Of a stretch of DNA of 64,000 nucleotides, positions 1-64,000 are shown piece after piece. The stretch covers positions 13,892 through 77,891 of the forward strand of contig JBBRAU010000002.1 in assembly GCA_038206475.1 (NCBI GenBank), given 5' to 3'. The DNA is from Patescibacteria group bacterium. GTDB lineage: Bacteria; Patescibacteriota; UBA1384; JBBRAU01. The notes under the pieces were generated by a model. It was not told the DNA's origin and made no database searches. It was given only the letters and a program-made list of their open reading frames with translations. A program made the translations under genes and the position numbers. Numbering within the stretch: the stretch's first letter is position 1; each line of letters starts with the position of its first letter.

Positions 1-69
1 ACCGTCTACTTCCTGATGGCCAACACCGTACGCGCCGCTGAAGAGCAATCAGCTGACAAACTACGCTAA
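1..69 (+). CDS. 3' end of an unidentified CDS (partial at window edge)
   Basis: Frame open from position 1 to TAA at 67-69 (..TVYFLMANTVRAAEEQSADKLR*); too short to identify. Confidence 0.25.
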   Translation, partial: TVYFLMANTVRAAEEQSADKLR

Positions 70-150
70 TACTGCTACTATTACGCCTGAGTTGAGGGTT
101 GTTGTGTATATTACTCACATCTGGCAAGCGGAGCTTGCCGCCTCCGGCGG

Positions 151-180
151 TAAGAACCTCTCGCTACGCTCGAGAACCTT
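151..180 (+). repeat. Copy of recurring intergenic motif (half A: TAAGAACCTCTCGCTACGCTCGAGAACCTT) upstream of tRNA-Ala
   Basis: 26/30 identity to the sequence just 3' of the tuf stop (read on minus strand) and strong similarity to the one after the rpsN stop. Confidence 0.5.
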
Positions 181-237
181 GCAGACATGCTTCATCTCTC
201 AGTCCAGCCCCCATACTTCGCATGGTGTCTGAACTGA

Positions 238-313
238 GGGCCTGTAGCTCATCTGGTAGAGCGCAGCATTCGCATTGCTGAGGTAAGGAGTTCGAGTCTC
301 CTCAGGTCCACCA
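238..313 (+). tRNA. tRNA-Ala (anticodon CGC)
   Basis: 76-nt cloverleaf read by eye: acceptor GGGCCTG/CAGGTCC with G3:U70 Ala identity pair, D-arm GCTCATCTGGTAGAGC, anticodon loop TTCGCAT, T-arm GGAGTTCGAGTCTCC, encoded CCA. Confidence 0.85.
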
Positions 314-395
314 TTGGCTAGTCATCTGACAAGATGGCTGGCCAATGGTTTATTAAAGGCTCGAACGACCAGCGAGCTTGCGAGCTGGAGTTGGG

Positions 396-414
396 TCACG
401 AGCGAAGCGAGTGG
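396..414 (+). repeat. Copy of recurring motif half B (TCACGAGCGAAGCGAGTGG)
   Basis: Matches TCACGAG-N-GTAGCGAGTG present in the tuf/rpsJ and rpsN/rpsH spacers. Confidence 0.35.
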
Positions 415-441
415 GGATACTCGGCGAACGCAGTGAGCCAA

Positions 442-464
442 GGGCCTGTCTCCTCAGGTCCACC
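442..464 (+). repeat. Truncated tRNA-Ala-like repeat (acceptor 5' strand fused to the 3' T-arm/acceptor end)
   Basis: GGGCCTGT + CTCCTCAGGTCCACC reproduces tRNA positions 238-245 and 298-312 with the internal 52 nt missing. Confidence 0.45.
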
Positions 465-563
465 TGTTGAAAGTAATTACTGTTTAGCCACACTACATAT
501 TAGAGAAATTATTGCCAGTCGCATGCGCGAAATGGACCAGGAGCAAGCGACTTAATGGTTTGA

Positions 564-1727
564 TTACGATTCGATGCCGGACGTACCGGCAGTGCTCAGT
601 GCGCTAATGGTAATTGCTGTATCAGGGTGGACAACTTCCACCCAAATTGTGCCACGGACGAGTGGAATTTCGTTGCCACCTTGATCATAAAAACGAGTGC
701 GGCCAGTCCCCTTTCTTTTCCAGGTTCCAGCCGTAGCCTGTCCGTTCTCTATAACCACGGCTTTGTTGCTGCCGGTGGTTGTGTATTGCCAAATTTGTTT
801 ATCGCCAGCCTCGGTCAGGGATTTACGTTCGACTGTTTGCAAAATAATCGTTTTGGCCACAATCTGCTGATGCGTCTCCGCGTCGAGGTGTGGCTTGCCG
901 GCCATTGTCCGGCTGTAGCTACTCGTGGCCATGTCATATGTCCAGTTCACAGCAAAGCCTGGTGTTGAAAAATCAATTTTGACCGTTTGGCTGGCTGGAC
1001 GATCCGTCTCGGCGACGTCATCACGAAATAGCCACGGGGCAAAGTTGGCGCCGGTCGGCCAGCGATTAATAACGGTCGCCACCTTCCAAAGCTTATCGGT
1101 CGACGAATACATCGTATGCTCAAGCGCCACTTTTTTATTACTATCGCGGGCGTAAGCCGCCGCGCCAACCGTAAACTGGTTGAGGTCAAAGACATGGGTG
1201 GCGGCAATTTGAGCCAGGGCCGGCTCGCTACCACCAACATGAGCATAAAAGGCACCGAGCTCCGTCGCCCAGTCAATATAGTACGTGCGGGCGCTGCGCA
1301 CCGGCCCTACACGCTGCAGCTGGCGCGGATCGGCGTAGACAGCCATAAAGCGAGTAATGCCGCCTTCAGCGATGGCCTCGTACACTAGGTCGGCCGCGGC
1401 CAAGCCAGACTGCGGCCGGGCATCGGGGTGGTTCTCGATCATGACCGCCAGTGGGTGTAGCTTAGTGGCGTCAGATGCCACCAGTTTGCCGGTGAGGATA
1501 TCAGGCTCTAGCTGCGGCGAAACAACGGGGTTGGGCTGCAGCACCGCTGCGAACGGAGCCGTCAAACAGACCCTGTCGCAGTGCAAACGCTTGCCCCAGA
1601 CAATAACGGTGTACACCAAGGCGGCCAGAATAATACAGATGATAGCGCCGCCAATCAGGCGCCGGGCATGTGGTTTTGGCGCGGCTGTTGGCAGCTGGTC
1701 ACCCCCAGAGCTGATGAAAGACTTCAC
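564..1727 (-). CDS. DUF3048-like (YerB-like) protein with N-terminal membrane anchor
   Basis: 387-aa ORF; hydrophobic N-terminal segment; recalled DUF3048-like blocks (VMIENHPDARPQSGL, ITRFMAVY). Confidence 0.55.
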   Translation of the reverse strand: MKSFISSGGDQLPTAAPKPHARRLIGGAIICIILAALVYTVIVWGKRLHCDRVCLTAPFAAVLQPNPVVSPQLEPDILTGKLVASDATKLHPLAVMIENHPDARPQSGLAAADLVYEAIAEGGITRFMAVYADPRQLQRVGPVRSARTYYIDWATELGAFYAHVGGSEPALAQIAATHVFDLNQFTVGAAAYARDSNKKVALEHTMYSSTDKLWKVATVINRWPTGANFAPWLFRDDVAETDRPASQTVKIDFSTPGFAVNWTYDMATSSYSRTMAGKPHLDAETHQQIVAKTIILQTVERKSLTEAGDKQIWQYTTTGSNKAVVIENGQATAGTWKRKGTGRTRFYDQGGNEIPLVRGTIWVEVVHPDTAITISALSTAGTSGIES

Positions 1728-1766
1728 TCCTTCAGTATGACCGACATTGCACCCTTGGCCAACTGA

Positions 1767-1792
1767 GGAAAAACCCCGCCGGTGAAGCGGGG
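1767..1792 (-). terminator. Rho-independent terminator downstream of tRNA-Ala(GGC)
   Basis: CCCCGC/GCGGGG stem with 7-nt loop, followed on the minus strand by a U5 run. Confidence 0.5.
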
Positions 1793-1826
1793 TAGGTTAC
1801 GTGGCGGCGGCCTAGTTCTGTCAACC

Positions 1827-1850
1827 AAAAAGAGCCCGCTGGCTCTTTTG
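1827..1850. terminator. Bidirectional hairpin terminator
   Basis: AGAGCC-CGCT-GGCTCT hairpin flanked by AAAA and TTTT. Confidence 0.5.
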
Positions 1851-1869
1851 CAACATTAGTATTGATTCT

Positions 1870-1945
1870 TGGTGGACCCTACCGGATTCGAACCGGTGAC
1901 CTTCTCCATGCCATGGAGACGCTCTACCAACTGAGCCAAGGGCCC
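1870..1945 (-). tRNA. tRNA-Ala (anticodon GGC)
   Basis: Reverse complement folds as a 76-nt cloverleaf: acceptor GGGCCCT/AGGGTCC with G3:U70, anticodon loop ATGGCAT, T-arm GGTTCGAATCC, encoded CCA. Confidence 0.85.
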
Positions 1946-1949
1946 ATCG

Positions 1950-2022
1950 TATGGGACAATTGGCGAAGTTGGCAACGTTCTCAAATGAAATGAGAGGTTA
2001 CTGCCAACTGAGCCACGAACCC
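1950..2022 (-). pseudogene. Degenerate tRNA-like element (tRNA 5' half plus anticodon arm with UCA anticodon; no T-arm or acceptor 3' strand)
   Basis: Reverse complement GGGTTCGTGGCTCAGTTGGCAG..TCTCA-TTTCATT-TGAGA resembles the 5' half of the adjacent tRNA-Ala; position 37 is a pyrimidine and no T-arm is detectable. Confidence 0.3.
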
Positions 2023-2060
2023 AAAGACATGATGTAAACTACCAAAAACTGGCGGTTTTC

Positions 2061-3770
2061 TCAAGTCGCAACCGGTGCCGGCACAGTGATTGTAGTTGGT
2101 TCAGCCGCCTGAATTTCATCAGGTGCTGGCACTTGGGTCTGGTGATTGAGGTCAAATAGACTAACGCCGGTCATGTCAAAGCCCAGCGGACACTGCAACA
2201 ACTGCAACATGGTCGGCGCCACATCGGCCAAAACGCCTTGCGGCCGGAGTGGCCAAAGTTGACTCTGATCAGAAGGTATATAGAGAAATGGTACCGGGTT
2301 CATGGTGTGCTCGGTTTCGGCCTCACCACTTTTGGGGTTAAGCATTTCCTCGGCGTTGCCGTGGTCTGCCGTCAGTAGCGCCGCGCCGTGGTGGTTCCAG
2401 GTCTCTTGGACAATTTGACCAACCAGTTGATCTATCAAGGTCAAAGCAGCGACAGTCGCCGGAAAATTGCCGGTGTGGCCAACCATGTCTGGGTTGGCAA
2501 AATTCAAAATAATGACATCGTCATGGCGGCGGCGGATACGGGCGGTCACCTCAGCAGTTATGGCCCGGGCCGACATCTCCGGTGCCTGGTCGTACGTTGC
2601 AACTTTGACTGAGGGCACTAAAAAACGCTCTTCACCGGGATAGGGCTGCTCATGTCCGCCGTTGAAAAAGTAGGTCACGTGCGCATATTTCTCTGTTTCG
2701 GCAATGTGAAACTGGCGCAGACCATATTTTGCCAGCACCGCCCCGAGCGGCTCTTTCGGGTAGGCCGGATGAAACGCCGGAATAGCCGGTAGTCGGTCTT
2801 CATAGCGGACAAAGGTGACAAAGTAGAGGCCATCAAATTTATGATCTATCTGCATTTTGTGCATATCCGGCACGGTAAAGGCGGCGGTCAGTTGACGGGC
2901 GCGGTCTGGCCGGAAATTGAAAAAGATAAAGGCGTCGTTATTCTCGACTGGTGCTTTCGGTTGGCTGGCGCTGGCAATGACTGTCGGCACTAAAAATTCA
3001 TCAGTCAGGCCGCGGGCGTAGGCTGATTGTAGCACTTGCTCTGCTGTCGGCATTACCTCGCCTTCAGCTTTAGCGATGGCCCGCCAGGCTTGGCTGGTAC
3101 GCTCCCAGCGATTATCACGATCCATGGCGTAAAATCGACCGGACAGGCTGGCAATACGAACATACGAGCTAAGATCAGAGGTTTGCAAATAGCGTGTTAG
3201 CTTGGCTATTTCGGTTAAGCCGGACATCGGCGGCGCGTCGCGGCCGTCGGTGAAGAGATGCAGCAGCACCTCCGGCGGCCGACCGGGCGTGGCGCTAATG
3301 CGCCAGCGAATTAATTCCAGCAAAGCGTACAGGTGATCGGCTGAACTATGCACGGTACCTTGGCCAAACAAACCAAGCAAATGCAAACGCGTGCCGTGCT
3401 CAACAGCGTAAGTAATGGCACCATTTAAGGCCGGATTATCAAAAAAACTCTGGTTATGGATGAGTGAGGAGATGTAGCTGTAGTCTTGCTTAACAATGCG
3501 TCCAGCGCCTAAATTTAAATGGCCAGCCTCTGAGTTGCCGCGCGTTCGCGGCGGCAGGCCAACTGCCTGGCCGCTAGCATCGAGTGAAGCGTGCGGAAAA
3601 TTACGCAAATAATTGAAAAAATTTGGCATAGCGGCTGAGGCCTCGGCATTGCCGCCCCACAGCGGCGCCTCGCCAAAACCATCCAAAATTAAGAGTACGA
3701 GCGGACGCGGCACTCCAGCCACCTGTTTACGGGCATGAAAATCGTCGCTTGAAAACGGCCACATACTCAT
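2061..3770 (-). CDS. gpmI: 2,3-bisphosphoglycerate-independent phosphoglycerate mutase
   Basis: 569 aa; LILDGFG, GNSEAGHLNLGAGR, FTDGRD and TADHGN-type motifs of iPGM. Confidence 0.9.
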   Translation of the reverse strand: MSMWPFSSDDFHARKQVAGVPRPLVLLILDGFGEAPLWGGNAEASAAMPNFFNYLRNFPHASLDASGQAVGLPPRTRGNSEAGHLNLGAGRIVKQDYSYISSLIHNQSFFDNPALNGAITYAVEHGTRLHLLGLFGQGTVHSSADHLYALLELIRWRISATPGRPPEVLLHLFTDGRDAPPMSGLTEIAKLTRYLQTSDLSSYVRIASLSGRFYAMDRDNRWERTSQAWRAIAKAEGEVMPTAEQVLQSAYARGLTDEFLVPTVIASASQPKAPVENNDAFIFFNFRPDRARQLTAAFTVPDMHKMQIDHKFDGLYFVTFVRYEDRLPAIPAFHPAYPKEPLGAVLAKYGLRQFHIAETEKYAHVTYFFNGGHEQPYPGEERFLVPSVKVATYDQAPEMSARAITAEVTARIRRRHDDVIILNFANPDMVGHTGNFPATVAALTLIDQLVGQIVQETWNHHGAALLTADHGNAEEMLNPKSGEAETEHTMNPVPFLYIPSDQSQLWPLRPQGVLADVAPTMLQLLQCPLGFDMTGVSLFDLNHQTQVPAPDEIQAAEPTTITVPAPVAT

Positions 3771-3854
3771 CGCAGCAGTTGAAAATTAATCATTAACATG
3801 GTAGAAGATATAATCTCTGTCCTTTATACCCAGTCTACCAGAAGGAGACCACAA

Positions 3855-4850
3855 ATGGCCCCTGCAACCGTTCGCTTCGGCACCACGTACAGTCCTAGCC
3901 ACGCGGCCTGGACAATGGACAACCGGTTTAAAGCAATCAGCTGGCAAGAAGCACTATCGGCGGTACATGAGCTGAATCTGAAACGTCTGCGCATCGCGGT
4001 GCCTTGGCGCGATTGCGATGAGCAACTTGGCCTGGCTTGGTTGTCCGACATGCTAAAACAAGTAGATCACTCCGGTGTCAGCATCACCATCGCCTCCGGC
4101 TTAAAGACGCCGCGCTGGCCAGAAAATTACCCGCCTACTGACCTGCTGGCGGCCCATCCGCTTCCAGAGCGCAGTGAATTTACTGATGTCTACCGCCCAG
4201 CCCTTGAAGCCTGGTGGCAGCGCCTTTACACCGAGGTGCATCCGTACCTACACCTTGTCGAGGCGATCCAAGTCGAAAACGAGCCGCGTGACTTCTTTGG
4301 CGAAGGTGATCGCCGCATTAGCCTCTCGATGTTGCAGTGGGAGATGGCGCTGGTGCACAGCCTGTTCCATCACCAACAGATCGTCACAACAGTCGGCGCC
4401 CTCGGCGGCACACCGGCGATGCTGTATGGCTACAGCGGCGTCAACCGCAAATGGCGGGAGATGCTGGCATTAGCCCCCAGCAATTTCCGGCTTGGCCTTA
4501 ACCTCTATCAAAAAACTTTCTGGCATGGCTTGCGGCTCAGTGCCAGCCCGCAAGCTTGGAAAAAATTCCGTCACTACGTCCAGAGCGCCCGAGATTCGCA
4601 CCTGCAACCGTTTGTGTCTGAGCTACAAGCCGAGCCGTGGGACAGCCCTCAGCGGTTCGATTACCACGAGATCAACGGTAACCCAACCTGCCGACCCGAG
4701 CAGGTTGAAGCGATGATCCGCAGCGTGCTTGCCGCCGGTATCACTGACATTGACCTGTGGGGGCTGGAATTTTGGCTGCGCTGCCGCCAGCGCTCTAGCA
4801 GCGGCTGGATGGCTCACGTTAAACAGCTGGTTCAAAAGTACCAGCTGTAA
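3855..4850 (+). CDS. Putative glycoside hydrolase (TIM-barrel, NEP catalytic motif)
   Basis: QVENEP motif; start set at ATG 3855, preceded by AAGGAG at 7-nt spacing (ORF track begins at 3798). Confidence 0.45.
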   Translation: MAPATVRFGTTYSPSHAAWTMDNRFKAISWQEALSAVHELNLKRLRIAVPWRDCDEQLGLAWLSDMLKQVDHSGVSITIASGLKTPRWPENYPPTDLLAAHPLPERSEFTDVYRPALEAWWQRLYTEVHPYLHLVEAIQVENEPRDFFGEGDRRISLSMLQWEMALVHSLFHHQQIVTTVGALGGTPAMLYGYSGVNRKWREMLALAPSNFRLGLNLYQKTFWHGLRLSASPQAWKKFRHYVQSARDSHLQPFVSELQAEPWDSPQRFDYHEINGNPTCRPEQVEAMIRSVLAAGITDIDLWGLEFWLRCRQRSSSGWMAHVKQLVQKYQL

Positions 4851-4892
4851 CTCAATACTCACTTCCCCGCCTCAGGCGGGGATTTTTTGCGT

Positions 4893-5597
4893 TTAAAAAA
4901 CTAGCTTTGGCTCAAGGGTGACTACACGGTGAAACTCATTGGGACCGGCTTGCAGTTGGTGGTAAATCTCATTAGCCACGTCTGAGGGCTGCAGCACATC
5001 GGCCCACTGCGCCGGTGTGAGCTGAAAACCCTGGCGGGCCAGAGGCGTATCAACCAGGCCGGGCGCGACAGCCGAAACGTGAATGTCGCATGGTTTCAGC
5101 TCTTCATGTGCCGCCTCGGTTAAACCGACCACGGCGTACATCGTGGCGTTGTAAGCGCTCTCCTCCGGAAATGGCCGCAGTCCAGCCACCGAGGCCACAT
5201 TAACAATGTAGCCGCGGCCAGCCTGCTTCATAAACGGAATCACCGCTCGCATCAGCACTAGTTTGGCAAAGACGTTCACACTCCAAGCCAAGTGCAGCTT
5301 ATCAAGCGCCAGCTCTTCTATCGGCTGGCTCAAAAATATGCCGGCCGCATTAATGAGTGCGTCAATCTGGCCATGCTCTGCCTGAACGCGACCAACGGTC
5401 TCCGTGACCCACTGATCGTCGGTGATATCGCCAACTTCAGACTGTAAGCCATGGCCGTCATGCTCAGCCAAATGCTCAAGCGACTGCTCAGAGCGATCAA
5501 GCCCGATCACCTGCCAACCCTCGGCCAATAATTTAATAACCACGGCCGAACCGATGCCGCCGCCGGCCCCGCTAACCACAGCTACTTGTTTCGCCAT
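4893..5597 (-). CDS. Short-chain dehydrogenase/reductase (SDR) family oxidoreductase
   Basis: N-terminal Rossmann motif VVSGAGGGIGSAV; start at ATG 5597 with AAAGGA SD. Confidence 0.8.
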   Translation of the reverse strand: MAKQVAVVSGAGGGIGSAVVIKLLAEGWQVIGLDRSEQSLEHLAEHDGHGLQSEVGDITDDQWVTETVGRVQAEHGQIDALINAAGIFLSQPIEELALDKLHLAWSVNVFAKLVLMRAVIPFMKQAGRGYIVNVASVAGLRPFPEESAYNATMYAVVGLTEAAHEELKPCDIHVSAVAPGLVDTPLARQGFQLTPAQWADVLQPSDVANEIYHQLQAGPNEFHRVVTLEPKLVF

Positions 5598-5672
5598 GTT
5601 GTCCTTTCTCTCTTGTGCAGTCATATGTCATTTTTAGATTGCTTCGTCGGCGATAGACTTCTCGCAATGACG

Positions 5673-6236
5673 TTATTTGGTTACCCCGTTGCATGTTTTG
5701 GCATTCCAAAAGCCCAGCCCGGCGGCTTTGGCCGCCGTTTCTACCTGTCTGAAGGTGCCTTGCGCTTGATATGGCTTATCATAGGTGTACTCGTGGGCAA
5801 AGCCTTCGGCAATCAGTTTTTGATTAATGAGCGTACCGTCAGCCAAAAACACATAGCGCAGCAACCGGCCATACTTATCTTGGTCGTCTTGGCTGGTATC
5901 TGGCAACAGTTTGACGCGCTGACCGTCAAGCAGCTTATGTGCCTCCGTCGACGCCTGCGGCCCAAAGCACTGTACCGGTTTGCGTGGGTCTACCACTTCC
6001 GGCGTATCGATGCCAATCAGGCGCACCCGGTCTGTCTTCAGGCGCGAGGTTTTTACGTCAATGGTGTCGCCGTCAATTACTTTGGCCACGGGTACTAACC
6101 CGTCGTTTGGTTGGCTGCTGACATTGTCGGCGGTCGTGTGCCAATCGAAGTGGCTGATCTCACTTACGGCCACTACAACAAAGGCGACGATCGCAATAAG
6201 CAGCAGCCAACCGACAATTACTCTCCGTTCAGGCAT
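5673..6236 (-). CDS. Thermonuclease (staphylococcal-nuclease-like), membrane anchored
   Basis: DGDTIDV...RVRLIGIDTPE SNase motifs; start taken at internal ATG 6236 giving an N-terminal signal anchor (longer ORF runs to 6404). Confidence 0.75.
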   Translation of the reverse strand: MPERRVIVGWLLLIAIVAFVVVAVSEISHFDWHTTADNVSSQPNDGLVPVAKVIDGDTIDVKTSRLKTDRVRLIGIDTPEVVDPRKPVQCFGPQASTEAHKLLDGQRVKLLPDTSQDDQDKYGRLLRYVFLADGTLINQKLIAEGFAHEYTYDKPYQAQGTFRQVETAAKAAGLGFWNAKTCNGVTK

Positions 6237-6318
6237 ACGTTTAGTGTAGCCGAGCCGGCTGTACACGTCATTTTTACCAAGTTGCTCACGTTTGTCACAC
6301 TTATAATAAACACTTGAA

Positions 6319-7002
6319 ATGAAAGGGATCACGCTGCATGGCACCCCGGAGGGCTGGCGGAAAATGCCAGTCAAAACCGGGACCGTACGGCTCCACAGAA
6401 CCACGCCGGGGCGGCTGTGGTTTCAAACGCTCATCGTGGAGGAGGGCAGGGAGCATGTGTTCCTGCCCGATGGCTCCGCCGTGGTCAAGGGTCTCGGTGG
6501 GGTCACCACCCTGATACCGGGCCCTAAATACGGCGGCGGCGAAGTCACCCCCGTGACGACGCCGGCCGGGATGGTAGTGGTGAACACCACGACCACCCCG
6601 GGGTCAGCTCGGACACTTCTAAACGCCCGCGGGTGGGGCGGGTATATTCTTGACCCGCTCACCGCAACGGCAACGCCATTCGGCTGCCCCCCAATCCGGT
6701 GGGCAGCCGAACTGCGACCGGACCAGTTCATAGTTGTCGACCCAGGCGGCTACTACGCCTACCGAGTCGACGTGACCTTCCCCATCAACCCCCGCCGCGT
6801 CCAGGGTGACGTTGGCGGCAACGGCAGGTTCGACCTGTCGGATGCCCTGTTGGCGTTGTACTTGCTTCACGGGGATATCAACGCCAACCCCGGCCAGAAA
6901 CAGGCCGCGGACGTCGATGGCGACGGCTTCGTAACGCTGGAAGACGTCATCCGGATGCTGTACGCAGCAACCGGAACGCCATTCAGCTCCCCGCTCTGGT
7001 AA
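6319..7002 (+). CDS. Protein with C-terminal dockerin-like (paired EF-hand Ca-binding) domain
   Basis: DVGGNGRFDLSDALLALYLL and ADVDGDGFVTLEDVIRMLY repeats; by eye the gene is markedly more GC-rich than its neighbours, with CGG/GGG/CCG codons. Confidence 0.55.
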   Translation: MKGITLHGTPEGWRKMPVKTGTVRLHRTTPGRLWFQTLIVEEGREHVFLPDGSAVVKGLGGVTTLIPGPKYGGGEVTPVTTPAGMVVVNTTTTPGSARTLLNARGWGGYILDPLTATATPFGCPPIRWAAELRPDQFIVVDPGGYYAYRVDVTFPINPRRVQGDVGGNGRFDLSDALLALYLLHGDINANPGQKQAADVDGDGFVTLEDVIRMLYAATGTPFSSPLW

Positions 7003-7033
7003 TCGGGCGGGGAACATCAAAAAAACAAACTAC

Positions 7034-7066
7034 AGCCCTCGGCTTTACCGCCGGGGGCTTTTTTAT
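7034..7066 (+). terminator. Rho-independent terminator after the dockerin-like gene
   Basis: 10-bp stem AGCCCTCGGC/GCCGGGGGCT (one G.U) followed by T6. Confidence 0.6.
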
Positions 7067-7165
7067 GCTCTACGTTCAGATTGACTATCATTTGTGCAGT
7101 CGCGATTTTGCGCCCGCCTTCTGCAACAGCGCGTTGCACTGGCATTTATGCTAAGCTCTAGGCAA

Positions 7166-9562
7166 ATGACTGGCCCGGAACGACGCGAAATAGAGCAAAA
7201 ATGGCAACAGCGGTGGCAAGACGACCGCATTTTTGCAGTGGACTTGGCCAAGGCTGACCACAAATTCTACCATCTCAACATGTTCCCCTACCCCAGCGGC
7301 AATTTGCACGTGGGCCACTGGTACAACTTTGCTGTCTCGGACATTGCGGCTCGCGCCGTTCGCCGTCAAGACAAAACCGTCTTCAACCCGATGGGCTTTG
7401 ACGCCTTCGGCTTGCCGGCTGAAAACGCCGCCATCAAGCACGGCCTCGACCCAGCCGCTTGGACGGAGCAAAACATCAGCTCGATGCGTACGCAGCTGCA
7501 AAGTACCGGCGCCAGCTTTGATTGGTCAAAAGAAATTGCCACCTGCCGGCCGGATTATTACCGCTGGACACAGTGGATGTTCCTGTTTATGTACCAGCAC
7601 GGCCTGACCGAGAAGCGCGAGGCGCCGGTTAACTGGTGTCCGAAAGATCAAACCATTTTAGCCAATGAGCAGGTTGTCGGTGGCAAGTGTGAACGTTGCG
7701 GCAGCGAAGTAATTTTAAAGAAATTGCCGCAGTGGGTATTTAAGATTACTGACTACGCCGAGCGACTGCTTAAAGATGTTGACGCACTGGACTGGCCAGA
7801 AAAAACCAAAACCATGCAGCGCAACTGGATCGGCCGCTCTGAAGGGGCTTATGTTGAGTTCAGCTTGGCTGACACGCCTGATACGCGCTTAAAAGTTTTT
7901 ACCACACGCGTGGATACGCTCTACGGCGTGACTTACTTGGTGGTCGCTCCAGAACACAGCCTCACCCCCAAACTGACGGCTGAGGGCCACACAGAGGCAG
8001 TTGAAGCCTACGTAGAGTCGGCTAGCCATAAATCTGAGCTGGAGCGGACGGAACTGCAGAAGCAGAAAACCGGCGTTTTCTCTGGCAGTTACGCTATCCA
8101 TCCGTTGACCGCTGAGAAACTGCCTATTTGGATTGCCGACTATGTGCTGGCTACGGTTGGCACCGGCGCCGTGATGGGCGTGCCGGCCCACGATGAACGT
8201 GACTGGGAGTTCGCCAAAAAACACGATCTGCTGATTGTGGCTGTTATCCATCCTGCAACGGGCGAGGTCAATGCCAATCAAGTCGTTACCGAACCGGGAA
8301 AGTTAATTAATTCGGCTGAGTTTTCTGGCCAGACAAGCGAAGAGGCCAAACAAACGATTGTCGCTAAACTCAAAGAGCTGGGCCTAGGTCAGCCGGCCGT
8401 GACATACCGTCTACGCGATTGGGTGGTGTCACGCCAGCGCTACTGGGGCGCCCCTATCCCGATTGTTTACTGCGGCACATGCGACACGGTGCCGGTACCG
8501 GCCGCCGAGCTGCCGGTGCTGCTGCCGACCGATGTTGATTTTAAGCCAACCGGCGAATCGCCACTAGCTCGCTCCGAAAGCTTTAGCCACACCACCTGTC
8601 CGCGGTGCGGCAATGCGGCGAGGCGCGAAACCGACACGCTTGATACCTTTGTTGACTCCAGTTGGTACTTCTTCCGCTTTTTGTCGCCCGACAATACAGC
8701 GGCATTTACCGATCAGGCGTTGGCCAAAAAATGGCTGCCGGTTGACCTGTACATCGGCGGCGCTGAGCACTCGGTGCTGCACCTGCTGTACGCCCGCTTC
8801 TTCACGAAAGTGCTGTATGACCACGACTTGTCTCCCGTCAGCGAGCCGTTCCAAAAACTGCGCCACCAAGGTACAATTCTCGGGCCGGATAACCAAAAAA
8901 TGTCCAAATCAAAAGGCAATGTAGTTGATCCGGATGCGTTGGTCGCCGAGCACGGCGCCGATGTTGTGCGCAGCTACCTGGCCTTTATGGGCCCATACAA
9001 CCAAGGCGGTCCGTGGCATCAGGGTGGACTTGTGGGCGTTGAACGCTTCTTTAACCGTGTTGAACGCTTAGTCATCGAGTCGGCTGCAGCTAGCAGCGAG
9101 GTCGGTGATAGTGCTGGACGCGAGCGACATAGTGTCATCAAAAAAGTTACGGAGGAAATCGCTGAGCTGCGTTTCAATACAGCGCTGGCGGCTTTAATGG
9201 CATGGGCAAATAATTTGGAGAAGCGCGGCGCCAGCCGCGAAGATCAAGAGGCGCTTACTTCGCTACTCAACCCGTTTGCACCGCATCTGACTGAGGAGCT
9301 TTGGCAGCATTTGGGGCATGAGCCATATTTGGCACTGGCGGCCTGGCCAGAATTTGATAACAGCTTGACGGTTGAAGACCGGGTAATCGTGGTCGTGCAA
9401 ATCAATGGGCGCTTACGCGGCTCATTTGAGACCCAGCGCCAGCAATCGGAAGCCGCATTGATCCGCCAAGCCCGCCAAATAGAGGCTATTCAACACTACT
9501 TGACCGGTGAACCGAAAAAGACCATTGTCGTGCCTGACAAGCTCATCAATTTTGTGATTTAG
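7166..9562 (+). CDS. leuS: Leucyl-tRNA synthetase
   Basis: HVGH-type motif (PYPSGNLHVGHWYNF), KMSKSKGN motif; start chosen at ATG 7166 (ORF track begins at GTG 7094). Confidence 0.95.
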   Translation: MTGPERREIEQKWQQRWQDDRIFAVDLAKADHKFYHLNMFPYPSGNLHVGHWYNFAVSDIAARAVRRQDKTVFNPMGFDAFGLPAENAAIKHGLDPAAWTEQNISSMRTQLQSTGASFDWSKEIATCRPDYYRWTQWMFLFMYQHGLTEKREAPVNWCPKDQTILANEQVVGGKCERCGSEVILKKLPQWVFKITDYAERLLKDVDALDWPEKTKTMQRNWIGRSEGAYVEFSLADTPDTRLKVFTTRVDTLYGVTYLVVAPEHSLTPKLTAEGHTEAVEAYVESASHKSELERTELQKQKTGVFSGSYAIHPLTAEKLPIWIADYVLATVGTGAVMGVPAHDERDWEFAKKHDLLIVAVIHPATGEVNANQVVTEPGKLINSAEFSGQTSEEAKQTIVAKLKELGLGQPAVTYRLRDWVVSRQRYWGAPIPIVYCGTCDTVPVPAAELPVLLPTDVDFKPTGESPLARSESFSHTTCPRCGNAARRETDTLDTFVDSSWYFFRFLSPDNTAAFTDQALAKKWLPVDLYIGGAEHSVLHLLYARFFTKVLYDHDLSPVSEPFQKLRHQGTILGPDNQKMSKSKGNVVDPDALVAEHGADVVRSYLAFMGPYNQGGPWHQGGLVGVERFFNRVERLVIESAAASSEVGDSAGRERHSVIKKVTEEIAELRFNTALAALMAWANNLEKRGASREDQEALTSLLNPFAPHLTEELWQHLGHEPYLALAAWPEFDNSLTVEDRVIVVVQINGRLRGSFETQRQQSEAALIRQARQIEAIQHYLTGEPKKTIVVPDKLINFVI

Positions 9563-9600
9563 CCTCCCCGCTCTAGGCCCAGCCAAGCGCCGGGTTTTTC

Positions 9601-10047
9601 TTGACTTCCACGCCTAAAATGCGTATGGTGACGGTAATGACTGAGCCTTCCACCTTTCTCGTCTCGGTCCAAACGCTGTGGCAATATGCGGCGGATGAGC
9701 CGGTGCTCTACACATTTGACGGACCAATTACGCTCGACGAACAGCGTACCGTCCACGCCGAAGGCACTGTTAAGCTGACTAAACTGGCCGATGATGAAAT
9801 ATTGGCCGAACTGGCCCTACACGCTCTGACGCCACTGGCTTGCGCCCGCTGTCTGCGTACGTTTGAGCACGAGATGATGCTTGAAGCCAACGAAGTGTTC
9901 AACCGCTTCCCAGAGCCAGAGCAGTTCCCTATCTCGGCACGCTTACAGATTGACCTGGCCGCGCCTATACGCCAATTAATTATCTTAAACGAACCGGGCT
10001 TCCCTTTGTGCCAAGCAGATTGCCCAGGTACAATGGAATTATCCTAG
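9601..10047 (+). CDS. YceD/DUF177-family protein (start uncertain)
   Basis: C-terminal Cys motifs (CARC..., CQADCPG), typical neighbourhood upstream of rpmF. Confidence 0.55.
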   Translation: MTSTPKMRMVTVMTEPSTFLVSVQTLWQYAADEPVLYTFDGPITLDEQRTVHAEGTVKLTKLADDEILAELALHALTPLACARCLRTFEHEMMLEANEVFNRFPEPEQFPISARLQIDLAAPIRQLIILNEPGFPLCQADCPGTMELS

Positions 10048-10070
10048 AGAAACGCCAAAGGAAAGGTGAA

Positions 10071-10448
10071 ATGAAAGCGCACGCGCTAATCCGATCTATT
10101 TACCTGTATGTGGCGACTTTAATCGGCCTGATCATGATGATTATTGCGTTGTACAACTTAGTCACCCTTGGACTGAAAGTAGCCATATTCCATCAGGCCG
10201 ATCAAAGTTATCCCTATGCCATGCCAGCCTGCGCGCCGGTGCCAGCCGACCCAGAAATCAGCGCAAGCCCGATGCCGGTTAAATCACTGCCCAACTGCGT
10301 CAGCTCGGTTGACCAGACGCAGCAAGACACTCAGCGCACCGCAGATCACCAGCGTACGGCGGTGAATAGCATTGCCGGATTGATCATTGGCCTGCCGCTG
10401 TACTGGTACCACTGGCAGTTAATCAAGCGCGACCAACAGACAAGTTAA
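10071..10448 (+). CDS. Hypothetical membrane protein (two predicted TM helices)
   Basis: AGGAAAGG SD before ATG 10071; hydrophobic N- and C-terminal segments. Confidence 0.5.
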   Translation: MKAHALIRSIYLYVATLIGLIMMIIALYNLVTLGLKVAIFHQADQSYPYAMPACAPVPADPEISASPMPVKSLPNCVSSVDQTQQDTQRTADHQRTAVNSIAGLIIGLPLYWYHWQLIKRDQQTS

Positions 10449-10542
10449 GTAAATTATTTAATAAATTGAATGATGCCAGGCTTTGCCCGGTATCAAAAGC
10501 ACCTACCGGATAGGGTGACAGCGAGCAACGTGAGTACCCTTA

Positions 10543-10575
10543 GGGGAAACCACTAGCGAAGCTCGGGGTTTCCCC
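10543..10575 (+). promoter_or_regulatory. Hairpin in the rpmF leader (GGGGAAACC/GGTTTCCCC, 15-nt loop)
   Basis: Perfect 9-bp inverted repeat immediately upstream of the rpmF SD GGAGAAAG; no T-run. Confidence 0.35.
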
Positions 10576-10592
10576 TCGGAGAAAGTATTCCC

Positions 10593-10838
10593 ATGGCAAT
10601 GCCGAAAAAGAGAATGAGTCAAACGCGCACCGGTACTCGCCGGAGTCAGATTCAGGCCGTCCTGCCAACCATCGTTAAATGCGCTCAGTGCAGCTCTGCC
10701 GTTGCTCCACACACTGCCTGCGCCAATTGCGGCAGCTACCGCGGCCGCGCTGTCATTGATGTCGAAAAAAATGCTCGCAAACTGGCTGCTCGTCAGGCCG
10801 CCGAGCACGATCACGGCCACGATCACGCAACAACCTAA
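10593..10838 (+). CDS. rpmF: 50S ribosomal protein L32 with His-rich C-terminal tail
   Basis: MAMPKKRMSQTR..C..C....C..CG.YRGR pattern. Confidence 0.85.
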   Translation: MAMPKKRMSQTRTGTRRSQIQAVLPTIVKCAQCSSAVAPHTACANCGSYRGRAVIDVEKNARKLAARQAAEHDHGHDHATT

Positions 10839-10840
10839 GC

Positions 10841-11380
10841 ATGGCCGGCAACCGTCATTTAAGTCGCACTATTCTGCTGCAGACGCTGTATGAGGCTGAT
10901 CTGCGTCCGTCAGCCAATTTTGAGGAGATTTTTCAGCGCAACGCTGCCCTGTTCCCTAACGACTTAGACGTGCCGTTTATGCGCCACATCGCTGAAGGTA
11001 TCGCTAACAGCAAAGAGTCAATTGACCAACTCATTTTAACCGCCGCCCCAGAATGGCCCATTGAGCAAGTGGCGCCGATCGATAAAACTATTCTGCGTAT
11101 GTCCATTTTTGAGCTGCTGTTTTGGAATGAAGTGCCGCCAAAGGTAGCCATTAACGAAGCGGTTGAGCTGGCTAAGAGCTACGGCGGCGAAAGTACCTCC
11201 AAATTCGTCAACGGCGTCCTGGGCACGATCTACCGTCAAAGCGACAAGTACGAAGGCGATGATGCAGCGGAGGTGCCCGTCGTGCCGGCGCCCGAAGCGG
11301 TAGAAACAGTCGAAGCGCCACTAGCGGCTAAGACAGATGAAATGCCAGGAACAAAGGAACCCGATGCCAGCATCACCTGA
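10841..11380 (+). CDS. nusB: Transcription antitermination factor NusB (with C-terminal extension)
   Basis: ILRMSIFELLF...INEAVELAK...FVNGVLG conserved blocks. Confidence 0.85.
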   Translation: MAGNRHLSRTILLQTLYEADLRPSANFEEIFQRNAALFPNDLDVPFMRHIAEGIANSKESIDQLILTAAPEWPIEQVAPIDKTILRMSIFELLFWNEVPPKVAINEAVELAKSYGGESTSKFVNGVLGTIYRQSDKYEGDDAAEVPVVPAPEAVETVEAPLAAKTDEMPGTKEPDASIT

Positions 11381-12074
11381 CCTGAGCCCGCTCGAGACGG
11401 CGACCGGTATCCACTTCGAGAACCGATCACTCCTTGAACGGGTTTTTATCCACCGCTCCTACTTGAACGAACACCCAGGTGCCAACAGCGAACACAATGA
11501 GCGCCTCGAGTTTTTGGGTGACGCCGTGTTGGAGCTGATAGTAACCGAATACCTGTACAAAACACTGGAGAGCCGCGAGGGTGAGCTAACCAACCTGCGC
11601 TCAGCGCTAGTGCGAGGCCAACACCTGGCCGAGTTGGCTTTAAGCCTCGACTTTGGCACCTATTTAATGCTCTCTCGCGGTGAAGAAAAAAGCGGCGGCA
11701 AAGAGAAACATCTGCTGTTAGCCAACACTTTTGAGGCCTACGTTGGCGCTATCTACTTAGAGCATGGTTATGACGTAGCCAAAAAATTTGTGACTGATAC
11801 GGTGCTGGCCCAATTGCCGAAGATTCTCGAAGAGAACCGGCACATTGACCCGAAAGGCCGCTTCCAGGAACTAGCCCAGGAGCAAATTGGCCTGACGCCA
11901 ACCTACCGAGTGCTATCTGATACCGGTCCGGATCATGATAAAAATTTTGTCGTTGGCGCCTACATTGGCAGTGTTTTAGTAGGCCAAGGTGAAGGCTCTA
12001 GCAAACAACGTGGCCAAACCAAGGCCGCCGAAAACGCTCTGGCCAACCAAGCCACCTGGCCACCAAGTCGCTAG
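11364..12074 (+). CDS. rnc: Ribonuclease III
   Basis: ERLEFLGDAVLELIV signature and C-terminal dsRBD; start ambiguous (11337 or 11364). Confidence 0.9.
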   Translation: MPASPDLSPLETATGIHFENRSLLERVFIHRSYLNEHPGANSEHNERLEFLGDAVLELIVTEYLYKTLESREGELTNLRSALVRGQHLAELALSLDFGTYLMLSRGEEKSGGKEKHLLLANTFEAYVGAIYLEHGYDVAKKFVTDTVLAQLPKILEENRHIDPKGRFQELAQEQIGLTPTYRVLSDTGPDHDKNFVVGAYIGSVLVGQGEGSSKQRGQTKAAENALANQATWPPSR

Positions 12075-12219
12075 GCGACTAAACTTCGCTCTTTAACGCT
12101 CTCCGAGAGGAATCAACGCTTGAGTCAATCGGAGTCCCCGCTCTGGAGGAAACCATCCGGCTCAGCCAATTGCTAGGGACATAGTTACTTGCCCGCGCCA
12201 ACCGCGCAGGCTTTTTGGG

Positions 12220-13158
12220 TTATTTTAGTGGGTTTACCTTGGCGCGGATAGCCGCAGTGAGTGCCGAGACAGTATCTGCAGCGGCTTGTTTTGTATTGCC
12301 ACGAGCGTGAAGCACGACGGTGATGAGCGTCCGACCGTCAACTTCCTTGGTCATGGCGGCCAAGTTGAACCCGGCTTCATTAATATAGCCGGTTTTGCCG
12401 CCGATAAAGCCTGGCAGTGGAGATTTACTAAACAATAGGTTGGTTGAAACGAGCTTATAGCTCTTTTGGCCGCCCTGGTTATGCACCGTCAATCGCTCGG
12501 TATTCATCAGTTTTTGGACCGTCGCATTGCGGGCAACAATTTCGAGCAGCCGAGCAGTATCTTGCGCTGATCCGACAGTTGTCGGGTCAAGCCCGGCTGG
12601 ATCAGCGTAGTGCAGGCTAGTTAAGCCAAGAATCATGGCATTGCGGTTCATGGCCGCGATGAAGGCTGCGCGCTTATTTTGACCGGCTGGATTTGCGGCA
12701 GTTTGCCCAGCAGCGAGCGTCTCGGCAGCGTCGTTGGCCGACGGGATGAGCACTCCGGCCAGCAAATCTTTGACCATCAGCTGGTCGCCTGACGCGAGGC
12801 CCATTTTAGCCTCTGGCAGTGCGGTGACGGCATCGGGAACTACGAGTACATCATCCAACCGGTAGGTTTTCAGCGTCGTCAAAACCGTCATCAATTTAGT
12901 CAGCGAGGCTAGCGGTAGCGGTTGAGTGGCGTTGTTGTTGGCTAGAACAGCTCGCGCCCGGGTGTCAAAGACGAACTCAGCGTCGGCTTGAGACAACAAT
13001 GCCGGGTCCGCTGCAGCCGGATAGGGCCTGGCGGTTTCGGATTGGCCCATTGCCACCGCTTGGCGCGCCGGCAGGGCTGCCGGCAAGGTTTGAACAACCA
13101 TGCTGGTCGCCTGTGAATGCAGCCCGAGCGCAAACAGCCAAGGTGCGAGCCCAATCAC
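12220..13158 (-). CDS. D-alanyl-D-alanine carboxypeptidase (S11 family)
   Basis: SLTK (SxxK), SAND (SxN) and KTG motifs; N-terminal signal-like segment. Confidence 0.8.
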   Translation of the reverse strand: MIGLAPWLFALGLHSQATSMVVQTLPAALPARQAVAMGQSETARPYPAAADPALLSQADAEFVFDTRARAVLANNNATQPLPLASLTKLMTVLTTLKTYRLDDVLVVPDAVTALPEAKMGLASGDQLMVKDLLAGVLIPSANDAAETLAAGQTAANPAGQNKRAAFIAAMNRNAMILGLTSLHYADPAGLDPTTVGSAQDTARLLEIVARNATVQKLMNTERLTVHNQGGQKSYKLVSTNLLFSKSPLPGFIGGKTGYINEAGFNLAAMTKEVDGRTLITVVLHARGNTKQAAADTVSALTAAIRAKVNPLK

Positions 13159-13943
13159 GGTCTGACCTTTTTGGATCGGCGTGGCGGGTAAGCCGGCGGT
13201 GTCACAGTCAACAACTTAATTTGACTCACAGTCAAAATAGTCCACTGGCCAGGCTGCAAATGCAGCGCCCCGAGAGACAAGTGGCCGATGGCGATGCGAT
13301 TGACATCCAACAGCGGCGCTCCAAGCGCCCGAAAAAGACGTCTCAGCTCATGCTTGCGCCCTTGGTGCAGTTCGACTTGCAGCACCGCTGCTTCGTCCTC
13401 TCGCCGTTTGACGCTGCAGCGGTCAACCCGTAGGTGCTCTTTCGTTTCTTTGTCAGCGACACCGCTACAGGCCGCCAAGCAGAGCGCGGTTAGGTCGGGG
13501 TATGACTTGAGAAACAGTTCATACTTTTTGACAATATTGTTTTTTGGATGGGTAATTATGTTTTGCAGTTCGCCATCATTGGTTAAGATAACTAACCCGC
13601 GAGAGGCCGAGTCCAACCGGCCCGCCGGTGCTAGGTCAACAATCGTTTTCAGAGTGTCCTTATTGGCTTGGCGAGAAGCAGCAATAACCTCTAGCACCGA
13701 CTGTTGGCCTGGAAAGCTGGCGGTTGTCGAAACAACCCCGCGCGGTTTATTAAGCGCGATCGTTAGCAGCTGGCGCGCTGCTTGCCGCTTGCCGTCAAGC
13801 TCAATCCTGGCTGCTTCCGGCGTTTCGGTGGCCGGGTTAGATTGAACAACACCGTCTACCTCAACACGGCCGGCTTGGATAGCCGCATCCGCTGCTCGCC
13901 GCGATAGCCCGCTTCTATTGGCGAGCAGTTTATTGAGCCGCAT
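13155..13943 (-). CDS. Pseudouridine synthase, RsuA/RluB family
   Basis: N-terminal S4 domain (MRLNKLLANRSGLSRR) and GRLDSASRGLVILTNDGEL catalytic block. Confidence 0.8.
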   Translation of the reverse strand: MRLNKLLANRSGLSRRAADAAIQAGRVEVDGVVQSNPATETPEAARIELDGKRQAARQLLTIALNKPRGVVSTTASFPGQQSVLEVIAASRQANKDTLKTIVDLAPAGRLDSASRGLVILTNDGELQNIITHPKNNIVKKYELFLKSYPDLTALCLAACSGVADKETKEHLRVDRCSVKRREDEAAVLQVELHQGRKHELRRLFRALGAPLLDVNRIAIGHLSLGALHLQPGQWTILTVSQIKLLTVTPPAYPPRRSKKVRP

Positions 13944-15294
13944 TATCCTGATCAGCGCTCAGGCGGATGTCTACCCGTTCCATATCGCGTGGGAAGAGTG
14001 TCGCTTCACGGACATTGCCTAACTGCAGAACGTTGGCCACCAAGCGCTCAGCGCCGATGGCAAAACCGCCCTCTTTAGGCATGCCATACTGGAAGGCTTG
14101 CAGGTACATGGCAAATTTAGCCGGGTCATTGCCCCACTTTTTGATATTTTCAACCAACTGCTCATAGTTATTAATACGCTGGCCGCCGGTCACCCACTCA
14201 ACACCGAGACCAATTAGGTCAAATGACAGCGTCTCCTCTGAATTTTCTGGGTCCGGGTAGGTATACATCGGCCGCTTCTTGGTTGGGTAGTGCGTGACAA
14301 AAACCAGGTCTGAGCCGTGCTCTTTTTTGGCCCACGCCGACAGATCGCGCTCATCCTGAGGCGACAAATCTGGCTCATGGCGACTATCGCGGCCAGTTTC
14401 TTGCAACAGAATCTCCTGCGCCTGGCGCAACTTTACCCGCGGAATTGTATCGGACAGCGACGGTACGGTCACGCCGAAACGGTCTAAAATAGCTTGGCAA
14501 TCCGTCGCTAGGTCCGCAAAGATACGCCGCATCACGTGCTCAACCGTTTCCATAATCTCGGTGTAGTCGTGAATAAAGCCCATCTCAGCATCGAGCGAAA
14601 CATACTCAGACAGGTGGCGGGTGGTCACCGACGGCTCGGCTCGGTAGGCGTGTGCCACCGCAAAGACGCGTTCAAAAATACCAACCATCATCTGTTTATA
14701 AAACTGTGGCGACTGGGCAAGGTATGCATCATACTTATAGTAATCAACGTGAAATACCTCGGAGCCGCCTTCGGTGGCGGTTGGCACTAAGGTCGGCGGA
14801 AAAATCTCGGTAAAGCCGAGGTTCGACAAAGCGTCGCGGAAGCTTTTGACCACGCGGGCTTTGATAATAAAGACGTCACGCTTCTTGCTGTGGCGCAATG
14901 TTAGTGGCCGGTAGTCGAGCAGAGTTGGCAGGCTTACATCCAACTCCGGATCACTAATCGGAAACGGCAGCTCCTGGGCGTGAGCCTCGACAGCAATCTC
15001 TTCAAGCTGTAGCTCTACCTCGCCGGAGACTATTTGGCTGTTTTTCAAATGCTCAGGCCGAGCCTGGACGGTGCCACGACAAATGATAACGTCTTCCGGG
15101 TGCAGTTCTGAGGCGATGGCGTAGGCTGCAGCAGCCTGCGGCAGCGCCACCACCTGTATCAGACCGGTGCGATCACGTACGTCGAAAAAGATTAGTTTGC
15201 CATGATCACGGCGCGCCTGAACCCAACCAGCAATTGTCACCAGTTGGCCAACTAGGCCATTTACTTCACTTGCGAGTTTACGGTCAATTGGCAT
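13930..15294 (-). CDS. aspS: Aspartate--tRNA ligase, archaeal/eukaryotic type
   Basis: OB anticodon-binding N-terminus; class IIb motifs DAYLAQSPQFYKQ, YRAEPSVTTRHLSEY, GGFAIGAERL...FPRD resemble archaeal-type AspRS more than AsnRS. Confidence 0.8.
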   Translation of the reverse strand: MPIDRKLASEVNGLVGQLVTIAGWVQARRDHGKLIFFDVRDRTGLIQVVALPQAAAAYAIASELHPEDVIICRGTVQARPEHLKNSQIVSGEVELQLEEIAVEAHAQELPFPISDPELDVSLPTLLDYRPLTLRHSKKRDVFIIKARVVKSFRDALSNLGFTEIFPPTLVPTATEGGSEVFHVDYYKYDAYLAQSPQFYKQMMVGIFERVFAVAHAYRAEPSVTTRHLSEYVSLDAEMGFIHDYTEIMETVEHVMRRIFADLATDCQAILDRFGVTVPSLSDTIPRVKLRQAQEILLQETGRDSRHEPDLSPQDERDLSAWAKKEHGSDLVFVTHYPTKKRPMYTYPDPENSEETLSFDLIGLGVEWVTGGQRINNYEQLVENIKKWGNDPAKFAMYLQAFQYGMPKEGGFAIGAERLVANVLQLGNVREATLFPRDMERVDIRLSADQDNAAQ

Positions 15295-15298
15295 GTCG

Positions 15299-17677
15299 TT
15301 ATTCCTTTCTGTCTAGCCAGGTGGCGACAGTCAGCTGTTCAATTTGTTGGATGACTTGTGCGAGCTCGGAGTTGACCTCAGTATCTGTCAGCGATCGGTC
15401 GGCTGCTCGGAAGGTTAAGCGGAGCGTCATATTAGCTTTTCCATCGTTAGCCTGATACGTATCGCGCAGCTCAAACCCAGACAACAGCGGAAGGTTAGCC
15501 AAAACAGGCCGGCACGCTTCTTCGAAGTGTTTGGCCTTAGCTTGAGGCACGACAAAAGTTACGTCTCGGACAATTTTCGGGAAACGCGAGAATGGCTGAT
15601 ACGCCGCAAGCGAGTCTGGCGTTTGCAGCGGTGGCGTGGGTGCCGCCGCAGTGATTGCCTCAAGCGACAGGTTCACCCAGCACAGTGGTCGTTTTAATTT
15701 TGCTCGTTTGAGCCATGTTTGGCTAGGCACAATCAGTTTGCCGATTTGTCTCGCAGCATGCATAATCGTCAATTGGCCAATCTGGTTCGCTTCGGGGGCA
15801 ACCTCAGTCACGACGGCATTTGTCATCTTGGCCCATGTAAACAGCTCTTTCATCAGTTGCACTAGTTCGATAGGCTGATCGGTAAAGCCACCGATCGACA
15901 GCCAAATATCTTCGCTCACTCCTTCTGTCCATTGACCTTGGCCAGCTTTGGCCACGTGACCTATCTCAAATAACCACAGTGTTTCCGCTTCAAACTGGTT
16001 GCGCCGCAGCGCCTCAATTGTGCCGTATTGTAACGTCGGGCGCACCCAGGTCATTTCCGGCGAGGCGGGGTTGGTCACTTTTAAGAGACCGTCGGTTGTT
16101 TCATCAAACAGCTGCAAATCCTGGATTGGCACAAACGGTGAAGAGTAAATTTCAGTCAGGCCGTGGGTTTTCAAAAAGTCGCGCAGTGCTTCGATTTTAA
16201 GTAGTTCTGGGGGTAGCACCATTGGCCTCACTGGCAGCACGACCGGCTCTGGCTTAAGCTCAGCCAAACCAACCACGCGGGCTATCTCCTCCGTTACTTC
16301 AGCTTGCATGGTTAGATCCGGCCGCCAGCTCGGCGGTGTGATCTGCCAGGTTTCTCCAGCCGCAACGTGACAACCGCTGGCGAGCAAAATCGCTTGTTGC
16401 CGCTCGGACGCTACCGGCTCACCAATTAAAGCATCGGTGAGGGTAGGATCGTATGAGAAGGCGACTGACTGCGCGGTCTGACCAGCAACACGGTGGGACA
16501 ATAGTTTGCCGCCTAATTGCTGCAATATACGTGTCGCCAAAATTGCCGCCAACTCTGGCAGCTCTGGGTCAACAAAGCGTTCAAAACGATAACTGGCCTC
16601 AGTCGACAAACCATGCGACCGACGGTCACGGCGAACAATTTTCGGGTTCCAGTGGGCTGCCTCAAACAGAATGTGCGTCGTCTGCCCGTCGACGGCGGTG
16701 CGCTCATCACCCATCACGCCGGCCAAGGCAATCGCTCCCACCTGGTCAGCAACGACTAAATTGTTATGCAACTTATATGAACTTTTGTCCAACAGCATGA
16801 CGCTTTCATCACTTGTCATACGAGTGGTAATTGTATCGCCTTTTATTTTATCCGCATCGTAGACATGGCCCGGCTGGCCAATCAGCTGCGTTAAGTAATT
16901 GGTCACGTCAACCGGCAAGGTGTAGAGAGTACTACCGGTCAACATCAACTGACGTTTCAACCAAAAGGGCGTCTCACTACTGGCTGGCAGCTGAAACTCA
17001 GTTAGGCTAAAGCGCGAACAGGCTTGGCTATCCTGGATATCAATCTGCCAAGCCCCTGGCTTGGCTTCGGACAAGGTCAGGTTGCCAAATAACTCGTTGG
17101 GATAGGCCGTGGCAGGCAAACCAGACACCAGCTTCAGATCACGGACGACGCCCCAATGTGACAGCAAATCGCCGCGGTTGGGCGTAATCGAGGTTTCGAA
17201 AACAGTGGTCTCCGGCCATAGCTCGGCTACATTTGTGCCGAGCGGCCGATCGACACCGGACAGCAAGAAAATGACGTCTTCAGCTTTACCTAACCCAAGT
17301 TCTTCCGCAGAAGCAAGCATTCCCATCGAGTGCACACCGCGAATGTTCCTCTCTGCAATCTCTAGTCCGGAAGGCAGCACCGTGCCTGGCAATACTACTG
17401 GGACCAATTGGCTGGCGGCAATATTTTTAGCACCGCAGACAATCGTCAGCCGCTCTGACTGGCCAATATTGACCGTGGTCACCTGCAACTTATCAGCATC
17501 CGGATGCGGCATGATGGTTTCAATCCGGCCGAGCACTACCTGCCCTTGACTTATGGGCCAGACAATTTTGGTTTGGCTTTCAACTTCAACACCACCTTGA
17601 ACAAGGAGGTCAGCGACACAGTCGACCGCCGGCACATCTGGCCAAAGCTCCTGGAGAATTTCATGGACAATACGCAT
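15299..17677 (-). CDS. pheT: Phenylalanyl-tRNA synthetase beta subunit
   Basis: 792 aa, domain order consistent with PheT, immediately downstream of pheS. Confidence 0.9.
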   Translation of the reverse strand: MRIVHEILQELWPDVPAVDCVADLLVQGGVEVESQTKIVWPISQGQVVLGRIETIMPHPDADKLQVTTVNIGQSERLTIVCGAKNIAASQLVPVVLPGTVLPSGLEIAERNIRGVHSMGMLASAEELGLGKAEDVIFLLSGVDRPLGTNVAELWPETTVFETSITPNRGDLLSHWGVVRDLKLVSGLPATAYPNELFGNLTLSEAKPGAWQIDIQDSQACSRFSLTEFQLPASSETPFWLKRQLMLTGSTLYTLPVDVTNYLTQLIGQPGHVYDADKIKGDTITTRMTSDESVMLLDKSSYKLHNNLVVADQVGAIALAGVMGDERTAVDGQTTHILFEAAHWNPKIVRRDRRSHGLSTEASYRFERFVDPELPELAAILATRILQQLGGKLLSHRVAGQTAQSVAFSYDPTLTDALIGEPVASERQQAILLASGCHVAAGETWQITPPSWRPDLTMQAEVTEEIARVVGLAELKPEPVVLPVRPMVLPPELLKIEALRDFLKTHGLTEIYSSPFVPIQDLQLFDETTDGLLKVTNPASPEMTWVRPTLQYGTIEALRRNQFEAETLWLFEIGHVAKAGQGQWTEGVSEDIWLSIGGFTDQPIELVQLMKELFTWAKMTNAVVTEVAPEANQIGQLTIMHAARQIGKLIVPSQTWLKRAKLKRPLCWVNLSLEAITAAAPTPPLQTPDSLAAYQPFSRFPKIVRDVTFVVPQAKAKHFEEACRPVLANLPLLSGFELRDTYQANDGKANMTLRLTFRAADRSLTDTEVNSELAQVIQQIEQLTVATWLDRKE

Positions 17678-17685
17678 AGCTACCC

Positions 17686-18693
17686 TTAGAACTGGCTCAA
17701 GAAGCGGATGTCATTTTCGACAAGCAGACGAATATCCGGAATATCCGTCGACAGCATGAGCAAGCGATCAAAACCCATGCCAAAGGCATAGCCTACATGC
17801 TCGGCCGGATCAAGCTGCATCTCACGCAAAACGTTTGGATGGACCATGCCGGCCCCGCCAGATTCGAGCCAGCCAGTGTGGGCACAAACGCGGCATCCCT
17901 TTCCTTGGCAGAGCAAGCAGGTAATATCAACCTCAACGCTCGGCTCAGTAAATGGGAAGAAAGAGGGGCGAAAGCGTGCTTTGGCACCGCGGCCAATCAA
18001 TTGTTCGGCAAACTGGTTCAAGGTCCAGAGTAGCTGGCGCAAATTAGCGCCCGGCTCAATAACTAACGCTTCAAACTGGAAGAAAGAGGATAGGTGGCGG
18101 GCATCGGTCGCTTCGTTGCGAAAAACGCGGCCTGGGTACATTACCCGTAGTGGCGGCCGCCGATTCTCAAGTAAACGAATTTGCATATCGGTTACCTGCG
18201 TCCGCATGACTAACTCGGTTTCACCTGTCTCGTTCCGCTCGGCCGATGTGAGGTAAAAGGTGTCCTGAATGTCGCGCGCCGGGTGATCCCGCGGCACGTT
18301 CAGGCGATCAAAATTATATTCGACCGTTTCAATTTCTGGGCCACTGGCGTATTCATAGCCAAGCGATTGAAAGATACTGATGAGCCGGCGCATGAACTGC
18401 GTTTCGGGGTGCAGATGTCCGGTCATAGTCGGCCAGACTACCGATTGCTCTGACCAGCCGGCCTCAAGCGGAACTTCAGCTGTTTGCTCAGCAAACAGTG
18501 CTTCTAGCTCTGCCCGCAGCGCGTTGGCCTCAGCACCGGCTTGGCGACGTGCCGCCTCAGGCAGGTTCTTCAGCGACCGCAGCAACTCTGTCAGTTTACC
18601 GCTGCGCCCTAAGTATTGCTGCCTAAGGGAAATTTTATCGCTGCCAGCTTCAAGCGCTGCCAGCGCCTCCGAGTGGAGTTCTCCAGCCGTCAT
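17686..18693 (-). CDS. pheS: Phenylalanyl-tRNA synthetase alpha subunit
   Basis: Class II motifs (FRNE..., FFPFTEPS, GMGFDRL). Confidence 0.9.
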   Translation of the reverse strand: MTAGELHSEALAALEAGSDKISLRQQYLGRSGKLTELLRSLKNLPEAARRQAGAEANALRAELEALFAEQTAEVPLEAGWSEQSVVWPTMTGHLHPETQFMRRLISIFQSLGYEYASGPEIETVEYNFDRLNVPRDHPARDIQDTFYLTSAERNETGETELVMRTQVTDMQIRLLENRRPPLRVMYPGRVFRNEATDARHLSSFFQFEALVIEPGANLRQLLWTLNQFAEQLIGRGAKARFRPSFFPFTEPSVEVDITCLLCQGKGCRVCAHTGWLESGGAGMVHPNVLREMQLDPAEHVGYAFGMGFDRLLMLSTDIPDIRLLVENDIRFLSQF

Positions 18694-19079
18694 TTCGACC
18701 TGCCGGGCTGGAGTGAGAACGACGACTTTGCGCCAGATCGAAAGAACAGCTCCAAAAGTACCGCCGCCAACAGCAGCGGCAGTGCGTTAGCCCAACTGAG
18801 TAACCGATTGGCTTGCAACAGTAGCAAAATAACGATTGCGCCAGAGACAAGCCCCGCTAAACGCAGCCTCTGGCCAAATTGGCGAGCAGAGCCAAGACGA
18901 GCTAACCACGACAGCAGCAGACAGATCGCCGATGATAAGACGAGCCACAGCACAACGTAAAATAAACTAGCTTGCTCCGCCGTCATCTTCAGTGGATTAA
19001 CCGTGGTCAGCATCACATACAAACCAGCACCGGCAAACAGCAGCACCGTAAAGCAGACAAAGAGCAGCGATTTAACCAC
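18690..19079 (-). CDS. Hypothetical membrane protein
   Basis: Hydrophobic 129-aa ORF between rbfA and pheS, 4-nt overlap with pheS start. Confidence 0.4.
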   Translation of the reverse strand: MVKSLLFVCFTVLLFAGAGLYVMLTTVNPLKMTAEQASLFYVVLWLVLSSAICLLLSWLARLGSARQFGQRLRLAGLVSGAIVILLLLQANRLLSWANALPLLLAAVLLELFFRSGAKSSFSLQPGRSK

Positions 19080-19407
19080 GGCTCTCCCCCTCTACCTGCT
19101 CAAGCAATTCGTCGACCCGGCTAACATGCTCCGCCGAATGGTCTAAGTAAAAATGCAACTCCGGCGCATATTTAAAATCATATTTGTGAAATATTTGCGT
19201 GCTAAAGCGTGGCGCCTCGTTGTGCAGGCGAACCAGCAAATTGTCTGGTGCGGTAGCTAAACTGCGCACAAACACTTTGGCTTGGCGCAAATCAGGCGAG
19301 ACCTCAACCGCCGTTACGGTGAGCGTTGGCCCGGGCAGCACCTCAAACAGCAGCTCCGCAACCGCTCGCCGAAACAATTCGCTGACACGCTCGGTACGCC
19401 TTGACAT
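19072..19407 (-). CDS. rbfA: Ribosome-binding factor A
   Basis: RbfA pattern (R..RV...L.......TVTAVEVSPDLRQAKVFV); start at internal ATG 19407. Confidence 0.7.
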   Translation of the reverse strand: MSRRTERVSELFRRAVAELLFEVLPGPTLTVTAVEVSPDLRQAKVFVRSLATAPDNLLVRLHNEAPRFSTQIFHKYDFKYAPELHFYLDHSAEHVSRVDELLEQVEGESRG

Positions 19408-19501
19408 AGTAGGCCAACTATAGCAGCAATATGCGGGTGTGGGTAGCAGAAGAGGTTTTGGCTTCAACGCACACTGCTACTACAGTACTTTTCAGGATGC
19501 A

Positions 19502-19532
19502 CAAAAATAGCGGCCCCTCAGGACCGCTATTT
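19502..19532. terminator. Bidirectional hairpin terminator downstream of rpsI
   Basis: ATAGCGG...CCGCTAT stem flanked by AAAA and TTTT. Confidence 0.5.
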
Positions 19533-19670
19533 TATACAATAGATTGAGCGAGGTGCTGGCTTTGCCAAGCCTCGCGAACTCCTGCTGAAAGGGAGGAGGT
19601 GATTTGCCTGCAAATCACGGTCGGAAGGGAAAATTACAAGCGTAGCGCAGTAGCTGTCCCTCCGAGCCCT

Positions 19671-20141
19671 TTAGCGTTTGGCGAACTGCGGAGCGCGGCG
19701 GGCCGACTTCAGACCGTACTTCTTACGTTCACGCTCACGAGCGTCACGGGTCAAGAAGCCAGCGTGCTTCAAAGTTGGTTTAAAATCTGGGTTTAAGTCG
19801 ATTAAAGCCCGGGCTAAACCGAGGCGAATGGCCATCGGCTGACTAGCATAGCCGCCGCCGGCAACGAGAATAGAGATGTCCCACTTATTCGTTTCGCCAA
19901 CGAGCTTGAGCGGCTCAAGAACGTAGTCAGGCAGCACCTTCTCTACTTTATTGATAACAACTTTGCCACTGCCGGAGGTGATACGCACCTGGGCAACTGC
20001 CCGTTTGCGGCGGCCAGTACCGCCTTTGGCGGTTGTCGCCTTGTCCCCATGTGAGGACTTGGTTTTTGCACTTGGTACGGCCGGTGCCTGAGCAGCGCTC
20101 TGGGGCTGAGTTGAATTATCGGTTTTTAACATAGTCGGCAT
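19671..20141 (-). CDS. rpsI: 30S ribosomal protein S9
   Basis: GGGYASQ...[13 protein letters not shown]...RRAPQFAKR. Confidence 0.9.
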
Positions 20142-20143
20142 AC

Positions 20144-20659
20144 TTACTCCACGCTCTTCTCAATGGTGGCTGCACTATCACTGGCGACCATTTTGACTTC
20201 TTGCTGGGTGTGCGGATGCTCAGCACCGAGATAAACATGCAAGCGCTGAATCATTAAGTCACCCAGTTTGTTCTGCGGCAACATGCCGCGGACGGCGTGA
20301 CGGAACATTTCATCCTGTTTGCCAGCACGAATCTTATCCGCGGCAGAAAATATTTTTAAGCCGCCTGGATAACCGGAGTGCCTGGCGTACTGTTTCTGCT
20401 CAGCCTTGCGGCCGGTCAGCACCAAGTCGGCGGCGTTAACAATAATCACCTCGTCACCTTGGTCAATGTACGGGACATAGCTTGGTTTGTGCTTGCCAAT
20501 CAATAGTTTAGCGGCAGCGCTAGCCACCCGGCCAAGCGGCCGATGTTTGGCGTCAAGCTGCCACCAGGTCCGCAGATCGCCTCGGCCAACATGTTGGCGG
20601 TTGGCTTTTTGCGACAGAGTAACAGGAGGTGCAGGTGTTTTGGCAGTAGTTTCAGGCAT
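20144..20659 (-). CDS. rplM: 50S ribosomal protein L13
   Basis: WWQLDA..PLGRVAS..LIGKHK...GD.VIIVNA; start at ATG 20659. Confidence 0.9.
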
Positions 20660-21164
20660 TTTGGTCCTCAGTCTTTTTGGCGCGAGCGGCATGTGGTTTG
20701 TCGGCAGTCTTTGTTTCCTTACTGCCGCGGCGGCGGACGGTCACGTTCGTGTCAGAGGTGGCCGGTGAGGCAACCTCAGCACTGCGGGTGACTGCAAACG
20801 GAGCGGCGCCGATAATTTCCAGCTGCATGACGCTGGCACCGTCACCGAGCCGAGCCGGCAGGCGGGTTAAGCGAACGTAACCACTTGGCCGGTCAGCCAA
20901 TTTTGGCGCCCAGTACTCAACGGCTTTTTTGGCCGCCAGCGGATCAGCCACACTGGCAAACAGCGTGCGCGTGGCCGGCAGGTTATCACCAACCGCAGCC
21001 CGCTTAGCCAGACCAAGAATTTTCTCAACTTGGCCGCGGACGGCTTTGGCCTTCGCTTCAGTTGTCTCAACCCGCTCAAACAGAATCAGGCTGGTCGCCA
21101 GGTTTTTCAGCATGTGGCTGCGGTGAGCCGACTTGCGACCAAGTTTGCGGGTAGAAGCAGGCAT
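20652..21164 (-). CDS. rplQ: 50S ribosomal protein L17
   Basis: LGRKSAHRSHMLKNLATSLILFERVETTEAKAK. Confidence 0.9.
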   Translation of the reverse strand: MPASTRKLGRKSAHRSHMLKNLATSLILFERVETTEAKAKAVRGQVEKILGLAKRAAVGDNLPATRTLFASVADPLAAKKAVEYWAPKLADRPSGYVRLTRLPARLGDGASVMQLEIIGAAPFAVTRSAEVASPATSDTNVTVRRRGSKETKTADKPHAARAKKTEDQNA

Positions 21165-21165
21165 C

Positions 21166-22146
21166 TTAGCTTTCGCGATCCGCGTTGCTCACCAAACGCT
21201 TCGCGTTTGTCGGGAGCCCTTCGCGTTGGCCACGGAGTAGGCGAATTTCTTGCTTGTTGCGCTCAGTCAAGCCTTCAAGCGCCAGCACGGCCTCTTCAGC
21301 CGCATCACGGACAGCGCCAACGGTAATAAAACCGCCAGTTTCTAAAATTTTAGCAATTTTCGGCGTCAGACCAGCCTCTTGGATAACTGTCTCATCTGGC
21401 ACCATGCGGGGACCGGCAGCGGCTTCACGCAGAACCGGCGCCGAGGCTTCGCCCTTGCTCTGGGCGCGAATAGACTCAAATTGTTCGGTCAAAATATCCA
21501 TCGCTTGTTGAAAGGCCTCTTTTGGTGCGGTCGTACCGTCAGTCGTGACAATGAGTGCCAACTTGTCGTAGTTGGTCATTTGGCCGACACGAGTGTCTTC
21601 AATTTGCATTTCAACGTGCGTGACGGGTGAGTAGAGTGCATCCAGGGCAATGGTTCCGAGCGGCGTGCTGCCGCCACCAAGGCTACTGCGCTGCTCAACG
21701 GTTTGATAACCGCGGCCGCGTTCCGCTTGTACGGTCAGGCTGAGACTGCCGTCTTTATCTAGGGTGGCAATGGCCAAGTCAGGGTTTTTGATGTCAACTT
21801 GGTCGGATTTTTTAAAGTCAGCTGCGGTCACCATGCTTGGACCTTTTTTGCTCAGTGACAGCTCAACCGGGCCGTCTGAGTGCAGCTGCAAACGCAGTGC
21901 TTTTAAGTTTAAGGTCAGCTCAACAACATCCTCTTTGACGCCCGGCAAGGTCGAGAACTCATGGGTGGCACCCTCAAATTGGACCGAGACCAATGAGGCA
22001 CCCGGCAGCGAGGACAGCAAAACGCGCCGAATGGCGTTGCCGACGGTTGGTCCGTAGCCTGGGAACAATGGGGTGATCGTAAAGCGAGACTGAGTGGCGC
22101 CGAGCGTTTCCTCCGTCCAAGCTGGGGTGGTGATATCAACAATCAT
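21166..22146 (-). CDS. rpoA: DNA-directed RNA polymerase alpha subunit
   Basis: GPTVGNAIRRVLLSSLPGA block; start at ATG 22146 with AAGGAG SD. Confidence 0.95.
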   Translation of the reverse strand: MIVDITTPAWTEETLGATQSRFTITPLFPGYGPTVGNAIRRVLLSSLPGASLVSVQFEGATHEFSTLPGVKEDVVELTLNLKALRLQLHSDGPVELSLSKKGPSMVTAADFKKSDQVDIKNPDLAIATLDKDGSLSLTVQAERGRGYQTVEQRSSLGGGSTPLGTIALDALYSPVTHVEMQIEDTRVGQMTNYDKLALIVTTDGTTAPKEAFQQAMDILTEQFESIRAQSKGEASAPVLREAAAGPRMVPDETVIQEAGLTPKIAKILETGGFITVGAVRDAAEEAVLALEGLTERNKQEIRLLRGQREGLPTNAKRLVSNADRES

Positions 22147-22165
22147 GTTTGACTCCTTAACCGGC

Positions 22166-22762
22166 CTACCGGCTGTAATACTCAACAATTAATTCACGGT
22201 CGAGTTCACTGGGCATCTCTTCGGTTTCAGGCGCGTGCAGCACCTCAATGGTACGGCTTGCAGCGGTCGCTTTCAGCCAACTGGGCGTTTCTTCAAAAGT
22301 CGAGCGCGGAAAGACATCTGGGCCAACAATTTGCAGTCGGTCATTTGGGCTGGCAATAATTGAGGCAATGGTCACTTTCTTACCATTTTGCTTGATGTGG
22401 CCATGGCTAATCATTTGGCGGGCCAGGGAACGGGAGGCGGCTAAACCGGCACGGTAGAGAATGTTGTCCAGACGCAGCTCGAGCATACGCACCAGGTTTT
22501 CACCGGTGTCGCCTTGGCGGCGGACTGCCTCACCAAAGAAGCGCTTGAGCTGCTCTTCGCGCAGGCCATAAATGGCCTTAGCGCGCTGCTTCTCGTGCAG
22601 CTGGCGACCATATTCTGAAATTTTAATTCTCATGGTTGGACCATGCTCACCTGGCGGATAGGTGCGGCGGCTAACAGGGCATTTCTGAGAGAAACACTTC
22701 TCGCCCTTTAAAAACAGCTTTTTACCTTCACGACGACAACGACGACAAACCGGTTCGTGCAT
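22166..22762 (-). CDS. rpsD: 30S ribosomal protein S4 (Cys-cluster N-terminus)
   Basis: SRR..PPGEHG..YGRQLHEKQ...RLDNILYRAG. Confidence 0.9.
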   Translation of the reverse strand: MHEPVCRRCRREGKKLFLKGEKCFSQKCPVSRRTYPPGEHGPTMRIKISEYGRQLHEKQRAKAIYGLREEQLKRFFGEAVRRQGDTGENLVRMLELRLDNILYRAGLAASRSLARQMISHGHIKQNGKKVTIASIIASPNDRLQIVGPDVFPRSTFEETPSWLKATAASRTIEVLHAPETEEMPSELDRELIVEYYSR

Positions 22763-22777
22763 AACGTCCTTTCCTGC

Positions 22778-23179
22778 CTAAACCCGCCGGGCTTTTTTAG
22801 GCCGGCAACCGTTGTGAGGGATGGGGGTGCGATCTTTTAAGGCTGAGATGCTGAAACCGCCGGTTGAGAAGGCGCGCAGGGCGGCATCACGGCCAGAGCC
22901 AACACCGGTGACGGTGACGGCAATGTCGTGCAGACCAAACTGACGAGCTTTCTCAATCACGCGCTGTGTTGCCACGGTAGCAGCGTACGGAGTAGAGCGG
23001 CGGGCACCCTTAAAACCGCTGGATCCGGCCGAAGACCAAGCCAAAACCGCACCAGTCGGATCAGTGACCGAGATGATGGTGTTGTTGAACGTCGCTTGAA
23101 TATACACTCGGCCTTTAGGGACTTGGCGGAGCTGTTTCTTGCGACGAGGCGTGGCGACGGTTGGCGTGGCGGTTGGCAT
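22778..23179 (-). CDS. rpsK: 30S ribosomal protein S11
   Basis: IQATFNNTIISVTDPTG...IPHNGCRPKKARRV. Confidence 0.9.
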   Translation of the reverse strand: MPTATPTVATPRRKKQLRQVPKGRVYIQATFNNTIISVTDPTGAVLAWSSAGSSGFKGARRSTPYAATVATQRVIEKARQFGLHDIAVTVTGVGSGRDAALRAFSTGGFSISALKDRTPIPHNGCRPKKARRV

Positions 23180-23192
23180 AGGTATATTCTTT

Positions 23193-23582
23193 CTACGTCT
23201 TCTGGCCCGACGGCTTTTTACCGGAGGCGGCGGTCATGCGTTTGTTGCCGCGAACGGTGCGTGAGTTGGTTTTTGTCTGCTGACCGCGCACGGGCAGATG
23301 CTTTTTGTGACGCAGGCCTCGGTAGCTGTTGATTTCTACCAAGCGCTTAATATTTTGGCCAATCTGCATGCGCAGATCGCCCTCTACTTTGTACTGTTTT
23401 TCAATCAAATTGCGCAGGCGGTCAACTTCAGCGTCAGACAGCTCTTTCGTCCGTTTGCCGGTCTCAATTTTGGCCTGCTCCAACACGGAGCGACTGCTGG
23501 TTGGCCCAATACCATAAATATAGCGAAGGGCGATCGCAATCGGCTTGTCGGCCGGAAGGTTCACACCTGCAATACGTGCCAT
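23193..23582 (-). CDS. rpsM: 30S ribosomal protein S13
   Basis: MARIAGVNLP..K...IAL..IYGIG. Confidence 0.9.
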   Translation of the reverse strand: MARIAGVNLPADKPIAIALRYIYGIGPTSSRSVLEQAKIETGKRTKELSDAEVDRLRNLIEKQYKVEGDLRMQIGQNIKRLVEINSYRGLRHKKHLPVRGQQTKTNSRTVRGNKRMTAASGKKPSGQKT

Positions 23583-23585
23583 AAT

Positions 23586-23939
23586 TTACTTTTCCTCTAC
23601 CCTTGGCGCTGTTTGTGTTTGGGGTTGCTGCAGATTACTCGAACCACTCCCCGGCGTTTGAGGGACTGGCAGTTGAGACACATTTTTTTTACCGAAGCTC
23701 GGACCTTCATGTTGTACCTCTTCCTTCTGCAGGCGGCGGACAATCCGACCGCGCGTTAAATCGTAGGGCGACATCTCAACCGTCACCTGATCACCAGGCA
23801 ACAATTTAATGAAATGCTTGCGCATCTTTCCGCCGACGTAGGCCAAAACTTCGTGGCCAGACTCAAGGCGTACCCGAAACATTGCACTCGGCAGTGCTTC
23901 CAGCACACTTCCAGTCAAAGCGATAGTGTCACCGGCCAA
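23586..23939 (-). CDS. infA: Translation initiation factor IF-1 with ~50-codon C-terminal read-through overlapping rpmJ
   Basis: S1-like IF-1 core ([52 protein letters not shown]); TTG start; no in-frame stop until 23586. Confidence 0.75.
23597..23710 (-). CDS. rpmJ: 50S ribosomal protein L36
   Basis: Manual translation gives [37 protein letters not shown], a canonical L36 with C11, C14, C27, H32 zinc ligands; below the ORF-track length cutoff. Confidence 0.85.
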
Positions 23940-24088
23940 AGCGGTACATCCTCTCAGGGTTGTTTGAGATACTCAAGACGCTCAAAAAATCGGAGCCGAT
24001 ACGCCGAACGTAGCAATGCAACATTCGATCGGCCTGACGTGCTTTAAGGTAGCAAACTATCGTCATTTGGTCAAGCATTCGCCCACGC

Positions 24089-24835
24089 TCAGGCGGTCAG
24101 AATTCGCGGGCCGTTTTTCGTCACGGCAATGGTATGCTCAAAGTGAGCGGACGGCTGGCCGTCGGCGGTGGTCACCGTCCAATCATCCTGACCAAAACTG
24201 AGATCGGCAACGCCAACATTGACCATCGGTTCAATAGCCAAGACCATCCCCAATTCTAAGGGTATATCGCCGTCAGGAGTAACAAAATTCGGCACGTTTG
24301 GATCTTCGTGGACGGCGTAGCCGACGCCGTGACCGACAAAGTCACGCACCAGCGTAAAGCCAGCCGGCTCAACAAACTCTTGAATAGCCCGACCGATGTC
24401 ATTCAAAGTATTTCCCAGGGTCGCAGCGGCAATGCCGCGAGCCAGCGACTCCTCGGTGACGCTCAACAGACGGCGTCGCGATTCGTCAATCTCGGCAACC
24501 GGCACCGTTACTGCTGTGTCGGTGTAGAGGCCATCGTAGTAAATGCCGAGATCGAGGCCGACAATTTGGCCAGCTTTCAGTTTGACAGCAGTTGGCAAGC
24601 CGTGCACCACCTGGCTGTCGGGCGAAACACACAACGCCGCCGGAAAGCCTTGGTAGTCCAAAAAGGCCGGTTCGGCTCCAGCGGCTTTGATAAATTCACG
24701 CGCGCGCTGGTCTAGTTCAATGCCACTGACCCCAGGCTTAACCATCGAGGCCACCTGAGCCAAAATATTGGCCAACAGGTGGCCGCCCTTAGCCAAGCGG
24801 TCAATTTCAGCGTCGGTTTTTGTCTGCTTCATCAC
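24089..24835 (-). CDS. map: Methionine aminopeptidase, type I
   Basis: MetAP fold motifs including GHGVG..HE. Confidence 0.9.
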   Translation of the reverse strand: MMKQTKTDAEIDRLAKGGHLLANILAQVASMVKPGVSGIELDQRAREFIKAAGAEPAFLDYQGFPAALCVSPDSQVVHGLPTAVKLKAGQIVGLDLGIYYDGLYTDTAVTVPVAEIDESRRRLLSVTEESLARGIAAATLGNTLNDIGRAIQEFVEPAGFTLVRDFVGHGVGYAVHEDPNVPNFVTPDGDIPLELGMVLAIEPMVNVGVADLSFGQDDWTVTTADGQPSAHFEHTIAVTKNGPRILTA

Positions 24836-25478
24836 TTTCCTTTATAGCTTGCTTAATTCGTTTGCTGACGGCCGGAACTGTGCCGTGGCCAGAAACGGTC
24901 AACAAGCGGCCGCGAGATTGAAAATAACGGCGCAGCGGTCGGCTCGTGCGTGCAAATAGGCGCAACCTAGCGCGGGCAACTTCCGGGGCATCATCGGCTC
25001 GGCGAATCAGTATTGCTTGGTCGTGCTGGCAGCGGCCTGTTTTAAACGACTGTTGGCGCGGATAGTAACTGCGGTGACAGGTCGGACAAATAAGCCTTTT
25101 CTGCAGCCGCTTCAGTGCTTCGGCTTGGGTAATTTTGATGTAAATAGCTGTGGGCAACGGCCGACCAAGTTTGATCAGCAGGTGATCAAGCCACTTGGCC
25201 TGGCTGACTGTGCGCGGCGTGCCGTCAAAAATTAATTTGCGTTTGCGGCCAGCAGCCTCGATGTTGTGCTCCAATGTCGGCAATAGCAGCTCATCGGGAA
25301 TCAGTTTACCCTGAAGCATGGCGTTTGCCGCTTCGTGGCCGGCTTTTGTCGGACTGTTAGCCAATGCCCGCGTTACATCACCGCTGGAAATGACCGCTGC
25401 GCGCCAAGAGCGGCGCAAACGTTCGGCCTGTGTACCCTTACCGCTGCCCTGTGGCCCAAGAAAGATTGTACTCTGCAC
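24807..25478 (-). CDS. adk: Adenylate kinase
   Basis: P-loop LGPQGSGKGTQ; Cys4 lid (CPTC...C..H); GTG start. Confidence 0.9.
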   Translation of the reverse strand: MQSTIFLGPQGSGKGTQAERLRRSWRAAVISSGDVTRALANSPTKAGHEAANAMLQGKLIPDELLLPTLEHNIEAAGRKRKLIFDGTPRTVSQAKWLDHLLIKLGRPLPTAIYIKITQAEALKRLQKRLICPTCHRSYYPRQQSFKTGRCQHDQAILIRRADDAPEVARARLRLFARTSRPLRRYFQSRGRLLTVSGHGTVPAVSKRIKQAIKESDEADKNRR

Positions 25479-25624
25479 AGCCCGAGCCTAGCTTATAGAC
25501 AGCAAAATTGCCACCTCTCCTTGCTTTTTGTCGCTTATATGCTATGCAAAGTGATTCACACCTGGGCAATCATGCCCATTTTTCTCTCAAGTAGAGCGAG
25601 AGAGAAGTTTGCCGTCAGCAAAAC

Positions 25625-26935
25625 TTAGTCCAGTTCGTAAGTAGAGGTAACTATCTGAGCTCGGACGGCCAGCATCGTTTCAATAACAACGGAGACAACA
25701 ATTAATAAGCCGGTGCCGCCGAGCGAGAAGGTGTTGTTGCCGAGCAGACGCTGAACCACCGTCGGCAAAATAGCCACGATACCGAGGAAAACGGCGCCAA
25801 ACAGCGTCAGGCGCATCAGCACCAAACTAATGTAGCGCTCAGTCTCACCGCCCGGCCGGACGCCCGGAATATAGCCGGACTGCTTTTGCAGGTTCTCAGC
25901 GATATTTTTCGGTTGGAAGATGACAAAGGTGTAGAAGAAGGTGAAAACGACCACCAAAATGAAGTATAGGAGCGGGTAGTAGGTGGCGGTCGGCCGCGTG
26001 AAGTTAATGACCGCCTGAGCGCCATCCCGGAGCCAAGCTGAGCGGGCATGCAGGAAGAACTGGGCCATGAAGCTCGGTGTAATCAACAATGAAATGGCAA
26101 AGATAATTGGAATGACGCCGGCCGAGTTGACCCGCAGCGGCAAATTCGACGGAACCTGCGATTGCACTCCTTGGCGCACACCGCGGGCATAGACGACCGG
26201 AATGTTACGGATGGCTTGGGTGACGGCTACAACTAGGGCCAAAATGACCACCGCGACAATGGCCACAATGCCGTACTGAATAAGCATGGCAGTGTCCATT
26301 TGCGACAAATCAAGTCCAGACAGCGAAACGGAAATACCGGCCAGCGCCAATGAACGGCCAATTAAACTCGGTAGGCCAGATAGAATGCCAAGGATAATAA
26401 TTAACGAGATACCATTACCGATGCCTCGCTCAGAGATAACCTCTCCGAGCCACATCAAGAGCACCGTACCAGCGGCGGTAGCGGTTAGCATCAGAAACAG
26501 CGATGGTGCCGACAATGTCTGCAACAAACCTTGGCTTTTGAGCAATGCAACGGTGCCGTAACCCTGCAAATAAGCTAGTGGTACAGCGAGATAGCGCGTG
26601 TATTGCTGAATTTTCTGCTGACCGTACTGGCCCTCTTTTTGTAACGCTTCTAATGACGGCACGACGTAGGCAAGCAACTGAAAAACAATCGAGGCGGTAA
26701 TATAAGGGCCGACACCAAGCATAGCCAGTGACAGCCGGCTAATTGAGCCACCCGAAAACAGCTCGAGCAAACCGAGGAATTGGTTGCCAGACAATAATTG
26801 GCCTAGCTCGGCCTTAGGTACACCAGGCGCCGGAATGTGCGCCAGTGCCCGGGCGGCCAAAAGCAACCCGAAGGTCGTCAGCACTCGTCCCCTTACGTCA
26901 CTAAGTGCCCAGAGCGAACGCAAACGGGCAAACAT
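25625..26935 (-). CDS. secY: Preprotein translocase subunit SecY
   Basis: 436 aa, about ten hydrophobic helices, conserved position after rplO. Confidence 0.95.
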   Translation of the reverse strand: MFARLRSLWALSDVRGRVLTTFGLLLAARALAHIPAPGVPKAELGQLLSGNQFLGLLELFSGGSISRLSLAMLGVGPYITASIVFQLLAYVVPSLEALQKEGQYGQQKIQQYTRYLAVPLAYLQGYGTVALLKSQGLLQTLSAPSLFLMLTATAAGTVLLMWLGEVISERGIGNGISLIIILGILSGLPSLIGRSLALAGISVSLSGLDLSQMDTAMLIQYGIVAIVAVVILALVVAVTQAIRNIPVVYARGVRQGVQSQVPSNLPLRVNSAGVIPIIFAISLLITPSFMAQFFLHARSAWLRDGAQAVINFTRPTATYYPLLYFILVVVFTFFYTFVIFQPKNIAENLQKQSGYIPGVRPGGETERYISLVLMRLTLFGAVFLGIVAILPTVVQRLLGNNTFSLGGTGLLIVVSVVIETMLAVRAQIVTSTYELD

Positions 26936-26936
26936 A

Positions 26937-27383
26937 CTAGGCTGCTTTAGTTGAAGTTTGGGTAGTCAAAATGCCCAAGTGAGCGGCGACGCTCTTGGTC
27001 GTGGCAATGCCAGACAGGCTGAAGCGTTTGCTCATGTTCGGCGTGGCGACAATTTTGACAGTACCAGGGCGCGTGCGGAGCAGGCCAACCTGTTTTAAGC
27101 GCTGCGGCGTAATAACTGCTCCCTCGTCAAAGCTCGCTTCAAGCGCCGAAAAACGGACGGTGGCCGATTTTGGCGTCAGTGAGCGGAAACCGTTCAGTTT
27201 TGGCAGGCGTTGCACCAGCGGTGTTTGCCCACCTTCAAAGCGCCGCGGGATGTTGTGGCCCGTGCGCGAGTTTTGACCCTTCGTACCGCGGCCAGCGGTT
27301 TTACCCTGGCCAGCGGCAATACCGCGCCCGACACGGCGGCGGCTCTGCTTCGGCATTGAGACGCGAATATCATGCAGTTGCAT
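26937..27383 (-). CDS. rplO: 50S ribosomal protein L15
   Basis: MQLHDIR...GRGIAAGQGKTAGRGTKGQ; start at internal ATG 27383. Confidence 0.85.
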   Translation of the reverse strand: MQLHDIRVSMPKQSRRRVGRGIAAGQGKTAGRGTKGQNSRTGHNIPRRFEGGQTPLVQRLPKLNGFRSLTPKSATVRFSALEASFDEGAVITPQRLKQVGLLRTRPGTVKIVATPNMSKRFSLSGIATTKSVAAHLGILTTQTSTKAA

Positions 27384-28116
27384 TCGTCTCCTCTGTAGCC
27401 AACACCTCGGCCTTTTTAGTCCGTGGCTTGACGGTTTTCTTGACCGGCGTCGCTTCAACTAGTGCGACTTCCTCAACCATTTCGGCTGTTTTGTGGCTGT
27501 CGGCTTGAACGCGGCGCGGACGGTCTGTTTTGAAAGAGGATAGCGCCAAGAGCGTCGCTTTGGTCATGTTAATTTTATTTGAGCTGCCCAAACTCTTGGA
27601 CAGTACGTTTTTGATTCCCGCCAACTCAATGACCGCCCGAACGGCGCCGCCAGCGACAATCGAAGTGCCAGGAGAGGCAGGCTTGAGCAATAAACGCACG
27701 CCAGAGTAACGGACAGTGCTCTCATGCGGGATCGTGTCATTGATAATAGTGACGGTTTGCATATGGCGTTCGGCCTGCGTTTTGGCTTTTTGTACGGCAC
27801 CCGCCACATCGCCGGATTTAGCCACACCCATACCGACCTTGCCAGCACGGTTGCCCATAACCACCAGCGCTCGGAAGCGGATACGGCGACCACCTTTAAC
27901 GACCCGGGAGACACGGTCAACTGAGACTACACGGTCGTCATACTCACTGGTTGAGCGGCTCCGTTGACCGTCGGTCCGGCCGCCGCCTTGGCGACCGCGG
28001 CGCTGACCGTCTGATCCGCCAGCACGTCCGCCCCCCATTGACCGCGAATAATTCGCTGGAGAGGTGGTTGGCCGTGTTTGAGCTGCGCTCGAGGTGGTTG
28101 GTTGTTCTTCAGGCAT
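27370..28116 (-). CDS. rpsE: 30S ribosomal protein S5 (N- and C-terminal extensions)
   Basis: VVKGGRRIRFRALVVMGNRAGKVGMGVAK core; no rpmD (L30) between rpsE and rplO. Confidence 0.9.
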   Translation of the reverse strand: MPEEQPTTSSAAQTRPTTSPANYSRSMGGGRAGGSDGQRRGRQGGGRTDGQRSRSTSEYDDRVVSVDRVSRVVKGGRRIRFRALVVMGNRAGKVGMGVAKSGDVAGAVQKAKTQAERHMQTVTIINDTIPHESTVRYSGVRLLLKPASPGTSIVAGGAVRAVIELAGIKNVLSKSLGSSNKINMTKATLLALSSFKTDRPRRVQADSHKTAEMVEEVALVEATPVKKTVKPRTKKAEVLATEETNATA

Positions 28117-28123
28117 ATCTCTC

Positions 28124-28540
28124 CTAATTCAGTAACTTAGCCGTACGCAGCGCCTCAGCCAACGCCTTGACCCGACCGTGGTAAGCATAACCGGCCCGGT
28201 CAAATACCACGCTCGACACACCGGCTGCTTTGAGCGAGGCAGCCAGCGCTTGGCCAACCTGCTCAGCTTGAGCAGTTTTAGCATTGCTGTCAGCAGAGCT
28301 TGCGACCTGACGGTCTGAAACAGAGCTTTTGGCTGCGCCATAAGCAGAGCTTTTGGCTGCGCCATAGTCTGAAGCGGCGGCAATTGTTTTCATGGCTGTG
28401 TCATCAATAGCTTGGGCGGCAATATGCTTGCCGGAACGGAAAACCGCTACGCGAGGACACTCGGCCGAACCAGCCAAGCGAGTCCGAATCCGCGCTGCGC
28501 GCGTAGCTCGTTTCTGTTTTCGTGGATAGATGGAAATCAT
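28124..28540 (-). CDS. rplR: 50S ribosomal protein L18 (contains in-frame 24-nt tandem duplication)
   Basis: L18 N-terminal RKQKRATRAARIR and C-terminal FDRAGYAYHGRVKALAEALR. Confidence 0.85.
   Translation of the reverse strand: MISIYPRKQKRATRAARIRTRLAGSAECPRVAVFRSGKHIAAQAIDDTAMKTIAAASDYGAAKSSAYGAAKSSVSDRQVASSADSNAKTAQAEQVGQALAASLKAAGVSSVVFDRAGYAYHGRVKALAEALRTAKLLN
28321..28366. repeat. 24-nt in-frame tandem duplication inside rplR
   Basis: CAGAGCTTTTGGCTGCGCCATA twice, encoding YGAAKSSA / YGAAKSSV. Confidence 0.7.
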
Positions 28541-28560
28541 AATAAACTCTTATTTCTTAG

Positions 28561-29103
28561 TTATTTGGCGGCTTTACCGGCTTTACCGGCCTTGCGACGA
28601 ATGTGTTCGCCAGTATAGCGAATGCCTTTGCCTTTGTATGGCTCTGGCGGACGCAGGCTGCGAATGTTAGCGGCCACTTGACCCACCAGCGCGCGATCTA
28701 AACCGGTCACAGTGACAGTATTCTTCTGAACACCGAGGGTGATGCCCTCTGGTGGCGACACATCAATCGGGTGCGAATAGCCAAGGTTGAAAACTAAGTT
28801 TTGACCCTGCTGGCTAACGCGGTAACCAACGCCAATCACCTCTAACTGTTTGCTGAAGCCTTCGGTTGCTCCTGTAACCATATTTTGCAGCAGCTGGCGG
28901 TATAAGCCCCAGTCAGCCATGGCTTGGTTGCCGGTTTTGGCCGGTGTAACGCGCAGAAGGTCAGATTCTTGCGCGATTGTTACGCGAGGAGAGACGACCA
29001 GTTCAGCCGTACCCTTTGGACCACTAACGGTCACTTCAAGACCGCTGACGGTAACAGTAACGCCGGATGGCAGCTGGATCGGTTTTTTACCAATGCGGGA
29101 CAT
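28561..29103 (-). CDS. rplF: 50S ribosomal protein L6
   Basis: MSRIGKKPIQLPSGVTV; start at internal ATG 29103. Confidence 0.9.
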   Translation of the reverse strand: MSRIGKKPIQLPSGVTVTVSGLEVTVSGPKGTAELVVSPRVTIAQESDLLRVTPAKTGNQAMADWGLYRQLLQNMVTGATEGFSKQLEVIGVGYRVSQQGQNLVFNLGYSHPIDVSPPEGITLGVQKNTVTVTGLDRALVGQVAANIRSLRPPEPYKGKGIRYTGEHIRRKAGKAGKAAK

Positions 29104-29114
29104 CTCAGTACTCC

Positions 29115-29504
29115 TTACGCAACCAGGCAAATAACTTCGCCGCCGAGCTTCTCACGCCGAGCCTCACGGTCGGTCAAAAAGCCTTTAGGTGTTGAGACAA
29201 CGGCAATACCATAGCCGGACAGCGGACGCATCAGGTCGCGGTAACCGCGATAAACACGCTGACCTGGCGTCGAGACACGACGCAGCAACCGGAAAGGTTG
29301 CGGACGATTATCGGCAAAACGAACCCGAATCGTATCTTGCGGCGTCGCCTCTTCTTTCGTCAAGCCCGCCACATAGCCTTCACGCTGCAGCAGCTGTAGC
29401 AGTGCCATTGACTGGTTGGTGTGAGGCACCACAAATTCGGTCCGTCCAGCACCTTGGGCGTTCTTCAGACGGACAACGAGATCAGATAGGGTGTCGTTTG
29501 TCAT
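29115..29504 (-). CDS. rpsH: 30S ribosomal protein S8
   Basis: MTNDTLSDLVVRLKNAQ...; AAGGA SD. Confidence 0.9.
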   Translation of the reverse strand: MTNDTLSDLVVRLKNAQGAGRTEFVVPHTNQSMALLQLLQREGYVAGLTKEEATPQDTIRVRFADNRPQPFRLLRRVSTPGQRVYRGYRDLMRPLSGYGIAVVSTPKGFLTDREARREKLGGEVICLVA

Positions 29505-29523
29505 GGTATTCCTTAATTATTTA

Positions 29524-29574
29524 TCACGAGTGTAGCGAGTGAAGAGTCTCTGGAGCGTAGCGACATGGTACTTA
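29524..29574 (-). repeat. Recurring bipartite intergenic motif (copy between rpsN stop and rpsH start)
   Basis: Minus-sense TAAGTACCATGTCGCTACGCTCCAGAGACTCTTCACTCGCTACACTCGTGA; about 82% identical over ~50 nt to the tuf/rpsJ copy. Confidence 0.6.
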
Positions 29575-29763
29575 CCAAGAGGCTTTGCGGACACCCGGCA
29601 ACATGCCGGCTGAAGCAAATTCGCGAAAATGGATGCGGCAAACGCCAAATTTACGCATGTACCCGTGCGGACGACCGCACTTTGGCACTAAGCAGCGATT
29701 TTTCTGGCGCACGCTAAACTTGGGTTTCCTTTGACTTTTAACAATATGAGCAACGGTCGCCAT
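29572..29763 (-). CDS. rpsN: 30S ribosomal protein S14 (Zn-binding type Z)
   Basis: 61-aa CxxC...CxxC form ending ...[11 protein letters not shown]. Confidence 0.9.
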
Positions 29764-30344
29764 TATGCCTCCGACTTTTCTGCAGTTTCATTAGTTAAGC
29801 GCTCGGCTCCCGCCAGCGGGAAACCCAGCTGGCGCAGCAGTTCCGTTGCTTGCTCAGCGTTCTGGCTGGTCGTAACCAGCGAGACCTGCAAACCGTGGAC
29901 GGCGCCAATGTTCTCGTAGCTGATCTCTGGGAAAATGGTCTGGTCTTTAATACCTAAGTGGAAGTTACCGTGGCGATCAACCAGCGAGCTTGGCAAACCA
30001 CGAAAGTCGCGGATGCGCGGCAGCGCTACGTTGATTAACCGGTCAAGAAAACTCCACATCTTTTCACCACGCAGGGTGACCATCATACCAATCGGCTGGC
30101 CTTGACGGATTTTGAACGAGGCAATGGCCCGCTTGGCTTTGGTGATCACCGGTTTCTGGCCGGTGATGGTGGTTAACGTTTTTTCTACTTCGTTCATCAA
30201 TGCTGTCTGCTCTTTGGCGTGTCCAGCCCCCACATTAACAACCACCTTCATTAAGCGCGGCATCTCCATAGTGTTGGCATAGGAAAACTGCTTGGCCATG
30301 GCTGGTCGGGTGACTTCGGTATATTGCTCGTGCATTGTACGCAT
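29763..30344 (-). CDS. rplE: 50S ribosomal protein L5
   Basis: [30 protein letters not shown]. Confidence 0.9.
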
Positions 30345-30352
30345 GATTTCCT

Positions 30353-30703
30353 TTAGCCAATGACACTGTCACACTTTTGGCAAGTGCGCAGTTTACGGTC
30401 GCCTTCTAGGCGCGAGCCCAGGCGGGTTGGTTTTTTACAAGCTGGGCAGATGAGTTGCACGTTTGAGGCGTCAATTGGCATTGCTACTTCGCTAATGCCG
30501 CCCGGCTGACCGGCTGAGGCCTTTTTGTGCCGTTTGACAACATGAACGCCAGGAATAACTACTTGGCCAGTGCGACGCAACACGCGCTCAATAGCGCCGG
30601 TTTTGCCAACCGAGCCGCCAGAAGTCACCTTGACCGTATCGCCCGCTTTAAGACGCAGTGAAACATTGAGGTTGCGGGCTGAGCCCTGATTACCACGAGC
30701 CAT
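30353..30703 (-). CDS. rplX: 50S ribosomal protein L24 (with C-terminal CxxC...CxxC tail)
   Basis: KAGDTVKVTSGGSVGKTG KOW motif; tail ICPACKK...CQKCDSV. Confidence 0.85.
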   Translation of the reverse strand: MARGNQGSARNLNVSLRLKAGDTVKVTSGGSVGKTGAIERVLRRTGQVVIPGVHVVKRHKKASAGQPGGISEVAMPIDASNVQLICPACKKPTRLGSRLEGDRKLRTCQKCDSVIG

Positions 30704-31071
30704 TACAGCACCTCCGGCGCCAGTGAGACGATTTTCTGAAAACCGCGGTCTCGCAATTCACGAGAGATTGGGCCAAAAATACGGGTACCTCGCGGCAAGT
30801 TGTCTTTACTGATAATAACGGCGGCGTTGTCGTCAAAGCGAATGTAGCTGCCGTCGGTTCGGCGCAATGGCTTAACCTGGCGGACAATAACCGCCCGGAC
30901 TACCTCTTTGCGTTTAACGGTAGCGTTCGGCGTGGCCGTCTTAACGGAGGCAGTGATAATATCGCCAATTTGAGCATTAGCATCAGCCACATTGCCAAGT
31001 GCGGTAATCATTTCAACCTCTTTCGCGCCACTGTTATCAGCGACGAGCAAGCGGGATCCGGCCTGAATCAT
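30703..31071 (-). CDS. rplN: 50S ribosomal protein L14
   Basis: [18 protein letters not shown]... Confidence 0.9.
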
Positions 31072-31376
31072 ACTGTTTCCTTGGTGGGTGTCATTACTTC
31101 CGGCTCAACGATATTCAGGTCGCCGTCAGCCAGACCATGCTCGCCAGCCACCACACGCCAGCTTTTGTGCTTGGACATCGGCCGCATCTCTTCAATCACG
31201 ACCGCGTCGCCCTCATGCCACTGGTTATTTGGGTTGTCGGCTAAAATACGGCTCGAGGATTTAACAATTTTTTGATAAATCGGGTGGCGGTGATTTTGCT
31301 CCACAGCAACCACGACGGTTTGCTCCATCTTGTCAGAGACTACGACACCAATTTTGCGTTTCTTCGACTCAGACAT
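31068..31376 (-). CDS. rpsQ: 30S ribosomal protein S17
   Basis: [17 protein letters not shown]...[23 protein letters not shown]. Confidence 0.9.
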
Positions 31377-31590
31377 GTTTCTCCTCAGACAGAATTTCCA
31401 ACTGGCGCATACGAGTTAAAATGCGGGCAACCTGACGGCGCTTCTCGGCCAACAGATGGTGTTGCTTCGACTGGTTGGTTGTTAAGCGAAAGCGTAGGTC
31501 CAGCAGCTCATGCCGTGCGGTCTTTTCGAGCTCTTTAAGCTCTGCCGCTGGCTTTTCCATCACCGCTTGGGCAGCGTTGCGGCGTTTCAT
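31369..31590 (-). CDS. rpmC: 50S ribosomal protein L29
   Basis: Small helical protein in the conserved position between rplP and rpsQ. Confidence 0.85.
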
Positions 31591-32021
31591 GCGCGCTCCT
31601 CAACTTGGGCCAAACCAGGCTTGCTAATAAACTTGGTTTCCACGGAAATTTTATGCCTAGCCAAACGCATGGCCTCTTTGGCCACCGTCTCAGACACTCC
31701 AGCCATCTCAAACAGCACGCTGCCCGGCTTAACGACGGCCACAAAGTGGTCAACGGCGCCTTTACCGGAGCCCATCGGCGTCTCGGCCGAGGTTAAGGTG
31801 ACAGGCTTATCTGGGAAAATACGAATCCAAACTTCGCCGCCGCGCTTGATGTAGCGGGTCATCGCCCGGCGGGCGGCTTCAATTTCCCGGCTGGAAATCC
31901 AACCGCGGCTAAGCGACTTAATACCAAAGGTACCAAAACTGAGCTCGGTGCCACGGGTAGCATAACCACCGCGTTTGCCGCGCTGCTGTTTTCGGAATTT
32001 CATCCTTTTGGGTATTAGCAT
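31587..32021 (-). CDS. rplP: 50S ribosomal protein L16
   Basis: [16 protein letters not shown]... Confidence 0.9.
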
Positions 32022-32052
32022 TGCTTATCTTTCCAATATATTCAGTTAATGC

Positions 32053-32100
32053 TTTTCACTCGCTTCGCCTGTTTATCGACAGACAGACTCGTGATGAACA
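32053..32100. repeat. Partial, inverted and interrupted copy of motif half B in the rpsC-rplP spacer
   Basis: Plus-strand TTTTCACTCGCT ...(27 nt)... CTCGTGAT. Confidence 0.3.
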
Positions 32101-32168
32101 TGAGAATAACCTTTGGTCTGTTTTGATCTTGTTTACTTTACTTGATTTTTGACTTTTCTTCAATGAGC

Positions 32169-32861
32169 TTACGAAGAGATGCGCCGAGCGGCTGGACGCT
32201 CAAGATTGAGCTTGGCTTCATCACCACGGTAAACCCAAACTTTGATGCCGATTGTGCCGTAGGTGGTCTTAGCTTCGGCAAAGCCGTAGTCAATCAAGCC
32301 ACGCAGAGTCGACAGCGGGACACTGCCTTGAACTAACTTCTCAGAGCGGGCAATTTCTGCCCCGCCGAGACGGCCAGCCATAATAATACGAATGCCCTGA
32401 ACGTGCTGGGCCATGGCTTTTTCTACCGCTTGCTTCATTGCTCGTTTAAACATAACGCGCTTTTCGATCTGGTACTGAATATTCTCGGCCACCAACTGGG
32501 CGTTTGCTTCAGGTTGGCGCACTTCAACGATGTCAATCTTGATACGCGGCAGATCAGTTTTTTTACCTCGGCTAATAATCAGCTTCTCGAGGTGTTTTTT
32601 CAGCTCCGTCGTGCCAGCACCGCCGCGGCCAATGATAACTCCGGGGCGTGCAGTATGGATTAAGATGGTCAGGTCACCCGGACCGCGCTCAATTTCGATC
32701 AGAGAGACGCCAGCGTTTTGTAAACGCTGCTTGAGTAGTGCCCGAATGGCCAAATCTTCCTGCAGTGAATGGGTATAGTTGCGACCGGCGGCAAACCAAC
32801 GGCTTCGCCAGTTAGTGTTAATGCCTAAACGGAGGCTGATCGGATTAATTTTTTGACCCAT
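32169..32861 (-). CDS. rpsC: 30S ribosomal protein S3
   Basis: MGQKINPISLRLGINTNWRSRWF. Confidence 0.9.
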   Translation of the reverse strand: MGQKINPISLRLGINTNWRSRWFAAGRNYTHSLQEDLAIRALLKQRLQNAGVSLIEIERGPGDLTILIHTARPGVIIGRGGAGTTELKKHLEKLIISRGKKTDLPRIKIDIVEVRQPEANAQLVAENIQYQIEKRVMFKRAMKQAVEKAMAQHVQGIRIIMAGRLGGAEIARSEKLVQGSVPLSTLRGLIDYGFAEAKTTYGTIGIKVWVYRGDEAKLNLERPAARRISS

Positions 32862-33363
32862 CGCGGCCTCCTTTCTCGGTTGCTACGATTTCTTCTGGCT
32901 CAACTGTTTCAGTCTTGGCGGTTTCGGTGATTTCTGGGTCTGGCGCTACAAGTGGCTCAGCTGACGCGACCTGCTCGGTTTTGGCTGTCCGCTTCAGCGG
33001 TCTGGCGGCAAGTGCCGCTACAGCCCGCTGCGGGCCAATCTGTACCAGCAAATGGCTTTTTTGCTTTTTGACAAGAGCGGCGCGGCCGCGACTGCCGTAG
33101 ATGCGGTTTTTCGTCGCCGAGGCGCCGTCAACGCGAATCATCTGAACGGCCAACGATTCTGGTGCAACTCGGGCCTCTTCAGCGGCCGCTTTGGCGGCGC
33201 GAATGACCTTCCAGGCCAACTTTGCCCCACGCTTCGGCATGAACTGCAGCGTAGTTAGAGCGCGCTCGAGTGGCATACCACGGACACCATCAATCACAAT
33301 ACGTAACTTACGCGGCGCAATGTCCAGCGATTTACCAGAGACACGAATAACTTGTTCAGCCAT
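32845..33363 (-). CDS. rplV: 50S ribosomal protein L22 (C-terminal extension)
   Basis: SPRKLRIVIDGVRGMPLERALTTLQFMPKRGAK. Confidence 0.9.
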   Translation of the reverse strand: MAEQVIRVSGKSLDIAPRKLRIVIDGVRGMPLERALTTLQFMPKRGAKLAWKVIRAAKAAAEEARVAPESLAVQMIRVDGASATKNRIYGSRGRAALVKKQKSHLLVQIGPQRAVAALAARPLKRTAKTEQVASAEPLVAPDPEITETAKTETVEPEEIVATEKGGRDGSKN

Positions 33364-33365
33364 AA

Positions 33366-33641
33366 TTACCCCTGATCTTTGGCTAATTTACCACCGTGGC
33401 GGACAAATTTACGCGTTGGCGCAAATTCACCCAAACGGTGGCCAACCATATCTTCAGTGATGAAAACCGGAATGTGAATGCGGCCATTGTGCACTTCTAG
33501 GGTGTGGCCAACCATAACCGGGAAAATTTGCGAGCGACGCGACCAGGTTTTAATTTTTAATTGGACACCGGCGGCGGCTTTCTCAAATTTAGCCAACAGT
33601 TTTGGCTCACAGTACGGACCTTTCGAGCTTGATCGTGACAT
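33366..33641 (-). CDS. rpsS: 30S ribosomal protein S19
   Basis: SRSSSKGPY...[29 protein letters not shown]. Confidence 0.9.
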
Positions 33642-33643
33642 GA

Positions 33644-34471
33644 CTACCTCGTCTTTCTTCGACGAATGATTTGCGATTCAGATGATTTGTGGCGACCGCG
33701 GGTTTTAACACCTAAGGCGTGGGCGCCCCATGGCGTTTTTGGATACTTCATACCCACTGAGGTGTTGCCTTCACCGCCGCCGTGCGGGTGGTCAACTGGG
33801 TTCATTGCTTTACCGCGAACGGTTGGCCGCCAACCAAAGTGACGATTGCGGCCGGCTTTGCCGATGCGCACGTGCTGCCAGTCACTGTTTGAGACAACCC
33901 CAAGCGTGGCTTGGCAGTTGTTGTCCAGCCGACGCACTTCGCCGGAGGGTAATTTCACATGAGCGGTCGTCTCTTCGAGGGATAAGAGTGAAGCCGCTTC
34001 TCCAGCGCTACGTACGGTTGTTGCCGGACGCTCGGGTGCCAATGAGACGTTATGAATAAGGGAACCAACCGGAATGCGCTTCAATGGTAAGTGGTTGCCT
34101 GGGCGAATCGGTGCCGCCGCACCAGACATAACCTGGTCGCCAACATTCAAACCGGCAGGAGCTAATATGTAGCGGCGCTCACCGTCTTCATACTGGAGTA
34201 AGGCCACGTTGGCGGTACGGCCCGGATCGTACTGCAGTTCCTGCACCGTGGCTTGCAGCTGCTTGTCGCGCTTCCAATCAATCAAGCGCAGGAAGCGCTT
34301 TTCACCGCCGCCGCGGTGGCGAATAGTGATTTTACCCTGATTATTGCGGCCAGCCTGTTGTTTGGTGGCCAATCTGAGAGCCTTCGGCAAAGTCCGGCCG
34401 AAAACCGGGTTCTTTAAATGGGACAGCTTGCGCTGGCCGGAGGTGGTCGGTTTGGCAACGATAACTGGCAT
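33644..34471 (-). CDS. rplB: 50S ribosomal protein L2
   Basis: [17 protein letters not shown]...[13 protein letters not shown]. Confidence 0.95.
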
Positions 34472-34473
34472 GA

Positions 34474-34863
34474 TTATTCCTTGTCGCCGTTAGGCTGGCG
34501 CTTTGTTTCAGTCTTAGCTGCTGTCTTTGTATTTTGGGCGGGTTTTGTTTTTGGCTCAGCAACCGCACCCTCTTCAACACCGCCGTAAACATCCAGCCGT
34601 TGGCCGGCTGCCAAGCGAACAATCGCCTTTTTGCGGTTACCGCGGGTCGTCAAGCGGCGCGGGGCGCCTTTGCCGCGCATGCGCATTCGCTTACCTTTGA
34701 GCGTTTCCATCGTCACAGCCGTTACTTTGACTTTAAAGTGAGCTTCCACAGCATCAGCCACAGCCTGTTTACTGGCGTTTGGCGTAACCAGAAAAGCGTA
34801 CTGGCCAAGATCAGCTAATCGGACAGATTTTTCGGTTAACCAGGGAGCGAGCAAAATGGGCAT
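34474..34863 (-). CDS. rplW: 50S ribosomal protein L23
   Basis: LTEKSVRLADLGQYAFLV; start at internal ATG 34863. Confidence 0.85.
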   Translation of the reverse strand: MPILLAPWLTEKSVRLADLGQYAFLVTPNASKQAVADAVEAHFKVKVTAVTMETLKGKRMRMRGKGAPRRLTTRGNRKKAIVRLAAGQRLDVYGGVEEGAVAEPKTKPAQNTKTAAKTETKRQPNGDKE

Positions 34864-34864
34864 C

Positions 34865-35605
34865 TTATTCCTCACCCGCTGGCGAAACGTCAACGCTGTC
34901 CGCCGGCGCTTCAGCAACCGCGGTGGTCTTTTTGACTGTGGTTTTAGCAGCTGGAGCAGCGGTCAGGCGTTTGGTGGCAATTTTCGGCCCCCAGGTAACC
35001 TGAATACGCTCAGCGGCGCCAGGCATGAGCACAATTTGCTTAGCGGTAATAACGTCGTGCAAATTAAGCAGGTAGCCGGGTGTGACTTGAACACCAGGCA
35101 CGTTCCGTGTCGTCAATAACAGCGCTTCCGACACATCACCGGCAATCAGTAAGCGCTTTTTAGCCACCGGTAAGCTGGCCAGCGCCTTCGCCACCTGATT
35201 TGTTTTGGTTAATTCAGCCGGCATCGCCTGGATGGCAATCATCTCACCATCAGCCGCTTTGGCTGATAGAGCTGAAACTAAAGCCAGCTGGCGCATTTTT
35301 TTATTTAACCGAGTAGCCCAGTTACGCTCCGGAGTCGGCCCAAAGGCCACACCGCCACCGACCCACTGCGGCGAACGCGTTGAGCCCTGGCGAGCCCGGC
35401 CTGTGCCTTTTTGCCGCCATGGCTTTTTACCGGTACCGGCCACTTCGCCGCGTTTTTTGGTGTTAGCGATAGATTCACGCGCCGAATTACTGATAAAACG
35501 CAGGGCGCGGGCAATCACATCGTCGTGGCGAGCAACCGAAAATACGGCCGGAAGCGTAATATCGCCAGTTTTTGTGCCCTGCCAACTGTATTCAGGAATG
35601 GTCAT
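34865..35605 (-). CDS. rplD: 50S ribosomal protein L4
   Basis: KKPWRQKGTGRARQGSTRSPQWVGGGVAFGP. Confidence 0.9.
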   Translation of the reverse strand: MTIPEYSWQGTKTGDITLPAVFSVARHDDVIARALRFISNSARESIANTKKRGEVAGTGKKPWRQKGTGRARQGSTRSPQWVGGGVAFGPTPERNWATRLNKKMRQLALVSALSAKAADGEMIAIQAMPAELTKTNQVAKALASLPVAKKRLLIAGDVSEALLLTTRNVPGVQVTPGYLLNLHDVITAKQIVLMPGAAERIQVTWGPKIATKRLTAAPAAKTTVKKTTAVAEAPADSVDVSPAGEE

Positions 35606-36225
35606 GCGCTAACCTTTCGAATTTCCAGCATGCTGCCGCGCGGACCAGGCAAAGCACCTTTGATCAGCACTGTCTCAGTATCAGCGTCAACAGCAACTAC
35701 TTCGGCGTTCTTGACCGTCACCTGGACATTACCCATATGACCCGGCAATTTGCGCCCTTTCATGACGTGCTGCGGGAACATCGAACCAATTGAGCCCGGG
35801 GCACGGTGATGGTCTGAGCCATGCGTCTCCGGACCGCGACTAAAGCCGTGGCGCTTGATAACACCGGAGAAGCCCTTGCCTTTGCTGGTGCCGGTCACTT
35901 TGACTTTGTCGCCCGCGGTAAATACAGAACAAGAGAGGGCGTCACCAGGCGTGGGTACGTCCTCTGTTTCAGCGTCAATGATGGTTTCGCGAATAAACGC
36001 CAGATTGTCACGACCAGCGGCAGCCAAGTGGCCGCGCATTGGTTTGGTCTGACTCTTCTTGCTGCCAGCGCCAATTTGGACGGCAGCATAGCCGTCTTTC
36101 TCAACCGTTTTGATCTGAGTAACCACATTGGGCCGCACCAAAACTACCGTGACAGGAATGTCGCGGCCGTCTTCATCAAAGATGCGGGTCATGCCGACCT
36201 TTTGGCCAAGCACGAATGAAATCAT
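35602..36225 (-). CDS. rplC: 50S ribosomal protein L3
   Basis: LGQKVGMTRIFDEDGRDIPVTVV...; start at ATG 36225 with GGAG SD. Confidence 0.9.
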   Translation of the reverse strand: MISFVLGQKVGMTRIFDEDGRDIPVTVVLVRPNVVTQIKTVEKDGYAAVQIGAGSKKSQTKPMRGHLAAAGRDNLAFIRETIIDAETEDVPTPGDALSCSVFTAGDKVKVTGTSKGKGFSGVIKRHGFSRGPETHGSDHHRAPGSIGSMFPQHVMKGRKLPGHMGNVQVTVKNAEVVAVDADTETVLIKGALPGPRGSMLEIRKVSA

Positions 36226-36422
36226 GTGGTCTCCGGTTTCGGTTGCTCTCGGGTCTTCATCTTCAACCAATATTTGGTTGAAATGCAACTCATGCCTGCG
36301 CACGAGAAGTCAAGAACCGCACTCTTGCGGTTCCGTCCGTCTAGCTCAGCTGCCAAACGCTAAATAAGCGAGAGGCTCAGGCGCCTGGGCAGACACCATC
36401 GGCCTTGCTATCTCTACAGCTG

Positions 36423-36451
36423 ACCTTACCGAAAATATAGTCACACGTCAA
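36423..36451 (-). promoter_or_regulatory. Candidate sigma70-like promoter for the rplC operon
   Basis: Minus strand TTGACG - 17 nt - TAAGGT, about 190 nt upstream of the rplC start. Confidence 0.3.
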
Positions 36452-36525
36452 CTATCCTGCCATCACCGACCCGTCCGCTATTGATAATTATTTCGTCCCC
36501 GCTCTTGAACAAGGAGGCGTCGTCC

Positions 36526-36666
36526 ATGGCTGATCGAGTATGCATTAATGTTGGGAAGGGATACGCTCTTGAGCCAAACCAACTAACAGAGTACCGTGGC
36601 AAGAAAGCAGGACTTCCAACAGCAGAGCCGCTGAGACTCGCTGTGCTACTCTCTATTAATCAATAG
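36526..36666 (+). CDS. Small ORF (46 aa) antisense to the r-protein operon, unknown function
   Basis: AAGGAGG SD 8 nt before ATG 36526; followed by two hairpins; CTA/AGA/GGA codons atypical of neighbours. Confidence 0.3.
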   Translation: MADRVCINVGKGYALEPNQLTEYRGKKAGLPTAEPLRLAVLLSINQ

Positions 36667-36720
36667 AGCTGCCTCAAAGAGGAGATGCTGGCGCATCTCA
36701 TCACTCTGCCTCGTCCGACT

Positions 36721-36755
36721 AAAAGAGCCCCGACCACATGGCCGGGGCTCTTTTT
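36721..36755. terminator. Hairpin terminator between rpsJ and the antisense small ORF
   Basis: 8-bp stem GAGCCCCG/CGGGGCTC, T5 run on plus strand, U4 on minus. Confidence 0.6.
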
Positions 36756-36776
36756 ATGTCCTATTGAGAAGAAGAA

Positions 36777-37106
36777 CTAGCCTTTGATTTCAACGTCGAC
36801 GCCGGCTGGCAGGTCCAGCGACATCAATGCGTCAATAGTCTTTGGCGTTGGCTCAAGCACGTCAATCAAGCGCTTGTGAACCCGAATTTCAAACTGCTCA
36901 CGAGCATCTTTATACTTGTTGGTGGCCCGGTTGACCGTGGTCATAGTGCGGTCGGTCGGCAGCGGAATGGGGCCGGCCACTTGGGCGCCGGTCCTCTCGG
37001 CCGTCTCAATAATCTGCAGGGCAGACTTATCGATGATGCGATAGTCGTAAGCCTTTAGCTTGATGCGGATTTTTTGTACGTCCTTCTTGTTAGTTGCGGC
37101 GGTCAC
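36777..37106 (-). CDS. rpsJ: 30S ribosomal protein S10
   Basis: [18 protein letters not shown]...; start set at GTG 37106 with AAGGAG SD 5 nt upstream. Confidence 0.9.
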
Positions 37107-37152
37107 GTGGTCTCCTTGGTACAAATCTCGTTGCTGATATTTGCTTTGACTG

Positions 37153-37202
37153 TCACGAACGTAGTGAGTGAAAAGGTTCTGGCGCGTAGCGACAGGTTCT
37201 TA
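37153..37202 (-). repeat. Recurring bipartite intergenic motif (copy between tuf stop and rpsJ start)
   Basis: Minus-sense TAAGAACCTGTCGCTACGCGCCAGAACCTTTTCACTCACTACGTTCGTGA; the TAA is the tuf stop codon. Confidence 0.6.
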
Positions 37203-38384
37203 TTTGACGATTTTGGTGACAGCACCAGCACCGACGGTGCGGCCGCCTTCTCGGATAGCGAAGCGCATGCCATCTTCCATGGCAATTGGAGCAATCAGCT
37301 TAACAGTGATATGCACGGTGTCACCTGGCATGGCCATTTCAGTGTCGGCCGGCAGGAAGACTTCACCAGTGACGTCGGTGGTGCGGATGTAAAACTGCGG
37401 TTTGTAACCTTTAAAGAACGGCGTGTGGCGGCCACCCTCTTCTTTGGTCAAGACGTAAATCTCGGCCTCAAATTCGGTGTGGGGCGTAATGGAGCCGGGC
37501 TTGGCTAACACCTGGCCGCGCTCAATCTCTTCACGCTCAATTCCGCGCAGCAAGGCGCCGATGTTATCGCCAGCCTGACCTTGGTCAAGCAGTTTCTTGA
37601 ACATTTCCACACCAGTGACAACCACTTTGCGAGTTGGCTTGACACCGACAATCTCAACCTCTTCGTTGATTTTGACGATGCCGCGCTCAACGCGACCAGT
37701 AGCCACCGTACCGCGGCCTTTAATAGAGAAGACATCTTCAACTGGCATCAGGAACGGCTTGTCGACGTCGCGAACTGGGTCTGGGATGAAATCATCCAAG
37801 GCCTTGACCAGCTCCATAATGTTCTCTTCGTACTTGGCGTCACCCTCAAGCGCCTTCAGGGCGCTGCCACGGATGATCGGCGTGTCGTCGCCTGGGTACT
37901 CATATTTGGACAAGAGCTCGCGGACTTCCATTTCAACCAGATCCAAAAGCTCTGGGTCGTCTACCATGTCAACTTTGTTCAAGAAAACGACAACGGCTGG
38001 CACACCAACTTGGCGCGCCAACAGAATGTGCTCGCGGGTTTGCGGCATCGGGCCGTCGGCGGCGGAAACCACCAAGATGGCGCCATCCATTTGGGCGGCA
38101 CCGGTGATCATGTTTTTGACGTAGTCAGCGTGGCCTGGGCAGTCAACGTGAGCGTAGTGACGCTTCTCTGACTCATACTCCTGGTGGGAGGTAGCGATGG
38201 TAATGCCGCGCTCGCGCTCTTCTGGTGCGTTGTCGATTTCATCGAACTTCTTGGCGGTAGCCATACCCTTTTTGGCCAACACGTGGGTGATGGCAGCGGT
38301 TAAGGTCGTTTTACCGTGATCAACGTGACCAATTGTGCCGACATTGACGTGCGGCTTGTTGCGCTGGAAGGTCTCCTGAGCCAT
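37200..38384 (-). CDS. tuf: Elongation factor Tu
   Basis: [16 protein letters not shown]1 motif, DCPGHADY; start at ATG 38384 with AAGGAG SD. Confidence 0.95.
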
Positions 38385-38493
38385 ACATACTCCTTCTGAC
38401 TTACCCATTGGTGCTTAGACACGACCAATGAGGACCCGCATGCGACCCCAAAAGGCCGCTTTGCGTAGAACTTTGATTTATTTACTCATAAGC

Positions 38494-38522
38494 AGACTAA
38501 CTGATTTTATTGCCTTGGTCAA
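38494..38522 (-). promoter_or_regulatory. Candidate promoter for tuf
   Basis: Minus strand TTGACC - 17 nt - TAGTCT, about 110 nt upstream of the tuf start. Confidence 0.35.
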
Positions 38523-38552
38523 TATTTTGCCACCGGGCCGCTGAGGACGATG

Positions 38553-38586
38553 TAAAAAATCCCCACCGCAGTGTTGCGCGGTGGGG
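38553..38586 (-). terminator. Rho-independent terminator after the small secreted-protein gene
   Basis: 9-bp stem CCCCACCGC/GCGGTGGGG followed on the minus strand by AUUUUUU. Confidence 0.65.
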
Positions 38587-38605
38587 ATGAGGATGCTTGC
38601 CGGCC

Positions 38606-38902
38606 TCAGGGGCCGGCGGTGTCCCACGCGGACTCGGGCAGGAGCTCACTCTCCCTGCGGGCACTGTATATCCCCAGCAGGGCCAGATCCTTCTCGTTTT
38701 CCTCGCCGCGGGCCCCCCTGTACAGGGGCAGGAACTCCTTGCACCAGTCCTGCACGTCCGCATCCTCGGACGTGCAGTCACCGGCGATGGCCAGCCTTTC
38801 GCCATCGTCTTGCTGGTACCTTTCTGTGCCGTCGGTGATGTCGAAGAAGCAGAACATCACCACGAGCACCACGCAGGCGAACACTTCAACGATTTTTTTC
38901 AT
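38606..38902 (-). CDS. Small secreted or membrane-anchored acidic Cys-containing protein, unknown function
   Basis: GGAGG SD 7 nt before ATG; N-terminal hydrophobic segment MKKIVEVFACVVLVVMFCFF; own terminator; AGG/CTG/GTG/GAC codon usage. Confidence 0.5.
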   Translation of the reverse strand: MKKIVEVFACVVLVVMFCFFDITDGTERYQQDDGERLAIAGDCTSEDADVQDWCKEFLPLYRGARGEENEKDLALLGIYSARRESELLPESAWDTAGP

Positions 38903-38982
38903 TGCAGGCCTCCTTGGCCGCGAAATAAAAGGAACAGAGAGTGACTATTTAATTTATGCATTATTTAGTATACTTTGTCAAT

Positions 38983-39783
38983 ATGAAGTATCTCTGGCCG
39001 GCCGCTATCACCCTATGCCTACTGAGCCTATTTTTGTGGCTCCACACGTGGCAACGACCGGCAAACAGCATTGCAGCCTCACCGCAAGCCTCCAGCACTG
39101 CCTATTCGGCTCCACCGAACCCGCTGGCCAGCCTTTCAGCCTCCCCCGCTCTAGTAGACAGTCACACGCCTACGCGTATACCTAAGACGCGTCCAGCCAG
39201 CGTCAATATCAGCGTGCCATTTACTGTCCAGGCGCCAACTGGCCGTTGGGATGCCTTTCATGAGGAAACCTGTGAAGAAGCGGCGGCGCTGATGGCTGCC
39301 TATTGGCGCGACGCCAAATTGCACCGCAGCCTGGGTGACCCAGCCAAAATCCCCAACGATACGACCGAGACCGCTCTGCGCGCAATTGCCGATTGGGAGA
39401 CGCAAACGTTCGGCTATTGGCAAGATACGACGGCCACCGAAACAGCCGAAATTATAACCGATTATTTTCACCTGCAGGCGTCAGTAGAAACCATTGTCAG
39501 CACTGACACAATTGAACAGGCGCTGGCCGACGGCCATTTGGTACTGCTGCCGACCGCCGGCCGTCTACTAAATAGCCCCTACTACACGGCGCCGGGGCCG
39601 GCTTACCACTTTTTGCTCATCCGCGGTTATACCAACACCGACTTCATTACCAACGACGCCGGCACGAAGTACGGCGCAGGCTACCAATTTCGGAAAAAAA
39701 CCGTTCTGCAGGCCATTCACGACTGGACAGGAGACGCGGAAACCATTACAACTGGTCGTAGCGTCATGATTGTCGTGCAGTAG
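38983..39783 (+). CDS. Peptidase C39-like (YvpB-like) domain protein, N-terminal signal anchor
   Basis: Hydrophobic N-terminus, Ser/Pro/Ala linker, VPFTVQAPTGRWDAFHEETCEEAAALMAAYW resembling C39_2 catalytic Cys region; start ambiguous (38956 or 38983). Confidence 0.55.
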   Translation: MKYLWPAAITLCLLSLFLWLHTWQRPANSIAASPQASSTAYSAPPNPLASLSASPALVDSHTPTRIPKTRPASVNISVPFTVQAPTGRWDAFHEETCEEAAALMAAYWRDAKLHRSLGDPAKIPNDTTETALRAIADWETQTFGYWQDTTATETAEIITDYFHLQASVETIVSTDTIEQALADGHLVLLPTAGRLLNSPYYTAPGPAYHFLLIRGYTNTDFITNDAGTKYGAGYQFRKKTVLQAIHDWTGDAETITTGRSVMIVVQ

Positions 39784-39804
39784 CTTTGGAGCTCGAAAAG
39801 GGGA

Positions 39805-40206
39805 ATGATGATTGATCTTCAACATATTGATGCGCGTGCTGAACCGCTAACAGAAGAAAAAGTGCAGGCCATCCTGCTTGGATGCCGGATACGGACAGGA
39901 AAAGCAGCCAGAAAACTGTCGGCCGAATGGTATGAACTGAAATATTACCCAAAGTGGAAGGAGGGCTGGCTGCAGCTCAAAATACTGCGTGAAACCCCCT
40001 ATCCCGAGCGAACAGCCATGCTCTATCACTTCCTCGTCACCTTGCACCTTCACCACTGCTTATCCCACACGCACCAACGTCTTGTCGGGCCGATCACGCT
40101 CTGCGACGCCATGGATGAACAAGTGGCGCTGCTCTGCCAAAATGTCAGCCGTAACCCACCGTGGCGGGAGTGGTGGCTGTTGCAGCATATTCCTGGATAC
40201 CGCTAA
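39805..40206 (+). CDS. Hypothetical protein (His/Cys-rich segment LHLHHCLSHTH)
   Basis: 133-aa ORF with upstream AAAGGGG; ends at a hairpin terminator. Confidence 0.45.
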   Translation: MMIDLQHIDARAEPLTEEKVQAILLGCRIRTGKAARKLSAEWYELKYYPKWKEGWLQLKILRETPYPERTAMLYHFLVTLHLHHCLSHTHQRLVGPITLCDAMDEQVALLCQNVSRNPPWREWWLLQHIPGYR

Positions 40207-40208
40207 CC

Positions 40209-40236
40209 AAAACCCCGCTCTCCGGCGGGGCTTTTT
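40209..40236. terminator. Bidirectional terminator shared by the plus-strand insert and fusA
   Basis: CCCCGC/GCGGGG stem flanked by AAAA and TTTTT. Confidence 0.6.
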
Positions 40237-40295
40237 ATAACATAAGCAAATTATCGAGAAGCGTTCAGTTTGGCTGGATGTTTTTAAGCTCCGCG

Positions 40296-42368
40296 CTACC
40301 TGACTTTACCGGCCTTAATCTCTTCGGCGATATTGTTAGGCACTGGATCGTAGTGATCAAACTCCATGGCGTAGCTGGCCCGGCCTTGCGACAACGAACG
40401 CAGGCTGGTGGCGTAACCAAACATCGAGGCCAAGGGCACCATCGCCCGAATAACTTTAATACCAGCCCGCTCAGTCATTTCCTGAATTTGGCCGCGCTTG
40501 GCATTTAAGTCGCCCATGGCGTCACCCATAAACTCTTCTGGAGTAGTCACCTCAACGTGCATGATCGGTTCAAGAATGACCGGCTTAGCCTTGCGCACCC
40601 CTTCTTGGAAGGCCATTGAGCCGGCGATTTGGAAGGCCATTTCAGAGGAGTCAACTTCATGGAAGCTACCGTCATACAGAACGGCCTTAACGTCTACCAC
40701 TGGATAGCCAGCCACAACACCCTTGTGCGTCGCCTCTTCAATGCCTTTAGCCACCGGATTGATGTACTCCTTGGGAATAGTACCGCCGACAATTTTAGAT
40801 TCAAAGGTGAAACCACTGCCTGGCTCGCCGGGCGACAGCTCGAGCCAAACATGGCCGTACTGACCGCGTCCACCAGACTGGCGAATAAACTTGCCCTCTT
40901 GCTTGACCGTTTCGGTAATCGCTTCGCGGAAGGCGACCTGCGGTTTTCCGACGTTCGCTTCAACTTTGAACTCTCGCTTCATGCGGTCAACGATAATCTC
41001 GAGGTGTAGTTCACCCATACCGGCAATGATGGTCTGGCCAGAATCCTCGTCTGTCCGCACTTGGAACGTCGGGTCCTCTTCGGCGAGGCGCTGCAGAGCC
41101 ACACCCATCTTCTCTTGGTCAGCCTTAGTTTTCGGCTCAATCGCGACGTCAATAACCGGCTCTGGGAAGGTTATGGACTCCAGTTGCACCGGGTGCTCCG
41201 GGTCGCAGAGGGTGTTTCCAGTACGAGTGTTTTTAAGGCCGACGGCAGCCGCAATGTCTCCAGAGTACACTTCACTAACATCCTCGCGGTGATTAGCATG
41301 CAGCTGAACAATGCGACCGATACGCTCTTTATCGCCGGTAGCGGTGTTTAAAATGTAGCTGCCGGCCCGCAGGACTCCACGATAAACGCGGAAGAAGATG
41401 AGTTTACCGACAAACGGATCAGCTGCCACCTTGAAGGCCAGGGCGGCAAACGGCGCCTCGTCATCGGCGGCAATGCCAATATCCTCTTTGGTTTTTAAGT
41501 CAACGCCATGGGCTGGTGGCACGTCCAGCGGCGATGGCAAGTAGGCGACAATAGCGTCGAGCAGCGTTTCAACAACGACGCCACGGCCGTCTCCACCAAG
41601 AATCAGGAAGAAGTCGCCTTTAATGACCGCCTTGCGGATGGCTGTCCGAAAATCAGCGTCAGAAATTTCGTCGCCATTTAAGTATTTTTCAAGCAGCGCG
41701 TCATCAGCCTCAACCGCTTTCTCCAGCAATTCCGTACGGTACTGTTCAATTTGAGCGGCCATGTCGGCTGGCGGCTCACCTTCAACCAGCTCGTGGTCAG
41801 TGTAATCTTTATAGGTGTAAGCTTTGCGCGAAACCAGATCAACCACGCCATTCATTGACTGTTCAAAGCCAATCGGCAGCTGCAGGGGGAAGGCATTCGG
41901 CGACAGGCGCTCGCGGATAGAGGCCAGTGAATTAAAGAAATCGCCGCCGGTTTGGTTAATTTTATTAATAAAGCAGATGCGCGGCACTTGATACTTGTCA
42001 GCCTGGCGCCAGACTGTTTCTGACTGCGGCTCAACACCCATTTTGCCGTCAAAGATAACGACGGCGCCATCCAGCACACGCAGCGAGCGCTCAACTTCAA
42101 CTGTAAAGTCAACGTGTCCAGGCGTGTCGATAATATTAATGCGGTGACCCTTCCAAAAGGCGGAGGTGGCGGCTGAAGTAATGGTAATGCCGCGCTCGCG
42201 CTCTTGCTCCATCCAGTCCATGGTGGCTTCGCCCTCATGGACCTCACCGATTTTGTGGGTTTTGCCGGTGCGGTACAAAATGCCTTCGGTCACTGTCGTT
42301 TTGCCTGCATCAATGTGGGCAATCGTGCCAAAGTTGCGCGTGTGGTCTAGAGAGTACTCTCGGGGCAT
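40296..42368 (-). CDS. fusA: Elongation factor G
   Basis: [10 protein letters not shown]1 motif, 690 aa. Confidence 0.95.
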
Positions 42369-42430
42369 GGGGTATTTCGTCTTTCTTCACTTGTGGCAAC
42401 ACAAAATTTGCCGTGTTGTCATCTCTGGCC

Positions 42431-42459
42431 AGACTAGCACAAAAAGGCTGTTTCGCCAA
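42431..42459 (-). promoter_or_regulatory. Candidate promoter for fusA
   Basis: Minus strand TTGGCG - 17 nt - TAGTCT (same -10 hexamer as the tuf candidate). Confidence 0.35.
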
Positions 42460-42480
42460 TCTGGTATGCTCTGCAGATGC

Positions 42481-42891
42481 TCAAAGAAGGCCGAGGTTTT
42501 GCTTATGACGAATAGAGGCTTTGGTACTGTCGCCGGATTTTCTCGGTCGGAGCGACCGGTATTGTAGGTTTGGCGGCCAATATAGCCTCCACGGGTTTAA
42601 CCTGACAAAAAAACGGAGGCGCATGGCGCCTCCGAAGAGTCGTTTTTGAGATTTACATGACTCGACGATGCACACATCATCGGCATGGTCGAACATCGAC
42701 ACAATGACGAACAAGAGCAGCAGCGGATACGGCTCAACATTCTCGATCAGGCCAGGAGCGCTTGGTAGCGTTATGCTGAAGTTGCCCGCCTGAGTATTGC
42801 CAGTTGACGGCGTTTTGCGCACGATGGGGCCGCTATTTCCTACAGGCAGCACGTCTGAATCAATGTGGATGACGGAGCGATTTTCAGGCAT
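42481..42891 (-). CDS. ORF of doubtful coding status downstream of the STAS gene
   Basis: Only open frame in the region; N-terminal two-thirds has plausible codon usage, but the frame runs through a strong terminator hairpin and a rare-codon W/R/P-rich tail. Confidence 0.2.
   Translation of the reverse strand: MPENRSVIHIDSDVLPVGNSGPIVRKTPSTGNTQAGNFSITLPSAPGLIENVEPYPLLLLFVIVSMFDHADDVCIVESCKSQKRLFGGAMRLRFFVRLNPWRLYWPPNLQYRSLRPRKSGDSTKASIRHKQNLGLL
42607..42634 (-). terminator. Strong rho-independent terminator
   Basis: 9-bp stem CGGAGGCGC/GCGCCTCCG with 3-nt loop, followed on the minus strand by U7. Confidence 0.65.
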
Positions 42892-43276
42892 TGGCTTTCT
42901 CCTGTTGCACGAAGGGAGCGAGAAACTGGACGGCTTCTTGCTCGGTTGCAAAAATAGTGAAGGTTTTCGTCAAGCCGGCGGCGTCTAGTACCCGTTGCGG
43001 TTGATCCGTGATCTGCAGCAACACGAGCTGACCCCCGTACCCGCGAATGCATCTGAGGGACCAGACAAGCCCTCCCAGCCCCGCCACGTCCATGTACGTA
43101 ACTAAGTGCATATTGAGGCCAATATAACGCCGGCCCAACAACTTCATTTTGACAACCATCTCGAGAAGACCAGGCGAGCTGTATGTGTCGAGTTCACCCT
43201 GAAGATCCAAAATGGTTACGCCGTCTACTTCTCGCTGCTCAATATCAAACTCCACCGACCTTCTCCTTATTGTCAC
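42884..43276 (-). CDS. STAS-domain protein (anti-sigma-factor antagonist-like)
   Basis: ILDLQGELD...LVTYMDVAGLGGLV...GGQLVLLQITDQPQRVLDAAGLTKTFTIFATEQEAVQFL; GTG start. Confidence 0.7.
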   Translation of the reverse strand: MTIRRRSVEFDIEQREVDGVTILDLQGELDTYSSPGLLEMVVKMKLLGRRYIGLNMHLVTYMDVAGLGGLVWSLRCIRGYGGQLVLLQITDQPQRVLDAAGLTKTFTIFATEQEAVQFLAPFVQQEKANA

Positions 43277-43320
43277 GGTGTTGCAAGATAGCTATTAGCC
43301 AACCACAACCATGGCTTAAA

Positions 43321-43348
43321 AGCAACAAAATCCGGCCTGAAGCCGGAT
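43321..43348 (-). terminator. Hairpin terminator after rpsG
   Basis: ATCCGGC/GCCGGAT stem followed by a U-rich tract on the minus strand. Confidence 0.5.
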
Positions 43349-43371
43349 GTTATCTTGAGACCAGCTAGTTT

Positions 43372-43845
43372 TTAGTAGCGAGCGAAATGAGCGAAAGCGC
43401 GGTTGGCCTCAGCCATTTTATGCATGTCTTCGCGTTTCTTCATGGCAGCGCCGGTGCCGGCAAAACCGTCCGAGATTTCATCAGCTAGGAAACGCCACAT
43501 TGGTTTGCCTTGGCGGTCACGGGCGGCATTAATAATCCAGCGCATGGCCAAAGCTGTGCGACGCTCGGTGCGCACCTCCATTGGTACTTGATAGTTGGCA
43601 CCGCCGACACGACGGCTGCGTACCTCAACCACTGGGCTAACATTTTTAATAACTTGTTCCAACAGTTCGGAAGGCTCTTGCTTGGTGCACTTAGCAGCCT
43701 CTTCCAGCGCCTGATAGACAATCTTTTTGGCCACAGTTTTTTTGCCATTCAACATAACCATATTAATTAATTTGGTTACGGTAATTGAGCCAAATTGCTC
43801 ATCTGGCGGCAGCAGTCTTTTTTTGAGATGGGTCTTCCCACGCAT
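43372..43845 (-). CDS. rpsG: 30S ribosomal protein S7
   Basis: 157 aa, conserved S7 N-terminal pattern and operon position. Confidence 0.9.
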   Translation of the reverse strand: MRGKTHLKKRLLPPDEQFGSITVTKLINMVMLNGKKTVAKKIVYQALEEAAKCTKQEPSELLEQVIKNVSPVVEVRSRRVGGANYQVPMEVRTERRTALAMRWIINAARDRQGKPMWRFLADEISDGFAGTGAAMKKREDMHKMAEANRAFAHFARY

Positions 43846-43847
43846 AA

Positions 43848-44267
43848 TTACTCTTTCGCTCGTTTGGCGCCGTACAGGCTACGACCCTGCTTGCGGTCTT
43901 TCACGCCCTGCAAATCAAGTTTGCCGCGAACAATACGATAGCGCATGCCTGGTAAATCCTTAACCCGGCCGCCTTGAATCATGACCACGGAGTGCTCTTG
44001 CAACGAGTGGCCTTCCCCCCGAATATAGGCGTTAACTTCCATCCCATTAGTCAGGCGAACGCGAGCAAATTTACGCAGCGCCGAGTTTGGCTTTTTTGGT
44101 GTGACGGTACCAACTTTAATGCAAACACCACGCTTTTGCGGCGCACCACCGTCCAGCTTAACTGGCCGATTTTTTAAGAAGTTAAAGGAGCGCTTGAGGG
44201 CAAGCGTTTTGTGACGTTCAATTTTGGGTGTGCGCGGTTTGCGCAGCAGCTGGTTAATAGTTGGCAT
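43848..44267 (-). CDS. rpsL: 30S ribosomal protein S12
   Basis: [12 protein letters not shown]...[10 protein letters not shown]; start at internal ATG 44267. Confidence 0.9.
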
Positions 44268-44356
44268 AGTTCTACCGAAGAATAGCATAAATGAGTGACT
44301 TGAGCAAGCGTCGATATAAAGCCAATGCTCCCCTGAGAAGCGCCACTCTTGGGTAG

Positions 44357-44385
44357 CAAAAAGCCCCGCCAAGCGGGGCTTTTTG
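44357..44385. terminator. Bidirectional terminator after rpoC
   Basis: 8-bp stem AGCCCCGC/GCGGGGCT with 3-nt loop, flanked by AAAAA and TTTTT. Confidence 0.65.
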
Positions 44386-44471
44386 TGATTCAGCTTTGCC
44401 TACCGCGAGTGCCGGAAGCAATAAACTTCTGCCGCCGGTAAGTTTTTTAGACCGCAGGTCGCAAGCTCCGC

Positions 44472-47400
44472 CTAACGAGGCTGATTTACGCGGGTGCTAA
44501 AGCCAGTACCGGCCGGAATCAATTTACCAATAATGACATTCTCTTTCAGGCCGCGCAGCTTATCAACTTTACCTTCGATAGCCGCTTCCAGAAGCACATT
44601 GGTCGTTTCCTGGAACGATGCGGCCGACAGGAAGGAGTCGGTCTTTAAGGAGACCCTGGAGATACCGAGCACAATCGGCTCAGCGGTGGCCACCTTGCCT
44701 TTATTGCGCTTAGACTCAGTGTTAGCCGTCTGAAAGGCCTGCTTGGAGACCGTGTCACCAGGCGTCAGCGTGGTGTCGTTCGGCTCTAAAATACGCACCT
44801 TTGACAGCATTTGACGAATGATTACCTCGACGTGTTTGTGGTTAATGTTTTGACCTTGGGTGGCGTAAATGGCCTTAACTTCACGGATAATGTATGCGGC
44901 TAATTTCTCCGGTCCGAGCAAACGCAAGCCCTGGGCTAGGTCCCATTGACCATCGGTCAACTGCTGACCAACCGTGACGGCGTCGCCGTCTTTGACGAGT
45001 AGGTCAAGCTCCAGCGGTACTTCATACTCACGGGCAGCCTTTTCCAGCGAGCGGACAACCACAACGTTGCCGGTGATCTCGACCGTGCCTTCCATTTGAG
45101 CGCGGATGTTTTTGCCGTCAACTTTCTGGGCCAAAATCTGTTTTGGTTTAACACGTTCACCGTCAGTCACCGAAACGGTGGCTCCCTCTGGCAATTCGTG
45201 CAATTCACGTTCAAAATCTTTGGCCGTTACGCGGATGCGACGTAAATCTTTCTCGGTAGTAATATTGACTTTGCCGGAAAGCTCAGTCAGACGGGCAACG
45301 ACACGTGGCATGCGAGCTTCAAACAGCTCTTCAACGCGCGGCAGACCGGTAGTAATGTCGGCTGAAGCGGCGGAACCCCCCATGTGGAAGGTTTTCATCG
45401 TCAGCTGTGTGCCCGGCTCGCCAATTGCCTGGGCAGCCACAATACCAACCACGGCGCCAAGTTCAACGGTTGTACCAGTAGCTAAATCGTCACCGTAGCA
45501 ACGCTGGCAAACACCGAATTCAGCTTGGCAAGCCAAGAGCGAGCGAATTTTAGCTGAGGTCACGCCAGAAGCGGCAATGGCGTCAGCAATTTCAGCGCTC
45601 ACCTTGGTACCCGCTTTATGGCCGGCCGTCTCCTCCGCCAGGTAGCGGCCGAGGAGAGCACTTTGCAGTGTCTCACCAACCAACTCAACGTCGGCGGTGT
45701 GAATAATCGTGCCCTCTTTGGTGCCACAATCTGGCTCATCAACAATAGTGTCCTGAGAGACATCGACCAAACGGCGGGTTAAGTAGCCAGCTTCTGAAGT
45801 ACGCAAGGCAGTGTCGGCCCGGCCTTTACGCGAACCGTGGGTGGAGATGAAATATTCAAACTCATCGAGGCCGGTTTTGAAGTTTGATTTAATTGGCAGC
45901 TCAATAATTTCACCTGAAGGATTAACCATCAAACCTTGCATGCCGGCCATCTGGGTTAACTGGTTAACTGAACCGCGTGCGCCGGACATAACCATCCAGT
46001 AAATAGGTGAATTTTGGTCATACTGCGCCACCATATCGTCACCGATTTGGCTCATGGTGCTCATCCAAAGCTGAATGGTTTTTTGGCTGCGTTCTTGATC
46101 CGTCATTAAACCGAGCGTGAATTGCTCATCAACCTGTTCCAACTTATGCTCAACTTTTTGCAAAATGGCATCTTTGGTGTCTGGTACATGCAAGTCAGAA
46201 ATAGCAAAAGTCGTGCCAGAGCGCTCAGCATAACCAAAGCCAAGTTTTTTTACCTCATCGACAATGCGGGCGGTTTCAGCCACGCCGCACTTTTCGAAGA
46301 CTTCGGCGATCACCTTTTTAACACTGTTTTTCTTATCGAGCACGACATTTTTGAAGGAGATACCTTTTGGCAGGTGACGATTGAAAATAACTCGACCGGT
46401 GGTTGTCTCTATCACATCGGATGCGGTATCAGCCATACCGTGGCCACTAATTTTGACTTTGACCTTGGCCTGTAGATCGATCAAGCCGTTCTCATAGGCC
46501 ATGATAGCCTCCTCACCGGAGGAAAAGCTTTTACCTTCGCCCAAAGCACCTGGTTTGTCGTTGGTTAAGTAGTAACAACCGAGCACCATATCCAAGCGCG
46601 GTGAGACCACTGGTTCGCCGGAGGCCGGCTTGAGTAAGTTGTGCGAGCTGCGCATAATTACGCTGGCCTCATGGCGAGCCTGTTTAGACAACGGCACATG
46701 GACAGCCATCATGTCGCCATCAAAGTCGGCGTTGAAGGCTTCGCAGACCAACGGGTGAATTTGAATGGCCTTGCCTTCAATCAAGATTGGCCGGAAAGCC
46801 TGAATACCGAGACGGTGCAGGGTGGGGGCCCGGTTGAGGAGCACGTAGTGTTCGCTGGTAATATCTTCCAGGATGTCCCAAACGACGTTGTCGCTGTGCT
46901 CAATCATTTTGGTAGCGTTTTTAACGTTGAAAACGTAGCCATCCGAGATAAGGCGACCGATGACAAACGGCTTGAACAGCTCAAGTGCCATCACTTTTGG
47001 CAGACCGCACTCGCCCATAGCCAACTGTGGGCCAACGACAATAACCGAACGGCCAGAGTAGTCGACGCGCTTACCGAGCAAGTTTTGGCGGAATCGGCCC
47101 TGTTTGCCGCGCAGCATATCAGACAGAGAGCGCAATTTACGCCGGTTACCGACGGTTTGAGCGGCGCTGCGGCCACGGCGGGTTTCGTTGTCAATCAAGG
47201 CGTCAACAGCCTCTTGCAACATGCGTTTTTCGTTGCGGGTAATAACCTCCGGCGCGCCTTGGTTGAGCAGTCGCTTCAGGCGATTGTTGCGGTTGATGAC
47301 GCGGCGATAAAGGTCGTTTAGGTCAGACGCGGCAAAACGGCCGCCGTCCAGCTGCACCATCGGACGCAGGTCTGGTGGAATGACCGGCAGTCGGGTTAAA

Positions 47401-48485
47401 ATTAACCACTCTGGCTGAATGGCGGCCCGTTCAAAGTTTTGGAAAATTTTCAGCCGGCGCAAGGTTTTGCGCTTGTTTTGGCCAACAGCATGAATGGCCT
47501 CTTCTTTCAGCTCAGTGATGGTGGCCGGCACGTCAATGCGGTGCAGCAGCTCTAGAATAGCTTCGGCACCAATGCCAACGCGCAGGAGGTTGCCATACTT
47601 AACGGATAGATCAAAGTAACGTGACTCAGACAGAATTTGCAGCGACTTAATACCCTGCAGCTCTGATTTAGACTGCTTGAAAGCAGCTTCTAACTGCTCT
47701 GTAGACAGGTCCTCCTGGCCACTGGCCACCGCCGCTTTCAGCTCGGCATACTCACGCTCTAAGTCCAAAAGCATCTCTTCGCGCATTGTTTCGTTAATAG
47801 AAAGTACGATGAAGCCGGCAAAGTAGATAACCTTTTCCAAGTCCGAGACAGAGATGTCTAATATTAAAGATAAAACCGACGGAATGCCGCGAACGTACCA
47901 AGTGTGGGCGGTTGGCACGGCCAAATCGATGTGGCCCATGCGCTCACGACGCACGGCACTTTTGGTTACTTCAACGCCACATTTGTCGCAGATGACACCG
48001 CGATAGCGCACTTTTTTGTACTTGCCACAGTAGCATTCAAAGTCACGGACGGGGCCAAAGATTTTTTCGCAAAACAGACCGTCACGCTCCGGCTTTTGCG
48101 TACGATAGTTAATCGTTTCCGGCTTCAAGACTTCACCATACGACCAGGTCAGAATTTCCTCTGGCGAGGCCACCGCGATGCGCACCGCATCAAAACGATC
48201 CGTTTGGTTCTTGTTCTCAACCTCTTCGCGTTCACGCTCTCGGCGGGGCAGCGCCTCTTCCAACGCTGAGACCTCAATCGGGTCAGCCGCCGCCTTTAAA
48301 ATATCGTCTGAGACAAGCTGCGGCAGAGGTACGCCATCTAACAGCGCCTCATCCTGCAGCACGTCGCGCTCAACCGCTTCCGCGACCTCGTCCGCACCAA
48401 TGTCATCCGACAAAGCCATCGTCGGCAGCTCAAGCATTGGCTCAGCAGCCAGTGGCTCGTCGTTCATCTCAGCTTGTTTCGCCAT
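44472..48485 (-). CDS. rpoC: DNA-directed RNA polymerase beta' subunit
   Basis: 1337 aa; NADFDGD catalytic motif; AAGGGAGA SD. Confidence 0.95.
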
Positions 48486-48540
48486 ATATCTCCCTTTCGC
48501 TTAGCGAAAGCTTGCTTCATCGCGCAGCGAAAAGCTTTGC

Positions 48541-51500
48541 TTATTCCTTAGCCGAAACAACGGCCTTGTTACTTTTAGCTGGGGCTTCGTCATCAACCGG
48601 CTTCTCAGAACCTGGTTCGATATCCTCGGCCATGTCGTCAATTTCAGTGGTTAACTCATCAATAGTCTCTTCGGCTACATCATCTTCGTCCAACACACTC
48701 GGCTCGGCTTGCTGCGTCTCGGCCACAACCGCTCGGATCTTCTCAGCATGATGAACAGTTACGTCTGGAATTTCTTCCAGCTGCTCGCCCTTAGCCTCCA
48801 GGAGGTCAACCGACAGACCGAGTGATTGCAGCTCTTTGACTAACACATGGAACGACTCAGGGATGCTTGGCTTCTGAATTGGCTCGTCTTTAATAATTGA
48901 TTCGTAGGCACGAGAACGACCGACCACGTCATCAGACTTGATGGTTAACATCTCCTGAAGCATGTGGGCAGCACCGTAGGCCTCAAGCGCCCAGACCTCC
49001 ATTTCGCCCAAGCGCTGACCACCGAATTGAGCTTTGCCGCCGAGCGGTTGCTGGGTGATCATTGAGTACGGTCCAACCGAGCGGGCATGCACTTTGTCAT
49101 CAACCAAGTGATTAAGCTTCAACATGTAAATGATGCCGACCGTGACGTCGTGCTCATATGGTTGACCAGTTTTGCCGTCGTAGAGCACCGTCTTACCGGT
49201 TTCCGGCAAGTTTGCCTTCTTGAGCTCGGCGTAAATATCTTCAATTTTGGCGCCTTCAAACACAGGTGCCGCTACTTTGTAACCAAGCTTTTGGGCGGCC
49301 CAGCCAAGGTGCGTTTCAAAAATCTGGCCGAGGTTCATGCGCGAAACCACACCATGCGGGTTGAGCACAACGTCCAGGGGCCGGCCGTCGGGCAAGAACG
49401 GCATATCCTCCTCCGGCAAAATGGCAGCGATAACGCCTTTGTTACCGTGGCGGCCAGCCAACTTATCGCCGACTGAGACTTTGCGCAGTTGAGCCACCGA
49501 CACTTCAACCATCTGGAAAACGCCGGTTGGAAGTTCATCACCCTTTGATTTTTCGAACAATTTAATTTCGACAATTTTACCACGTTCACCGTGCGGCAAA
49601 CGAAGCGAGGAGTCACGAACGTCCTTAGCTTTCTCACCAAAGATGGCGCGCAGCAGGCGCTCTTCAGCCGAAGGCTCCGTCTCACCTTTTGGCGAGATTT
49701 TGCCAACCAGGATATCGCCCGGGCCAACTTCAGCGCCAATTTGGACGACGCCCTCTTCATCTAAATTCGACAACGCTTCTTCACCGACGTTCGGAATATC
49801 GCGCGTAATCTGCTCTGGGCCAAGTTTGGTGTCGCGCACTTCCATGGAATATTTTTCAATATGGATCGAGGTAAAGCGGTCTTCTTTCACCAAACGCTCA
49901 GACAGAATAACACCGTCTTCGTAGTTGTAGCCGCCCCAAGACAAGAAGCCGCACAGCAGATTTTGACCCAGCGCCAGCTCGCCCTCTTCGGTAGCGTTTG
50001 AGTCAACGATAACCTGACCGGCTTTGACAGACTGGCCGACACTAACAATTGGTCGCTGGTTTAAGGAGGTGGCCTGATTAGAGCGGACGAATTTATCTAA
50101 TTGATAGGTGTACTCTTTTTTATCACTGCCAAGCAGAGTAATGCTGTCGCCGCCGACTTTGCTGATTGTACCGTCAATCTCAGCGGTTATCAGCTGACCA
50201 GAGTCCAAGGCGGCCGGGCCTTCAATGCCGGTGCCAACTACCGGCGATTGCGGCCGAATAACCGGCACCGCCTGGCGCATCATTGACGAGCCCATCGAGG
50301 AGCGGGCAGCGGCATCGTGCTCGATAAACGGAATTAGCGCCGTGGTGATGGCCACAGTTTGCATCGGCGAAACGTCCATGTACTGAACATGTTTGCGGTC
50401 TGCCATCCCTGGCTCGCCATAACGGCGGACGACCAAGCGGCGGTCAGTCAGAAAACCTTGAGCGTCAACCGGCGCGGAAGCCGGGGCAATGATAGCCCGT
50501 TCTTCGTCGGCGGCGTCCAGGTAAATCATTTCATCAATTACTTTAACTTTTCCATTCTCTTGGATGACTTTGCGGTACGGCGTTTCAATGAAACCATAGT
50601 CATTGATGCGACCATAGCTCGCCAAATAACCAACCAAACCGATGTTTGGGCCTTCTGGCGTTTCAATTGGGCATATGCGGCCGTAGTGACTGGCATGTAC
50701 ATCACGGACTTCGAAGCCGGCACGTTCACGGGTTAAGCCGCCCGGGCCGGTGGCTGACAGGGTGCGCTTGTGCTCAAGCTCAGCGATGGGGTTAATTTGG
50801 TTCATAAACTGCGACAACTGTGAGGAGGCGAAGAACTCTTGCAGCACAGCCACAATTGGCCGTGAGTTAATCAGTTGTTGCGGCGCCACCGTCGCCAGGT
50901 CGCAGACGGCCATGCGGTCACGGGCGATCCTCTCCAAGCGCAGCAAACCGACCCGCACTTTGTTTTGCACCAGCTCTCCAACGGTACGGATGCGGCGATT
51001 CTTCAGCGAGTCCATGTCGTCGGCTTTGGCGTTTGGATTGTTGTTCAGGCGGATAATTTCTTTAATAATCTCGATCAAATCTTCGCGGCGCAGAACGCGG
51101 TGTTCCGGCATGTTTGGCACGTCCAGCAGCAGGCGCTGGTTGAGTTTGTAGCGGCCAACACGGCCAATGTCGTAGCGTTTCGGGTTGAAAAACAGCGCAT
51201 CCAAAAAGACTTTGGCCGACTCCGGGGTGGCCAAATCGCCCGGTCGAATGCGCTTGTAGACCTCCACTAAAGCTTCGCGCTCGTCTTTGGCCGGGTCTTT
51301 GGCTAGAGTGGCCTTTAGGTACTGGTGGTCTGGGTTATTGTCGACGTCAGCAAACAGCCCGATGATCTCTTCGTCAGTGCTGTAGCCAAACGCCCTGAGC
51401 AGCGTACTAATAGTGACACGACGTTTGCGGTCAACTTTGACCGAGATGATGTCCTTGGAAGAAGTTTCGATTTCCAGCCACGCTCCACGGGAAGGAATGA

Positions 51501-52083
51501 TTTTAGCGCCAAACAGCTTACGACTAGATGAAGAGGAGTCGTCGAGCAAGAAAAGCACGCCGTAGGAGCGGACAATCTGTGAGACGACAATACGTTCGAT
51601 ACCGTTAATAATAAACGTGCCGCGCTCAGTCATAACCGGAAAGTCACCGAGATAGACGTCGCCTTCTTTAATTTCACCGGTTTCCTGGTTTGTCAGGGCG
51701 GTGCGTACTCTCACGCTTGCTTTATAGGTTAAATTTTTAGCTTTGGCGGTAGCTTCATCAATCGTCGGCTCTTCCATAACGTAATCGCCAAGCGACAGCG
51801 TCAGGTTTTTGCCGGTAAAGTCGGCAATCGGCGAAATCTCGTCCAGCAGTTCGCGCAAGCCTTCATTGAAAAACCAACGATAGGAGTTGGTTTGCAGTTC
51901 AATCAGGTTTGGCAACGGTGCCGGCTCAGAAACCGTGCCGAAACGACGGCGCTTGAGAGCTGTGTCGGTTAGTAGCTTCTGATAGCTAGTCCGCTCACGG
52001 ACGGCTGCCTGCGCGGGCACAGCCGCATCTTTAGTTGCGCCGGCGCCGGCAGTCTTCTTGGACGTGGATGCTGTAGCCACCAT
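48541..52083 (-). CDS. rpoB: DNA-directed RNA polymerase beta subunit
   Basis: Approx. 1180 aa from ATG 52083 (GGAAGGAG SD); ORF track extends to TTG 52197. Confidence 0.95.
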   Translation of the reverse strand: MVATASTSKKTAGAGATKDAAVPAQAAVRERTSYQKLLTDTALKRRRFGTVSEPAPLPNLIELQTNSYRWFFNEGLRELLDEISPIADFTGKNLTLSLGDYVMEEPTIDEATAKAKNLTYKASVRVRTALTNQETGEIKEGDVYLGDFPVMTERGTFIINGIERIVVSQIVRSYGVLFLLDDSSSSSRKLFGAKIIPSRGAWLEIETSSKDIISVKVDRKRRVTISTLLRAFGYSTDEEIIGLFADVDNNPDHQYLKATLAKDPAKDEREALVEVYKRIRPGDLATPESAKVFLDALFFNPKRYDIGRVGRYKLNQRLLLDVPNMPEHRVLRREDLIEIIKEIIRLNNNPNAKADDMDSLKNRRIRTVGELVQNKVRVGLLRLERIARDRMAVCDLATVAPQQLINSRPIVAVLQEFFASSQLSQFMNQINPIAELEHKRTLSATGPGGLTRERAGFEVRDVHASHYGRICPIETPEGPNIGLVGYLASYGRINDYGFIETPYRKVIQENGKVKVIDEMIYLDAADEERAIIAPASAPVDAQGFLTDRRLVVRRYGEPGMADRKHVQYMDVSPMQTVAITTALIPFIEHDAAARSSMGSSMMRQAVPVIRPQSPVVGTGIEGPAALDSGQLITAEIDGTISKVGGDSITLLGSDKKEYTYQLDKFVRSNQATSLNQRPIVSVGQSVKAGQVIVDSNATEEGELALGQNLLCGFLSWGGYNYEDGVILSERLVKEDRFTSIHIEKYSMEVRDTKLGPEQITRDIPNVGEEALSNLDEEGVVQIGAEVGPGDILVGKISPKGETEPSAEERLLRAIFGEKAKDVRDSSLRLPHGERGKIVEIKLFEKSKGDELPTGVFQMVEVSVAQLRKVSVGDKLAGRHGNKGVIAAILPEEDMPFLPDGRPLDVVLNPHGVVSRMNLGQIFETHLGWAAQKLGYKVAAPVFEGAKIEDIYAELKKANLPETGKTVLYDGKTGQPYEHDVTVGIIYMLKLNHLVDDKVHARSVGPYSMITQQPLGGKAQFGGQRLGEMEVWALEAYGAAHMLQEMLTIKSDDVVGRSRAYESIIKDEPIQKPSIPESFHVLVKELQSLGLSVDLLEAKGEQLEEIPDVTVHHAEKIRAVVAETQQAEPSVLDEDDVAEETIDELTTEIDDMAEDIEPGSEKPVDDEAPAKSNKAVVSAKE

Positions 52084-52364
52084 GGGCTCCTTCCTCATTC
52101 TCTCTGCTGGCCACCTGCTGCTGGTGACTGCTGAGAAATACCGCTTTCCTGCCCAAACTGCTCTATTTGGGCGATCATCATCTGTCCCCCATGTCAAGAC
52201 AAAATTTTGCCATGGCTCCCGCTGCTGACTGAATCACTCGCTTAGGCGCAAAAACGACCCACATTTTATGCGGCTACAGTAAAGTAGTCGCCTATGCAGG
52301 CTTATACTCAGCGGAAAACTAGGCTAGGGGTGCTACCACGCTGAAAATGTTACTTATGCTTTTA

Positions 52365-52393
52365 TGTATACGCTCCAGTCGTTTGATTGTCAA
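52365..52393 (-). promoter_or_regulatory. Candidate promoter for rpoBC
   Basis: Minus strand TTGACA - 17 nt - TATACA, right after the obg stop; implies a leader of about 280 nt. Confidence 0.3.
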
Positions 52394-52416
52394 GCGTATG
52401 AAGGAAGTGGAAAGTG

Positions 52417-53403
52417 CTACAGATGACTCACAATTTGGCGGACGAGCTCTGGTATTCCAGCGTGAGTAGCGGCGGAGATGACCGCTGGCGGCTGACCGGC
52501 GGTTTGCGCGATCGCCGCCGTCTTTTCGACTAATTCTACCGGCGCAACCAACTCACTCTTGGTTACCACGGCAATCTCTGGCCGGTCCGCCAGAGCCTGA
52601 TCAAAAGCAGCCAGCTCTTGACGGATGGTTCGGTAGGCCTCAGCCATATCTTCGTTCTCAACCGAGATTAAATGAATAAGTAGGCCGGTCCGCCGAACAT
52701 GTTTCAAGAAAGCGTCGCCTAGCCCTTTGCCTTCGGAGGCACCGGCGATCAAGCCCGGGATATCGGCGACGACAAAGGTTTTGTCATCAATCTCAACTAC
52801 GCCGAGCTCAGGCTCAAGCGTCGTAAAGGGGTAGGCGGCAATTTTTGGTTTGGCTCGGCTGATAACCGACAGCAGGGTGGATTTGCCGGCGTTCGGCAGA
52901 CCGATCAAACCGACATCAGCAATCAGCTGCCACTCCAGCTCTAGTTTGCGTTGCTCACCCGGTTGACCTGGCTTGGCCCAATCTGGCGCCTGTTTAATAG
53001 AAGTGGCAAAATGTTGGTTGCCCCAACCACCGTTACCGCCACGGGCCACACGCACAGTTTGGCCGACCGTTTGTAAGTCGGCCAGTTGTTGTTTGCGACC
53101 ATCCGGCAACAGTTCGCGCACAACGGTGCCGACTGGTACAGCCAGCACTAAATCTTCGCCACGTTTACCGCTTTTTTGTTGGCGACCACCCTGCTCGCCC
53201 TCAGGAGCGGCGAAGTCATGTTTGCGGCGAAAGAGGTCTAAACCGTGCGGTCCAGCCTCAGCGCGGACCAAAACATCACCGCCGCGGCCACCGTCACCGC
53301 CGTCTGGTCCGCCGTTTGGCACATACTTTTCACGCCGAAAAGAGACGTGCCCGTCACCGCCGCGGCCGCCTTGAACGTGGATTGTCGCTTCATCAATCAG
53401 CAT
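52417..53403 (-). CDS. obg: GTPase Obg
   Basis: Gly-rich Obg fold N-terminus, GLPNAGKST G1 motif; start at internal ATG 53403. Confidence 0.9.
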   Translation of the reverse strand: MLIDEATIHVQGGRGGDGHVSFRREKYVPNGGPDGGDGGRGGDVLVRAEAGPHGLDLFRRKHDFAAPEGEQGGRQQKSGKRGEDLVLAVPVGTVVRELLPDGRKQQLADLQTVGQTVRVARGGNGGWGNQHFATSIKQAPDWAKPGQPGEQRKLELEWQLIADVGLIGLPNAGKSTLLSVISRAKPKIAAYPFTTLEPELGVVEIDDKTFVVADIPGLIAGASEGKGLGDAFLKHVRRTGLLIHLISVENEDMAEAYRTIRQELAAFDQALADRPEIAVVTKSELVAPVELVEKTAAIAQTAGQPPAVISAATHAGIPELVRQIVSHL

Positions 53404-53827
53404 GCGGACGAGTATACACCAGACGGAGCGGGATATGAAGGGTGCGCCGGCGTTTTGCCTGCAACAAGCCAAGCGGTACAACGACCGTACCGTGGTCGAC
53501 GCTAGCACGAACCACATGGTGGCCGGCCACCTCAATACGGTCCAGCTCAACCTCAAAACCGGCCGGCTGCGGCAGTCTCAGCTGGATATTTTCAAGCACC
53601 AGCGGCAAGTGATTAGTAACAGTAATTTTCGCCACACCAACTTCACCGACAGCAAGCGGCTCGGGCGGCAGAACTTGTTCAATTTGCAGCAAGCGTGATG
53701 AAATTTGGTAGCCCACCGGGTTTTGGGCCGTCTCGGCTGGCAGGGCGGTTCGCCGTTGCCAGCACCAAAATGAGACTGCTGTTGCGCCGAGCTCCAGCAG
53801 CAGGGCGATAGCTACAAGCCCGGTCAT
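53393..53827 (-). CDS. Hypothetical membrane-anchored protein
   Basis: N-terminal TM segment; overlaps downstream obg start by 11 nt and the upstream gene by 4 nt. Confidence 0.4.
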   Translation of the reverse strand: MTGLVAIALLLELGATAVSFWCWQRRTALPAETAQNPVGYQISSRLLQIEQVLPPEPLAVGEVGVAKITVTNHLPLVLENIQLRLPQPAGFEVELDRIEVAGHHVVRASVDHGTVVVPLGLLQAKRRRTLHIPLRLVYTRPHAD

Positions 53828-54414
53828 GGCTGGGTTGAGCTGGCCTGAGGCGGCGCGGGTGTTGTCACCGTCAACGATGCTGGCTGGTCAATCTTCGAGA
53901 CCACGCCGTCCTGTTTGGTCAGCACTAGACTGTCGACTGGAATTGTCAAGTTAACTGCCGCAGACAGCGGCAGTGTACCAAGTGTCATCTGACCCTCGGG
54001 CAGCAAACTATCCGGCAGCATGACAGTCAACTTACGACTGGCCGCATCATAGTGCAGACCGGGTGTGTCTTCGGCTGCCGAAAAACCGGCAAATGCCGGG
54101 TCGACCGGCAGCGTCAGCTCAACTGACTGCAGTGAGCTGTCTGGTACATCGAGAATGAGCGTGGCGGCATCAGTATGATCTTCGGCTAATGTTAATTTTT
54201 CCGGCAAAAAGAATAGGCTTGGCGTTGAGCTAGCCGTCACAATCGCCGTTGGCTGGTCGGCGTAACTGGCGGCGCCGCGTCCTAGCCACTCGCTGCCGCT
54301 GACACCGAGTACCAAGAGAACCGCAATCAAAAAACCGTAGCGGTGGAACGTCTGACGCAGCCACTGCCAAAAGAGCCCGAGCGGGTGCGCGCGGTGAGGA
54401 TGGCGCTTCTGCAT
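53824..54414 (-). CDS. Hypothetical membrane-anchored protein
   Basis: Basic N-terminus then TM (GFLIAVLLVLGV) then soluble domain. Confidence 0.45.
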   Translation of the reverse strand: MQKRHPHRAHPLGLFWQWLRQTFHRYGFLIAVLLVLGVSGSEWLGRGAASYADQPTAIVTASSTPSLFFLPEKLTLAEDHTDAATLILDVPDSSLQSVELTLPVDPAFAGFSAAEDTPGLHYDAASRKLTVMLPDSLLPEGQMTLGTLPLSAAVNLTIPVDSLVLTKQDGVVSKIDQPASLTVTTPAPPQASSTQP

Positions 54415-54476
54415 GATGGCTTGAGTATATCAAAAAAATGGCATCATGAGACGCCATTTTTGACTATATATAGACG

Positions 54477-55685
54477 CTAACGAATACCGGGGTCAAACGG
54501 CACGCCACCCCGCTCAACTTGAAGGTGTAGGTGCGGGCCGGTTGAATTGCCGGTTGAGCCAACCGAGCCAATACGCTCACCTTGACCAATGGCACCGCCG
54601 CTGGCCGCCTCGGCCGCATAAGCCGAAAGATGAGCGTAGCGCATGGTAATACCGCCGCCGCAGTTGACGAGAATGTAGTTACCGAAGCCACCGTTCCAAG
54701 CGCCAAAGTGGCCAGCATCAATGACTGTACCAGAGCACGAGGAGTAGACCGGCGTACCGGTGGGCGCGTCGTAATCAACACCCATATGGCCGGTGCCGAC
54801 ACCGCGGGCGATCCGCGTGTAGTGCAAGGGCAAAATCCAACCACTGGCGGCGGCGCTGATGCGGTCGCTAGAGGTTAAAAGAACTTTGCCTCTGGAGGTG
54901 GCTTTTTTGCTGGCGGTCGCTAATTTAGCTTGCTCAGTGGCGGCAAATTTGGCTAGCTCGGTGTCTGAATAGTCATCGCTCGGGATAACAAGGTTTTGAC
55001 CCACCTGCATGTTGTCGACGTTCGTAAGGTGGTTAGCGTACTTTAGGGTGGCGGTTTTTACACCGAACATGGTGGCCACGGTCGACAGTGTGTCGCCGTC
55101 AGTAACGATATAATTGGTCGGCCGCACCACTGGTCGGCTGGCCCGGTCAATTGGGTCTGGCTCAATTGCCACTGGACTAGGTTGCGCAATTGGTCCCCCT
55201 TGGGCTGGTCCTTGCAGCACATTCGCCACGGTTAACGTTTGACTTAAATGAGACTGCAGCACCTGTATGTTCTCGTTAGAAGCTGGTGGCAGAGGGTCAA
55301 TTGAAGTCACAAATAAATTGCCAACTACCGCAAAGGCAGCCAACAGAATAAGCGGCAGCAAGGGAGAACGAACCGCTTGCAGGCGTCGCGCAATCGCCAT
55401 TAAAATAACCGGCGCAGCCGAAACAGCAGAAAATGGCTCAAAAGTAGTACGGAACGCTCCTATGCGCTGACGCAAGCCAGATCCCGAGAAAAGACGATTA
55501 GCCTTTTGAGAGTTCTGCTGATGCATTAGCCAGAGGAGCAGCGGTTCATGCGGGCCGTCGCTGTCGACAGTGGCGTCGATAGACGAGCTATCCATCACGT
55601 GACAAGCATGTGATGGCAGCCCTCGACGGCGGCCCGGACGAGAAGTCGGAGTAACCTTCGACTGGGCGCCCAAGTTTAGTAGCAA
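54477..55685 (-). CDS. LysM-domain M23 family metallopeptidase
   Basis: LysM (YIVTDGDTLSTVATMFGV...VGQNLVIP) and M23 (GHMGVDYDAP...GSTGNSTGPHLHLQV); TTG start with AAGGAG 4 nt upstream. Confidence 0.8.
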   Translation of the reverse strand: MLLNLGAQSKVTPTSRPGRRRGLPSHACHVMDSSSIDATVDSDGPHEPLLLWLMHQQNSQKANRLFSGSGLRQRIGAFRTTFEPFSAVSAAPVILMAIARRLQAVRSPLLPLILLAAFAVVGNLFVTSIDPLPPASNENIQVLQSHLSQTLTVANVLQGPAQGGPIAQPSPVAIEPDPIDRASRPVVRPTNYIVTDGDTLSTVATMFGVKTATLKYANHLTNVDNMQVGQNLVIPSDDYSDTELAKFAATEQAKLATASKKATSRGKVLLTSSDRISAAASGWILPLHYTRIARGVGTGHMGVDYDAPTGTPVYSSCSGTVIDAGHFGAWNGGFGNYILVNCGGGITMRYAHLSAYAAEAASGGAIGQGERIGSVGSTGNSTGPHLHLQVERGGVPFDPGIR

Positions 55686-55765
55686 ATGGCTCCTTCGTCC
55701 GCTGATTCGTGAAAAAACGGCGGAACTGTGTTGGTGACGGCAAACGCCATGACCACACGATTGTC

Positions 55766-55794
55766 ATCTTACCGAGGCCGCTGAGCCCTGTCAA
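55766..55794 (-). promoter_or_regulatory. Candidate promoter for the LysM/M23 gene
   Basis: Minus strand TTGACA - 17 nt - TAAGAT. Confidence 0.4.
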
Positions 55795-55851
55795 CTATTT
55801 TTGCTGATAAAACAGCTTCTTTGGGCCTATTTTAGGCGTTTCTAGGCGTGA

Positions 55852-57057
55852 TTAGCGGGCTGCGGTCAGCAGTTGGACTGAAGACGGCAATAAGGAAATA
55901 ACACTGACACCGGTCGGCACGACCACCTGCGTTTTGGCCAAATCCAAAACGAGTGTGCCGAGCGGTTTCTGGCTGGCGTCGATACTGACAACAACTGAGT
56001 TAGGACTCAATGAATTAATGAAACTAGCTGGGCCAGAGAGCACCACTTTGACGCTTGAGGGCGTCGTGCTGACCAACTTAGCGTTGGGCGGCAGTTTGAC
56101 GTCAAAGCCAACCGTTAATTCACGTTCGGTCTGGGGCTGACTGAGTGTGGCTTTAACCTGAACCGTAGCGGCTCCGCCGACCAGATTAACACCCTTCGGC
56201 AACACCAAACTAACCACTTTGCTTAGGTCGCCGGCACCGACGCCATCAAGCGGCAGTGGTGCCGTATCAATCGTCTGCAGACCGCTGATCAGACTGGCCT
56301 CACTACTAATGCTGATTGTGGCCGGATTGACCACAATGGCTGACAGGATGCTGCCGTCGGACGTGTGGCCACTGGTGACAACATGGACCCCGACATTTTT
56401 AACCGGCCCGGCCTTACTGAGCTGAATAACGACGTGGGCCGTCTGCGGCTCAAAGCGCACATGCGTCAGTGCTTTGCCAGAGGCATCTTCGGCCAGCCAG
56501 CCGACGTCGCGCTCAAAGCCATCGGTTTCACCATTTAATTTTACCTCAGCCGAAACTTGGGCTAAGGCATTCAGTTCACTTTGCGGACCGCGAACAGTCA
56601 CATGATCCGGCGTCAACGCCGTCGTACCGAGGACACTGCCAGCGGCTGCTTGACCACTGGTCTTAATTGCGGCCTTCACTTGCTTGGCCTTCTCCGGCTC
56701 CAGGCGGACAATAACGTGGTCTGGGATAACCTGAGCTATCTCTACGCCAGGCACCAGACTGGTTACCGTCACCGGCACACTGACGGTGCCCTCTTTAAGC
56801 GCCGCCAGCTCCAATTTGGCCTGAAAAGAATCGCTCTTTAAGGCCTGCCAGACCGCCCCGGGCGCTGAGACAATAATACGGACCGAGGCTGTGTCATACA
56901 CAGGCACCAGGCCGGCTGGCACGCTTGAGACGGTCAATGGCACGTCGCCTGGCACACTGTCTTGGCGCGCCTGATTAGCCGATACGTACAACCATAAGCT
57001 CGCCGCAATCAGCACGGCCAAAGCCTTGGTGGCAAAATGTTCAAATAGCCCCTTCAC
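55852..57057 (-). CDS. cdaR: YbbR-domain protein (CdaR-like regulator of diadenylate cyclase)
   Basis: N-terminal TM, repeated beta-rich YbbR-like segments, immediately downstream of and overlapping cdaA. Confidence 0.6.
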   Translation of the reverse strand: MKGLFEHFATKALAVLIAASLWLYVSANQARQDSVPGDVPLTVSSVPAGLVPVYDTASVRIIVSAPGAVWQALKSDSFQAKLELAALKEGTVSVPVTVTSLVPGVEIAQVIPDHVIVRLEPEKAKQVKAAIKTSGQAAAGSVLGTTALTPDHVTVRGPQSELNALAQVSAEVKLNGETDGFERDVGWLAEDASGKALTHVRFEPQTAHVVIQLSKAGPVKNVGVHVVTSGHTSDGSILSAIVVNPATISISSEASLISGLQTIDTAPLPLDGVGAGDLSKVVSLVLPKGVNLVGGAATVQVKATLSQPQTERELTVGFDVKLPPNAKLVSTTPSSVKVVLSGPASFINSLSPNSVVVSIDASQKPLGTLVLDLAKTQVVVPTGVSVISLLPSSVQLLTAAR

Positions 57058-57848
57058 TTGCGCTCCTTAAGCATGCGCAGTAGCGCTCGCCGCAGCTCAT
57101 CGGCGGTCAGATCAAAGCGAATTTTGCGATCATAGGCCAGTGAAATGGTCCCCTTTTCTTCAGATATCACCACGCTGACGGCATCCGTTTGCTGCGCCAG
57201 TGCCAAAGCTGCCTTATGTCGGGTGCCCAACTGATATTCCAGGGATCCCTGGAATACGGGCAGTGTCGTGCTGGCCGCGGTAATGGTATTACCTTGGATA
57301 ATGACCGCGCCGTCATGCAGTGGTGTCCGCGGCTGGAAAATAGTTAACAGCAACTCAAACGACAGCTTAGCGTTCAAACGCGTGCCGGTCTGGATTGTTT
57401 CTTCCAGTGAATCTTGGCGTTCGATAACCAGCAAGGCGCCAACATGCTGATTGGCGAGCGTCTCGGCGGACAACACAATGTCGTCAATGGCCTGCAGAAT
57501 TTCTGGGTGCTTCAACACGCCAAAGCGACCAACAAACTGTGTCCGGCCAAGACGCTCCAGGGCGGCGCGTAACTCCGGCTGAAAGATAATCGGAATGGCG
57601 ATAAGCAAGCCGGCCAAAATATGGTCCAGCACCCAGTTTAAGAGTTCAAGCTGCAACAACCGACCAAGTAGAAACAATACAAATAGTAGGGCGATGCCGC
57701 CGACCATACGGGCTGCTCGCGTCTCGCGGATGAGCGTTAACGCCCAGTAGCAGAGAATGGCGACGATACCGATATCTATCAGTGTCAATGGCAGTGTACG
57801 CAGGGTCATGTGCTGCCAAGTCGAACCAGCCCGCGACAGCTGACTCAT
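57054..57848 (-). CDS. cdaA: Diadenylate cyclase (c-di-AMP synthase), membrane form
   Basis: Three N-terminal TM helices and DAC blocks (GALLVIER, TPLHDGAVII, LGTRHKAALAL...ISLA); start chosen at ATG 57848 because the TTG at 57941 abuts a terminator. Confidence 0.8.
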   Translation of the reverse strand: MSQLSRAGSTWQHMTLRTLPLTLIDIGIVAILCYWALTLIRETRAARMVGGIALLFVLFLLGRLLQLELLNWVLDHILAGLLIAIPIIFQPELRAALERLGRTQFVGRFGVLKHPEILQAIDDIVLSAETLANQHVGALLVIERQDSLEETIQTGTRLNAKLSFELLLTIFQPRTPLHDGAVIIQGNTITAASTTLPVFQGSLEYQLGTRHKAALALAQQTDAVSVVISEEKGTISLAYDRKIRFDLTADELRRALLRMLKERK

Positions 57849-57960
57849 CAATGTCTGCAAGAATGTAGTGATAATGCCCACCGGTGCTGCCCCAGACTTA
57901 GCGGCGCGACTACCGCTTTGTTTTAGTGTAGCAAGGGGCAAGATCAGAAGCTACTAACAC

Positions 57961-57990
57961 AAAAGAGGCCGTCTGGCCTCTTTTGTGTTC
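57961..57990. terminator. Bidirectional terminator
   Basis: GAGGCC-GTCT-GGCCTC hairpin flanked by AAAA and TTTT. Confidence 0.65.
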
Positions 57991-58001
57991 GGAACCTAAA
58001 T

Positions 58002-58160
58002 TTATTTTATAAGTTGCACAGCAGCGTGAGCGTGCATTGCTGCCTGGAAAAAGAAGAGGCCGCCTCCGATGAGCAGCGCCACGGCGAAGGTGGCAAGCCG
58101 GTTCATTAGATGATGATCAGACGTATCTTGACTCTGTTCCGGACTGTGGTAGTAGGCCAT
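58002..58160 (-). CDS. Small membrane protein (52 aa), unknown function
   Basis: AAGGAG SD 9 nt before ATG 58160; single hydrophobic helix; followed by terminator. Confidence 0.4.
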   Translation of the reverse strand: MAYYHSPEQSQDTSDHHLMNRLATFAVALLIGGGLFFFQAAMHAHAAVQLIK

Positions 58161-58257
58161 GCGGCTATCTCCTTTTTGTTGCTCCCCTTGCAGGGCTAAT
58201 GAATGGATTGCTCCGATGAGCGTAGCACTCACCTCGCCTATAGCCGCAAGCACACAA

Positions 58258-58298
58258 GCGACAAAACAATCGGCTATTGCTAGCCGATTGTTTGTCGC
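58258..58298. repeat. 17-18 bp near-perfect inverted repeat immediately downstream of the infB stop
   Basis: GCGACAAAACAATCGGCT - attgct - AGCCGATTGTTTGTCGC (single A bulge). Confidence 0.6.
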
Positions 58299-58308
58299 AC
58301 TTCAGCAA

Positions 58309-60201
58309 TTACAGTTCGCGCTTTAGTTCTTCGGTACGGAACAGCTCCAAGACGTCACCTTCGGCGACTTCAACGTGGCCGGGCAGGCCAACGCCGGCTT
58401 CAACTCCAGCGGAAATTTCTGGCACTTCAGTCTTCTCACGGCGGAGCGATTCAACTGTCCCTTCACCGACAATTTCTTTACCGCGAAAAACATGGACCGG
58501 CTGGCCTTTGACCAGTTTGCCCTCTTCCACCCGCACACCAAGAATTTTCTCACGCTTATCGGCCCGGAAGACGCGCAGCACTTTGGCCCGGCCAACAACA
58601 ACCTCGACGGTTTCGGTTGGCAGCAAGCCCGACAGCGCCCGGCGCAGATCATCCTGCAGTTCATAAATAACGTCGTAGAGTGAAACAGGCACCTGGCTTT
58701 GCTCCGCCAGGCGGCGCACCGGTGCCGGCAGCGCCACGCGGAAGCCAATCAGAAGGCTGCCAGTGGTTTGGGCCAGCAGAATATCAGATTCCGTGATGTC
58801 ACCAACGCCGGAACGGACGGTTTTGATGGCTACTTCACTGGTGCCAATATCTTCAAGCAGCTGGGCAATGGCGTCAATTGAGCCCTGCACATCAGCTTTT
58901 AAAACAATCGACAGCTCGCGTAGTCGGCCCAGGCCAACCCGCTCGGCCAAGGCTGACATGCCTTTGGTTTTCAGTTGGGCAACCGATTTGACCACGTCTT
59001 GCTGTTTGGCAAAACTGGCAGCCGCCTCACGGGCCTCTTTCTCGCTGGAGAAGACAGCCACCGACTGGCCGGCCTTCGGCACACCAGACAGACCAGCTAC
59101 GATTACCGGTGTGCCCGGCGAGGCGGCTTCAAGCCGCTCACCGCGTTCATTCTCTAGGAAGCGTACGCGGCCCCAGAATGAGCCAATGGAGATCGATTCA
59201 CCCGGATGCATGGTGCCATTTTGAATCAAGATGGTCGCCACCGCGCCACGGCCAGACTGCTTGTTGGCCTCAATAACGACTCCGACGGCGGTAGCCGCCG
59301 GATCAGCTCGCAGATTTTTCATATCAGCCACAACCATGACGGTGTCGAGCAGCGTCTCGATGCCTTCTCGACTGATTGATGAAATTGGCACAATCGGCGT
59401 CTCACCGCCCCAACCTTCGACCAATACGCCGGCTTCAGCCAGGCCGGCCTTGACCATGTCCGGATTAGCCTCTGGTTTGTCCATCTTGGTGATCGCCACA
59501 ACCAGCGGCACGTTGGCCGCTTTGGCGTGGTCAATGACCTCTTTGGTTTGCGGCTTGACACCGTCGTCGGCCGCGACAACCAAAATAATAATGTCGGTAA
59601 TGGTCGCGCCGTGGGCGCGCATGGTGGCAAAGGCGGCGTGACCCGGTGTATCAAGGAAGGTGATTTTGCGCTGATCGCCGTTTGGGCTCTGCCAGTCAAC
59701 TTGGTAGGCGCCGATGTGTTGGGTAATACCGCCAGACTCGCCAGCCACCACATTGGTTTGGCGCACTGCGTCGAGCAGAGTAGTTTTGCCATGATCAACA
59801 TGGCCCATAACAGCGACAACCGGCGGCCGCGGCCGGAGGTCAGCTTCATTAACCAGCTCAGCGGTATGCTCAGCGGCTTTGGCGGCGGTCGGCATTACCT
59901 CCGCCCCTAAGTCGTCAGCTACAATAGCGGCGGTTTCAAAATCGATCGCTTGGTTGATAGTGGCTAGTACACCGTAGCGCATGAGCGCGCCAATAACTGC
60001 GGTTGGCGGTTGGTCTAATTTGTCGGCATAGTCCCGGACACTAACCACAGGCGGCAACTCGACGCGCTTTTTAACAACCACAGCCGCCACCTGCACCGGC
60101 TGGTTGGCCAAAAAAGCCGCCCGCTCAACTGACTGGCGTACTTCGGCTTTGGCCTCCTTTTTAGAAGGCTTGCGTTTTTTAGAGCGACTATGTTGTGCCA
60201 T
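58309..60201 (-). CDS. infB: Translation initiation factor IF-2
   Basis: [13 protein letters not shown]1 motif and IF-2 C-terminal domains; start at ATG 60201 (track starts TTG 60207). Confidence 0.95.
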   Translation of the reverse strand: MAQHSRSKKRKPSKKEAKAEVRQSVERAAFLANQPVQVAAVVVKKRVELPPVVSVRDYADKLDQPPTAVIGALMRYGVLATINQAIDFETAAIVADDLGAEVMPTAAKAAEHTAELVNEADLRPRPPVVAVMGHVDHGKTTLLDAVRQTNVVAGESGGITQHIGAYQVDWQSPNGDQRKITFLDTPGHAAFATMRAHGATITDIIILVVAADDGVKPQTKEVIDHAKAANVPLVVAITKMDKPEANPDMVKAGLAEAGVLVEGWGGETPIVPISSISREGIETLLDTVMVVADMKNLRADPAATAVGVVIEANKQSGRGAVATILIQNGTMHPGESISIGSFWGRVRFLENERGERLEAASPGTPVIVAGLSGVPKAGQSVAVFSSEKEAREAAASFAKQQDVVKSVAQLKTKGMSALAERVGLGRLRELSIVLKADVQGSIDAIAQLLEDIGTSEVAIKTVRSGVGDITESDILLAQTTGSLLIGFRVALPAPVRRLAEQSQVPVSLYDVIYELQDDLRRALSGLLPTETVEVVVGRAKVLRVFRADKREKILGVRVEEGKLVKGQPVHVFRGKEIVGEGTVESLRREKTEVPEISAGVEAGVGLPGHVEVAEGDVLELFRTEELKREL

Positions 60202-60393
60202 ATGCAATTACACTACTACAAATACGCTTCTTTTTCAATTGACTGACCGCGTAAAGTTGGGCAGATTCGCAAACGAGGTAGATTAAGTGCTGTCTTGACA
60301 AACCTGCCGACCTGGTAAAATAATGGCCTAAATGGGGTAGGGTGGTTTTGTACTTTCTGTGACACTCTCCCCGGCTCGTGCACGAGGAGGTGC

Positions 60394-60714
60394 ATGATGA
60401 CCCGCTACAGACTGCACTTCGACAAGCCAGACCAGATGCATGCGACTAGGCAACTCGTAGAAAAACGGTTCGGTCCGGAGGCAGCCACCGTATTCTATGA
60501 GGCCAGCGACAACCTAGAGCACGTGCCTGGGCATATCGGTCAGCTGCTCCTTGGTAAAGAGTGTTTCGTGGTCATAAGCAACTCTCAGCTCGCAAGCGAG
60601 CAGTCCTCGAAGCCAGAAGGGTCAGGCGGATATGGGCTGCTTATAATCAGAGCTCTGGGCGGGATCATCGGCTACGACCAACACGGTACCGCCGTCGCGT
60701 GGGCAAACACCTAA
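60394..60714 (+). CDS. Hypothetical protein (106 aa), divergent from infB
   Basis: GAGGAGG SD before ATG 60394; followed by hairpin terminator. Confidence 0.45.
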   Translation: MMTRYRLHFDKPDQMHATRQLVEKRFGPEAATVFYEASDNLEHVPGHIGQLLLGKECFVVISNSQLASEQSSKPEGSGGYGLLIIRALGGIIGYDQHGTAVAWANT

Positions 60715-60716
60715 CA

Positions 60717-60750
60717 AAGAGCCGGGAATTACTCCCGGCACTTTATTTGT
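60717..60750. terminator. Bidirectional terminator between the hypothetical gene and gyrA
   Basis: GCCGGGA/TCCCGGC stem with 5-nt loop followed by a T-rich tract. Confidence 0.55.
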
Positions 60751-60766
60751 TGCCGTGTCCGGCCAA

Positions 60767-63430
60767 CTACTCTTCAGAGACGTTTTGTTTATACTTGTGA
60801 ACCGTAATGGCCGGGGTTGCTTTAGCGGCTTCTGCAGCTGGTTTTTTGGTTGCCAGAGCAGCCTTTTTACCTGCTGGCGCTTTAACAGTAGAAATAGCCG
60901 GTTTGGTAGCAGAGGCTTTGGTCGACTCAACCGGTATAGGTGTTTCGATTATTTCCTCTTCAATGAGAGCAACTGAGGCCACTTTATCACCGCTCTTCAA
61001 GCGCATAATGGTCACGCCTTGCGTGTCACGGCCCAGCCGCTTAATCGATTTCAGCGGAATGCGCAGCATTTGGCCGCCGTCAGAGATGAGTAGCAAATCG
61101 GACGTTTCGTTGTGCACCAGCTCCATACCAATAATTTGACCGGTTTTAGCTGTCACATTGGCCACTTTAATACCGATGCCGCCGCGGCCTTGCTCGCTAA
61201 AGTGGTCAAGTTTGGTCCGCTTGCCAAAGCCGTTTTCCAGCACAATCAAAGCATCGGTTTGCGCTTTTTCTTCCGTGCCCACCACGTCCATACTCATGAC
61301 GCGGTCAGTTGGGCGCAACTTCATGCCTCGCACGCCGGCGGCTGAGCGGCCAAGCGGACGGGCGTCTTGCTCGTTGAACAAAATGGCCTGGCCGCGGGCG
61401 GAAACCATAAAAACTTGATCTTTGCCGTGCGAGGTTTTAACCCACTTCAGTTCGTCACCGGTTTGCAGCCGAATGGCAATAATGCCGGACTTGCGCACGT
61501 TCTTATAGGCTTCAATCTCGGTTTTTTTAATGACGCCCTGCTCGGTGGCCATAATAAAGTACTTGAGCTTATCGCGACTACCCTTTTTGAGGGTAATCAT
61601 GGCAGTCACCTTTTCATCTGGGGCAATTTGGACAATGTTGACCAACGCTTGACCTTTTGCCTGGCGTGAGGCCATCGGCAGCTCGTACACCTTGGTTTGG
61701 AACAATCGACCGCGGTTGGTAAAGAACAAAACATCGTCATGGGTGCGGGCGGTCAGCAGCTCGCTCACCATGTCTTCCTCTTTGGTCTGCATGCCGACAA
61801 TGCCTTTACCACCGCGGCCCTGCGCCCGAAAGGTGTCAACCGGCAAACGCTTAATGTAGTTCGATTTAGTCAGAGTGATAAGCGTCTCTTCATCCGGAAT
61901 TAAATCTTCAGCCGAGAATTTACCCAGGCCTTCCTGATGAATTTCGGTTCTACGCGCGTCGCCAAATTTGGCTTTGATGGCCAAAAACTCCTCTTTCATG
62001 ATGGCGTGAATGCGACCTGGGTCAGCCAAAATAGCTTTGTACTCCGCAATGCTTACCAGCATTTCGGCCAATTCATCCTCAATCCGCTGCCGTTCAAGAG
62101 CGGCCAAGGCGGCCAGGCGCATTTCCAAGATAGCGCTGGCCTGAATTTCGGACAGTTTAAACTGAGTAATTAAGTTAGTACGGGCGACTTCACGGTTGGC
62201 GGAGGCACGGATGGTCGAGATGACGGCGTCAATATGGTCAAGAGCAATCTTTAAGCCCTGCAAAACATGGGCGCGTTCTTCAGCTTTTTTGAGCAGATAC
62301 TCGGTGCGCCGACGGACCACTTCAAAGCGGAATTCGAGGAACAGCCGCATCAACTCTTTGAGATTCAAAATCCGCGGCTCTAAGTCCTTGGTCAAGGCCA
62401 GCATGTTGACGTAAAAAGCGCTCTGCAGCTGCGTCAGCTCATACAGCTGGTTCAGTATTTTGGTTGGGTAGGCCGTAGCTTTCAACTCAACGACCACCCG
62501 AATGCCTTTGCGGTCAGATTCGTCTCGCAGGTCAGCAATGCCTTCAATTCGTTTCTCTTTGACCAGATCAGCAATTTTTTCAACCAGCGTCGCTTTATTA
62601 ACCGCAAACGGAATTTCGCTAATGATAATATGCGAACCACGCTTACCTTCTTCGATAATTGCGCGTCCGCGGACAACAATCTTTCCGCGTCCAGTGGCAT
62701 AAGCGGTGCGAATATCTTCGGTATTATATATCAGGCCAGCCGTCGGGAAATCCGGCCCCTTCACAAATTGGAGAAGCTCATCAACGTCAGCTTCCGGGTT
62801 ATCGACTAAGTGGTTGAGGCCGTCACACAACTCCGTTAAATTGTGGGGCGGAATGTTGGTGGCCATGCCAACCGCAATGCCAACTGAGCCGTTCATTAAC
62901 AGCTGCGGTACTTTGGAGGGCAGTACTCGCGGCTCTTGGCGCGTGGAGTCATAGTTAGGAATCCAGTCGACCGTCTCTTTCTCTAAATCTTCAAGCATCT
63001 CCTCGGCAATCGCCGTTAAGCGTGCTTCGGTGTACCGCATGGCTGCCGCTTCATCGCCATCGATGCTGCCGAAATTGCCTTGGCCGTCTACCAGCGGGTA
63101 GCGCATGGCGAACGGTTGGGCCATGTGCACCAGGGTTGGGTAGATAACTTGTTCACCGTGTGGGTGGTAATTACCCGATGTGTCGCCGGCAATTTTAGCG
63201 CATTTTCGGTGCTTGGATCGATGGCTTAAATTGAGGTCACGCATGGCAACTAAAATACGGCGCTGTGATGGCTTTAAACCATCACGTAAATCGGGCAGCG
63301 CCCGGGCAACAATAACCGACATGGCGTAGTCCAGATAGGAGCGCGACAATTCCTCGGTAACACTCATGACCTCAACTTGGCCGATATCAAGGCCTGGGTC
63401 AGTCTCGTGGCGCGAAGGTTTTTTTGGCAT
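60767..63430 (-). CDS. gyrA: DNA gyrase subunit A
   Basis: SYLDYAMSVIVARALPDLRDGLKP, active-site region, GyrA-box-like QGRGGKG in the C-terminal domain. Confidence 0.9.
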   Translation of the reverse strand: MPKKPSRHETDPGLDIGQVEVMSVTEELSRSYLDYAMSVIVARALPDLRDGLKPSQRRILVAMRDLNLSHRSKHRKCAKIAGDTSGNYHPHGEQVIYPTLVHMAQPFAMRYPLVDGQGNFGSIDGDEAAAMRYTEARLTAIAEEMLEDLEKETVDWIPNYDSTRQEPRVLPSKVPQLLMNGSVGIAVGMATNIPPHNLTELCDGLNHLVDNPEADVDELLQFVKGPDFPTAGLIYNTEDIRTAYATGRGKIVVRGRAIIEEGKRGSHIIISEIPFAVNKATLVEKIADLVKEKRIEGIADLRDESDRKGIRVVVELKATAYPTKILNQLYELTQLQSAFYVNMLALTKDLEPRILNLKELMRLFLEFRFEVVRRRTEYLLKKAEERAHVLQGLKIALDHIDAVISTIRASANREVARTNLITQFKLSEIQASAILEMRLAALAALERQRIEDELAEMLVSIAEYKAILADPGRIHAIMKEEFLAIKAKFGDARRTEIHQEGLGKFSAEDLIPDEETLITLTKSNYIKRLPVDTFRAQGRGGKGIVGMQTKEEDMVSELLTARTHDDVLFFTNRGRLFQTKVYELPMASRQAKGQALVNIVQIAPDEKVTAMITLKKGSRDKLKYFIMATEQGVIKKTEIEAYKNVRKSGIIAIRLQTGDELKWVKTSHGKDQVFMVSARGQAILFNEQDARPLGRSAAGVRGMKLRPTDRVMSMDVVGTEEKAQTDALIVLENGFGKRTKLDHFSEQGRGGIGIKVANVTAKTGQIIGMELVHNETSDLLLISDGGQMLRIPLKSIKRLGRDTQGVTIMRLKSGDKVASVALIEEEIIETPIPVESTKASATKPAISTVKAPAGKKAALATKKPAAEAAKATPAITVHKYKQNVSEE

Positions 63431-63436
63431 AGACCT

Positions 63437-63465
63437 ATTCTAGCACAGCCCGCGCTCAGAGCCAA
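63437..63465 (-). promoter_or_regulatory. Candidate gyrA promoter positioned for a leaderless transcript
   Basis: Minus strand TTGGCT - 17 nt - TAGAAT, with only 6 nt between the -10 hexamer and the gyrA ATG. Confidence 0.4.
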
Positions 63466-63633
63466 TTGACAGAGTACGTCTTTTGGCTCACTTTAGGCAC
63501 TTCTTCGCTGCTCTGCCTGCAGAAGGGACTGCTTAACCATGCACTTGCACCTAAGCATCTGCAAGACAATCGTCCTTGGTCTCTTCATCTGGACTATTGT
63601 CTGATTCTCGGCCTACAACAAGTCAGCTCTGCC

Positions 63634-63837
63634 ATGAATCACTTCCTAGATTTACCGGAGGTACTAATCCTCGCTGCTATCCTCTGGGGCGCTATGCTCT
63701 TTTTGCTCGCTTGGTGTGTTTGGGAGCGAGCTATTGCATCGCGTTCAATCCTCCGCGGCGCTAGGAGCTGGTCTCTCATGCTGCTCCCTTCGGCCGGACT
63801 CGCTTACGGCGGCTGGGTTGGCCTCCTTTACCATTGA
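63634..63837 (+). CDS. Small hydrophobic ORF (67 aa), doubtful
   Basis: Membrane-like composition; no convincing SD; a 23-codon ORF (63859-63930) and a terminator follow. Confidence 0.2.
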   Translation: MNHFLDLPEVLILAAILWGAMLFLLAWCVWERAIASRSILRGARSWSLMLLPSAGLAYGGWVGLLYH

Positions 63838-63932
63838 GGAGTGAGCTGGACGATCGTCATGACGATTGTGATGGCGATCGGGCTCTTCCTGCCTATCTCG
63901 CTTCGCGCCTACCGTTTCGAACAGTTCTAATC

Positions 63933-63962
63933 AAAAACCCGCCGAACCTGGCGGGTTTTTTA
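63933..63962. terminator. Bidirectional hairpin terminator
   Basis: CCCGCC-GAACCT-GGCGGG flanked by AAAAA and TTTTT. Confidence 0.55.
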
Positions 63963-64000
63963 TGGTTTCGGTTGAGCTAAAAATGGAGACTCAATATTTC

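Follow-up and report, generated by a model that had tools for sequence, protein, structure and literature searches.

The tRNA-Tyr 3′ ends that are repeated distal to the E. coli tyrT gene are partial tRNA repeats that arose by local duplication. For integrative elements, att duplication repeats no more of the tRNA gene than the part between the crossover and its 3′ end, known as the ‘displaced fragment’ (Islander; PMC4383910). The literature also offers leads for acceptor helices taken by themselves: identity recognition by AlaRS depends on G3:U70 (PMC8583063), alanine minihelices can be charged (PMC11392972), and RNase P cuts model hairpin substrates (PMC3035440). Here we describe a truncated copy of tRNA-Ala(CGC) which, together with units of a hairpin repeat, sits in the convergent spacer between the intact tRNA-Ala(CGC) gene and a DUF3048 gene of an uncultured Patescibacteria (CPR) genome (G+C ~54%). 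As we argue below, the copy most probably survives from a duplication, does no harm, and was not left behind by a mobile element. Throughout, ‘the window’ is the whole stretch of 64,000 nucleotides (64 kb) that was analysed, and unprefixed coordinates refer to it. The features on which the argument draws are:

1–66, plus strand: C-terminus of FolD, upstream of tRNA-Ala(CGC)
148–185, plus strand: single hairpin unit located between FolD and the tRNA, its flanks (TAAGAACCT-unit-AGAACCTT) being conserved; its core, 157–175, is the ‘half A’ of the initial annotation
238–313, plus strand: tRNA-Ala(CGC), intact, CCA encoded, parent of the truncated copy (ARAGORN; Rfam RF00005, 63.9 bits)
310–355, plus strand: terminator-like hairpin, an inverted repeat with an 18-bp stem (310–327 / 332–349) and a 4-nt loop, followed by TTTATT
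370–387, plus strand: degenerate hairpin unit, CAGC-GA-GC-TT-GC-GA-GCTG (covariance model, 9.1 bits; E-value 0.3 when the first 2.2 kb are searched)
396–414, plus strand: hairpin unit ‘half B’, T-CAC-GA-GC-GAA-GC-GA-GTG-G (covariation; covariance model, 29.5 bits)
422–440, plus strand: hairpin unit equivalent to ‘half A’, C-GGC-GA-AC-GCA-GT-GA-GCC-A (alignment; covariance model, 11.7 bits, local E 0.047)
434–446, minus strand: 13-nt exact match to nt 2–14 of tRNA-Ala(GGC), overlapping the GGGCC of the copy and the 3′ half of unit 422–440
442–464, plus strand: truncated tRNA-Ala(CGC) copy (‘minihelix’), stem 442–448 / 455–461, loop 449–454, ACC 462–464
564–1727, minus strand: DUF3048 gene
1870–1945, minus strand: tRNA-Ala(GGC)
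2061–3770, minus strand: iPGM gene

The copy (GGGCCTGTCTCCTCAGGTCCACC) consists of nt 1–8 of tRNA-Ala(CGC) followed by nt 59/61–75, with a GT overlap at the join and not a single mismatch; the initial annotation, which had read the segment as the acceptor 5′ strand fused directly to the 3′ T-stem and acceptor strand, was correct. The 5′ part, 442–449 (GGGCCTGT), is the 5′ acceptor strand including G3, and directly precedes the 3′-end repeat, 448–464, which corresponds to nt 59–75 and is a 17-nt exact direct repeat of 296–312 in the same orientation; altogether, copy and parent are identical at 25/25 positions. The gap between tRNA and copy measures 128 nt (314–441), in good agreement with the roughly 130 nt given initially. 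The 23-mer is found nowhere else in the 64-kb window, remaining single-copy when up to 3 mismatches are allowed (shuffles with a match: 0/100), and the last 22 nt of tRNA-Ala(CGC), when compared with the 300 nt downstream, score above 500/500 shuffles. Matches of at least 12 nt to either tRNA-Ala number three in the entire window, and all of them lie in the spacers adjoining the two tRNA genes. Outside the copy the resemblance to the surroundings of the parent ends: 5/8 bases match in the upstream flank and none downstream.

As a plus-strand RNA, the copy is predicted to form a 7-bp hairpin with a 6-nt loop (−12.5 kcal/mol) that keeps G3.U70 as a G.U pair, A73 and the CC, with a 3′ tail reading ACC and then T, not ACCA; neither ARAGORN nor Rfam calls a tRNA at 442–464. 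The retention of G3, which leaves a G.T in place of a perfect complement, points to descent from the 5′ strand of the tRNA and not to an independently evolved hairpin. That identity is exact over 25 nt while the neighbouring repeat units are degenerate suggests that the event was recent or that constraint or gene conversion has been at work.

The 128-nt spacer that separates the copy from its parent contains the terminator-like hairpin and three units of the genome’s own hairpin repeat. The stem of the former (310–349) begins at the ACCA of tRNA-Ala(CGC), has two mismatches that become G.U on the plus strand only, and is predicted to be more stable on the plus strand (−31.3 kcal/mol, z −8.9) than on the minus strand (−21.6 kcal/mol); a consensus terminator scan left the 310–355 hairpin unflagged. 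In a relative (locus L075, see below) the terminator stems, both after tRNA-Ala(CGC) and after a minihelix 3′ of tRNA-Ala(GGC), likewise begin at a tRNA-type 3′ end, and because of this the 310–349 hairpin looks like the native terminator of tRNA-Ala(CGC). The strand preference extends to the region as a whole, with 300–475 folding at −81.2 kcal/mol (z −6.1) on the plus strand and −60.7 kcal/mol (z −2.3) on the minus strand.

Other readings of this region were tried and rejected. A decayed tRNA on the minus strand (343–447) would lack both the T-arm and the pairing of the acceptor, and is called by neither ARAGORN nor Rfam. A permuted tmRNA at 286–448 (Rfam tmRNA_permuted, 20 bits against a gathering threshold of 47) is a by-product of the ‘T-arm/CCA ... 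GGGCC’ arrangement, ARAGORN detecting no tmRNA, and a coding role for the ORF at 334–555 finds no Pfam match.

The hairpin repeat is built of 19-nt units of the form T-NNN-GA-NN-GNA-NN-GA-NNN-R: a 3–4 bp outer stem, tandem G.A/A.G, a 2-bp inner stem and a GNA triloop. The core, GCGAAGC or GCGTAGC, is the sequence of the very stable d(GCGNAGC) GNA mini-hairpin (PMC13037366). We aligned six units, namely 157–175 (minus strand), 396–414, 29524–29542, 29549–29567, 37153–37171 and 37178–37196. In this alignment 97% of the cells are paired, compensatory double changes occur in 3/6 pairs and 0/500 shuffles reach the observed score; shifting the register lowers pairing to 19–58%. Since the nearest-neighbour energies of the 19-nt units are unremarkable, it is this covariation that supports the hairpin. 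CGAG is the context of the tandem GA, and of the two strands it is the one reading GAGCGNAGCGAG that the G.U pairs favour.

Unit 396–414 (TCACGAGCGAAGCGAGTGG) matches both 157–175, on the opposite strand, and 29524–29542 with 3 mismatches each, where 0 such matches are expected by chance; it is indeed, as annotated initially, an inverted copy of the motif upstream of the tRNA. The pairing of ‘half A’ with ‘half B’ across the tRNA gene, on the other hand, survives only in part: while the copy is genuine and inverted, 396–414 forms a two-unit element of its own with 422–440. This element, 396–440 (unit B at 396–414, unit A at 422–440), is complete and has a unit spacing of 26 nt, as compared to 25 nt in the 29524/29549 and 37153/37178 copies, so that there is more to ‘half B’ than an inverted counterpart to the single unit on the 5′ side of the tRNA. 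The third unit of the spacer, 370–387, is a weak assignment made through its architecture and tandem position.

In alignment, the larger two-unit element takes the form GAACC-T, unit A, AGAACC-TT, unit B. It directly follows the tuf and rpsN stop codons in ribosomal-protein operons, and a homologous element is present in L075. The 396–440 element has the same chromosomal orientation as these ribosomal-protein-operon copies, which places it in the sense orientation of DUF3048. A covariance model made from the six units recovers an A/T variant at 1979–1997, upstream of tRNA-Ala(GGC) (18.1 bits), as well as a strong copy at 30–48 of L075 (26.8 bits); the best three non-seed matches returned by nhmmer are all intergenic. 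Rfam has no family that matches the element. We rejected the idea that the motif encodes a mini-peptide in the ribosomal-protein spacers, since its copies differ by substitutions that are neither conservative nor synonymous. Candidate roles would be in the processing or stability of RNA, in termination or in the binding of a protein. Whatever its role, 396–414 is unrelated in origin to the adjoining tRNA copy.

The nearest public relatives are MAGs labelled Saccharibacteria or Berkelbacteria with 55–63% amino-acid identity: homologue identities peak at 55–63% for DUF3048 (58% for the best match among GTDB representatives) and at 58% for iPGM, and FolD of the window lineage is about 49–51% identical to that of L075. 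With the nearest relatives sharing 49–63% amino-acid identity, base-level alignment of the spacer is beyond the reach of the relatives found. The useful syntenic loci are L075 and L082/L083; DUF3048-anchored loci and most iPGM-anchored ones are non-syntenic. The FolD–tRNA-Ala(CGC) order is common to the window, L075 and L082, and L075 also has iPGM–tRNA-Ala(GGC). In L082/L083, the tRNA that follows FolD has the acceptor strands and the 3′ T-stem strand of the window’s tRNA-Ala(CGC), and there is no 3′-end repeat in the 300 nt downstream; nor is there one in the 111 nt covered at the L075 tRNA-Ala(CGC) locus. As L082/L083 are syntenic but lack the repeat, the window fragment is lineage-specific. 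The comparison with relatives proposed in the initial annotation thus finds an arrangement that is not conserved at 49–63% identity, L082 being syntenic and without the repeat.

DUF3048 follows GH18 and LytR_C in three loci of relatives, and no tRNA is found nearby in any of the DUF3048-anchored loci (none within 10 kb in L071). Since these loci are non-syntenic, the arrangement in the window has been rearranged around the tRNA genes, and synteny breaks at the tRNA-Ala(CGC)/DUF3048 locus. L081, a Logan contig assembled from a different run, is identical to 1–372 of the window and stops 70 nt before the fragment, and a metagenome scan with the 3′ 32-mer of the tRNA returned three distant low-GC CPR loci, none of them with the fragment.

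L075 carries a tRNA-derived element at its other tRNA-Ala gene: an acceptor-stem minihelix at 3238–3275, located 16 nt after tRNA-Ala(GGC) and ending in ACCA. Its final 11 nt (3265–3275, AGGGTCCACCA) are an exact repeat of the 3′ end of tRNA-Ala(GGC) (1/500 shuffles) that begins 43 nt downstream of the gene. They pair with GGACCGT, which has 5/7 bases in common with the 5′ strand of the tRNA and in which a G3-to-A change gives an A-U pair; between them, the two strands enclose a 6-bp hairpin. The minihelix lies upstream of a terminator, the stem of which starts at the minihelix ACCA. The tRNA-Ala(GGC) locus of the window is without a minihelix of the L075 type. Minihelices being found at different tRNA-Ala genes in the window and in L075, they are recurrent in the clade, each being lineage-specific.

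On the minus strand of the window, 2002–2023 resembles nt 1–22 of tRNA-Ala(GGC) at 18/22 positions and, together with 1961–1974, forms a long hairpin (−29.6 kcal/mol, z −4.1). This fragment and the L075 element at 3238–3275 indicate recurrent small rearrangements at the tRNA-Ala genes of the clade. At a similar upstream position L075 has GGGCCCTT. Two further candidates were discarded: the 77 nt upstream of tRNA-Ala(GGC) do not represent a fully decayed tandem tRNA, similarity past the first 22 nt being at chance level, and ‘CCAAGGG’ is not a recurrent motif near tRNA-Ala genes, with 8 copies in the window against ~7.8 expected.

How, then, did the copy come about? With modest confidence, we take 442–464 to be a lineage-specific pseudogene fragment of the adjoining tRNA-Ala(CGC), made by local duplication or by templated repair. 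The sequence identities and the covariation of the hairpins are directly observed, as are the failure to find an integrase or a viral match and the lack of the repeat in a relative with the same gene order; the duplication followed by deletion, and the want of a function, are inferred. One of the two processes would have copied tRNA-Ala(CGC), and an internal deletion of nt 9–58/60 at the 2-nt GT microhomology would have left the two acceptor strands, joined by T and the 3′ T-stem strand and followed by ACC. The product would have come to lie at the edge of a hairpin-rich convergent spacer that runs from the terminator-like hairpin to the 3′ end of DUF3048; no integrase would be involved, no specific function would be needed, and the fragment would persist at most as one further tolerated hairpin. 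In keeping with this, identity to the parent is beyond chance, the copy is not called as a tRNA, the spacer looks native, and synteny breaks around DUF3048 while FolD–tRNA-Ala(CGC) and iPGM–tRNA-Ala(GGC) are kept. Three observations fit less well. One is the perfect 25-nt identity discussed above. The flanks of the copy and of the tRNA are non-homologous, unlike those of a simple segmental tandem duplication, and L075 has an independently structured minihelix in which the 3′ 11 nt are perfectly kept and G3-to-A restores pairing; found upstream of a terminator, the latter hints at selection for such helices. The initial annotation suggested an attachment-site scar. In that case an element would have recombined at the tRNA 3′ end, duplicating GTCTCCTCAGGTCCACC, and later deletions would have left 128 nt between attL, the intact tRNA, and attR, the displaced fragment. 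The 17-nt same-orientation repeat of the tRNA 3′ end, which starts in the T-loop, is the canonical signature of such an event (PMC4383910), GGGCCTG-TCTCCT-CAGGTCC forms a 7-6-7 dyad that, going by its letters, resembles the core site of a tyrosine recombinase, and the locus is a synteny breakpoint. However, the 5′ arm of the dyad is the tRNA’s own 5′ acceptor strand with its G3 and not a perfect inverted repeat, and the DNA between the repeats is made of native-type elements. The initial statement that no integrase is nearby holds true over ~12 kb downstream and 3 kb upstream: nine ORFs over the first 12 kb were compared with Pfam and none is a recombinase, and the 3 kb upstream, seen in L081, encode only PEGA, sortase, tRNA-Leu and FolD. 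The 17-mer has 0 exact matches in IMG/VR, which is weak evidence since CPR viruses are poorly sampled. Moreover, a scar would require near-total loss of the element to 128 nt here and a similar loss, to 43 nt, once more in L075. We therefore hold an attachment-site origin to be very unlikely. The suggestion that the locus may be an old remnant fares better in one half than in the other: a tRNA-derived remnant it is, but the copied 5′ acceptor strand and the native spacer speak against its derivation from an attachment site.

The hint of selection in L075 leads to a functional reading, in which the minihelix would be a mimic of the tRNA-Ala acceptor stem that is transcribed, bound by tRNA-handling enzymes and evolving in concert with the adjacent tRNA. 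In the most plausible case RNase P would cut on the 5′ side of the minihelix, severing the trailer or the terminator; other candidates would be the CCA-adding enzyme and AlaRS, acting through G3.U70 and A73. The 7-bp helix with G3.U70, A73 and CC is better formed on the tRNA-sense strand, 300–475 folds much better on that strand, the 25 nt are perfectly conserved, and the L075 analogue after tRNA-Ala(GGC) ends in ACCA, precedes a terminator and preserves its pairing through G3-to-A. Yet the window helix lies 3′ of a very strong terminator-like hairpin (−31.3 kcal/mol), making transcription from the tRNA promoter doubtful, its 3′ tail is ACC-T instead of ACCA, and orthologous loci are unconserved, L082 lacking the helix after tRNA-Ala(CGC) and the window lacking the L075 element after tRNA-Ala(GGC). 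A shared AlaRS-dependent role is ruled out by the A3-U70 of the L075 minihelix, and RNase P would act poorly on a microhelix of 7 bp that has no T-arm, which counts against the mimic as well. We consider such a role of 442–464 unlikely; the wider proposition that the tRNA-Ala-derived minihelices of the clade (442–464 here, 3238–3275 in L075) are functional RNA elements changing in step with the adjacent tRNA appears to us quite unlikely. A different origin, in one step, would be a mosaic patch: template switching would have inserted 31 nt (434–464) copied from three sources close by, namely tRNA-Ala(GGC) (nt 14–2, as reverse complement) and tRNA-Ala(CGC) (nt 1–8 and, separately, nt 59–75), with GGGCC and GT microhomologies as the joints, in the course of repair or of a replication restart. 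The third piece would be the 13 nt that, on the opposite strand, exactly match tRNA-Ala(GGC); they abut and overlap the copy and are among the only three matches of at least 12 nt to either tRNA in 64 kb. None of the pieces has a mismatch, and outside them the flanks are unrelated to those of the tRNA. A rough estimate that allows for motif constraints puts the match at p about 0.001–0.005. However, six bases of 434–446, TGAGCC, are also the 3′ half of hairpin unit 422–440. They make up 6/8 of the non-forced bases and pair with 423–429, in a unit that stands at the expected spacing after 396–414; the tRNA-Ala(GGC) match may therefore be largely coincidental. Stretch 434–446 may be a third tRNA-derived patch, as the mosaic has it, or partly coincidence, and we regard the one-step mosaic as highly improbable.

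For the interpretation of similar loci, the local-duplication reading carries a caution: a duplicated tRNA 3′ end, taken alone, is no evidence of past integration, and at this locus the anatomy speaks against it. It also marks tRNA-Ala genes as hotspots of small-scale rearrangement at synteny breakpoints in a streamlined CPR genome. Two by-products of the analysis are possibly worth more than 442–464 itself: the acceptor-stem minihelices that recur after tRNA-Ala genes in two related genomes, and the conserved 19-nt GA/GNA element that occupies intergenic spacers, including those of ribosomal-protein operons, and has no Rfam counterpart. Should the minihelices prove functional, they could be hairpins by which RNase P, in organisms that have few RNases, recognises where to cut the trailers or terminators of tRNAs.

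Set against the described systems, the locus resembles each in part. With the displaced tRNA fragments (attL/attR) that border genomic islands and prophages and are collected in Islander (PMC4383910), it shares an intact tRNA gene followed by a same-orientation repeat of its own 3′ end; it differs in that the copy adds the 5′ acceptor strand, that only 128 nt of native-looking DNA separate the repeats, and that the locus has neither an integrase nor a matching attP in IMG/VR. With the minihelix substrates of AlaRS and the hairpin substrates of RNase P (PMC8583063, PMC11392972, PMC3035440) it has in common an acceptor helix of 7 bp in which G3.U70 is present and A73 precedes CC. Unlike those laboratory constructs, the window element is genomic, has its terminal A replaced by T, comes after a terminator-like hairpin and is unconserved; the L075 analogue ends in ACCA, as the substrates do. 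As for the hairpin units, the copies of the 396–414 motif are reminiscent of REP/BIME palindromes in being short, extragenic and imperfectly palindromic, in occurring singly or in tandem and in having covarying stems. In contrast to REP/BIME, however, the unit is only 19 nt long with an invariant tandem GA flanking the inner stem on both sides, there are few copies in the 64 kb covered, most of them are oriented in a fixed manner relative to transcription, and the motif is kept across genomes with ~50–57% protein identity; Pfam detects no RAYT-type transposase among the nine ORFs checked in the first 12 kb. Finally, as in the tyrT repeats of E. coli, a short exact segment of a tRNA follows closely after its parent and, on the favoured reading, owes nothing to a mobile element. 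Where tyrT has repeats, the window has one copy, without a unit repeat that carries flanking sequence along, and an internal deletion has left exactly the acceptor helix.

Within the ribosomal-protein gene cluster of the window, the two-unit hairpin element lies a few bases 3' of the rpsN and tuf stop codons, with its components in the order GAACC-T, unit A, AGAACC-TT, unit B. A homologous element is found in L075, a relative's locus that shares the FolD-tRNA-Ala(CGC) synteny, even though protein identity to this relative is only about 50-57%. We detected no family matching the two-unit element in Rfam. The copies and the further motif copies and intergenic hairpins are as follows:

Window 29524-29567 and 37153-37196, genes on the - strand: two-unit hairpin element
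L075 1-55: two-unit hairpin element
Window 32022-32168, a 147-nt gap between two ORFs: oppositely oriented partial copy of the motif, TTTTCACTCGCTTCGCC ... CTCGTGA
L070 1431-1449: near-identical core CGAGCGAAGCGAG, the tRNA-sense strand reading GTCTCGCTTCGCTCGGTAGAACC
L075 6668-6710 and L082 3385-3430, between FolD and tRNA-Ala(CGC): hairpin GTCATTCCGAGG...CG..GGAATCCCG

The partial copy, bounded by two ORFs that we take to be rpsC and rplP, is interrupted by about 18 nt. L070, a contig from a distant CPR bacterium (37% G+C), is the sole exact core match among 70 loci, and there the core, together with an AGAACC flank, is located about 30 nt past tRNA-Ala(CGC). In L075 and L082, the latter likewise a relative's locus with FolD-tRNA-Ala(CGC) synteny, the hairpin occupies the same position as the single 19-nt unit of the window; the position of the intergenic hairpin is therefore conserved, while its sequence is variable.

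A tRNA-like fragment and a tRNA-like minihelix accompany tRNA-Ala(GGC), the former upstream of the gene in the window and the latter downstream of it in L075:

Window 2023->2002, - strand, in the region 1946-2030 upstream of tRNA-Ala(GGC): 5' tRNA-like fragment GGGTTCGTGGCTCAGTTGGCAG
L075 3238-3275, starting 16 nt past tRNA-Ala(GGC): tRNA-like minihelix

The fragment matches the first 22 nt of tRNA-Ala(GGC) at 18 of 22 positions. Its predicted pairing partner is 1974->1961, and the long hairpin that the two would form (-29.6 kcal/mol, z -4.1) carries at its apex the 19-nt unit in an A/T variant (1979-1997); its 3' arm shows complementarity to the D-arm region of the tRNA itself as well. The equivalent position in L075 carries GGGCCCTT (3062-3069) and a GA-type hairpin (3071-3089). 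We also observed a -10-like box directly at the 5' end of the window's tRNA-Ala(GGC) (TACGAT|GGG, with TTGCCA 18 nt upstream; 1946-1975, - strand), and a -10-like box, TACAATAT|GGG, abuts the 5' end of the L075 gene as well (3120-3145). If these boxes are real promoters, the 5' leader of tRNA-Ala(GGC) would be nearly nil.

The L075 minihelix reads GGACC-gtag-AATGCC-ttgc-GGCATT-aaag-GGTCC-ACCA and includes an exact repeat of the last 11 nt of tRNA-Ala(GGC) (3265-3275, beginning 43 nt past the gene). It is followed by an intrinsic terminator, the stem of which starts at the minihelix ACCA (region 3238-3313).

While GH18 and LytR_C genes precede DUF3048 in the relatives' loci (L071, L072 and the P0026 locus, compared with window 564-1945), in the window DUF3048 is flanked by a convergent pair of tRNA-Ala genes, which therefore mark a synteny breakpoint. 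An independent Logan assembly (SRR19962014) yielded a contig, L081, with 100% identity to window 1-372; it ends at window 372, exactly at the start of the hairpin-repeat cluster, which suggests an assembly break induced by repeat or structure.

Finally, we considered and rejected a permuted tmRNA at window 286-448 (+), for which ARAGORN found no tmRNA: the Rfam match is weak, scoring 20 bits (E 0.19) where the gathering threshold is 47, and is due to the order 'T-arm/acceptor-CCA ... GGGCCUG'.

Follow-up and report, generated by a model that had tools for sequence, protein, structure and literature searches.

The open reading frame (ORF) at positions 6319-7002 of the window, by which we mean the whole 64-kb stretch of DNA analysed here, encodes a protein in which an N-terminal orphan module is followed by a dockerin. 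In the reading that we favour, at a probability of about 0.55, the gene is a laterally acquired single-gene insertion whose product joins an orphan module to one type I dockerin and serves as a tethering or adhesion adaptor. The product is a fairly ordinary docking protein that was probably imported.

Coding Sequence and Expression Signals

The region from 6319 to 7002 on the plus strand is a real, intact coding sequence of 227 codons plus a stop codon, in the frame given by the earlier note, and it runs end to end from an ATG as a 227-aa protein. This conclusion follows from a frame that is open where the others are closed, from its coherent third-position GC content (GC3) and from the lack of protein families on the antisense strand. 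When the nucleotides of the ORF are shuffled, only 38 of 20,000 trials leave a 227-codon frame open (0.2% by chance), the remaining two plus-strand frames contain 9 and 3 stops, and GC3 does not drop below 0.63 in any 90-nt (30-codon) block. Antisense coding was considered and rejected, since neither of the two long ORFs on that strand matches a family and the codon-position GC favours the plus frame. An in-frame TAA at 6307-6309 means that no longer N-terminus is possible. The protein closes, as the earlier note had described, with two dockerin/EF-hand-like repeats, both of which we recovered at the amino acids given below for the Ca-loops.

Two modules can be delimited on the plus strand, namely the N-terminal orphan module (aa 1-157, nt 6319-6789) and the type I dockerin module with its two F-hand segments (aa 160-219, nt 6796-6975). 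The coding region also contains a 26-nt in-frame direct repeat, the first copy of which (6664-6689, plus strand) encodes ATATPFGCP at aa 116-124 and the second (6967-6992, plus strand) ATGTPFSSP at the C-terminus. The two copies lie 101 codons apart and are identical at 22 of 26 positions, a level reached in none of 300 codon shuffles. A hairpin with 19-nt arms and a 5-nt loop (6674-6716, plus strand; -34.7 kcal/mol, z = -3.8) overlaps the first copy.

The signals that flank the ORF were found as they had been noted before. A perfect -10 hexamer, TATAAT, lies at 6302-6307 on the plus strand, 11 nt before the ATG, and it is one of just 7 perfect copies found when the two strands of the window (128 kb) are taken together. 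Neither a Shine-Dalgarno sequence nor a good -35 element was found upstream of the ORF. The same arrangement, in which a -10-like hexamer precedes the ATG by 7-13 nt and a Shine-Dalgarno sequence is lacking, is seen at gyrA, at leuS and at the gene ending at 54414, and because these and other first genes share the -10-to-ATG geometry, the promoter of the dockerin gene looks host-adapted. From this layout we infer that the gene is expressed from a nearly leaderless mRNA with a leader of about 3-6 nt. At the other end of the gene, the strong terminator that had been proposed is an intrinsic terminator at 7034-7064 (plus strand), which consists of a 10-bp stem with 8 G-C pairs, a 6-nt loop and a T-run. 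Its stem (7034-7059) folds at -26.1 kcal/mol (z = -3.3), and it is located 32 nt past the stop codon and 100 nt before the ATG of the leucyl-tRNA synthetase (LeuRS) gene at 7166.

Upstream, the ORF is separated by an 82-nt, AT-richer intergenic region (6237-6318) from a divergently oriented gene on the minus strand (5673-6236), which encodes a membrane-anchored SNase. A minus-strand promoter-like site lies within this region, with GTGACA at 6298-6293, a 17-nt spacer and AAAAAT ending at 6270.

The C-Terminal Dockerin Module

The C-terminal portion of the protein (aa ~160-219) is, by sequence, a bona fide type I dockerin. The assignment is made because the Pfam model scores above its cut-off, because dockerins are the best PDB matches and because the HMMER matches centre on aa ~150-225. 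Dockerin_1 (PF00404), which is also the precomputed family for P0001, scores 25.3 bits (E = 1.7e-5) against a cut-off of 22.9, with aa 163-210 aligned to profile positions 2-49 of 57, and the dockerin-like module proposed in the earlier note is thus borne out by the Pfam search. Four EF-hand models fall short of their cut-offs on this ORF, with 17.4 vs 25.4 bits for PF00036, 16.7 vs 25 for PF13405, 14.3 vs 25.9 for PF13202 and 13.9 vs 30 for PF13499.

Structural chains gave the same ranking. The top PDB matches are 8x39_A (E = 1.7e-4), 4uyq_B (6.3e-4), 4uyp_B (7.6e-4) and 2y3n_B (1e-3), whereas EF-hand chains begin at E = 0.05, about 100-fold weaker than the dockerin chains. In an exhaustive HMMER search of 1.84e9 representatives, 290 proteins matched the ORF at E <= 1e-3, and all of the 150 matches listed, except the query itself and P0025, align best to aa ~150-225. 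Many of the listed proteins carry multiple dockerins, and a Pfam scan of six matches to the dockerin region identified Dockerin_1 in 6/6. The consensus of 60 homologous dockerins, GDVNGDG.VD..DA.LAL....G...LT..Q..AADVDGDG.IT..DA..IL....G, is fitted by the ORF column by column.

The two Ca-loops, DVGGNGRFDLSD (aa 164-175, nt 6808-6843, plus strand) and DVDGDGFVTLED (aa 198-209, nt 6910-6945, plus strand), are 34 residues apart, and each is followed by a hydrophobic helix-like stretch (ALLALYLL and VIRMLY, respectively). We applied the dockerin ligand rule, in which positions 1, 3, 5, 9 and 12 are D, N/D, D/N, D/N/T/S and D. Loop 2 (D-V-D-G-D-G-F-V-T-L-E-D) has the canonical ligand residues. In loop 1 (D-V-G-G-N-G-R-F-D-L-S-D), ligand position 3 is occupied by Gly, and among 777 loops of 149 matches listed this position is N in 480, D in 228, T in 32, S in 21 and G in 0; we counted this departure against the main reading. 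A single-sequence AlphaFold2 model (mean pLDDT 33) places low-confidence helices at 174-184 and 207-218, in line with the positions expected for a dockerin; the model as a whole is uninformative and was counted against the main reading. No other dockerin-type loop occurs in any frame of the 64-kb window, and the lack of a second dockerin was counted in the same way.

The N-Terminal Module

The N-terminal module is an orphan and is probably β-rich. Its residues 1-157 are rich in G, T, V and P, and the same low-confidence AlphaFold2 prediction shows strands only. No Pfam family matches aa 1-160, 16-80 or 108-160 even at E <= 10, and aa 1-157 match no NCBIfam or PHROG entry. A word-index search of 5.8e9 proteins with the whole protein returned only the protein itself, and aa 1-158 had no relative there at E <= 10. 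The matches listed from the exhaustive HMMER search are dockerin-only apart from P0025, no relative of the N-terminal part and no full-length homologue of the ORF was found in species-representative genomes, JGI metagenomes or viral contigs, and tblastn of the ORF against 160 loci gave nothing significant.

P0025, the sole listed protein that matches the N-terminal part, is a 1391-aa protein with 14 transthyretin-like / CarboxypepD_reg repeats, whose motif W..T.V.DGQFSLYLPDGSYEVEGY resembles aa 21-59 (GTVRLHRTTPGRLWFQTLIVEEGREHVFLPDGSAVVKGL; nt 6379-6495, plus strand); the part of such repeats that is weakly resembled is their central hairpin. Alignment of this stretch to the P0025 repeats with hhalign gave a probability of 45% and a pairwise E of 2.2e-4 over 38 columns, a weak likeness that makes a transthyretin-like sandwich a weak lead for aa 21-59 rather than a family membership. 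Some of the dockerin alignments extend N-terminally as far as aa 92-137. We considered and rejected a shared Ig-like-plus-dockerin unit, the best E for aa 100-160 alone being 0.18 among 150 sequences.

Export and Docking Partner

Dockerins are extracellular modules that fold when they bind Ca2+. The absence of an export signal from the present protein therefore conflicts with its family. In agreement with the statement that it has no obvious signal peptide, the peak 10-residue Kyte-Doolittle value in its first 70 aa is 1.47, compared with 1.13 for the cytoplasmic LeuRS and 2.6-3.6 for the envelope proteins of the window (SNase, DUF3048, YbbR and a C39-like peptidase), and neither a signal peptide nor a membrane anchor is apparent by hydropathy. 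This result was counted against the main reading, as was the outcome of a search for cohesin-like partners, in which none of the ~43 ORFs scanned in the 64-kb window matched a cohesin. The 'adhesion or assembly module' of the earlier note is a label inferred from the family name only, for a protein with no cohesin among the window ORFs scanned, no export signal, Gly in Ca-loop 1 and an N-terminal part devoid of relatives.

Base Composition and Genomic Setting

The dockerin ORF is the compositional outlier of the window. Its GC content is 0.642 vs 0.543 for the window, a value reached by only 0.06% of 6,332 sliding windows of 684 nt, and it sits at the GC peak of the whole stretch (0.648, in the sliding window starting at 6331). 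The contrast is strongest at third codon positions, where its GC3 of 0.776 compares with 0.589 ± 0.031 (maximum 0.655) across the 46 other genes of the window (z = 6.0), an excess of 0.19 over the mean and of 0.12 over the highest of them. At the first and second codon positions (GC1 and GC2) it differs from the same genes by z of ~1 only, and the GC excess is therefore one of synonymous sites rather than of a Gly/Thr/Pro-rich protein. Expression-linked bias is not the cause either, because the highly expressed genes of the window (those for ribosomal proteins, EF-Tu and RpoB/C) stay well short of this GC3. The claim that the gene is more GC-rich than those flanking it is thereby upheld, its composition lying outside the norms of the window.

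The shift is also sharply bounded. GC content is 0.415 in the 82 nt upstream (6237-6318) and 0.509 in the 163 nt downstream (7003-7165), with a sharp step at the ends of the ORF, and the GC-rich tract begins within ~10 nt of the ATG. The codon usage is foreign as well. CGG (0.43 vs 0.15), GGG (0.29 vs 0.06) and ACG (0.42 vs 0.24) are enriched, as had been suggested by eye, but CCG, which had been named with them, is not (0.40 vs 0.48), the enriched proline codon being CCC (0.30 vs 0.10); this is the one descriptive point of the earlier note that was not reproduced. The ORF strongly avoids codons ending in T, with CGT, ACT and AAT all at 0, and ATT (0.11 vs 0.63) and TTT (0.12 vs 0.60) are low.

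The gene stands alone between the SNase gene and leuS, in a neighbourhood whose examined members are all concerned with housekeeping or envelope maintenance. These are DUF3048, iPGM, SDR, SNase, LeuRS, YceD, DUF5671, L32, NusB and RNase III, together with a D-Ala-D-Ala carboxypeptidase, a pseudouridine synthase, Asx-tRNA and Phe-tRNA synthetases, the ribosomal operons, RpoA, Map, Adk, Obg, an M23/LysM peptidase, YbbR, CdaA, IF-2 and GyrA. A GC3 outlier with sharp edges inside such a core region fits the foreign origin that the earlier note had proposed, and we regard the dockerin gene as one whose features fit lateral acquisition. The composition is also consistent with a high-GC donor.

Several results were counted against transfer. 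A leave-one-out synonymous-codon likelihood places the ORF second lowest of 47 genes, at z = -1.9; no integrase, transposase or other mobility gene was found among the ~43 window ORFs scanned; and no target-site or direct repeats bracket the ORF. The closest tRNA genes, at 238 and 1870 and the only two found by Rfam, are more than 4 kb away, and tblastn of the ORF found no match in plasmid or phage collections. For an empty-site comparison, the best LeuRS relatives in 185,579 species genomes and in JGI metagenomes are only 44-57% identical, and exact-sequence look-ups of LeuRS and SNase led to no other contig. The syntenic, distant loci of Saccharibacteria carry unrelated genes upstream of leuS. 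The taxonomic profile of the best matches was drawn up and names no donor, since the dockerins closest to the ORF are metagenome singleton clusters, bar one Clostridia metagenome-assembled genome (MAG), and are uninformative on this point. That neither a donor nor a homologue of the N-terminal module turned up in the searches was counted against the main reading.

Judged from these loci, the host is a divergent, Saccharibacteria-like Patescibacterium, uncultured and ultra-small, without a close sequenced relative. This call is based on a LeuRS at most about 57% identical to its relatives, on synteny with Saccharibacteria and Patescibacteria, on the presence of DUF5671 and on an S5 gene without L30. 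DUF5671 is typical of the Saccharibacteria/Patescibacteria radiation, the gene order leuS-rpmF-nusB-rnc-(dac) is common only to Saccharibacteria and Patescibacteria loci, and the next ORF directly abuts S5, leaving no room for L30. The locus itself is also represented in a separately assembled Logan contig (L081, SRR19962014, 1966 nt), which matches at 100% identity over both junctions and into the gene on either side.

Discussion

In the mechanism that we favour, a single gene would have been acquired laterally and inserted between the SNase gene and leuS of a Saccharibacteria-like Patescibacterium. Its dockerin (aa ~160-219) would fold on Ca2+ binding, with a canonical site 2 and a site 1 weakened by the Gly at ligand position 3, and would attach the N-terminal module to a surface partner, cohesin-like or other, so that the protein would work as a tether or adhesion adaptor. 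The gene for the partner would lie in another part of the genome or in another cell. Since the protein has no Sec/Tat signal, such docking would require it to leave the cell by a non-classical route, and this is the weakest step of the model.

With no export signal, no partner found in the window and a degenerate Ca-loop 1, the idea of a recent, non-functional remnant stays alive. The gene could be a dead-on-arrival or decaying acquisition, left over from the 3' end of a larger secreted dockerin protein that lost its signal peptide and its working domain upon insertion. It would then have no function, although it may be transcribed; we consider this reading unlikely, with an appreciable minority chance of being correct. 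It would account for the Gly at ligand position 3, seen in 0/777 loops of the matches listed, as well as for an N-terminal part without any relative, and the start codon could be fortuitous, given a GC-rich tract that begins within ~10 nt of it. The internal repeat and hairpin hint at rearrangement. However, a decaying fragment sits poorly with a 227-codon frame that is open against a 0.2% chance rate, with codon-position GC that is coherent from the first block to the last, and with a rare perfect -10 box at the host-typical distance plus a dedicated terminator, and a fragment of a larger enzyme should match a known family, whereas aa 1-157 match nothing. The lack of an export signal could also be explained by an intracellular protein of the EF-hand type, a cytoplasmic Ca2+ sensor or buffer rather than a cohesin-binding dockerin, and in keeping with this the protein weakly matches EF-hand models as well as chains of polcalcin and calmodulin. 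We find it improbable, considering that the four Pfam EF-hand models stay under cut-off (13.9-17.4 vs 25-30 bits) where Dockerin_1 passes, that PDB dockerin chains are ahead by ~100-fold in E-value, and that the loop spacing, the conserved G just ahead of loop 1, the DA..AL helix and the AAD ahead of loop 2 follow the dockerin consensus.

The foreign origin of the gene has its own rivals. Were it a native, lineage-specific gene with a composition set by local mutation bias or selection, its orphan status would be expected in a host lineage with no close sequenced relative, and the native look of the expression signals, the absence of mobility genes and a codon-likelihood z of only -1.9 would all be in order; yet a GC3 0.12 above the highest of 46 genes, ribosomal and EF-Tu genes included, and a composition shift confined to the ORF with sharp edges make such an origin hard to credit. 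The abrupt change in composition at both ends could, in principle, also come from an assembly chimera in which a GC-rich fragment of another organism was joined into the contig. This is very improbable indeed, as the 1966-nt Logan contig reproduces both junctions and the adjoining gene sequence exactly, and the junctions fall in a coherent promoter-ORF-terminator unit, not inside genes. A more elaborate version of the acquisition has also been considered, in which an epibiotic, Saccharibacteria-like bacterium took up a module with a dockerin tag and a fold not seen so far. The source would be a GC-rich organism that has not been sampled, perhaps the cell on which the epibiont lives, and the module would be released without a classical signal peptide and docked into a cohesin-like surface scaffold of the host; we hold this to be a long shot. 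If it were true, cohesin-dockerin docking would have been re-used as an inter-species attachment device.

The dockerin module resembles the cellulosomal type I dockerins (PF00404) in its tandem pair of F-hand segments, which each consist of a 12-residue Ca-loop and the helix behind it, and in its C-terminal position. The solved type I dockerins compared were those of ScaB (4uyq/4uyp), Cel48 (2y3n) and Xyn10B (2ccl) and the double dockerin of a serine protease (8x39). Unlike cellulosomal dockerin proteins, the present protein has no signal peptide and no recognisable catalytic or carbohydrate-binding domain, it carries Gly at ligand position 3 of loop 1, no cohesin is encoded in the window, and its host is a Patescibacterium rather than a cellulolytic Firmicute. 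By analogy with the family, the N-terminal module would be docked through the Ca-dependent dockerin.

To our knowledge, dockerins are common outside cellulosomes and almost never have an assigned partner. Non-cellulosomal dockerin-containing proteins were reportedly the subject of Peer et al. in 2009 (FEMS Microbiol Lett 291:1; ref. 38 of PMC3821032). With such proteins the ORF shares a single dockerin on an unrelated module and an organism without a cellulosome. A case from the same broad group of hosts is SEML1_0315, an essential dockerin-domain envelope protein of the Saccharibacterium Southlakia epibionticum; a role in host adhesion or glycan targeting was proposed for it (PMC10633639). 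In this comparison, made by description only, SEML1_0315 is described as envelope-associated, whereas our protein has no export signal and an N-terminal module without relatives. Likewise, it has been proposed that ultra-small Omnitrophota use dockerin-rich proteins to attach themselves to a host or to prey (bioRxiv 10.1101/2023.11.21.568195).

Over aa 158-220, the top scores come from metagenomic multi-dockerin proteins (P0002, P0003, P0008 and P0010; 36-44% identity), among them P0002, which is MEG2348494.1 of a Clostridia MAG and has 10 dockerins. These proteins carry 3-10 tandem dockerins whereas the ORF has one, and there is no similarity outside the dockerin. As for the transthyretin-like / CarboxypepD_reg repeats (PF13620, PF23194), aa 21-59 share W..T.V..G.F.L.LPDGSY.V.G with the 14 repeats of P0025, but the ORF has no Pfam match at E <= 10 and the hhalign probability is the 45% over 38 columns given above.

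In summary, non-cellulosomal dockerin proteins are already well known, and for the dockerins of ultra-small, host-dependent bacteria an attachment role has been proposed, not proven. The present one combines an orphan partner module, the lack of a signal peptide and a clear foreign-composition signature in the core region of a poorly sampled lineage. Should it prove to be an import in decay, the gene would be a commonplace case of failed transfer. On present evidence it opens no new question. It nevertheless offers a compact case, with one orphan module and one dockerin under their own promoter and terminator, that appears to have been recently imported into a conserved core region, and the gene would be a convenient test object for binding partners and for the surface access of a protein without a signal peptide.

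Repeat and hairpin within the dockerin ORF

The dockerin ORF (6319-7002, +) carries a direct repeat of 26 nt, both copies of which lie in frame: copy 1 (6664-6689) encodes ATATPFGCP (aa 116-124) and copy 2 (6967-6992) encodes ATGTPFSSP (aa 217-225). The copies are spaced 101 codons apart and agree at 22 of 26 nt, an identity reached in none of 300 codon shuffles. One possibility is that a linker was duplicated; another is that the repeat records the fusion of two modules. Overlapping copy 1 within the coding sequence is a stable hairpin (6674-6716) with 19-nt arms and a 5-nt loop, which has no T-run on its 3' side; the folding energy of the surrounding region (6655-6735) is -34.7 kcal/mol (z = -3.8).

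Genomic context and lineage

When the region 7166-13158 was compared with loci fetched from other genomes (L011, L016, L043, L123, L129 and L136), the order leuS-rpmF-nusB-rnc, followed by dac on the opposite strand, was found to be common only to Saccharibacteria and Patescibacteria loci. Amino acid identity of the syntenic genes to these loci ranged from 29-33% (dac) up to 41-52%. Unlike them, the window has genes for YceD and a DUF5671 protein between leuS and rpmF. Searches of the genome and metagenome collections found no LeuRS relative above approximately 57% identity, which makes the source lineage essentially unsampled. Elsewhere in the window, the S5 gene is directly followed by the next ORF without space for an L30 gene (26937-28116, -), an arrangement that has been reported for the candidate phyla radiation; the following ORF had no Pfam match at E ≤ 0.001 and is presumably L15. 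Two tRNA-Ala genes on opposite strands, at 238-313 (+, anticodon CGC) and 1870-1945 (-, GGC), bracket the DUF3048 gene.

ORFs without family matches

The 350-aa ORF at 3798-4850 (+) matched nothing in Pfam, NCBIfam or PHROG scans and has no obvious signal peptide. It contains a VENEPRD motif reminiscent of clan GH-A glycoside hydrolases, and its GC3 (0.655) is the highest among the 46 genes other than the dockerin ORF. Four ORFs of 129-196 aa, at 39805-40206 (+), 42481-42951 (-), 53824-54414 (-) and 18690-19079 (-), likewise lack Pfam matches, and the first and third also lack PHROG matches; these could encode proteins specific to the lineage, or the ORFs could be spurious.

Start signals

Many operon-first genes of the window, including those starting at 6319, 7166, 54414 (-), 63430 (-), 3770 (-) and 3798, have a -10-like hexamer 7-13 nt upstream of the ATG and no Shine-Dalgarno sequence, whereas AAGGA is frequent before operon-internal genes. 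Together, these patterns suggest that near-leaderless mRNAs are common in the source organism.

Follow-up and report, generated by a model that had tools for sequence, protein, structure and literature searches.

An rpmJ gene nested in the infA reading frame

The window (the whole 64,000-nucleotide stretch of DNA analysed here) keeps on its minus strand the gene order secY-adk-map-infA-rpmJ-rpsM-rpsK-rpsD-rpoA-rplQ, as found at the end of the canonical spc/alpha operon. The infA reading frame, which encodes IF-1, does not terminate at the end of the IF-1 domain. After the codon for Leu70 (23730-23732), the last residue of the core, it continues for 47 codons before reaching a TAA. This tail encloses the whole of rpmJ, the gene for ribosomal protein L36, which is read in the frame one nucleotide downstream of that of infA (Table 1). 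The two genes therefore show the geometry of a same-strand overlap in different frames, in which the stop of the upstream gene lies past the end of the downstream gene. The initial annotation had described an IF-1 frame extending about 50 codons beyond the core, an intact rpmJ inside this tail at an offset of one nucleotide, and an A8 homopolymer in the tail after the expected IF-1 end. All of this is borne out at the locus, although the figure of 51 further codons given there is slightly high against the 47 counted after Leu70.

Table 1 Positions of the features at the infA-rpmJ locus of the window and of its relatives
Feature	Sequence	Position	Strand	Remarks
infA, complete ORF	window	23586-23939	-	117 codons + TAA, TTG start
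IF-1 core, aa 1-70	window	23730-23939	-	S1-like OB fold; PF01176, TIGR00008, alignment, AlphaFold2
C-terminal tail of infA ORF	window	23589-23729	-	47 codons; no clade likeness past Q(K/Q)E(E/D); predicted disordered
infA stop TAA	window	23586-23588	-	8 nt past rpmJ TAG; 3 nt before rpsM ATG
Shine-Dalgarno-like AAGGAAGAGG for rpmJ	window	23717-23726	-	within infA codons K72-E73-E74
rpmJ (ribosomal protein L36)	window	23597-23710	-	37 aa, ATG start, TAG stop; nested in infA ORF
rpmJ codons 3-4	window	23699-23704	-	GTC CGA (Val-Arg); GTT AGA in L100, L101/L102
A8 homopolymer	window	23683-23690	-	last base of rpmJ codon 7, Lys8, Lys9, A of ATG10
rpmJ codons 11-12	window	23675-23680	-	TGT CTC (Cys-Leu); TGT GAA in L001
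rpsM (S13)	window	23193-23582	-	next gene downstream, clade marker; PF00416
infA TTG start	window	23937-23939	-	
infA TTG start	L001	772		
infA TTG start	L002	210		
infA TTG start	L100	2648		
infA TTG start	L101	212		
infA end	L002			TGA overlaps rpmJ ATG (ATGA); overlap 4 nt; IF-1 83 aa
infA end	L100, L101/L102			TAG from rpmJ codons 3-4 (GTT AGA); overlap 11 nt; IF-1 80 aa
infA end	L001			TGA from rpmJ codons 11-12 (TGT GAA); overlap 35 nt; IF-1 105 aa
infA end	window			TAA past rpmJ end; overlap 125 nt; IF-1 117 aa
rpmJ, uncalled	L003	3230-3343		= window 23597-23710
rpmJ, uncalled	L002	458-571		
rpmJ, uncalled	L100	2880-2993		
rpmJ, uncalled	L101	444-557		
tRNA gene	window	238-310	+	Rfam
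tRNA gene	window	1873-1945	-	Rfam

The infA product has a complete IF-1 core and a tail predicted to be disordered

The amino-terminal part of the infA product matches the NCBIfam model TIGR00008 (infA) over aa 4-69 with 104.5 bits (cut-off 61.15) and the Pfam model PF01176 over aa 9-69 with 81.2 bits (cut-off 30.2), and the protein thus scores above the cut-off of the curated bacterial IF-1 family. All 21 of the 21 columns that are invariant in an alignment of 40 IF-1 sequences are present. The AlphaFold2 model contains a single S1-like OB-fold domain, built from five strands and a short helix over aa 6-70, with pLDDT values of 79-93. The protein departs from the family in its length. IF-1 usually consists of about 70-75 residues and ends a few residues past GRI(V/I), and most IF-1 homologues among the matches listed have 70-85 aa, versus 117 aa for the window protein.

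The region that follows the core (aa 71-117) is predicted to be disordered: the AlphaFold2 model shows no secondary structure there, and the block-mean pLDDT values are 47-58. When 5.8 billion proteins were searched, the 120 IF-1 matches listed, the query itself excepted, covered at most 68% of the 117-aa query. The tail by itself proved too short a query, as the search with it returned zero candidates and missed even the self hit. In the eIF1A/aIF1A proteins, which are of similar length (~110-140 aa), the OB-fold core likewise continues into an unstructured C-terminal tail. However, there is no sequence relation past the OB fold, where the window tail is an out-of-frame translation of rpmJ. 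The eIF-1A and aIF-1A models gave the window IF-1 12-20 bits against cut-offs of 91-202, their matches ended at aa 75-77, and no match of this type spanned the region past the OB fold.

The TTG start of infA is common to all five lineages of the clade described below, and in each of them it is preceded by a Shine-Dalgarno sequence of the GGAG/GAGAGG type. Another initiation factor gene, infC, also has a non-ATG start codon (AUU). By analogy, the conserved TTG start of infA might reflect autoregulation.

The nested rpmJ is intact and carries its own initiation signals

The protein encoded by rpmJ aligns with all 38 positions of the L36 model PF00444 and scores 68.1 bits against a cut-off of 26.1. 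The L36 family is characterized by the zinc-ribbon ligand pattern C-X2-C-X12-C-X4-H, and the four ligands are all there in the window L36, as Cys11, Cys14, Cys27 and His32. Upstream of the ATG, and still within codons of infA, lies the Shine-Dalgarno-like element AAGGAAGAGG, for which the predicted duplex with the canonical anti-Shine-Dalgarno sequence has an energy of -7.2 kcal/mol, the strongest of the eight gene starts tested in the window. The A8 homopolymer falls within rpmJ codons 7-10 (GTA AAA AAA ATG), and the pair of lysines that it encodes is common among L36 sequences at this position. Since the L36 frame is intact, the length of the A8 run is fixed.

The window L36 has a serine at position 16 (23663-23665), where the 34 other L36 sequences of 37 residues, which are the ones directly comparable at this position, have Val, Ile, Leu or Met. 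The surrounding stretch at positions 12-17 (LNCQSL) is atypical as a whole.

Relatives of the window also lack an infA stop before rpmJ

We defined the clade of the window by a search with S13, the product of the next gene downstream. Identity to the window S13 is 81% for L002, 78% for L001/L103, 74% for L101/L102 and 74% for L100, so that the clade spans 74-81% and is separated by a gap from the next sequences at 66% or less. The named S13 matches outside the clade are from Patescibacteria (Saccharimonadales, Falkowbacteria, Magasanikbacteria and Kerfeldbacteria); judged from these sequences, the clade is Patescibacteria-like. A scan of the S13 proteins of GTDB species representatives with the pattern MARIAGVN gave, among the matches listed, none above 62% identity. 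The matches listed came mostly from Saccharibacteria and Patescibacteria MAGs and served as outgroups. In a scan of metagenomes with map, relatives reached 47% identity at most and zero clade members were found.

None of the five clade lineages has an infA stop upstream of rpmJ, and the point at which infA terminates within or past rpmJ differs between them (Table 1). The initial annotation had proposed a comparison of infA length in related genomes; it gave 80, 83 and 105 aa, versus 117 aa for the window. At rpmJ codons 3-4, the window and L100 or L101/L102 differ synonymously in both codons, and either change alone abolishes the TAG. Taking the stop sites of all relatives together, the window rpmJ carries two synonymous changes and one amino-acid change, the latter at a variable residue of L36. 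Since there is no other stop in the infA frame of the window, infA runs to the TAA past the end of rpmJ. Given five lineages only, the direction of change at codons 3-4 is ambiguous on the sequences compared.

An extension of IF-1 with the sequence RRLQ(K/Q)E(E/D) is conserved in all five lineages. Past Q(K/Q)E(E/D) the tails are wholly unlike one another, with sequence and length varying even among the four nearest lineages, and full read-through of rpmJ is seen in one genome only. At distant Patescibacteria loci, only 0-2 residues of IF-1 follow the position that corresponds to Leu70, and infA and rpmJ are separated by a spacer of about 5-250 nt. The clade of the window thus differs from this canonical infA-rpmJ arrangement in having no such spacer. 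The Q(K/Q)E(E/D) motif (window 23721-23729) is also kept in L002 and L001, despite insertions that move it 20-60 nt from the rpmJ start. In these two lineages it cannot be the Shine-Dalgarno sequence of rpmJ because it lies too far from the start codon.

The IF-1 proteins of L100 (2648-2890) and L101 (212-454) have a divergent core (...GMEVNIPLSGQMSLNRIRVVPGD...), with substitutions at residues shared by all of 40 other IF-1 sequences, for example His29 and Arg40 in the numbering of the window protein.

C-terminal extensions of IF-1 were also found outside the clade, as 83-aa forms (one named Chloroflexota) and one 99-aa form. The IF-1 of a Gracilibacteria MAG (L017, 2151-2298) carries a 48-residue acidic, Ser/Glu-rich C-terminal tail, which ends with a TAA 29 nt before rpmJ and does not overlap it. 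Thus, long IF-1 tails arise in other Patescibacteria too.

The open frame across rpmJ is within chance expectation

To establish the chance level, we drew 100,000 synonymous re-encodings of the window L36 from the codon usage of the window itself. The infA frame was free of stops across rpmJ in 16.7% of these synonymous resamplings. Among the 37 distinct rpmJ genes of the fetched loci, the window's own included, the corresponding frame is fully open in 12. The open frame across rpmJ is within chance, and selection is not needed to account for it. What is unusual is the clade-wide lack of an infA stop before rpmJ, and not the openness of the frame. We also considered an alternative genetic code and rejected it: each of the codons TAA, TAG and TGA serves as the stop of long ORFs in the window, and the anomaly is an absent stop, not a surplus one.

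Alternative explanations

The window comes from a metagenome-assembled contig, and the exact 117-aa protein is known from two sources only, a 124-kb NCBI contig and one Logan contig, which may share reads. An assembly or sequencing error could accordingly have removed a true infA stop, or introduced a frameshift, just past the IF-1 domain, which would make the long ORF artefactual; a -1 frame change within 23711-23729 would yield an ATGA-type stop like that of L002. Several observations stand against this. The Logan contig (L003, run SRR19962014), which is the product of another pipeline even if it may share reads, agrees with the window at every position of a 401-nt stretch that spans the region (100% identity), and the same 117-aa protein (P0001) was called on it. 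The IF-1 core secures the frame as far as 23730, and the intact L36, which any indel within 23597-23710 would disrupt, fixes it from 23710 to 23597, the A8 run included. The stretch that is not covered by a conserved protein amounts to only 19 nt (23711-23729), exactly as in L100 and L101/L102. On these sequence comparisons an indel artefact is essentially excluded. A systematic base-call error is formally conceivable; no single substitution site for such an error suggests itself, because the relatives also lack a stop there, and with none of the five lineages stopping before rpmJ there is no expected stop to lose. We consider an error of either kind very unlikely. Of the readings offered in the initial annotation, the genuine long overlap is therefore supported, by the identical second assembly, the intact rpmJ and the equal spacer in the relatives, while the same evidence essentially excludes indels as the source of a stop missing through assembly error.

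If the sequence is correct, the overlap could be adaptive, either through a functional IF-1 tail, for example one that contacts the ribosome as the eIF1A tails do, or through a selected ratio of IF-1, L36 and S13 output. The placement of the infA stop exactly 3 nt ahead of the rpsM ATG, the clade-wide conservation of RRLQ(K/Q)E(E/D) beyond the usual IF-1 end, and the sporadic long IF-1 tails of other lineages are in keeping with this. Against it, neither the sequence nor the length of the tail is conserved even between the four nearest lineages, the tail is predicted to be disordered and is not covered by the other IF-1 matches listed, the eIF-1A/aIF-1A matches stop at aa 77 with scores far under the cut-offs, and chance can account for the open frame. 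The position of the stop also loses weight, given that it lies in a short A-rich spacer that holds the rpsM Shine-Dalgarno sequence and in which every frame is likely to contain a stop. An adaptive origin of the overlap is on balance unlikely, and so, to a somewhat greater degree, is the specific proposal that the 117-aa IF-1 is made and the nesting is put to use, with L36 throttled and translation handed over to rpsM, or with the tail acting on the 30S subunit like the eIF1A C-terminal tail. If L36 throttling with a hand-over to rpsM were true, it would give a reduced genome a new means of balancing the amounts of its translation components. Slippage of the ribosome or of RNA polymerase on the A8 run would make the main product something other than the 117-aa protein, a shorter one after a -1 shift and an IF-1-L36 fusion after a +1 shift. 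The infA frame does contain an A_AAA_AAT heptamer (23681-23690) with a Shine-Dalgarno-like element about 30 nt upstream. However, the A run is fully accounted for by the common Lys-Lys codons of L36, a -1 shift at A8 would need 17 further codons to reach a stop and would not restore a normal IF-1, and the relatives terminate infA before or at the point of the A8 run without slippage. Recoding is thus highly improbable, and we rejected frameshifting at A8 as unneeded and unsupported. The abnormal length is the sole point in favour of an infA that is decaying to a pseudogene after stop loss, with IF-1 function supplied from elsewhere. The intact invariant IF-1 columns, a score well above the curated equivalog cut-off and the confidently predicted OB fold speak against decay, and a second infA was not seen within the window; we regard this possibility as extremely remote.

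Neutral 3' elongation as the probable origin of the overlap

Unidirectional overlaps have been attributed mainly to 3' elongation of the upstream gene after the loss of its stop codon, a process for which selection is unnecessary (Fonseca et al. 2013, PMC3887535). We consider it probable that the infA/rpmJ overlap arose in this way as a by-product, through neutral 3' elongation of infA at a coupled junction that lacks a stop. The clade would have inherited a spacer-less, translationally coupled infA/rpmJ junction as its ancestral state, in which the last infA codons, RRLQ(K/Q)E(E/D), lead directly into the ribosome-binding site and start of rpmJ. infA would then terminate at whichever out-of-frame stop occurs first within rpmJ. 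On the branch to the window, substitutions in rpmJ would have abolished the early out-of-frame stops and thereby given IF-1 its 47-residue tail, the sequence of which would be dictated by rpmJ without being itself selected. IF-1 would be made with this disordered tail, and L36 synthesis would start independently, from the strong Shine-Dalgarno sequence and ATG of rpmJ inside the translated infA ORF. Ribosomes finishing infA or rpmJ would stop 3 or 14 nt, respectively, before the rpsM ATG, so that coupling to rpsM would be kept.

The overlap shares several features with the 3'-elongation overlaps described previously (PMC3887535). The genes lie on the same strand, infA in the clade of the window ends at the first out-of-frame stop downstream, the overlap length varies among relatives, the tail is unconserved and selection is not needed. 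The relatives have shorter overlaps (4, 11, 11 and 35 nt) and unrelated tails, as is characteristic of this class. The described overlaps are mostly 1-4 nt long and long ones are often annotation errors, whereas at this locus a whole essential gene of 114 nt is nested. Unlike in usual overlaps, both genes encode universally conserved components of translation, and infA cannot be shortened by choosing another start. A search of the literature for an infA/rpmJ overlap found no description of one. The kind of feature is thus known and infA/rpmJ is an extreme member of it, with a whole essential gene nested and intermediates preserved in relatives.

Translational coupling, the remaining reading in the initial annotation, holds for the clade and fails for the window. 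Coupled junctions of the ATGA/TAATG type have the same geometry as infA/rpmJ in L002 (ATGA) and in L100 and L101/L102 (11 nt), where infA stops 4-11 nt into rpmJ. In the window, this geometry is found at infA/rpsM only, with the TAA 3 nt before the ATG. At infA/rpmJ the infA stop lies 125 nt past the rpmJ ATG, and termination-reinitiation from infA to rpmJ would therefore have been lost. In contrast to a coupled junction, the window rpmJ must initiate internally within a translated ORF.

Both synthesis of the 117-aa IF-1 and its tolerance by the cell are inferred from the sequence. That IF-1 tolerates C-terminal extensions is plausible by analogy, since such extensions occur elsewhere (the Chloroflexota-type, 99-aa and Gracilibacteria forms). 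Two points weigh against neutral 3' elongation. Ribosomes crossing the rpmJ start could reduce L36 synthesis, a cost that the cell would have to absorb, and the conservation of Q(K/Q)E(E/D) in L001 and L002 is left unaccounted for by the model. Taken together, the feature is real, explained and of modest interest, and is best read as a neutral by-product; the probability that it has a function, in regulation or otherwise, is small.

The locus is a natural case in which the universally essential rpmJ lies wholly within the ORF of the essential infA, and the series of 4, 11, 35 and 125 nt provides the neutral 3'-elongation model with an illustration in which the intermediates are real. If the 117-aa protein is made, IF-1 tolerates an arbitrary C-terminal tail of 47 residues, which would be useful for tagging and for access to the A site.

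Gene calling and the surrounding operon

The overlap affects annotation. rpmJ is absent from the stored gene calls of the window's Logan contig (L003) and of L002, L100, L101 and L102, and was called only in L001 (Table 1). L36 would therefore score as missing in these genomes, because the gene calls omit an rpmJ that overlaps infA. This omission bears on claims of ribosomal protein loss and on completeness estimates in Patescibacteria.

The two tRNA genes were the sole matches in an Rfam scan of the 64-kb window, which detected neither a leader nor a regulatory RNA near infA. A promoter and terminator scan of 22700-24900 gave about as many hits as in shuffled controls, and none of them fell in the infA-rpmJ region. 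Short overlaps are routine in the ribosomal protein operon of the window. The same-strand overlap of adk and map, for example, measures 26-29 nt in the window (24807-24835) and 17 nt in L100 (1816-1832); it is a second overlap of medium length that the clade has conserved.

Further upstream in the operon, the L30 gene is missing between the genes for S5 and L15 (window 27370-27458). Bacteria of the Candidate Phyla Radiation are known to lack L30. L15 went undetected by Pfam at E <= 1e-3 and was recognized with TIGR01071 (114 bits); its probable ATG is at 27383, and with the end of S5 at 27370 this gives an overlap of about 14 nt. The S5 ORF itself (27370-28116) translates to 248 aa. About 59 residues, rich in Arg and Gly, precede the N-terminal domain, and about 50 follow the C-terminal domain. 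This C-terminal tail of S5 may be another 3' extension.

Follow-up and report, generated by a model that had tools for sequence, protein, structure and literature searches.

The REP sequences of enterobacteria and pseudomonads are species-specific, occur in hundreds of copies with GTAG on their 5' side, form clusters of alternating orientation and are mobilised by RAYTs. MIRU and BOX elements are intercistronic units of 40-100 nt that form variable-number tandem arrays, mostly co-oriented with the genes, and have no known transposase; MIRU abut or overlap stop codons, and BOX elements are built of the modules A, B and C. In IS200/IS605 elements, the hairpins of the left and right ends are located on the same strand. 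Ribosomal protein S8 is an autoregulator in Escherichia coli, where its site is placed at the start of rplE and mimics helix 21 of the 16S rRNA. TIGR-Tas arrays are composed of units with two variable spacers of 8-12 nt between box C/D motifs, and are accompanied by an adjacent tas gene, which encodes a Nop-domain protein (PMC12045711). In rolling-circle plasmids, the sequence CS-6 (TAGCGA/T) lies in the terminal loop of the long ssoA hairpin that carries the RSB site (PMC10378824).

In this work we analyzed the spacer between rpsN (S14) and rpsH (S8) in a stretch of 64 kb, here called the window, in which an earlier note had reported a second full copy of a bipartite motif and had offered an S8-binding site as one hypothesis. 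From these analyses we conclude, with moderate confidence, that the spacer holds a diverged copy of a noncoding two-hairpin repeat of the REP/BOX/MIRU kind, dispersed across the ultrasmall CPR/Patescibacteria, which was inserted at the rpsN stop codon and is a passenger there rather than a sensor of S8.

Anatomy of the repeat and its copies in the window

Reading of foreign copies revealed that the half-sites of the bipartite motif are the loops of two hairpins, HP1 and HP2. HP1 has the form TAAG-AAC-C-[T N ... N' A]-G-AAC-CTTG, in which an outer stem (TAAG/CTTG) is followed by a symmetric AAC/AAC internal loop and by an inner stem whose sequence is free apart from the closing C-G and T-A pairs. 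HP2 comes directly after HP1 and has a stem of 4-5 bp (e.g. TTTC/GAAA, TTTTT/AAAAA, TCAC/GTGA, TTCC/GGAA). The 11-nt loop TCGCT(A/T)CGCTC is common to both hairpins, and the 11-mer of the first loop of copy A, the copy in the rpsN-rpsH spacer, turns up 73 times in 447 kb of retrieved loci, where 0.2 occurrences are expected. Between the constant flanks AAGAACC and GAACCTT there are 37 distinct inserts, almost all of them hairpins (for instance TCAGGATTACCTGA, TGGCTACGCCA, TCGCTTTCAGCGA and CCCGGTAAGACCGGG; the commonest is TTTCGCTACGCTCAA), with a mean contiguous stem of 3.6 bp against 0.6 bp in shuffled inserts. As read from the sequence, AAGAACCU and AGAACCUU can pair around the AAC/AAC mismatch to give a two-fold symmetric duplex, and CTTG can also pair with the TAAG that comes after HP2.

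The stems of the family covary. Among 30 distinct HP1 sequences five of the six inner pairs change on both sides, with 44 compensatory cells versus 16 in shuffles (0 of 500 as high); in that alignment the terminal T and G were filled in from the consensus, which deprives the outermost pair of evidential value, and in a model-derived alignment this pair is U-G in 64 of 72 real copies. When 72 distinct copies were aligned all four stem pairs of HP2 covaried, and 93 compensatory cells were counted versus 22 (0 of 500 shuffles), with 96% of the cells paired versus 82%; since this alignment was fitted to a covariance model it favors pairing, and in a slid-partner control the paired fraction falls to 53-59%. 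The stems contain G-T mismatches as often as A-C mismatches, both in the HP1 inserts and in the alignment, hence neither strand, nor RNA as opposed to DNA, can be told apart as the one under selection. Canonical HP1 variants with perfect inner hairpins fold at -9 kcal/mol (z -4), and the folding of the commonest HP1 variant is no different from that of shuffles.

Four occurrences of the 10-mer CGCTACRCTC are present in the window, where 0.28 are expected and none of 100 shuffles reaches four. In a search with a profile of the copies, three sites in the 64 kb and no others are significant, namely the tuf/rpsJ spacer (37172-37202), the region upstream of tRNA-Ala(CGC) (151-181) and the rpsN/rpsH spacer. 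The window was also searched, with the filters off, with R1, a covariance model built from 15 foreign copies only. The features identified are as follows:

29524..29574, minus strand: copy A, a full bipartite element (HP1 and HP2) that takes up most of the rpsN-rpsH spacer; found by string match and by R1
29542..29574, minus strand: HP1 of copy A; flanks decayed, inner TG/CA pairs and loop intact in the cmsearch alignment
29553..29563, minus strand: first 11-nt loop of copy A, TCGCTACGCTC, within HP1
29524..29542, minus strand: HP2 of copy A; the stem TCAC/GTGA closes the loop TCGCTACACTC
29510..29514, minus strand: Shine-Dalgarno AAGGA of rpsH, intact and downstream of the insertion; read in the sequence
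37148..37202, minus strand: copy B, canonical HP1 and HP2 in the tuf-rpsJ spacer, beginning at the tuf stop codon; R1 53.9 bits, E 2e-10
151..205, plus strand: copy C, a perfect canonical HP1 (151-181) and a degenerate HP2, 56 nt upstream of tRNA-Ala(CGC); R1 50.2 bits
25580..25627, minus strand: possible degenerate copy beginning at the secY stop codon; R1 12.8 bits, E 1.1, alone not significant
395..439, minus strand: copy E, degenerate, between tRNA-Ala(CGC) and a partial duplicate of the same tRNA; nhmmer E 1.1, weak
1973..2000, minus strand: HP1-like remnant TAACC-TCTCATTTCATTTGAGA-ACGTTG upstream of tRNA-Ala(GGC); seen by eye only, three flank mismatches

The string of copy A, TAAGTACCATGTCGCTACGCTCCAGAGACTCTTCACTCGCTACACTCGTGA, runs on the minus strand from 29574 to 29524 and is matched exactly only once in the window. 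Its first three bases (29574-29572) are the TAA that terminates rpsN, an ORF at 29572-29763 on the minus strand that encodes a zinc-type S14 of 63 amino acids; the earlier note had read this overlap correctly. The rpsH start at 29504 leaves a spacer of 67 nt, GTACCATGTCGCTACGCTCCAGAGACTCTTCACTCGCTACACTCGTGATAAATAATTAAGGAATACC, and the 3' end of copy A lies 19 nt ahead of the rpsH ATG. R1 matches copy A at 29519-29574 (minus strand) with 33.6 bits and an E value of 1.4e-5, even though the model contains no window sequence, and a repeat finder aligns 29524-29565 with 37153-37194 at 83% identity over 42 nt; the motif is thus present, non-random and, as had been proposed, a second full copy of the one between tuf and rpsJ. 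Both 11-nt loops of the family type are present in copy A (TCGCTACGCTC and TCGCTACACTC, approximately 25 nt apart), and so are the noncoding position and the TAA start that characterize the family.

Copy A is the most decayed of the three significant copies in the window. Compared with the family consensus its HP1 flanks read TAAGTACCa...GAGACTCTT in place of TAAGAACC...GAACCTTG, that is, AAC has become TAC, one A has been inserted and GAACCTT has been replaced by GAGACTCTT; in the cmsearch alignment to R1 the outer stem contains non-standard pairs. Copies B and C carry the complete HP1 feature set (outer stem, AAC/AAC loop and inner stem). The fold z-scores of copies A and B (-1.0 to +0.7) are indistinguishable from those of shuffles, with +0.38 and +0.14 for the RNA of copy A in two runs, so the description of the spacer as structured is weak for copy A.

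The element TAA is a stop codon at tuf, at rpsN and at the weak secY copy, which reads TAAG-hairpin-CTTC followed by TCTC-TCGCTCTACTT-GAGA. From the end of copy B to rpsJ there are 28 or 47 nt, according to which start codon is taken; the statement that both full copies begin at a stop codon holds, and the distance of 20-40 nt given for their ends does not fit exactly. In copy E, CACTCGCTTCGCTCGTGA at 396-413 scores 11.1 bits with R1 (E 2.9), alone not significant, and the remnant at 1973..2000 gives no R1 match. ARAGORN and the Rfam tRNA model, used to look for a tRNA-like origin, find nothing in the element. A slightly negative GC skew all along the window places copies A and B probably on leading-strand sequence and does not discriminate between the models considered below.

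The junction in relatives and the distribution of the repeat

The EF-Tu encoded in the window shares 82-86% identity with proteins that bear the names Patescibacteria, CPR2 and Berkelbacteria, and by this protein the organism is placed as a deep-branching CPR bacterium; for its S8 there is no relative above 64% identity. The S14-S8 junction was compared with that of six relatives, listed here with the identity of the protein by which each was related to the window:

L068, EF-Tu 86%: spacer of 5 nt
L002, S8 64%: spacer of 7 nt
L066, EF-Tu 86%: spacer of 9 nt
L010, S8 56%: spacer of 18 nt
L067, EF-Tu 86%: spacer of 45 nt with two unrelated small hairpins
L064, EF-Tu 88%: spacer of 130 nt with one long hairpin

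R1 finds no match in the ribosomal-protein clusters of any of these six relatives, and four of them have spacers of only 5-18 nt; judging from this sequence comparison, copy A is a lineage-specific insertion. The alignment of the window spacer with those of the relatives shows a clean gap of about 50 nt. Without a 48-nt core and one TAA the window would read TAA-ATAATTAAGGAATACC-ATG, which is close to the TAG-ACGAGTAAGGAAATATA-ATG of L010, and the 18-nt spacer of L010 contains TAAGGAA at the same distance from the ATG as the Shine-Dalgarno of rpsH in the window. The spacer of 67 nt is as unusual as had been suspected. The tight coupling of S14 and S8 assumed in the earlier note is found in the four relatives with short spacers (5, 7, 9 and 18 nt), but not in the two with hairpin-bearing spacers of 45 and 130 nt; this junction apparently tends to pick up hairpins of various kinds. 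The same note had made its case depend on the spacer being conserved among related genomes; such conservation is lacking at the locus, and it is the motif itself that is conserved, as a dispersed element with covarying stems. Between tuf and rpsJ the relatives have 10-20 nt and the window 94 nt. The 102-nt tuf-rpsJ spacer of L067 was considered as a homolog of copies A and B and was discarded, given that 64 of 500 and 11 of 500 shuffles score as well. A search for identical S14 and S8 proteins returned one identical contig of 12 kb only, and no population variation.

A 23-base pattern representing the first half of all three window copies was found in 45 public metagenome contigs and in eight species-representative GTDB genomes. 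Five of the latter are titled Patescibacteria (two Daviesbacteria, one Nealsonbacteria, one Saccharibacteria and one 'Patescibacteria group'), and three are labelled 'uncultured Gammaproteobacteria'. The pattern has no match in viral contigs, and a search of phage records for the element found none. With R1, 95 copies were detected in 481 kb of CPR loci, and the element is present at more than 40 unrelated loci. Several contigs contain 2-5 matches at regular spacings of 39, 50, 51 or 65 nt; these tandem arrays run head-to-tail, mix module types and are often made of identical units. At the rpoC-ftsK junction of one population there are two or at least three copies of a 50-nt unit, a number that may be affected by assembly collapse. 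A block of about 95 nt that includes the element is nearly invariant in three contigs (L017, L019 and L047); orthologous conservation was rejected because the flanking genes are unrelated, so this is the same element at different loci. The 29-31 nt of HP1 hardly vary between CPR classes whose GC contents are far apart.

The neighbors of the foreign copies are housekeeping genes unrelated to each other and include ftsQ/femAB, rbfA/rplM, PBP5, proS/recO, pilM, rpoC/ftsK and the T2SS F protein, as well as aspS, argS, alaS, hpf, rplX and rplL, and several copies are located beside tRNA genes. Around half of the flanking genes checked with Pfam are translation-related, which might not be due to chance. 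Between co-directional genes the element is in sense orientation in about two thirds of the cases and antisense in about one third (approximately 2:1 toward the orientation of the genes); in the array-rich contigs it mostly follows the genes, and at least six to eight loci have it antisense to the genes on both sides. The TAA of the element terminates, in frame, an ORF of 60 or more amino acids in 10 of 41 independent copies, versus 4.4% for any TAA (p 9e-6). The element ends 20-55 nt before the next start codon, and in L033 and L042 it sits between the stop codon and a canonical terminator.

No gene for a transposase, an integrase, a RAYT or a Nop-domain protein is adjacent to any copy in the approximately 480 kb of loci or in the window. 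A search for an associated protein, by Pfam and NCBIfam annotation of the neighbors and all-against-all ORF clustering, returned only housekeeping proteins and one recurrent uncharacterised protein of about 200 amino acids. With Rfam 15, the 64-kb window gives only two tRNAs; the rpsN-rpsH spacer gives nothing at E<=10 and no ribosomal-leader family, the tuf/rpsJ region gives a single chance match of 15 bits, and in 19 foreign loci that contain canonical copies no family matches the element. No description of the repeat was found in the literature, searched by sequence string and by topic (CPR together with REP, MITE or RNA motif). The repeat family is therefore absent from Rfam and from the literature searched.

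In the tiny, tightly packed genomes of CPR/Patescibacteria, only a few bases normally separate one ribosomal protein gene from the next. In genomes this compact, landing at stop codons, tandem arrays and a near-invariant core of 30 nt across classes are unexpected. If the repeat is only selfish DNA, it would be a useful means of following genome dynamics and horizontal exchange among bacteria regarded as poor in repeats, and it cautions against taking such spacers for ribosomal-protein leaders. If a partner protein exists, the repeat would point to a lineage-wide process at the RNA or ssDNA level, so far undescribed, that the link to Acinetobacter plasmids presented below would extend beyond the CPR.

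Explanations for the repeat

The explanation that we favor is that of a dispersed hairpin repeat. The element would have been inserted directly at or after the rpsN TAA in the lineage of the window, likewise at tuf and probably at secY, and would have pushed the S8 ribosome-binding site some 50 nt downstream. It probably spreads at the DNA level, whether by duplication and recombination or in the manner of a non-autonomous element, and would prefer TAA at its 5' boundary; insertions at stop codons would survive because the element brings its own TAA. In the spc-operon mRNA copy A would be a passenger, or at most a generic intercistronic hairpin cassette that uncouples the translation of S8 from the termination of S14, S8 relying on its own Shine-Dalgarno. 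What the sequence data establish is that copy A belongs to the family, that relatives lack it at this junction, that the family is scattered over unrelated loci and amplified in tandem, that its stems covary, and that the HP1 flanks of copy A have decayed; the mode of spread and the role of the element are inferred. Several observations do not sit easily with this explanation: there is no transposase, integrase or RAYT gene near the copies; terminal inverted repeats are lacking, and any target duplication of TAA is ambiguous; the bias of about 2:1 toward the orientation of the genes, with the arrays mostly matching it, also fits a role at the RNA level; about half of the Pfam-checked flanking genes belong to translation; the source genome is covered for 64 kb only; and the near-identity of HP1 across CPR classes exceeds what is expected of a selfish, decaying repeat.

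This near-identity suggests a conserved partner or function, and along with the plasmid relatives of the element it keeps alive an alternative in which the repeat is a signal in RNA or ssDNA. In its broadest form, a tentative proposal to which we give some weight, HP1 (a AAGAACCU/AGAACCUU duplex clamping a free hairpin) and the TCGCUACGCUC loops would be the recognition structure of a conserved trans-acting factor of the CPR, the arrays would be functional scaffolds, the tuf, rpsN and secY copies would act as punctuation signals within the principal cluster of translation genes, and an ancestry shared with the Acinetobacter plasmid hairpins would be possible. The earlier note had invoked a more general factor; the non-S8 part of that idea is supported, and both a protein and a mere repeat-spreading machinery could account for it.

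If the signal is read in RNA, the repeat would be a conserved cis-acting module for a general CPR factor (an RNase or an RNA-binding protein) that serves in processing, stability or termination-reinitiation, with copy A setting the S14:S8 ratio; the symmetric duplex with its AAC/AAC loop and the sites between cistrons and next to tRNAs would be part of this design. We regard this as unlikely on balance. It would account for the constant flanks around a covarying inner stem, the frequent start at a stop codon and end 20-55 nt before the next start, the position ahead of the terminator in L033 and L042, the arrays mostly co-oriented with the genes, the many ribosomal-protein, aminoacyl-tRNA synthetase and tRNA neighbors, and the near-perfect identity across classes. 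However, an RNA module would not be expected to lie antisense to both neighbors in at least six to eight loci, nor to show G-T and A-C mismatches in equal numbers with no strand favored; furthermore, the conserved flanks have been lost in copy A, the folds are thermodynamically marginal, and both the identical tandem units and the occurrence at non-orthologous sites resemble amplification more than regulation.

A signal in ssDNA, such as an sso/ssi-like priming site or the site of a HUH-type enzyme, common to plasmids and present in the chromosome as relics or targets, seems to us quite doubtful. In its favor, both hairpins are on the same strand and have near-identical loops, as do the left and right ends of IS200/IS605 elements, and the left boundary is a constant TAA without clear duplication. 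In addition, positions 10-54 of the canonical element match about 118 Acinetobacter plasmids with 87-90% identity (best E 4e-6). In these plasmids (Rep_3/MOBQ) the matching region is beside the replication origin and has four hairpins with short stems and TCGCTNCGCTC loops, placed after the Rep_3 iterons and ahead of the mob genes; they score 20-21 bits with R1, and no description of them was found in the literature searched on Acinetobacter plasmid origins. The complement of the loop, GAGCGTAGCGA, contains TAGCGA, the CS-6 consensus of ssoA hairpin loops (PMC10378824), a resemblance in sequence that we take as a lead and not as a result. On the other hand, no Y1/HUH gene is near any copy, the CS-6 match covers only six bases, on the strand that opposes the prevailing gene orientation, the TAAGAACC flank is missing from the plasmid copies, and no viral contig or phage record has the element.

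It is very improbable that the element is an internal promoter or a transcription-factor site formed by two direct repeats 25 bp apart. A sigma-70-like match (TTCACT-16-AATAAT) does overlap HP2 of copy A, and copies are located upstream of rpsJ and of a tRNA, where promoters are expected; nevertheless, this is one match against 0.4 expected by chance, the -10-like hexamer is missing from copy B, the predicted start would remove the rpsH Shine-Dalgarno, ordinary promoters of the TTGACA/TATAAT type are present elsewhere in the genome, and many copies are at gene 3' ends or antisense.

That the arrays are TIGR-Tas stem-loop guide arrays or type III toxin-antitoxin repeats, with the window copies as solitary relics, is hardly credible: tandem units of 39-65 nt do occur in the CPR, a group in which TIGR arrays have been reported, but the flanks are constant and the sole variable part is self-complementary, which leaves no spacers, the units are often identical, and no Nop-domain or ToxN-like gene lies beside any array. 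Nor do we give any real credence to the spacer being a translational operator that mimics the S8 site of the 16S rRNA and by which free S8 represses its own translation, since, apart from its place directly upstream of rpsH, the element is missing from this junction in all six relatives, recurs in the tuf/rpsJ spacer, next to tRNA-Ala and, in other CPR genomes, between unrelated genes at dozens of places (more than 40 loci) in both orientations, sometimes antisense, belongs to no leader family in Rfam (E<=10) and has no stable fold. The tuf and tRNA copies had been held against a role specific to S8, and the dispersal among unrelated loci upholds that objection.

Comparison with known systems

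The likeness to the S8 operator of the E. coli spc operon is limited to the proximity to rpsH: that operator is placed at the start of rplE and imitates 16S helix 21, whereas the CPR element is neither specific to the locus nor conserved at the junction. With the TIGR-Tas systems the repeat shares the tandem stem-loop units in CPR genomes; in contrast, its single-stranded parts do not vary and a tas gene is missing. The TAGCGA of ssoA occurs in the complement of both loops, in hairpins that have only 4-8 bp and a chromosomal context. The Acinetobacter plasmid copies differ from those of the CPR in that they have neither the TAAGAACC flank nor the AAC/AAC loop and occupy a fixed site between iterons and mob genes.

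Mobile elements provide closer parallels. Like the ends of IS200/IS605 elements and of their miniature derivatives (PATEs), the CPR element carries a pair of similar subterminal hairpins in one strand, is bounded on the left by a fixed short sequence and shows no obvious duplication of its target. In the CPR element TAA is always at the left boundary. Many copies, though not every one, have a TAA after HP2 as well, which copies B and C lack. An additional inverted repeat of 8-12 bp surrounds some copies and may be a pre-existing hairpin, and a search for an empty-site pair close enough to prove precise insertion found none. Unlike IS200/IS605, the element has only about 50 nt with nothing between its ends, no TnpA (Y1) or TnpB is nearby, and no cleavage or guide sequences were identified. 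Ends of the kind found in MITEs of DDE transposases are not present either, given that the left end TAAGAACCTTTCGC does not match the reverse-complemented right end CTTATTTCGAGC.

REP/BIME sequences and the CPR repeat are both short noncoding hairpin repeats that are intergenic or intercistronic, clustered, transcribed with operons and often placed just after stop codons. The CPR repeat departs from REP in being near-identical across classes, low-copy in many genomes and arranged head-to-tail, with constant flanks around a free hairpin; the REP signature 5' GT[AG]G does not lie beside the palindrome, and GTAG is found only in the complement of the loop. MIRU and BOX elements are likewise found in intercistronic spacers, in variable tandem arrays with mixed modules, mostly co-oriented with the genes; they have no sequence similarity to the CPR repeat, which differs from them in its two-hairpin core with covarying stems and in a distribution that covers a superphylum rather than one genus. 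By analogy, REP/BIME, BOX and MIRU appear to be the systems that behave most like the CPR repeat, being intercistronic, clustered and next to stop codons.

Gene layout and hairpins at the S14-S8 junction

The rpsN-rpsH spacer, which holds copy A in the window, has received other insertions in related genomes. In one relative's ribosomal-protein locus (L067, 18140-18184) two small hairpins, GGACGCTAAGCGTCC and CCCCGCTTAGCGGGG, are found at this position, and in loci L064 and L065 the spacer is 130 nt long (L064 12968-13097) and forms a single long imperfect hairpin. Hairpins seem to have landed repeatedly at the S14-S8 junction.

The rpsJ-rplC gap of the window is 473 nt (36304-36776), and 85-255 nt in relatives; directly after rpsJ it has a GC-rich hairpin and, behind this, a T-run (36719-36755), and it also includes a promoter-like site, TTGACG-17-TAAGGT (36423-36451). 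Given these two signals, rpsJ and the remaining S10 operon genes may be transcribed separately. The rpsC (S3)-rplP (L16) spacer is A-rich and 147 nt long (32022-32168); this junction measures 198 nt in L002, a relative whose S8 is 64% identical, and the genes abut or overlap in other relatives. As a rule fusA and tuf are adjacent; here their interval includes three opposite-strand ORFs of 115, 275 and 133 aa (38597-40206, plus strand), and additional genes or long gaps are likewise present in relatives. No L30 gene occurs between rpsE and rplO (26937-28540), as is usual in CPR. Two of the proteins are enlarged: S5 has 248 aa, versus 156-173 aa in relatives, its N-terminus being extended by about 80 residues rich in G and R, and L18 has 138 aa, versus 111-116 aa, with an internal duplication (AAKSSAYGAAKSS).

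Arrays, copy number and neighboring hairpins

On some foreign contigs the element forms dense mixed arrays of 5-9 modules each; among the modules is a minimal one, TAAGC-ATA-GCTTG, that lacks the AAC loops. The linkers between modules are purine-rich and 8-10 nt long (e.g. ATGGGAGA, ACGGGAGAG); the array periods of 39 and 51 nt are divisible by three, and those of 50 and 65 nt are not. At the rpoC-ftsK junction, a 50-nt unit is present in two copies in one assembly and in at least three in two others from related samples, which, unless it is an assembly artefact, represents a VNTR-like variation in copy number.

Arrays on foreign contigs
L035 4055-4362, mixed modules
L028 9597-9845, mixed modules
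L054 10222-10560, mixed modules
L029 4809-4970, mixed modules
L039 20-267, mixed modules
L021 3121-3226, 50-nt unit at rpoC-ftsK
L037 11230-11385, 50-nt unit at rpoC-ftsK
L041 48-126, 50-nt unit at rpoC-ftsK

Immediately before copy C, two perfect hairpins lie back to back (123-150, plus strand), GGCAAGC-GGA-GCTTGCC and CCGCC-TCC-GGCGG; the second is similar to the inner hairpin TCGCCTCCGGCGA within an HP1 module of L028.

Four short-stem hairpins with TCGCTNCGCTC loops are present in the A. baumannii plasmid p1E-011922 (L069 296-446), as well as in the Acinetobacter plasmids L070 and L071, with the Rep_3 iterons (four, of 22 bp) on one side and the mob genes on the other. The hairpins are conserved in about 118 Acinetobacter plasmids, and no description of them was found in the literature searched.

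The element beside tRNA genes

Contigs of three different organisms encode a recurring uncharacterised protein, about 150-206 aa long, that has no match in Pfam or NCBIfam; its genes are located 0.3-2.7 kb from an element and close to tRNA genes. These co-locations are too few to call an association.

Genes of the recurrent protein
L035 3299-3919, minus strand
L028 8841-9461, minus strand
L024 8048-8590, plus strand
L048 2895-3335, minus strand

tRNA-related features of the window
238-313, tRNA-Ala(CGC), within the region 238-464
310-349, terminator-like hairpin of 18 bp, following tRNA-Ala(CGC) and before degenerate element E, a weak copy
442-464, partial copy of tRNA-Ala(CGC), downstream of element E
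1870-1945, tRNA-Ala(GGC), downstream of an HP1-like remnant

A sequence at 2001-2022 (minus strand), GGGTTCGTGGCTCAGTTGGCAG, directly upstream of this remnant and of tRNA-Ala(GGC), resembles the 5' acceptor/D-arm portion of a tRNA whose remainder is absent.

The partial copy at 442-464 consists of the first 8 nt of tRNA-Ala(CGC) fused to its last 15 nt (GGGCCTGT joined to CTCCTCAGGTCCACC). On the foreign contigs L022/L062 and L060, too, the element has an intact tRNA gene on one side and, on the other, the 3' part of that tRNA repeated in direct orientation. Such an arrangement is typical of integration into tRNA genes, but the "insert" at these loci is just 60-135 nt.
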